Counted from the first letter of the stretch, positions 1 through 13,456 are shown. The stretch is DNA of 13,456 bases from Candidatus Eiseniibacteriota bacterium (GCA_031364845.1 JANLWX010000173.1:1-13456); one strand, 5' to 3'. Made by a program: numbers and translations. Notes: generated by a model not told the origin, from the letters alone.

Positions 1-353
1 TCGAGATCCGCGAGCGTGCGCTCGGGGAATTCTCCGGCCGCGCTCAGGAATGCCGCATGCGCAAGCAGCGACACGCGACCCTCGCGGCCGGTTGCGTCCA
101 GCTCGGAGCCAAGTCCGAAGGCGAGCGTCACCGAAACCCCCGGCGCCTGGCGGAGGTCACGCGTCACGACGCGCAGGCCGTTCGGAAGCTGCCACGAATC
201 GACCACGGTGGTATCGGCGAGCCGCCGCGCTGCGGCCTCAGCCGGTGCCGGTGCCGTAACGAGCACGGCGAGCAGCCCCGCGGCCAGCATGAGGGGAAGG
301 TGCTTGAAGCCGGCGAGCCGGGAGCATGGAGAATGCGGCGCGATAAGCCTCAC
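1..353 (-). CDS. Secreted M16 (insulinase) family peptidase-like protein, N-terminal part (runs off the left edge); probably non-catalytic
   Basis: Not in the ORF track because it has no stop in the window. Manual minus-strand translation from GTG at 353, with GAGG (complement of 361-364) upstream: MRLIAPHSPCSRLAGFKHLPLMLAAGLLAVLVTAPAPAEAAARRLADTTVVDSWQLPNGLRVVTRDLRQAPGVSVTLAFGLGSELDATGREGRVSLLAHAAFLSAAGEFPERTLADL. It has a hydrophobic signal segment and the M16 N-terminal pattern LPNGLRVV...GS..D..G.EG...LL.H..F. An alternative in-frame ATG is at 290. Confidence 0.8.
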   Translation of the reverse strand, partial: MRLIAPHSPCSRLAGFKHLPLMLAAGLLAVLVTAPAPAEAAARRLADTTVVDSWQLPNGLRVVTRDLRQAPGVSVTLAFGLGSELDATGREGRVSLLAHAAFLSAAGEFPERTLADL

Positions 354-456
354 GCGGGAACCTCACTGGTATCGGGAATGGACGACCGGGAGCGGGGAGA
401 ATCCTAGCACGGCCCGCGCGTGATTGGACGAAGTTGGCGCGTGGAATGACCCCGGC

Positions 457-486
457 TTGACCCCCGCACGAGCAGGTTCCTACACT
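457..486 (+). promoter_or_regulatory. Putative sigma70-type promoter for rpiB-add
   Basis: TTGACC (457-462), 18-bp spacer, TACACT (481-486). The ATG at 495 follows after 8 nt with no SD sequence. Confidence 0.6.
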
Positions 487-494
487 CGGCACCC

Positions 495-1058
495 ATGGCC
501 TTGGTCGATGAAGGCGAAGTCAGACGTCTGGTGCGCCAGGCGGTCGAGCGCGCGCTCGCGGAGCAACCGGCTCCGTCAACGCCAGCTCCGGCCCCCGGTG
601 CGACCGCAGCGCGCCGTGTGGCGATCGGCTCGGACCACGGCGGGTTCCCACTCAAGGAAGTCCTCAAGCGCTACCTGACTGAGGATCTGGGCTACGAAGT
701 GAGGGATTGCGGCACCCACTCGACCGAAGCCGTCGACTATCCCGATTTCGCGGCGGCGGTGGCGCGCGAAGTCGCAAGCGGGCGCTGCGTGAAGGGCGTG
801 GTGATCGACGCGGCAGGTATCGGCTCGACGATGGCGGCCAACAAGGTCGCGGGCGCGCGCTGTGCGCTTTGCCACGACGACGCCACCGTGCTCAATGCGC
901 GCGAACACAATGACGCGAACATCCTCGCACTCGGATCCCGGGTCGTGAATCGCGGTCTCGCCAGCAGCATGGTGCGGCTGTTTCTCTCCACATCGTTCGG
1001 CGGCGGGCGCCACGAGCGCCGCGTTCAGAAGATCATGGCCCTCGAGCGCGGCCAGTGA
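495..1058 (+). CDS. rpiB: Ribose-5-phosphate isomerase B (RpiB/LacAB family) with N-terminal amphipathic extension
   Basis: Motifs AIGSDHGG, DYPD, GIGSTMAANKVAGARCALC, AREHNDANILALG and FGGGRHERRV. About 40 extra N-terminal residues (helix plus Pro/Ala linker). Confidence 0.93.
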   Translation: MALVDEGEVRRLVRQAVERALAEQPAPSTPAPAPGATAARRVAIGSDHGGFPLKEVLKRYLTEDLGYEVRDCGTHSTEAVDYPDFAAAVAREVASGRCVKGVVIDAAGIGSTMAANKVAGARCALCHDDATVLNAREHNDANILALGSRVVNRGLASSMVRLFLSTSFGGGRHERRVQKIMALERGQ

Positions 1059-1083
1059 GCGGATCAACCCAGGAGAGCCCTGC

Positions 1084-2157
1084 ATGAGGATGACCCAGCA
1101 CGTCATCGAGCGACTTCCGAAGACCGATCTCCACTGTCACCTCGACGGCTGTCTGCGCCCGCGCACCATCCTCGAACTCGCCGATCTGCAGGGCGTGCGG
1201 CTTCCGACGCGAAATCTGCCCCAGCTCACCCGGATTCTCGAAGCGGGCAAGCGCACCCGCAATCTCGCCGACTACCTCAAGATCTTCGACTACACGCTGA
1301 GCGTGATGCAGGAGCGCGACGCGCTCTACCGCGTCGCGTGGGAACTGGTCGAGGATGCGGCCGCGGAGAACGTGCGGCATCTCGAGGTGCGTTACTCGCC
1401 GATCCTCCATCGCATGAAGCGTCTGCCCTACGATCAGATCGTCGAGACCGTGATCAAGGGACTCGCGGACTCGGGTAAGAAGCACAATGTCTCGACCGGA
1501 GTCATCATCTGCGGCATCCGCTCGATGGATCCGCGCAAGTCGGCGGCACTCGCCGAACTTGCGGTCGAGTACAAACATCGCGGCGTGCTCGGGTTCGATC
1601 TCGCGGGCCAGGAGAAGGACTATCCGGCCAAGGCACACCGCGCCGCGTTCCAGATCGTGATCAAGAACAACGTGAACTCGACCGTTCACGGCGGCGAAGC
1701 GTTCGGGCCCGAGAGCATCGCGCAGGCACTGCACTACTGCGGCGCGCATCGGATCGGGCACGGCACACGGCTGATCGAGTCGCCGGATCTGCTGCGCTTC
1801 GTCAACGATCACCGCATTCCGCTCGAGGTGTGCCTGACCTCGAACGTCCAGACCCGCGCGGTACGCACGCTCAAGGAGCATCCGTTCCGCGATTACTTCC
1901 GGCTCGGGCTGCGGGTCACACTCAACACCGACAACCGGCTGATGTCGGCGACGACCGTGAGCAAGGAGCTGGCACTCGCGTCGCGCACGTTCCGGCTCAA
2001 CCCCTACGAGATGAAGCGGATCATCATCAACGGCTTCAAGAGCTCGTTCCTGCCGTACGCGCAGAAGGCCCGGATGCTGCGTGAGGTGAACCTCGAGATC
2101 GACCGTGTGTTCATGGAGGAGTACCCGGAGGAGTACGACCGGCGAGCGAGCTACTGA
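1084..2157 (+). CDS. add: Adenosine deaminase family protein
   Basis: Motifs LPKTDLHCHLDG (metal-binding HxH), EVRYSP, GFDLAGQE, TVHGGE, RIGHG, LEVCLTSN and NTDNRLMS. SD AGGAGA at 1071-1076. Confidence 0.93.
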   Translation: MRMTQHVIERLPKTDLHCHLDGCLRPRTILELADLQGVRLPTRNLPQLTRILEAGKRTRNLADYLKIFDYTLSVMQERDALYRVAWELVEDAAAENVRHLEVRYSPILHRMKRLPYDQIVETVIKGLADSGKKHNVSTGVIICGIRSMDPRKSAALAELAVEYKHRGVLGFDLAGQEKDYPAKAHRAAFQIVIKNNVNSTVHGGEAFGPESIAQALHYCGAHRIGHGTRLIESPDLLRFVNDHRIPLEVCLTSNVQTRAVRTLKEHPFRDYFRLGLRVTLNTDNRLMSATTVSKELALASRTFRLNPYEMKRIIINGFKSSFLPYAQKARMLREVNLEIDRVFMEEYPEEYDRRASY

Positions 2158-2224
2158 GCCGACGGGTGGTATCGACGACTGGACGTCGCGCCCGGAACGC
2201 GCTGTGATGATTGCGGTAAATTGC

Positions 2225-2252
2225 TTGACCGCGTCCGGGCTTCTGGTAGCTT
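2225..2252 (+). promoter_or_regulatory. Putative sigma70-type promoter (extended -10) for the TBDR operon
   Basis: TTGACC (2225-2230), 16-bp spacer ending TGG, TAGCTT (2247-2252), located in the 127-bp gap between add and the TBDR ATG at 2285. Confidence 0.5.
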
Positions 2253-2284
2253 CGGCAATCTCCATCCTCCAACCCGGCCAACGA

Positions 2285-5086
2285 ATGCTCCGATCCCGAA
2301 AACTTTCGCAGCTCCTGACGCTCATCGCGCTCGTTCTCCTTCCCGTGCTCGCGCACGCGCAGGACAAGGGCACGATTGCGGGCCGCGTGACCGACAAGAA
2401 AACGGGTCACGCGATTCCGTTCGCGAACGTGGCGGTGATCGGCGCCCAGCGCGGCGCGCTCACCAGCTCCGAAGGCGACTACGTCGTGACCGGCGTGCCG
2501 GTCGGGACGTGGGAGGTCAAGGTCCAGTACCTGGGCTACGAGCCCGGCGTGCGGGCCGGTGTGGTGGTCGCCGCCGGCAAGTCGACCCCGGTCAACTTCC
2601 TGCTCCAGGACATCGTGGTGAGCCAGGTCAAGACCGTCGAGGTCACGGCCGAGCGCCGCCTGGTCGAAGTGAAGCAGGGCACGACGATCCGCAGTGTGGG
2701 GGCGAGCGAGATCCGCAACCTCCCGGTCCAGACCATCGGCGAAGTGCTCCAGCAGCAGGCCGGCATCAACACCGAGAACGATCAGATCCACGTGCGCGGC
2801 GGCCGCGCGGACGAAACCATCTTCGTCGTGAACGGCGTGGCGAACCGCGATCTGGTGACCGGCCAGTCGACGGCGGGCCAGTTGAACGCGCGCTCGGTGT
2901 CCGAGGTCAACGTGGCGACTGGCGCCTACGACGTGCGCTACGGTAACGCGCTCTCGGGCGTGGTCGAGATCAAGCTCAAGGAGGGTGGCGACCGGCTCGC
3001 AGGCGGCATCACGATGACGAGCGGCACCTTCGGCGGACGCGCGTTCCAGGGTGTGATCGGCGGCCCGGACCCGCTGCTCGGTCCGCTGTTCCACGCGATC
3101 GGACTCAAGGGCTCGGTCGCTTCGATCCTCGATGTGTCGGGCAACACGTACGAGACACGGTTCCTCGCGAACCCGAGCGGCAATTGGGCGAGCGGCATGT
3201 TCAACGGCGGCTCGCGCCCGCGTCCGCGGCTGCGCTCGAGCTATGAGGACAACTTCTTCGGACGCAAGTTCACCTACGGCGATTTCTTCTCGCCTGCGGC
3301 CGACAACCGCTGGTCGGCGCGCCTCGGGGTCACATGGAAGCCGAGCAACGTCGATCGTGTTTCGATGAACTTCTCGAAGCGCATCGGGATCGACCAGGGA
3401 TTCAGCCGCACGTTCATCAACGCGACCGGCGACCAACAGGATCCGGCCTATCCCTGGATCTGGGACCACCGCATCGATCGCGCGCAGACGATCTTCGAGG
3501 ACAACGCGCAGTCCTCGATCGAATGGCGCCGCTCGCTCTCGACCTCGGGCTACACCACGTTCCAGCTTTCGCGCTACTTCTTCGCGCAGCGCGAGGACGT
3601 CGCGGGCCAGCAGTGGCCGGAGTTCACCCAGCCCGACGATCGCTCGGCGTTTCCCGACACCACGGATGCGCGCCGCGACGACTACTTCATCGACTCGGGC
3701 GACGATGACACCTGGCAGGACCGCCGCACGCTCACCTACGCGCTCGAGTGGGGACTCACACAGCGTATCAAGCGCCACGAACTCGAGTTCGGCTTCGAGC
3801 ACCAGTTGCAGAGCGTGCAGTACCTGACCATCCAGGATCCGTGGATCTTCGATCCCGACGGGCTCGGACGCGCGCACGATCTGTGGCAGGTGCATCCGTG
3901 GGTCGGAAACTTCTATCTGCGCGACCGGCTCGAATACGAAGGCTTCACCGCGAACATCGGCGTGCGCGGGGACTACTGGTTCCTGGGGCGCGAGGCCGAG
4001 GTCGCACTCGCCGACACCGCGAACCCCAACATCACGTCCGACACACGCAACGCGTTCTACGACAAGACCCATGACTTCTTCGGGCGGCGCTACAAGTTCA
4101 ACCTGTCGCCGCGCGTGATCGTGGCCCACCCGATCACCGAGAACAGCAGCTTCTTCTTCAACTACGGCCAGTTCACGCAAAACCCCTCGTATCGCTACGT
4201 GTATTCCAAGCTCACGTCGATCTCGAGCGAGTCGTTCCCGCTGCTCGGCAACCCGAACATCAATCCGCAGGTGTCGGTGAACTACGAAGTCGGCGCGAAG
4301 CATCAGTTCCTGCCGCGCGCCGCGGTCAACGTGTCGTTCTTCGTGAAGGACGTCTACGACTATCCGACCGCGACCCGCTTCGAGGTCACCGAAGGAACCA
4401 CCGGCAACCCGGTTCCGATCTTCGTGTACCTGAACGGCCACTTCGCGCGCTCGAAGGGCTTCGAGATCGAATTCGAGAAGCGCCGCAGCAGCCACTGGGC
4501 CGGCAAGCTCACCTACACGTTCCAGCAGACCAAGGGCAAGTCGAGCGATGCGAACGAGCAGAAGGTGGTGCAGGCCGAAGGCGGAGACGCGTCCGAGACC
4601 CGGCTGTCCGAGACGTTCGTGAACTGGAATCGCCCGCACAAGCTGTCGGCGTCGTTCGATCTGCGCTACGACGACGAAGCTCCGGATGTGATGAAGTGGT
4701 TCAAGCACTCGGGCTTCAACCTGTTCGTCCAGGGAATTTCGGGCCGTCCCTACACGCCGTCGGATCTGCGCGGCGACGCGTCGGGCTCGCCCAATTCCAA
4801 GAACGCGTTGTTCCAGATCACGACCGACATGCGCGTGAATCGCTATGTGAAGATCGGCGGCCGCCGTCTCGACCTGTCGCTGGCCGGCACCAACGTGTTC
4901 GGCAATCAGATCATCTATCGCGTCGATCCGCAGACCGGCAGAGGCCGCGTGTTCGGGGAAGGCTCCTTCGACCCCGACAATCCGTTCCTCGACGTCAACG
5001 ACTACGTGCGCGTTTCGCAGCTGGACGATCCGTCCAACTACGGGCCGGGCGCGCAGTGGAGGGTGTCGCTCGACTATGACTTCTAG
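2285..5086 (+). CDS. TonB-dependent outer membrane receptor with N-terminal carboxypeptidase-regulatory-like domain (933 aa)
   Basis: Start moved from 2105 to the ATG at 2285, which gives the signal peptide MLRSRKLSQLLTLIALVLLPVLAHA. It is followed by GTIAGRVTDKKTG..IPFANV (CarboxypepD_reg-like), a TonB-box-like VEVTAERR, plug motifs IHVRGGRADE and GAYDVRYGNALSGVV, barrel motifs SPRV and GNPNINPQ.SVNYEVG, and a C-terminal beta-signal VSLDYDF. Confidence 0.93.
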   Translation: MLRSRKLSQLLTLIALVLLPVLAHAQDKGTIAGRVTDKKTGHAIPFANVAVIGAQRGALTSSEGDYVVTGVPVGTWEVKVQYLGYEPGVRAGVVVAAGKSTPVNFLLQDIVVSQVKTVEVTAERRLVEVKQGTTIRSVGASEIRNLPVQTIGEVLQQQAGINTENDQIHVRGGRADETIFVVNGVANRDLVTGQSTAGQLNARSVSEVNVATGAYDVRYGNALSGVVEIKLKEGGDRLAGGITMTSGTFGGRAFQGVIGGPDPLLGPLFHAIGLKGSVASILDVSGNTYETRFLANPSGNWASGMFNGGSRPRPRLRSSYEDNFFGRKFTYGDFFSPAADNRWSARLGVTWKPSNVDRVSMNFSKRIGIDQGFSRTFINATGDQQDPAYPWIWDHRIDRAQTIFEDNAQSSIEWRRSLSTSGYTTFQLSRYFFAQREDVAGQQWPEFTQPDDRSAFPDTTDARRDDYFIDSGDDDTWQDRRTLTYALEWGLTQRIKRHELEFGFEHQLQSVQYLTIQDPWIFDPDGLGRAHDLWQVHPWVGNFYLRDRLEYEGFTANIGVRGDYWFLGREAEVALADTANPNITSDTRNAFYDKTHDFFGRRYKFNLSPRVIVAHPITENSSFFFNYGQFTQNPSYRYVYSKLTSISSESFPLLGNPNINPQVSVNYEVGAKHQFLPRAAVNVSFFVKDVYDYPTATRFEVTEGTTGNPVPIFVYLNGHFARSKGFEIEFEKRRSSHWAGKLTYTFQQTKGKSSDANEQKVVQAEGGDASETRLSETFVNWNRPHKLSASFDLRYDDEAPDVMKWFKHSGFNLFVQGISGRPYTPSDLRGDASGSPNSKNALFQITTDMRVNRYVKIGGRRLDLSLAGTNVFGNQIIYRVDPQTGRGRVFGEGSFDPDNPFLDVNDYVRVSQLDDPSNYGPGAQWRVSLDYDF

Positions 5087-6194
5087 GCGGAAGCGTCTGA
5101 GGACGTCGATTGCTGCGTTGGCTGCGTCGCTCGTCACTGCGACGTATCTCACGATACGTCTCGCTCCTCGCTCCTTGCCGCCTTGCACTCGACGCCCTCA
5201 GACGCTTCCGCCGTGCCTCGGCGTTTTGCTTCTGGTCGCGTGCGCCGCGACGAATACGGCACATGCGCAGTTCTCGCTGGGTGAGCAGCGTGCGGGGACC
5301 TCGTCGGGGACGTTCCTCAAGATCGGGATCGGTGCGCGCGCGATCGGACTTGGCGAGGCGTTCGTCGCGGTCGCCAACGATCCGACGGCGGTGTACTGGA
5401 ATCCGGCGGGGCTCGCCTCGATGCAGCGCCAGGAGATCTCGCTCAACCACGCGTCGTGGCCCGGGGACGTGAACTACGAGCACATCAGCTATGTGCTGCC
5501 GGTGCGCCGGCTCGGCGGATCGCTTGGCTTCCAGATCGGGGCGCTCAGTACCGAGATCGACGAGACCACCGAGTTCCAGCCGTTCGGAACCGGGCGCTCG
5601 TTCTTCTATTCCGACTTCATCGCGGGCGCCGCCTATGCGCGGCGCTGGACCGACAAGCTCCTGATCGGCGCGGGCGTGAAGTACGTGCGCGAGGATCTGG
5701 GCTCCGACGTCGGCGGGCCGACCTCGAACGCGATCCTGGTCGACATCGGATCGATCTACTACCTCGGTTACGGCAGCGTGCGCATCGCGACGTCGCTGTC
5801 GAACTTCGGCTCGGTGTTCAAGCCGGGCGGTCAGTACGAGTCGCCGGTCACCGGGGAAGTGCGGACCTACGATCCGTTCGATCCACCCACCATTTTTCGC
5901 TACGGCATCGCGTTCGAACCGATCGAGAACGCTTCGCAGCGGCTCACGACGTCGTTCGAGGTGAATCAGCCGGCGGACAACTCACAGGTCATGAAGGTCG
6001 GTCTCGAGTGGACATGGGAGCGCCGCGTGGCATTGCGCAGCGGCTACAACTTCAGCTCCGACGATTTCAAGTACTCGGCCGGCGCCGGCTTCTACGCGTC
6101 GATCGGCCAGTCACTGGCCGAGATCGACTACGCCTACACGCACGCAGAGTTCCTCGAAGCGGTGCACCGCGTGTCGCTCGGACTGCGGTTCTGA
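5076..6194 (+). CDS. PorV/PorQ-family (FadL-like) outer membrane beta-barrel; start uncertain because of the inserted palindromic element
   Basis: Family signature FLKIGIGARAIGLGEAFVAVANDPTAVYWNPAGLA and C-terminal beta-signal HRVSLGLRF. Signal-peptidase-like site AHA/QF. The ATG at 5076 overlaps the TBDR 3' end. Confidence 0.88.
   Translation: MTSRRKRLRTSIAALAASLVTATYLTIRLAPRSLPPCTRRPQTLPPCLGVLLLVACAATNTAHAQFSLGEQRAGTSSGTFLKIGIGARAIGLGEAFVAVANDPTAVYWNPAGLASMQRQEISLNHASWPGDVNYEHISYVLPVRRLGGSLGFQIGALSTEIDETTEFQPFGTGRSFFYSDFIAGAAYARRWTDKLLIGAGVKYVREDLGSDVGGPTSNAILVDIGSIYYLGYGSVRIATSLSNFGSVFKPGGQYESPVTGEVRTYDPFDPPTIFRYGIAFEPIENASQRLTTSFEVNQPADNSQVMKVGLEWTWERRVALRSGYNFSSDDFKYSAGAGFYASIGQSLAEIDYAYTHAEFLEAVHRVSLGLRF
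5086..5212. mobile_element. 127-bp palindromic MITE-like element (ERIC/RPE-like)
   Basis: Terminal inverted repeats of 28 bp, 26/28 identical: GGCGGAAGCGTCTGAGGACGTCGATTGC (5086-5113) and GCACTCGACGCCCTCAGACGCTTCCGCC (5185-5212). Perfect central hairpin GACGTATC-TCAC-GATACGTC (5141-5160). TA lies immediately left (5084-5085). Confidence 0.8.
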
Positions 6195-7411
6195 TGCGCG
6201 CGACCGAACGCATAAAGGCGGCGACGCCCGCGACCGCCGCGGCCGCCGCGGTTCTGGGGATCGCGCTGGGGGCGGCACTGCTCGCAGGCTGCGGAGCCCA
6301 GTTCGAACTGCCGACCGAGCGCCGCCAGGATCGCGCGATCCCGAGCGATCGCAGTTATCAGATGGAAGCGACGTGGACCGGCATGTCCGGCGTGAACGAC
6401 ATCCTGCTCACGCCTTCGGGTCAGTTATTCGTGGTGTTCAACCATGGCGGCTCGGGTACCTCATCGCGCGGCGAGGTGCAGGCGTTCGCGCGGCTCGCGA
6501 GCGGCGGCAACCAGACCCCGCTGCCCAACTATCCGTTCCGCACGTTGTTCAACCCGGTCGCGATCACCCAGGGCGGCAGCAACCTGTTCGTGCTCGATCA
6601 GGGCGACACGTGTCTCGCGCGCCGCAATCCCGCGAACGGCTCGTGTGGCGCCGATGAGACGTGGAACAACGACGTCGTCGACCTGCTGCACTACTGGCGT
6701 GTGCGCGAATACAACCTGGTCGGCACGGGCGGCGGAGCGCTGGATACGGTGAGTACGTTCACCGACACGAGCATGGCATTCGTCGACGGTATCGCGGCCG
6801 ACGATCTCGGGCGCGTCTACCTGTCGGGAACCATCATTCGCTACGTCGTGGATCAGATCGACACGCGCATCTTCACGCGCACGTTCTTGAAGCGGATCCA
6901 GCGCTACGCGCGCGGGCCGCGCTATCCGGGTGTGACCCCCAACGATCCCAATATGCCGGGTGCCGCGTGGCACCGCGACACGACGTGGATCATCGAGGAC
7001 GGCGACGGCGGCGGCTTCATCGGCGATCCGCGTGGCATGCACTGGCGCTCGGCGAACGGGACCCGCGCGCTCTACGAAGCGGACGCGTTCAAGAACCAGG
7101 CACAGAAGCTCTACGACAACATCTCGAGCACGCCGTTCTTCGTCGTCGACAGCGATGATCTCGGCGAGCGCATGGCCTCCCCGACCGACGTGTTCGCCGA
7201 CGAGGCCGGAGCGCTCTACGTCGCTGACACCGGCAATCGCCGGGTGCTGCGTTATCTGCCGGACGGCTCGTTCATCCAGCGCGTCGATGTCGAACGCGAC
7301 GCACAGGGACAGGAGCTGGTCGCGCCGGTTGCGGTGGCGGCGGACAGTTCGCTCGTATTCGTCGGGGACCGGTCGCTCGGCAAGGTCATTCGTTATCGGA
7401 GGCGCCAGTGA
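6194..7411 (+). CDS. Lipoprotein with NHL-repeat beta-propeller (405 aa)
   Basis: The likely start is the ATG at 6194, overlapping the PorV stop (TGATG), rather than 5456. Lipobox LLAG-C33. NHL-like repeats: PVAITQGGSNLFVLDQG, GIAADDLGRVYLSG, PTDVFADEAGALYVADTGNRRVLRY, PVAVAADSSLVFVGDRSLGKVIRY. Confidence 0.85.
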   Translation: MRATERIKAATPATAAAAAVLGIALGAALLAGCGAQFELPTERRQDRAIPSDRSYQMEATWTGMSGVNDILLTPSGQLFVVFNHGGSGTSSRGEVQAFARLASGGNQTPLPNYPFRTLFNPVAITQGGSNLFVLDQGDTCLARRNPANGSCGADETWNNDVVDLLHYWRVREYNLVGTGGGALDTVSTFTDTSMAFVDGIAADDLGRVYLSGTIIRYVVDQIDTRIFTRTFLKRIQRYARGPRYPGVTPNDPNMPGAAWHRDTTWIIEDGDGGGFIGDPRGMHWRSANGTRALYEADAFKNQAQKLYDNISSTPFFVVDSDDLGERMASPTDVFADEAGALYVADTGNRRVLRYLPDGSFIQRVDVERDAQGQELVAPVAVAADSSLVFVGDRSLGKVIRYRRRQ

Positions 7412-9501
7412 GTTCTCACGCACACCGGGCGGCGGCATCCGCGCTCGTGGCGCTGGCCCTGACCATGGCGCCCGGCGTCTTCCATTCCGCCGCACGCGCG
7501 GATTCCGACCACCGTCCGTCGCCTGCGGAGCGCAACAGCGCCAACCGCGCTGCCGAGGCCCAGGCCGCCGGGGACTCGGTGCGGTTCTCACTGCGCGTCG
7601 CCAACAACAATCTGGTCGGCATCACGATCACGAACTACGGTTTCATCGGCAACAACTTCGTCTCGCGCGCGCCGTCGCTCGAATACCCGCTTGGCACCGG
7701 CTACGAGCACATGGTGCGCGGCGGGTTGTGGATCGGCGCCCAGGCGGTCGATGATTCGGGTGCATTCACCGGTGTCACGACCGGCACCGTGGACGGCGCT
7801 CAGGGCTCGGCGAGTGCGGGGGCCACCGAGTACACGCCGGCCGGGCTCGACGTGCGGGTGCGCTCGACGCTGCCGAATCAGCGGTTCTTCCACCCGGACG
7901 CGGTGAGCGAGCTCGACTTCATCTCGCAATTCAGCGACCGCCCCGGCAAGCGGCTGTCGACCAGTTCCGAACCTCATCGCTCGATGAATCTGCTGGTGCG
8001 CCAGGAGAACTACATGTGGTCGTTCTCCGACTACGCGCACGTCGTCATCTTCCACTACGTGATCACGAACCTCGGCCAGCCGCTCCAGAATGCGCATGTC
8101 GGCCTGTACGCCGAGTTCGCGAGCGGCCCCAAGAATCTCTACAGCATCTGGCCGCCGAGCAGCGCCGGCAGCACGATCGGCAGCTGGTTCCGCAAGAAGC
8201 AGATCGCCTTCGACGATTCGCTGCGCCTGATGCGCGAGCATTATTGCATCGGCCAGCCGATTCCCGACGCATGTGCCTACGAAGTGGTTCCCGCGTGGAT
8301 GGGCATCAAGCTGCTCGGCGTGAAGCCCGGCAACGTCGCCGACACGCTCGACAAGAAGGTGACGTTCGCCGCGTGGGACTATTCGCCCGGCAACGCTCAG
8401 CGCGACGAGGACCGCGAGCGCTACGCCATCATGAGTTCGGGGCTGATCCAGCCGGTCGAAGGCGACTCGCTGCTGCCCGGTACCGGCGATCCGGTCACGC
8501 TGCTCTCGGTCGGCCCGTTCGATGTCATCAACCCCGGCGACAGCATCTCGGTCGACTTCGCGATCGTCGGCGGCCGCGACACCGAAGACACCTTCGGCGA
8601 GATCCTGCCCAACAGCATCCAGGAGCACTCGCGGTTCGCCCAGCGCGCGTACGATCGCAACTACATTGTCCCGATTCCCCCGCCGTCGCCGCGCTTCAAG
8701 GTGGTTTCGCGCGCCGGCGCGCTCGATCTCTACTGGGACGACTCGCCCGAGCTGATTCAGGATCCGACGAGCCCGATCGCCCAGGACTTCGAGGGCTATC
8801 GCGTCTACATCGGCGACGACCGCAACGACCTCAGCCGCATCGCGCAGTTCGACAAGGCGACCGCACCCAACGATACGACCGGCTTCAACACCGGATTCGC
8901 AGCGGTCAGGCTCGCCACACCGGTGACGTTCGACGGCGTCACGTACCAGTACAAGTACACGATCCCCGCGCTGCGCAACGGCTTCAAGTACTTCGTGGCC
9001 GTGACCGCCTACGATCTCGGCAACGTCGAGATCGAGTCGCTCGAGAGCGGCATCAGCCAGAACAAGACGCTCGCGATTCCGGCTCCGGGGCCCGGCGAGA
9101 GTGCGGGTGGAGGCAAGGTCACCGTGTTCCCGAATCCCTATCGCGTCGAAGCGCGCTGGGATCAGGGTTCGCGCGTTCGCGACCACTACCTGTGGTTCGC
9201 GGGTCTGCCCGAAGTGTGCACGATCCGGATCTACACGCTGTCGGGCGATCTCGTGTTCGAGACGCCGTTCAATGGCGCCACGTATCACGGTGATGGGACG
9301 CGCGGCATCTACGATCCGCGCCGCGAGCTCGACGTCGATCCGCCGACGCTGTCGGGCCGCAGCTACGGATGGAACATGATCACACGCGAAGGCCAGGCGG
9401 TGGCGACCGGGCTTTATCTGTTCTCGGTCGAGGACGCTTCGGGCAAGCGCGAAGTCGGCAAGTTCCTGATCGTGAAATCCGATCGGGAGGACTTCAAGTG
9501 A
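7408..9501 (+). CDS. Secreted protein with uncharacterized N-terminal domain, FN3-like domain and T9SS-type-A/FlgD-Ig-like C-terminal domain
   Basis: The GTG start overlaps the upstream TGA (GTGA), followed by a hydrophobic signal. N-terminal region has ITNYGFIG...EYPLGTG.EH...GGLWIGA. FN3-like region has PPPSP...LYWD...DFEGYRVY...YFVAVTAYD...SLES. CTD has VFPNPY...IRIYTLSGDLV...WNMITREGQAVATGLYLF...GKFLIVK. Confidence 0.82.
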   Translation: MSSHAHRAAASALVALALTMAPGVFHSAARADSDHRPSPAERNSANRAAEAQAAGDSVRFSLRVANNNLVGITITNYGFIGNNFVSRAPSLEYPLGTGYEHMVRGGLWIGAQAVDDSGAFTGVTTGTVDGAQGSASAGATEYTPAGLDVRVRSTLPNQRFFHPDAVSELDFISQFSDRPGKRLSTSSEPHRSMNLLVRQENYMWSFSDYAHVVIFHYVITNLGQPLQNAHVGLYAEFASGPKNLYSIWPPSSAGSTIGSWFRKKQIAFDDSLRLMREHYCIGQPIPDACAYEVVPAWMGIKLLGVKPGNVADTLDKKVTFAAWDYSPGNAQRDEDRERYAIMSSGLIQPVEGDSLLPGTGDPVTLLSVGPFDVINPGDSISVDFAIVGGRDTEDTFGEILPNSIQEHSRFAQRAYDRNYIVPIPPPSPRFKVVSRAGALDLYWDDSPELIQDPTSPIAQDFEGYRVYIGDDRNDLSRIAQFDKATAPNDTTGFNTGFAAVRLATPVTFDGVTYQYKYTIPALRNGFKYFVAVTAYDLGNVEIESLESGISQNKTLAIPAPGPGESAGGGKVTVFPNPYRVEARWDQGSRVRDHYLWFAGLPEVCTIRIYTLSGDLVFETPFNGATYHGDGTRGIYDPRRELDVDPPTLSGRSYGWNMITREGQAVATGLYLFSVEDASGKREVGKFLIVKSDREDFK

Positions 9502-10934
9502 GACGCCTCGGATTCGCCACGTTGCTTCTGGCACTCGCCGCGTTCGGATGCAGCGGCCGCACCGCACTCGTCCCGCGCCTGGCGCCCGAAACCACCGTGT
9601 TCGTGCAGGGCGACGTCGACACCGTGAATCACGTGGTCGAGATCTTCTGGTTCGGCACCGATCCCGATGGTGTCGTCGCTGCCTACGAACTGCGGCTTTT
9701 GAATCCCTCAGCACCGGCCGAGAGTGCTTGGGTTCGTACGACACGCACTGATTCGACCTTCAGGGTGTTTACTCCGACGGGCGCCACGAGCCCGGTGTTC
9801 GAAGTGCGCGCGATCGACAACGATGGCCTGACCGATGCCACGCCTGCCCGGCAGTTGTTCTTCTTCGATAACGAACCTCCGACCGTGACGATCGGTCCCT
9901 ATCCTCAGATCTCGAATGAGACCTACGCCTCGCTCACTCTGTCATGGACAGCGTCCGATCCCGATGGCGAGTCGTCGATCATGCGCTTCCGCGTGTGGCT
10001 CGACGGCAATGAGGCGAATCCCCACATTCTGTCGGGAACCACGTTCACCGTTCCGACCGCAGACTTCTTCGACGGCGCCGAGGTTCGCAGCGGCACGCGT
10101 ACGGTATTCGTTCAGCCGATCGACGACGGCGGGCTGGTGGGTGCGACGGTGAGCCGCTCGTGGACCGTCCGCCCGACCGTGACCGGCCCTCCGGGCACGC
10201 GGGCCCGGCTGCTGCTGATCGACGACGTCTCGACGTCCAACACGCTCAACACGCGCACCGACACCCTGTGGGCGAATGCGGTCGCCAACCAGCTCGAGCC
10301 GGGCACGTGGAGTGTTCTGCGACTTCAGAGCGTCCAGCCGTTCCAGTCGGCCGAAGACGCGCGCCAGACTTTTTCGCTGTACGACGCCGTGATCTGGTAT
10401 CGCGGCACCGAAAGCTCGTTTTCGACCGTGCTGCGGGACGTGCAGGGCGGGATCGCCCCGGCGATCGAGGACGGGCACAGCTTCGTCGTCGAGGGTCTCA
10501 ATCTCGTGAACGGAGTGGGGCGCTCGGGCCCGCTCAGCCAGGAATTCGTGTCGCGCGTCTACGAGACCGACTTCCTCTACAAGTTTTTCGAGTCCGGGAT
10601 GGAGGATTCGTCGGTGTCGTGGGGAGTCAACGGCGGCGGAGTGTTCCGCAGCGCCACCGACAGCCTGCGGATCGCGATCATCACGCTCGGGCTGCGTGGT
10701 TTTGCGGTGCGCGACACCCAGGATGTCCTGCTGTGGGCGCGCGCGGGAACCCTGTCCCAGCCCCACGACTTCGACATTCCGGTGGCGCTGCTGGTGCCAC
10801 ATGCCTCGGGGGCCAAGGCTGGAATCATCTCGATCCCCGTCGTCACGACCTCCCAGCCTGCCGCCGGCGGGACATTTCCCCAGCGGGCGACCGCATTTGT
10901 TAACAAAGTTGTCCAAGCCTTACGAAAACCCTAG
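9498..10934 (+). CDS. Lipoprotein with two tandem Ig/FN3-like domains and a C-terminal alpha/beta domain (478 aa)
   Basis: The likely start is the GTG at 9498 (GTGA overlap; SD GGGAGG at 9485-9490). MRRLGFATLLLALAAFG-C18 is a lipoprotein signal. The motif W...DPDG...(R/Q)(A/P)ID(N/D).G occurs twice. The C-terminal region has LLLIDD...YDAVIWYRG. Confidence 0.82.
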   Translation: MRRLGFATLLLALAAFGCSGRTALVPRLAPETTVFVQGDVDTVNHVVEIFWFGTDPDGVVAAYELRLLNPSAPAESAWVRTTRTDSTFRVFTPTGATSPVFEVRAIDNDGLTDATPARQLFFFDNEPPTVTIGPYPQISNETYASLTLSWTASDPDGESSIMRFRVWLDGNEANPHILSGTTFTVPTADFFDGAEVRSGTRTVFVQPIDDGGLVGATVSRSWTVRPTVTGPPGTRARLLLIDDVSTSNTLNTRTDTLWANAVANQLEPGTWSVLRLQSVQPFQSAEDARQTFSLYDAVIWYRGTESSFSTVLRDVQGGIAPAIEDGHSFVVEGLNLVNGVGRSGPLSQEFVSRVYETDFLYKFFESGMEDSSVSWGVNGGGVFRSATDSLRIAIITLGLRGFAVRDTQDVLLWARAGTLSQPHDFDIPVALLVPHASGAKAGIISIPVVTTSQPAAGGTFPQRATAFVNKVVQALRKP

Positions 10935-11016
10935 CCGCCAATCCGTCTTACTTCCTCCTGACGCCGTTCCACGGGTAGCGGGGTCCCAGAAAAGACTGCG
11001 TCCACAATCAAAGACC

Positions 11017-11046
11017 TTGGGACGCCGGGCCCGCTCTTGCTAGAAT
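11017..11046 (+). promoter_or_regulatory. Putative sigma70-type extended -10 promoter for the OB-fold protein gene
   Basis: TTGGGA (11017-11022), 18-bp spacer ending TGC, TAGAAT (11041-11046), in an intergenic region that is less GC-rich than the flanking genes. Confidence 0.55.
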
Positions 11047-11210
11047 TGCCCCACGCATCAAGGATTCGCAAAGCAACATCCCGGAACGATGGGCTGGCAA
11101 CAAGTTAGCAAGCAGCCCCGGGGATCGATCAGGAGGACGCCGCGCCTTCGAAGATTTCCCCCATCACCATGCCTGTATCCACTCACCACCCGACCCAGAG
11201 GGAAACCGAA

Positions 11211-13319
11211 ATGCGCAAGCTTTTCACCACAATGCTAGGGGCTGCGATGCTGGCCTGCTGTGTGGCATCCGCTGAAGCGGAAACGTACCCGCCCGGACCG
11301 GGGGGCACATGCCCGGATTCCGTGAGTGTCTTCAAAATTCAGAATCCCGCCGCCGTCTGTCATCCCGCCACGCTCGATACCGTCCTCGGAGTCGGGGGTA
11401 TCATCACCGGCTTCGATGCGAAGGCCAGCGCCTATGGATTCTACATTCAGAATCGCGCCAACCTCGCCACTCCCTCAAACGCCCATTACACCGGCATCGA
11501 TGTCTTCACTGGGGCGACCAACTACAACGCTGTGCCCTTCGGCCTCGCGCTCGGAGACAGCGTCGTGGTCTACGGCCGGACCCAGGAGTTTCCGGCGACC
11601 GACGGTGAAACGGAAATTGAAGGTCTGGACGGTGTCCAAGGCACCAACGACATCACCATTCGCAAGGTAAGTTCCGGGAACCCGCTGCCGGCCTTCATCA
11701 CCGGCACCACGAATACGTTCCGCCACCTCCCGAATAACCCCAATGGCGAGCTGTACGAGGGTATGCTGGTGCGCATTCCGACTGCGATGCGAGTCGCGCG
11801 TGTCTACGTTGCTCCCAATGGCACGCAGCAAATCCCCTTCGGCTCGTTCATGCTAGTGAATCAGACCGGGTCGGCCGTGGACTCGGTGCTGATCGACGGC
11901 AACACGCTGGCGACGTTCACGCCGCCGGCGCTCGGGACGACCGTGGCTTCCGTCCAGGGCATCATGAACCAGCGCGCCTCCAGTGCGGCGAGTTCCTACC
12001 GCATTCAGATTCGCGACGGCAACGACATCGTCGTGGCGACTCCGCCGAATCTCAACGATGCGTTCTCCATTGTGGACAACAAGGTGCGTGTGCTGTTCGA
12101 CCGCAACATCACGCTCGCGAGCGCCGAGAACGAAGCGAATTACTCGCTCTCCTCGCTGGGCACGGTAAATCTCGCCACCCAGGTCAATGGCACCACCGTC
12201 GATCTCACGATCACCAACGGACTCGCCGACGGCGATGTCGAGGGCGTGACGGTCAACGGTCTGGTGTCCTCCGGCAGCGGGATCACGATGACGACGCCAC
12301 AAAGTCGCGACTTCGTGAATGGTGTGGTTGATCCCTCGGTAGTCCAGGCGGCCGATCCGGCTGCACTCTCCGCTTCGCCATGCGAAGATCGCTCGCGCTA
12401 TGCTGGCACGGGCGCCGCGTTCGGCACACTGCGGGTTTCGGTTCGCGGCGTCAGCAGCGGAAGCTACGGATCGCTGTATTACCTGGAAGGTGCGAGCGGT
12501 GGCGTTCGTAATGCCATCTCGGTGTTCGGTCCGACTCAGCCGCTCATTGATGGCCGCAAGTACCTCGTCGTGGGATACGTTCAGGAGTTCGGCAGCGGCG
12601 CTCCGAATGGCCGCGAGACCGAGATCGTGAGCACCGTGTACATCGTGGACGAGGGCGTGGCCCCGATTCCGTCTCCGATCGTCCAGACGATCGGCGTGCT
12701 CGCCGACACGACCTGCGACAGCCCCTCGCCGCAGTTGTTCACGCATCGGGCGACCGGTGAGGATTACGAAGGTGTGCTGGTCAAGGTCATTCAGGGCCGC
12801 ATCACCGAAGAGCGCGCCGCGGGTGAGGGCTTCTTCCTCGCCGGACCGTACGGTGTGTATTCGGACACGATCCTGGTCCAGAACTCCCAGGGCTCCTACA
12901 CGTTCGATCCGGACTCGGGCGCGGTGGTCAACGTCACCGGCATTCTGTCCTCGAACTCTCAGAGCAGCCGGCGCTTCCGCATCCTGCCCCGCAGCAACGC
13001 CGACATCGTGGTCGTGGGACAGAACACGGGCGTCGATGGCAAGCCGCGTTCGATCAGCTTCGCGGTGACCCCGAACCCGGCGCGTATCGCGCGTATGTCG
13101 TTCTCGCTGCCGTTCGAGGCTGATGTCGACCTCGGCGTCTTCGATCTGTCGGGACGCAAGATCACGACGATCGCCAAGGGCCGCCTGGATGCGGGCAGCT
13201 ATTCGCGTGAGTGGAGCGGTCTGGACTCGCGCGGCAAGTCGGTCGGCGCGGGCATGTACTTCTACAAGCTGCGCGTGAACGACGAAGTCCGTACGGTTCG
13301 CGGCATCAAGCTCAACTAG
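11211..13319 (+). CDS. Secreted protein with duplicated ExeM/YhcR-like OB-fold modules, central Ig-like domain and FlgD-Ig/T9SS-like CTD (702 aa)
   Basis: ATG at 11211 with SD GAGGG (11198-11202) and signal peptide MRKLFTTMLGAAMLACCVASAEA. OB-fold motifs GFYIQ...GIDVF...GDSVVVYGRTQEF...ETEI and GELYEGMLVRI recur as AISVF...YLVVGYVQEF...ETEI, GEDYEGVLVKV and RILPRSNADI. CTD has PNP...VFDLSGRKI...WSGLDSRGKSVGAGMYFYKL. Confidence 0.85.
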   Translation: MRKLFTTMLGAAMLACCVASAEAETYPPGPGGTCPDSVSVFKIQNPAAVCHPATLDTVLGVGGIITGFDAKASAYGFYIQNRANLATPSNAHYTGIDVFTGATNYNAVPFGLALGDSVVVYGRTQEFPATDGETEIEGLDGVQGTNDITIRKVSSGNPLPAFITGTTNTFRHLPNNPNGELYEGMLVRIPTAMRVARVYVAPNGTQQIPFGSFMLVNQTGSAVDSVLIDGNTLATFTPPALGTTVASVQGIMNQRASSAASSYRIQIRDGNDIVVATPPNLNDAFSIVDNKVRVLFDRNITLASAENEANYSLSSLGTVNLATQVNGTTVDLTITNGLADGDVEGVTVNGLVSSGSGITMTTPQSRDFVNGVVDPSVVQAADPAALSASPCEDRSRYAGTGAAFGTLRVSVRGVSSGSYGSLYYLEGASGGVRNAISVFGPTQPLIDGRKYLVVGYVQEFGSGAPNGRETEIVSTVYIVDEGVAPIPSPIVQTIGVLADTTCDSPSPQLFTHRATGEDYEGVLVKVIQGRITEERAAGEGFFLAGPYGVYSDTILVQNSQGSYTFDPDSGAVVNVTGILSSNSQSSRRFRILPRSNADIVVVGQNTGVDGKPRSISFAVTPNPARIARMSFSLPFEADVDLGVFDLSGRKITTIAKGRLDAGSYSREWSGLDSRGKSVGAGMYFYKLRVNDEVRTVRGIKLN

Positions 13320-13339
13320 CCACACGCTGGGTAGTCACG

Positions 13340-13456
13340 GCGGGCGGGGGGGAGGGGGACCCCCGCCGGCGGGGGATTATACCACCGGGGGTTACCCCCC
13401 GCCCCCGGGGCCGCCCCCCGCCGCCCCCCCCCCCCCAACCGCCCCCCCCCCCCCCC
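13340..13456. other. Low-complexity G/C-run tail, probably a low-quality contig end
   Basis: Abrupt switch to G-runs and then C-runs, ending in a ~15-nt poly-C at the window end, unlike the rest of the sequence. Confidence 0.65.

Follow-up and report, generated by a model that had tools for sequence, protein, structure and literature searches.

A conserved six-gene TonB receptor cassette with a probable role in the capture and import of extracellular nucleic acids

Gene content of the locus

The window, the whole stretch of DNA that was analysed, is the complete 13,456-nt contig G000:C9 of a Candidatus Eiseniibacteriota bacterium (GCA_031364845.1 JANLWX010000173.1) and holds eight genes from rpiB to an OB-fold protein gene (495-13319), every one on the + strand. 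The first two encode an SPU-type RpiB-family protein (495..1058; PF02502, E 1e-52) and an adenosine deaminase (1084..2157; TIGR01430, 309 bits, cut-off 217) that has its metal-binding and catalytic motifs and is single-copy (one tblastn match in the genome). A gap of 127 nt separates the latter from a six-gene cassette (2285-13319) that is a conserved unit: TonB-dependent receptor, PorV-family barrel, NHL lipoprotein, T9SS-tail protein, second lipoprotein and OB-fold T9SS protein. Stop/start overlaps join all five genes from 2285 to 10934, and 276 nt lie between the second lipoprotein gene and the OB gene. Family matches and conserved arrangement showed that the layout given in the preliminary description (rpiB, add, a TBDR-PorV-lipoprotein-CTD operon, an OB protein) is real, with the second lipoprotein (9498-10934) to be added to its list.

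The window begins with the 5' part of a divergent conserved gene (1..353, - strand) that continues on contig C158, whose end matches the window start over a 391-nt overlap at 92.8%. Beyond this gene on C158 lie uridine kinase, thymidine kinase and BMP-family nucleoside ABC transporter genes (labels taken from cluster representatives), and the order of divergent gene, kinases and ABC transporter is unbroken in relatives G001, G013 and G014.

The TonB receptor and the PorV-family barrel

The receptor (2285..5086) combines CarboxypepD_reg and Plug domains with a barrel. A tree of 39 sequences separated 30 cassette rows from 9 paralogs with support of 1.00, defining a cassette-specific clade, and a PDB sequence search with the receptor returned only two carboxypeptidase D matches, both to its N-terminal domain. 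SusD_RagB had no match in the 97% complete genome, leaving the receptor without a SusD partner, and family search of the window found no CAZyme family; a SusC/SusD polysaccharide-utilization locus was rejected on these grounds.

The start of the next gene, encoding a PorV/PorQ-family barrel (5076..6194; NF033709, 169 bits, cut-off 90), overlaps the receptor stop, and the same junction is found in loci L002, L004, L016 and L020. Complex prediction for the receptor barrel with the PorV-family barrel gave a score of 0.27 against a mark of 0.32. The genome contains about nine PorV-like genes. In the T9SS attachment complex, PorQ holds PorZ at the cell surface. The cassette shares with the PorV/PorQ and PorZ/PorU arrangement a PorV/PorQ-family barrel whose neighbours carry C-terminal domains like those of PorZ/PorU, but differs in that this PorV paralog has a set place in the operon of a TonB receptor.

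Lipoproteins and T9SS-tail proteins

The first lipoprotein (6194..7411; lipobox at residues 30-33) contains NHL repeats and is likely a beta-propeller; the NHL match is weak in the window protein (E 0.001) and over cut-off in homologs. The following gene encodes a secreted T9SS-tail protein (7408..9501) modelled at pLDDT 78.5 as an N-terminal beta-supersandwich, an FN3-like domain and a PorZ-like C-terminal domain, without a catalytic barrel. By VIA-align it superimposed on the N-domains of GH15, GH94 and GH116 enzymes (Z 17-20, rmsd 3-4 A, 231-278 residues, 7-11% identity) and on the PorZ C-terminal domain (Z 12.3, rmsd 1.8 A, 87 residues). Its homologs among the matches listed were close relatives only, hypothetical or nameless. 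The second lipoprotein (9498..10934; lipobox at residues 15-18) has an FN3-like stretch and was not assigned to a family; at 0.98 it clustered in the ESM Atlas with hypothetical Ignavibacteriota/Bacteroidota proteins without a Pfam family.

The OB-fold T9SS protein (11211..13319) matched the ExeM/NucH N-terminal region (E 2e-8) and, over cut-off, Big_5, Por_Secre_tail and TIGR04183. Two DUF5689/DdbD-like OB-fold modules flank the Big_5 Ig domain, which resembles the S-layer protein SbsC (Z 14.7), and a T9SS C-terminal domain is present. In the structure model (pLDDT 87), OB folds occupy residues 13-135 and 424-582 and resemble RPA, Teb1, MCM and tRNA-synthetase anticodon domains (Z 9.4-10.9, rmsd 1.9-2.7 A, 84-95 residues), while a second OB segment (model residues about 136-250), which the structural-alignment rows listed did not span, is predicted from sequence and secondary structure. 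Foldseek with both whole models returned mostly Ig/FN3 and supersandwich look-alikes at low TM-scores, and VIA-align was more informative. Profile comparison with DdbD-like lipoproteins gave a probability of 95.7 (E 9e-9, 188 columns), and DUF5689 matched 6 of 36 OB-protein homologs. Three of the four OB segments in the protein are acidic, as are most DdbD-like domains. Every ESM Atlas match to the OB region fell under 0.9, and these serve as leads only. The earlier reading of a surface protein with nuclease-associated OB folds thus holds for the folds and the ExeM/NucH region; family searches found no nuclease catalytic domain in this or any other window protein. The hallmarks of T9SS cargo, a signal peptide and a C-terminal sorting domain, were found, and a SprA gene over cut-off lies on contig C67.

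Conservation across lineages

Of 401 Bacteroidota genomes, 125 matched the cassette protein at E<=1e-60, almost always with one copy, and the six genes stood in identical order in all 40 regions inspected, which were picked from the 125 for long contigs. The arrangement is not a product of chance, since it is conserved throughout the class and in further phyla; the cassette is not needed in all Bacteroidota, because the other 276 genomes gave no match. No match was obtained at E<=1e-90 in 101 Latescibacterota-phylum genomes. The unit that crosses phyla is the cassette including its OB gene, whereas adjacency to add and rpiB is specific to Eisenbacteria (neither gene lay beside the cassette in any of the 40 Bacteroidota loci). 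A paralogous receptor-tail-PorV trio on contig C114 of the same genome lies among glycan genes.

Nuclease-family neighbours in Bacteroidota

A nuclease/phosphodiesterase-family gene, drawn from four unrelated families, occurred within two genes of the cassette in 24 of the 40 loci, which are related by descent and amount to about four or five lineage-level events; the other 16 had no such family in that range. The 24 comprise 8 EEP, 5 further PLD-like with T9SS tail, 1 Endonuclease I and 10 Phosphodiest loci, where all EEP and PLD members were assigned by scanning and Phosphodiest by scanning for 3 of the 10 and by cluster for the remainder. Five of the genomes held 11-20 matches each to these families, from which we estimate a chance expectation of about 2% per four flanking positions. 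The enrichment is far above this background, and paralogous loci differ (0 of 10 with such a neighbour). G190 has a single Endonuclease I gene and G418 a single Phosphodiest gene, and each of these abuts the cassette. EEP and Endonuclease I homologs also occur in the Eisenbacteria genome studied here, on contigs C44 and C21.

Salvage genes and the RpiB-family protein in Eisenbacteria

Within 20 kb of the cassette, rpiB was found in 26 of 30 same-family, 6 of 13 same-order and 6 of 8 same-class genomes, and add in 28 of 30, 4 of 13 and 1 of 8, respectively, where genomes with two cassette-protein copies were scored by the linked copy, which favours linkage. In 14 of 27 rows, add directly adjoins a copy of a cassette gene (<=20 nt of the furthest in-frame start), and at class level it is mostly unlinked; in G054, rpiB and add share the cassette's contig but lie far from it. 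Class-level relatives have as neighbours deoC, deoxynucleoside kinase, hpt, purine nucleoside phosphorylase, EutN, 5'-nucleotidase and ThyX genes, and also bring PLD+DUF5689 or EEP proteins near the cassette. The expectation that nucleotide-catabolic genes would recur beside homologous cassettes was thus borne out, with nuclease, phosphodiesterase, nucleotidase, nucleoside-kinase, phosphorylase and deoC genes flanking them in several lineages.

The RpiB-family protein begins with an amphipathic helix resembling an encapsulation peptide (about residues 5-23), followed by a Pro/Ala linker. Both are conserved in cassette/BMC-type RpiB copies and missing from housekeeping copy L007, and the catalytic-Cys column holds Asp105 in 16 of 17 rows and Cys in the L007 row (alignment A3). 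The hydrophobic moment of the helix (0.42) is weak evidence by itself, because it is no higher than that of other helices in the same protein. Helix and Asp substitution together place the protein with the sugar-phosphate (SPU) microcompartment type. The characterised SPU RPI has little or no ribose-5-phosphate isomerase activity (PMC11585597), which with the Asp-for-Cys alignment led us to reject an ordinary pentose-phosphate isomerase and makes it doubtful that this RpiB feeds pentose phosphates into metabolism, as had been proposed. A further RpiB without the N-terminal extension is encoded on contig C84.

Elsewhere in the genome are BMC shell and EutN genes, a DeoC (C69) and an aldehyde dehydrogenase (C82/C172), both with N-terminal extensions, and a deoB-cdd-deoC-pdp gene group. 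EutN was present in 51 of 61 genomes, and relative G056 has a contiguous rpiB-deoC-shell-AldDH locus whose RpiB is 64% identical. The genome therefore shares with the SPU microcompartment an RpiB with an encapsulation peptide and without the catalytic Cys, extended DeoC and aldehyde dehydrogenase, and shell genes; use of DNA breakdown products has been proposed for that system (PMC11585597). In contrast, its parts are here dispersed over four contigs and RpiB adjoins an outer-membrane importer, and TonB is not mentioned in the SPU paper (PMC11585597). A PduL-type phosphotransacylase was looked for and not found, which counts against our preferred explanation.

Comparison with characterised DNA uptake systems

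The preliminary description knew of no characterised system with this architecture. The ddbABCDEF system of Bacteroides thetaiotaomicron (Sharan et al., PNAS 2025, PMC12478041; bioRxiv 10.1101/2025.03.18.642099) comes close, sharing a SusD-less TonB-dependent receptor, a DUF5689-type OB surface protein, neighbouring secreted nucleases, downstream deaminating catabolism and a PUL-like logic. The receptors nevertheless differ: against 8 DdbC-like barrels (receptors adjoining a DUF5689 lipoprotein, a set that lies outside B. thetaiotaomicron's own sequence), the best BLAST match was E 7e-6 over the N-terminal 257 residues, compared with E 1e-27 to 1e-72 for own-family paralogs, and the relationship is at superfamily level (13% identity, profile probability 55). 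The gene after the receptor encodes a PorV-family barrel, and the DUF5689-like module sits four genes on, in a T9SS-tail protein, whereas that of ddb is on a lipoprotein next to the barrel; domain homology to DdbD is thus accompanied by neither its lipoprotein form nor its position. Secreted nucleases are variable neighbours, found beside many homologous cassettes and absent from the window, and the hosts are Eisenbacteria and non-gut lineages. The PorV-family barrel, the supersandwich T9SS protein and the two lipoproteins have no counterpart in ddb, and the ddb paper mentions neither PorV nor T9SS (PMC12478041). We therefore rejected membership in ddb; with an OB protein homologous to DdbD/DUF5689 and a receptor that is not DdbC-like, the cassette would work in a ddb-like way. 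Among nine ddb-type loci, five encode a T9SS protein with a match to the OB profile (E 1e-35 to 1e-49).

A Riemerella anatipestifer pair, RA0C_RS04915/RS04920, likewise joins a CarboxypepD_reg outer-membrane barrel to a DUF5689 protein proposed to bind and pass DNA (PMC8459023). That pair belongs to the DdbC/DdbD family and serves transformation, whereas the cassette has another receptor and catabolic neighbours. We found no description of the cassette in the literature, mainly open-access main texts; supplements (SPU Tables S1-S2, ddb Table S1) may list related loci.

Proposed function and alternatives

The intact cassette occurs in distant lineages, repeatedly beside nuclease-family and nucleoside-breakdown genes, and therefore likely captures and imports outside DNA or RNA. 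We consider it quite probable that the 2285-13319 cassette captures extracellular DNA/RNA and imports fragments, and that Eisenbacteria salvage genes and an SPU-type microcompartment degrade the nucleosides. Counting against this are the 16 Bacteroidota loci that lack a nuclease-family neighbour, the window's own lack of a nuclease, the likeness of the 7408 protein to carbohydrate-enzyme domains, the glycan genes around the C114 trio, the acidic OB segments and the negative Latescibacterota search. Genomic context and homology support the capture, import and catabolism first suggested, but not the role then given to RpiB.

Judging from their tail domains and the SprA gene, the two T9SS-tail proteins would leave the cell through the type IX system. 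The PorV-family barrel of the cassette itself likely anchors the 7408 protein to the surface, in the way that PorQ holds PorZ. The OB protein likely binds nucleic acid, given its OB folds and DdbD homology. Secreted nucleases, encoded beside the cassette in many lineages and here putatively on C44 and C21, would cut the nucleic acid, and the receptor would import oligo- or mononucleotides via TonB, with the two lipoproteins as possible surface partners replacing SusD. Next, 5'-nucleotidase, the BMP-family ABC transporter, adenosine and cytidine deaminases, phosphorylases and phosphopentomutase, for all of which genes were found, could yield bases and (deoxy)ribose-5-phosphate. By analogy to the SPU system (PMC11585597), DeoC would cleave deoxyribose-5-phosphate within the microcompartment and the window RpiB is likely a packaging partner more than an isomerase. 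In this genome, the likely destination of what the cassette imports is a bacterial microcompartment for deoxyribose breakdown.

The EEP, PLD and Phosphodiest families also include phospholipases, sphingomyelinases and other phosphodiesterases. The cassette might accordingly serve to recover phosphate or carbon from phosphodiesters of other kinds (phospholipids, teichoic-acid-like polymers or nucleotide cofactors), the nucleoside-gene link in Eisenbacteria being secondary. This would fit the PhoD gene found two genes upstream of the cassette in L187 and the patatin-Omp85 gene that follows it in L197 and L200. We regard it as improbable, as Endonuclease I neighbours (L187, L223) and DUF5689 OB domains fused to PLD and EEP neighbour proteins (L195, L196, L199, L201) point to nucleic acid, as do deoC, nucleoside kinase and phosphorylase genes near cassettes and the DdbD-like OB protein. 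Import of intact DNA for natural transformation, with nutrition as a side use, appears very improbable. It would accord with the single copy, the fixed gene order, ComEC in the genome, and the Riemerella precedent, where transformation requires both the DdbD homolog RA0C_RS04920 and its barrel (PMC8459023). However, the neighbouring genes serve degradation and salvage, neither comEC nor dprA turned up in the flanks scanned, the receptor is not DdbC-like, and the ComEC search also matched in 10 of 14 control genomes.

We also think it improbable that the cassette is a surface assembly for envelope housekeeping or glycan binding without a nucleic-acid substrate, its neighbours being explained by T9SS cargo clustering and vertical inheritance. 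Its single copy and fixed order do resemble a core machine, the supersandwich is a fold of carbohydrate-enzyme domains, Big_5 has its S-layer likeness, and LysM-transglycosylase genes lie upstream in several loci. Against this, non-T9SS nucleic-acid genes (Phosphodiest, 5'-nucleotidase, deoC, kinases) have been recruited as well, paralogous trios have no such neighbours, and most sampled Bacteroidota do without the cassette.

Extracellular DNA is a large pool of C, N and P in soils, sediments and water, and to our knowledge few systems for its uptake are known in Gram-negative bacteria. The evidence leaves evenly balanced a broader proposal: that the cassette represents a second TonB route of nucleic-acid uptake, one that spans phyla and is independent of both ddb and pilus-based systems. 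A PorV paralog dedicated to the task would retain type-IX-secreted proteins above a receptor without SusD, and in Eisenbacteria the route would provide the front end that the SPU microcompartment has been missing, leading from environmental DNA to the organelle. If so, a TonB receptor would work with T9SS-anchored partners instead of SusD, and the SPU hypothesis would gain the substrate route it lacks. Found in about one in three of the Bacteroidota genomes sampled and in most Eisenbacteria, the cassette would then mark DNA/RNA recyclers among uncultured lineages, and as a single-copy unit of six genes it would offer a defined deletion target in cultured carriers.

Minor features of the window

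Searches of the window gave no Rfam match at E<=1 and neither promoters (3 sites, 1.5+/-1.2 expected) nor terminators (5, 6.7 expected) above chance. Long antisense ORFs were dismissed as high-GC shadows, the gene caller having picked the + strand genes instead. A dispersed palindromic repeat with 28-nt terminal inverted repeats (5086..5212, no strand assigned) is inserted in the 5' end of the PorV-family gene with the frame intact and is absent from orthologs; about 20 more matches to it occur in the genome, mostly intergenic.

Gene content of the window

The window is contig C9 of a 4.6-Mb Eisenbacteria genome (G000; 97% complete) and carries eight co-oriented genes between positions 495 and 13319. 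In order, these encode an RpiB-family protein, adenosine deaminase (add), a TonB-dependent receptor, a PorV/PorQ-family barrel, an NHL lipoprotein, the tail protein (697 aa; 7408-9501), a second lipoprotein, and the OB-fold protein (702 aa; 11211-13319; hereafter the OB protein). Both the tail protein and the OB protein end in a T9SS tail. The preliminary description of these genes stands, except that it had omitted the second lipoprotein. No nuclease catalytic domain was found within the window; nuclease homologs were encoded elsewhere in the genome, on contigs C44 and C21.

A ~127-nt palindromic repeat (5086-5212), bounded by terminal inverted repeats of 28 nt, lies in frame within the part of the PorV-family gene that encodes the signal-peptide region and lengthens the product by about 40 residues. 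It has about 20 further, mostly intergenic, matches across the genome. The end of the contig (13320-13456) consists of low-complexity G/C runs and resembles an assembly artefact.

Conservation of the six-gene cassette

The last six genes (2285-13319) form a cassette that is a real and widely conserved outer-membrane unit. The tail protein had a strong match in 51 of 60 relatives. A cassette-protein profile (A1) matched 125 of 401 genomes of the Bacteroidota phylum at E<=1e-60, nearly always in one copy, and none of 101 Latescibacterota-phylum genomes (E<=1e-90). All 40 Bacteroidota loci inspected, a subset of the 125 matching genomes picked for long contigs, shared a single arrangement of all six genes (tail protein, OB protein, lipoprotein, receptor, PorV, NHL), which also occurred on distant metagenome contigs and relative to which the Eisenbacteria genes are rearranged. 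A midpoint-rooted FastTree phylogeny of 39 receptors, from which eight unalignable DdbC-like rows were omitted, separated 30 cassette receptors from nine paralogs with support of 1.00. One divergent cassette (L133) comprised receptor, PorV, NHL and tail protein; at the expected place of the lipoprotein and OB genes it had only short, disrupted ORFs, next to an IS integrase gene.

Genomic neighbours

We examined genes near the tail protein match in Eisenbacteria, taking the linked copy in genomes with two. rpiB lay within 20 kb in 26/30 same-family, 6/13 same-order and 6/8 same-class genomes, and add in 28/30, 4/13 and 1/8, respectively; the misses were on other contigs or gave no hit, except in G054. 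Many Eisenbacteria carry a diverged second copy of the tail protein gene (~50% identity) between add and the receptor (L031, L033, L043, L044, L046 and others); G000 has none there, and encodes elsewhere (C87:1013-2659) a protein of 548 aa with the same N-terminal domain. In 14 of 27 rows add adjoined this second copy, within 20 nt of the latter's furthest in-frame start (6-275 nt by called starts), which suggests a single transcript in those rows.

Contig C158, which overlaps the window start over 391 nt (C158:23728-24115 against 1-391; 92.8% identity), carries genes for uridine kinase, thymidine kinase and a BMP-family ABC transporter, as do the unbroken loci of G001, G013 and G014. This contig-end overlap, together with near-identical genes on two contigs (C46:1084-1881 and C216:468-1265), suggests that the assembly mixes strains. 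Among class-level relatives, deoC lay directly upstream of the receptor in G052, G053 and G055; deoxynucleoside kinase, hpt, purine nucleoside phosphorylase and EutN were at the locus in G053 and G059, and 5'-nucleotidase and ThyX in G054. A T9SS protein combining PLD and DUF5689 domains occurred at the locus in G038 and G058, and an EEP protein in G020.

The preliminary description had proposed testing whether nucleotide-catabolic, nuclease or OB-fold genes recur beside homologs. Add or rpiB adjoined the cassette in 0/40 Bacteroidota loci. In 24 of the 40, a gene of one of four nuclease or phosphodiesterase families lay within two genes (EEP in 8 loci, PLD-like with a T9SS tail in another 5, Endonuclease I in 1 and Phosphodiest in 10), against our own chance estimate of ~2% for four flanking positions assuming ~3,500 genes per genome. 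These 24 loci are related by descent and represent some four or five independent recruitments, which nevertheless span unrelated enzyme families; Eisenbacteria are a separate line via salvage genes. A DUF5689-EEP protein three genes away (L199) was excluded from the 24, and 16 loci had no such gene within two genes. Five of the Bacteroidota genomes each held 11-20 matches to the four families combined. None of ten paralogous loci, five of them one ortholog group and four without a receptor, had such a neighbour; two carried a DNA-repair glycosylase. An EEP-cluster gene lay directly upstream of the cassette in 9 of the 30 distant metagenome contigs listed, with Pfam confirming EEP in L135 and not in L140 or L141. 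Of these distant contigs, L143 carried two EEP genes, and L118 had genes for deoxynucleoside kinase and pyrimidine phosphorylase together with one gene of the deoC cluster.

RpiB and the SPU microcompartment

In the window RpiB the N-terminal helix and Pro/Ala linker are conserved, and Asp105, seen in 16/17 aligned rows, occupies the column where the housekeeping copy has Cys; the second RpiB of G000, on C84, lacks the extension. According to the available parts of PMC11585597, the ribose-5-phosphate isomerase of the sugar-phosphate utilization (SPU) microcompartment carries an N-terminal encapsulation peptide and no active-site Cys; it binds DeoC and has little or no isomerase activity. G000 encodes BMC and EutN shell proteins, aldehyde dehydrogenase and DeoC with extensions, and deoB-cdd-deoC-pdp; a search for a PduL-type enzyme in this genome found none. 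EutN was present in 51/61 genomes, and G056 carries the whole SPU locus in one piece. Based on these RpiB features, the published traits and the microcompartment genes, the window rpiB is best interpreted as a satellite gene of the SPU system.

Proposed function and alternatives

From the genes, domains, conservation and neighbours observed, we infer the following route. The two proteins with T9SS tails would be secreted by the T9SS (SprA is present in G000) and anchored by the PorV-family barrel; the OB protein would capture nucleic acid, which secreted nucleases, such as the homologs on C44 and C21, would cut. Fragments would enter through the TonB-driven receptor, followed by dephosphorylation, ABC import, deamination and phosphorolysis, and deoxyribose-5-phosphate would undergo aldol cleavage inside the microcompartment. 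The cassette likely imports nucleic-acid fragments, and in Eisenbacteria it is tied to nucleoside salvage and the SPU microcompartment; we consider the whole mechanism, with salvage and microcompartment breakdown in Eisenbacteria, quite probable.

The EEP, PLD, Phosphodiest and Endonuclease I families, as a group, have substrates beyond nucleic acids, including lipids and further phosphodiesters; this counts against the proposed function, as do the 16 Bacteroidota loci lacking such a neighbour and the absence of add and rpiB beside all 40. Action of the cassette on such other substrates is improbable, the Eisenbacteria loci carrying nucleoside salvage genes. The modelled tail protein (pLDDT 78.5) has a beta-supersandwich resembling non-catalytic domains of GH15, GH94 and GH116 enzymes (Z 17-20, 7-11% identity), besides an FN3-like domain and a PorZ-like tail (Z 12.3); an envelope or glycan role is about equally unlikely. 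In the OB protein model (pLDDT 87), residues 13-135 and 424-582 match OB domains of RPA, Teb1, MCM and tRNA-synthetase anticodon-binding regions (Z 9.4-10.9), and further regions match an Ig domain of the SbsC type (Z 14.7) and the C-terminal domain of PorU (Z 11.5). Such scores identify the fold but say nothing about what it binds. A role of the cassette in transformation is slightly less probable still, given the catabolic genes of the Eisenbacteria loci.

Relation to known systems

The OB-protein profile matched the DUF5689 lipoproteins of loci resembling ddb, the Bacteroides DNA-utilization locus (probability 95.7, E 9e-9); DUF5689 was matched in 6/36 OB-protein homologs, and 5/9 ddb-type loci encoded a T9SS protein matching the OB profile well past the tail region. 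We nevertheless do not assign the cassette to ddb: its receptor shows only distant relatedness to DdbC-like barrels, its OB module belongs to a T9SS cargo protein, and nothing in ddb corresponds to four of its fixed partners. The available parts of PMC8630151 and PMC11323493 do not describe the cassette, nor did any paper found in a literature search of texts without supplements; it is apparently undescribed so far.

OB-protein homologs on two low-GC marine contigs (L135:12083-15010 and L152:12162-16046) have an N-terminal cytochrome c (PSCyt1) domain, and others have LTD or CBM56-like domains. G020 (L004:13997-18190) carries two OB genes in tandem, its EEP protein having a T9SS-like tail and directly preceding the receptor.

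SusD had no match in G000. Paralogous trios of receptor, T9SS-tail protein and PorV occur on G000 contigs C60, C114 and C46/C216 and at L249-L256; this combination appears to be a SusD-less import design in general use in the Eisenbacteria phylum. One is conserved upstream of pfk/gap-pgk-tpi-secG, and another lies amid LacI, glucoamylase-like and sugar-transport genes.
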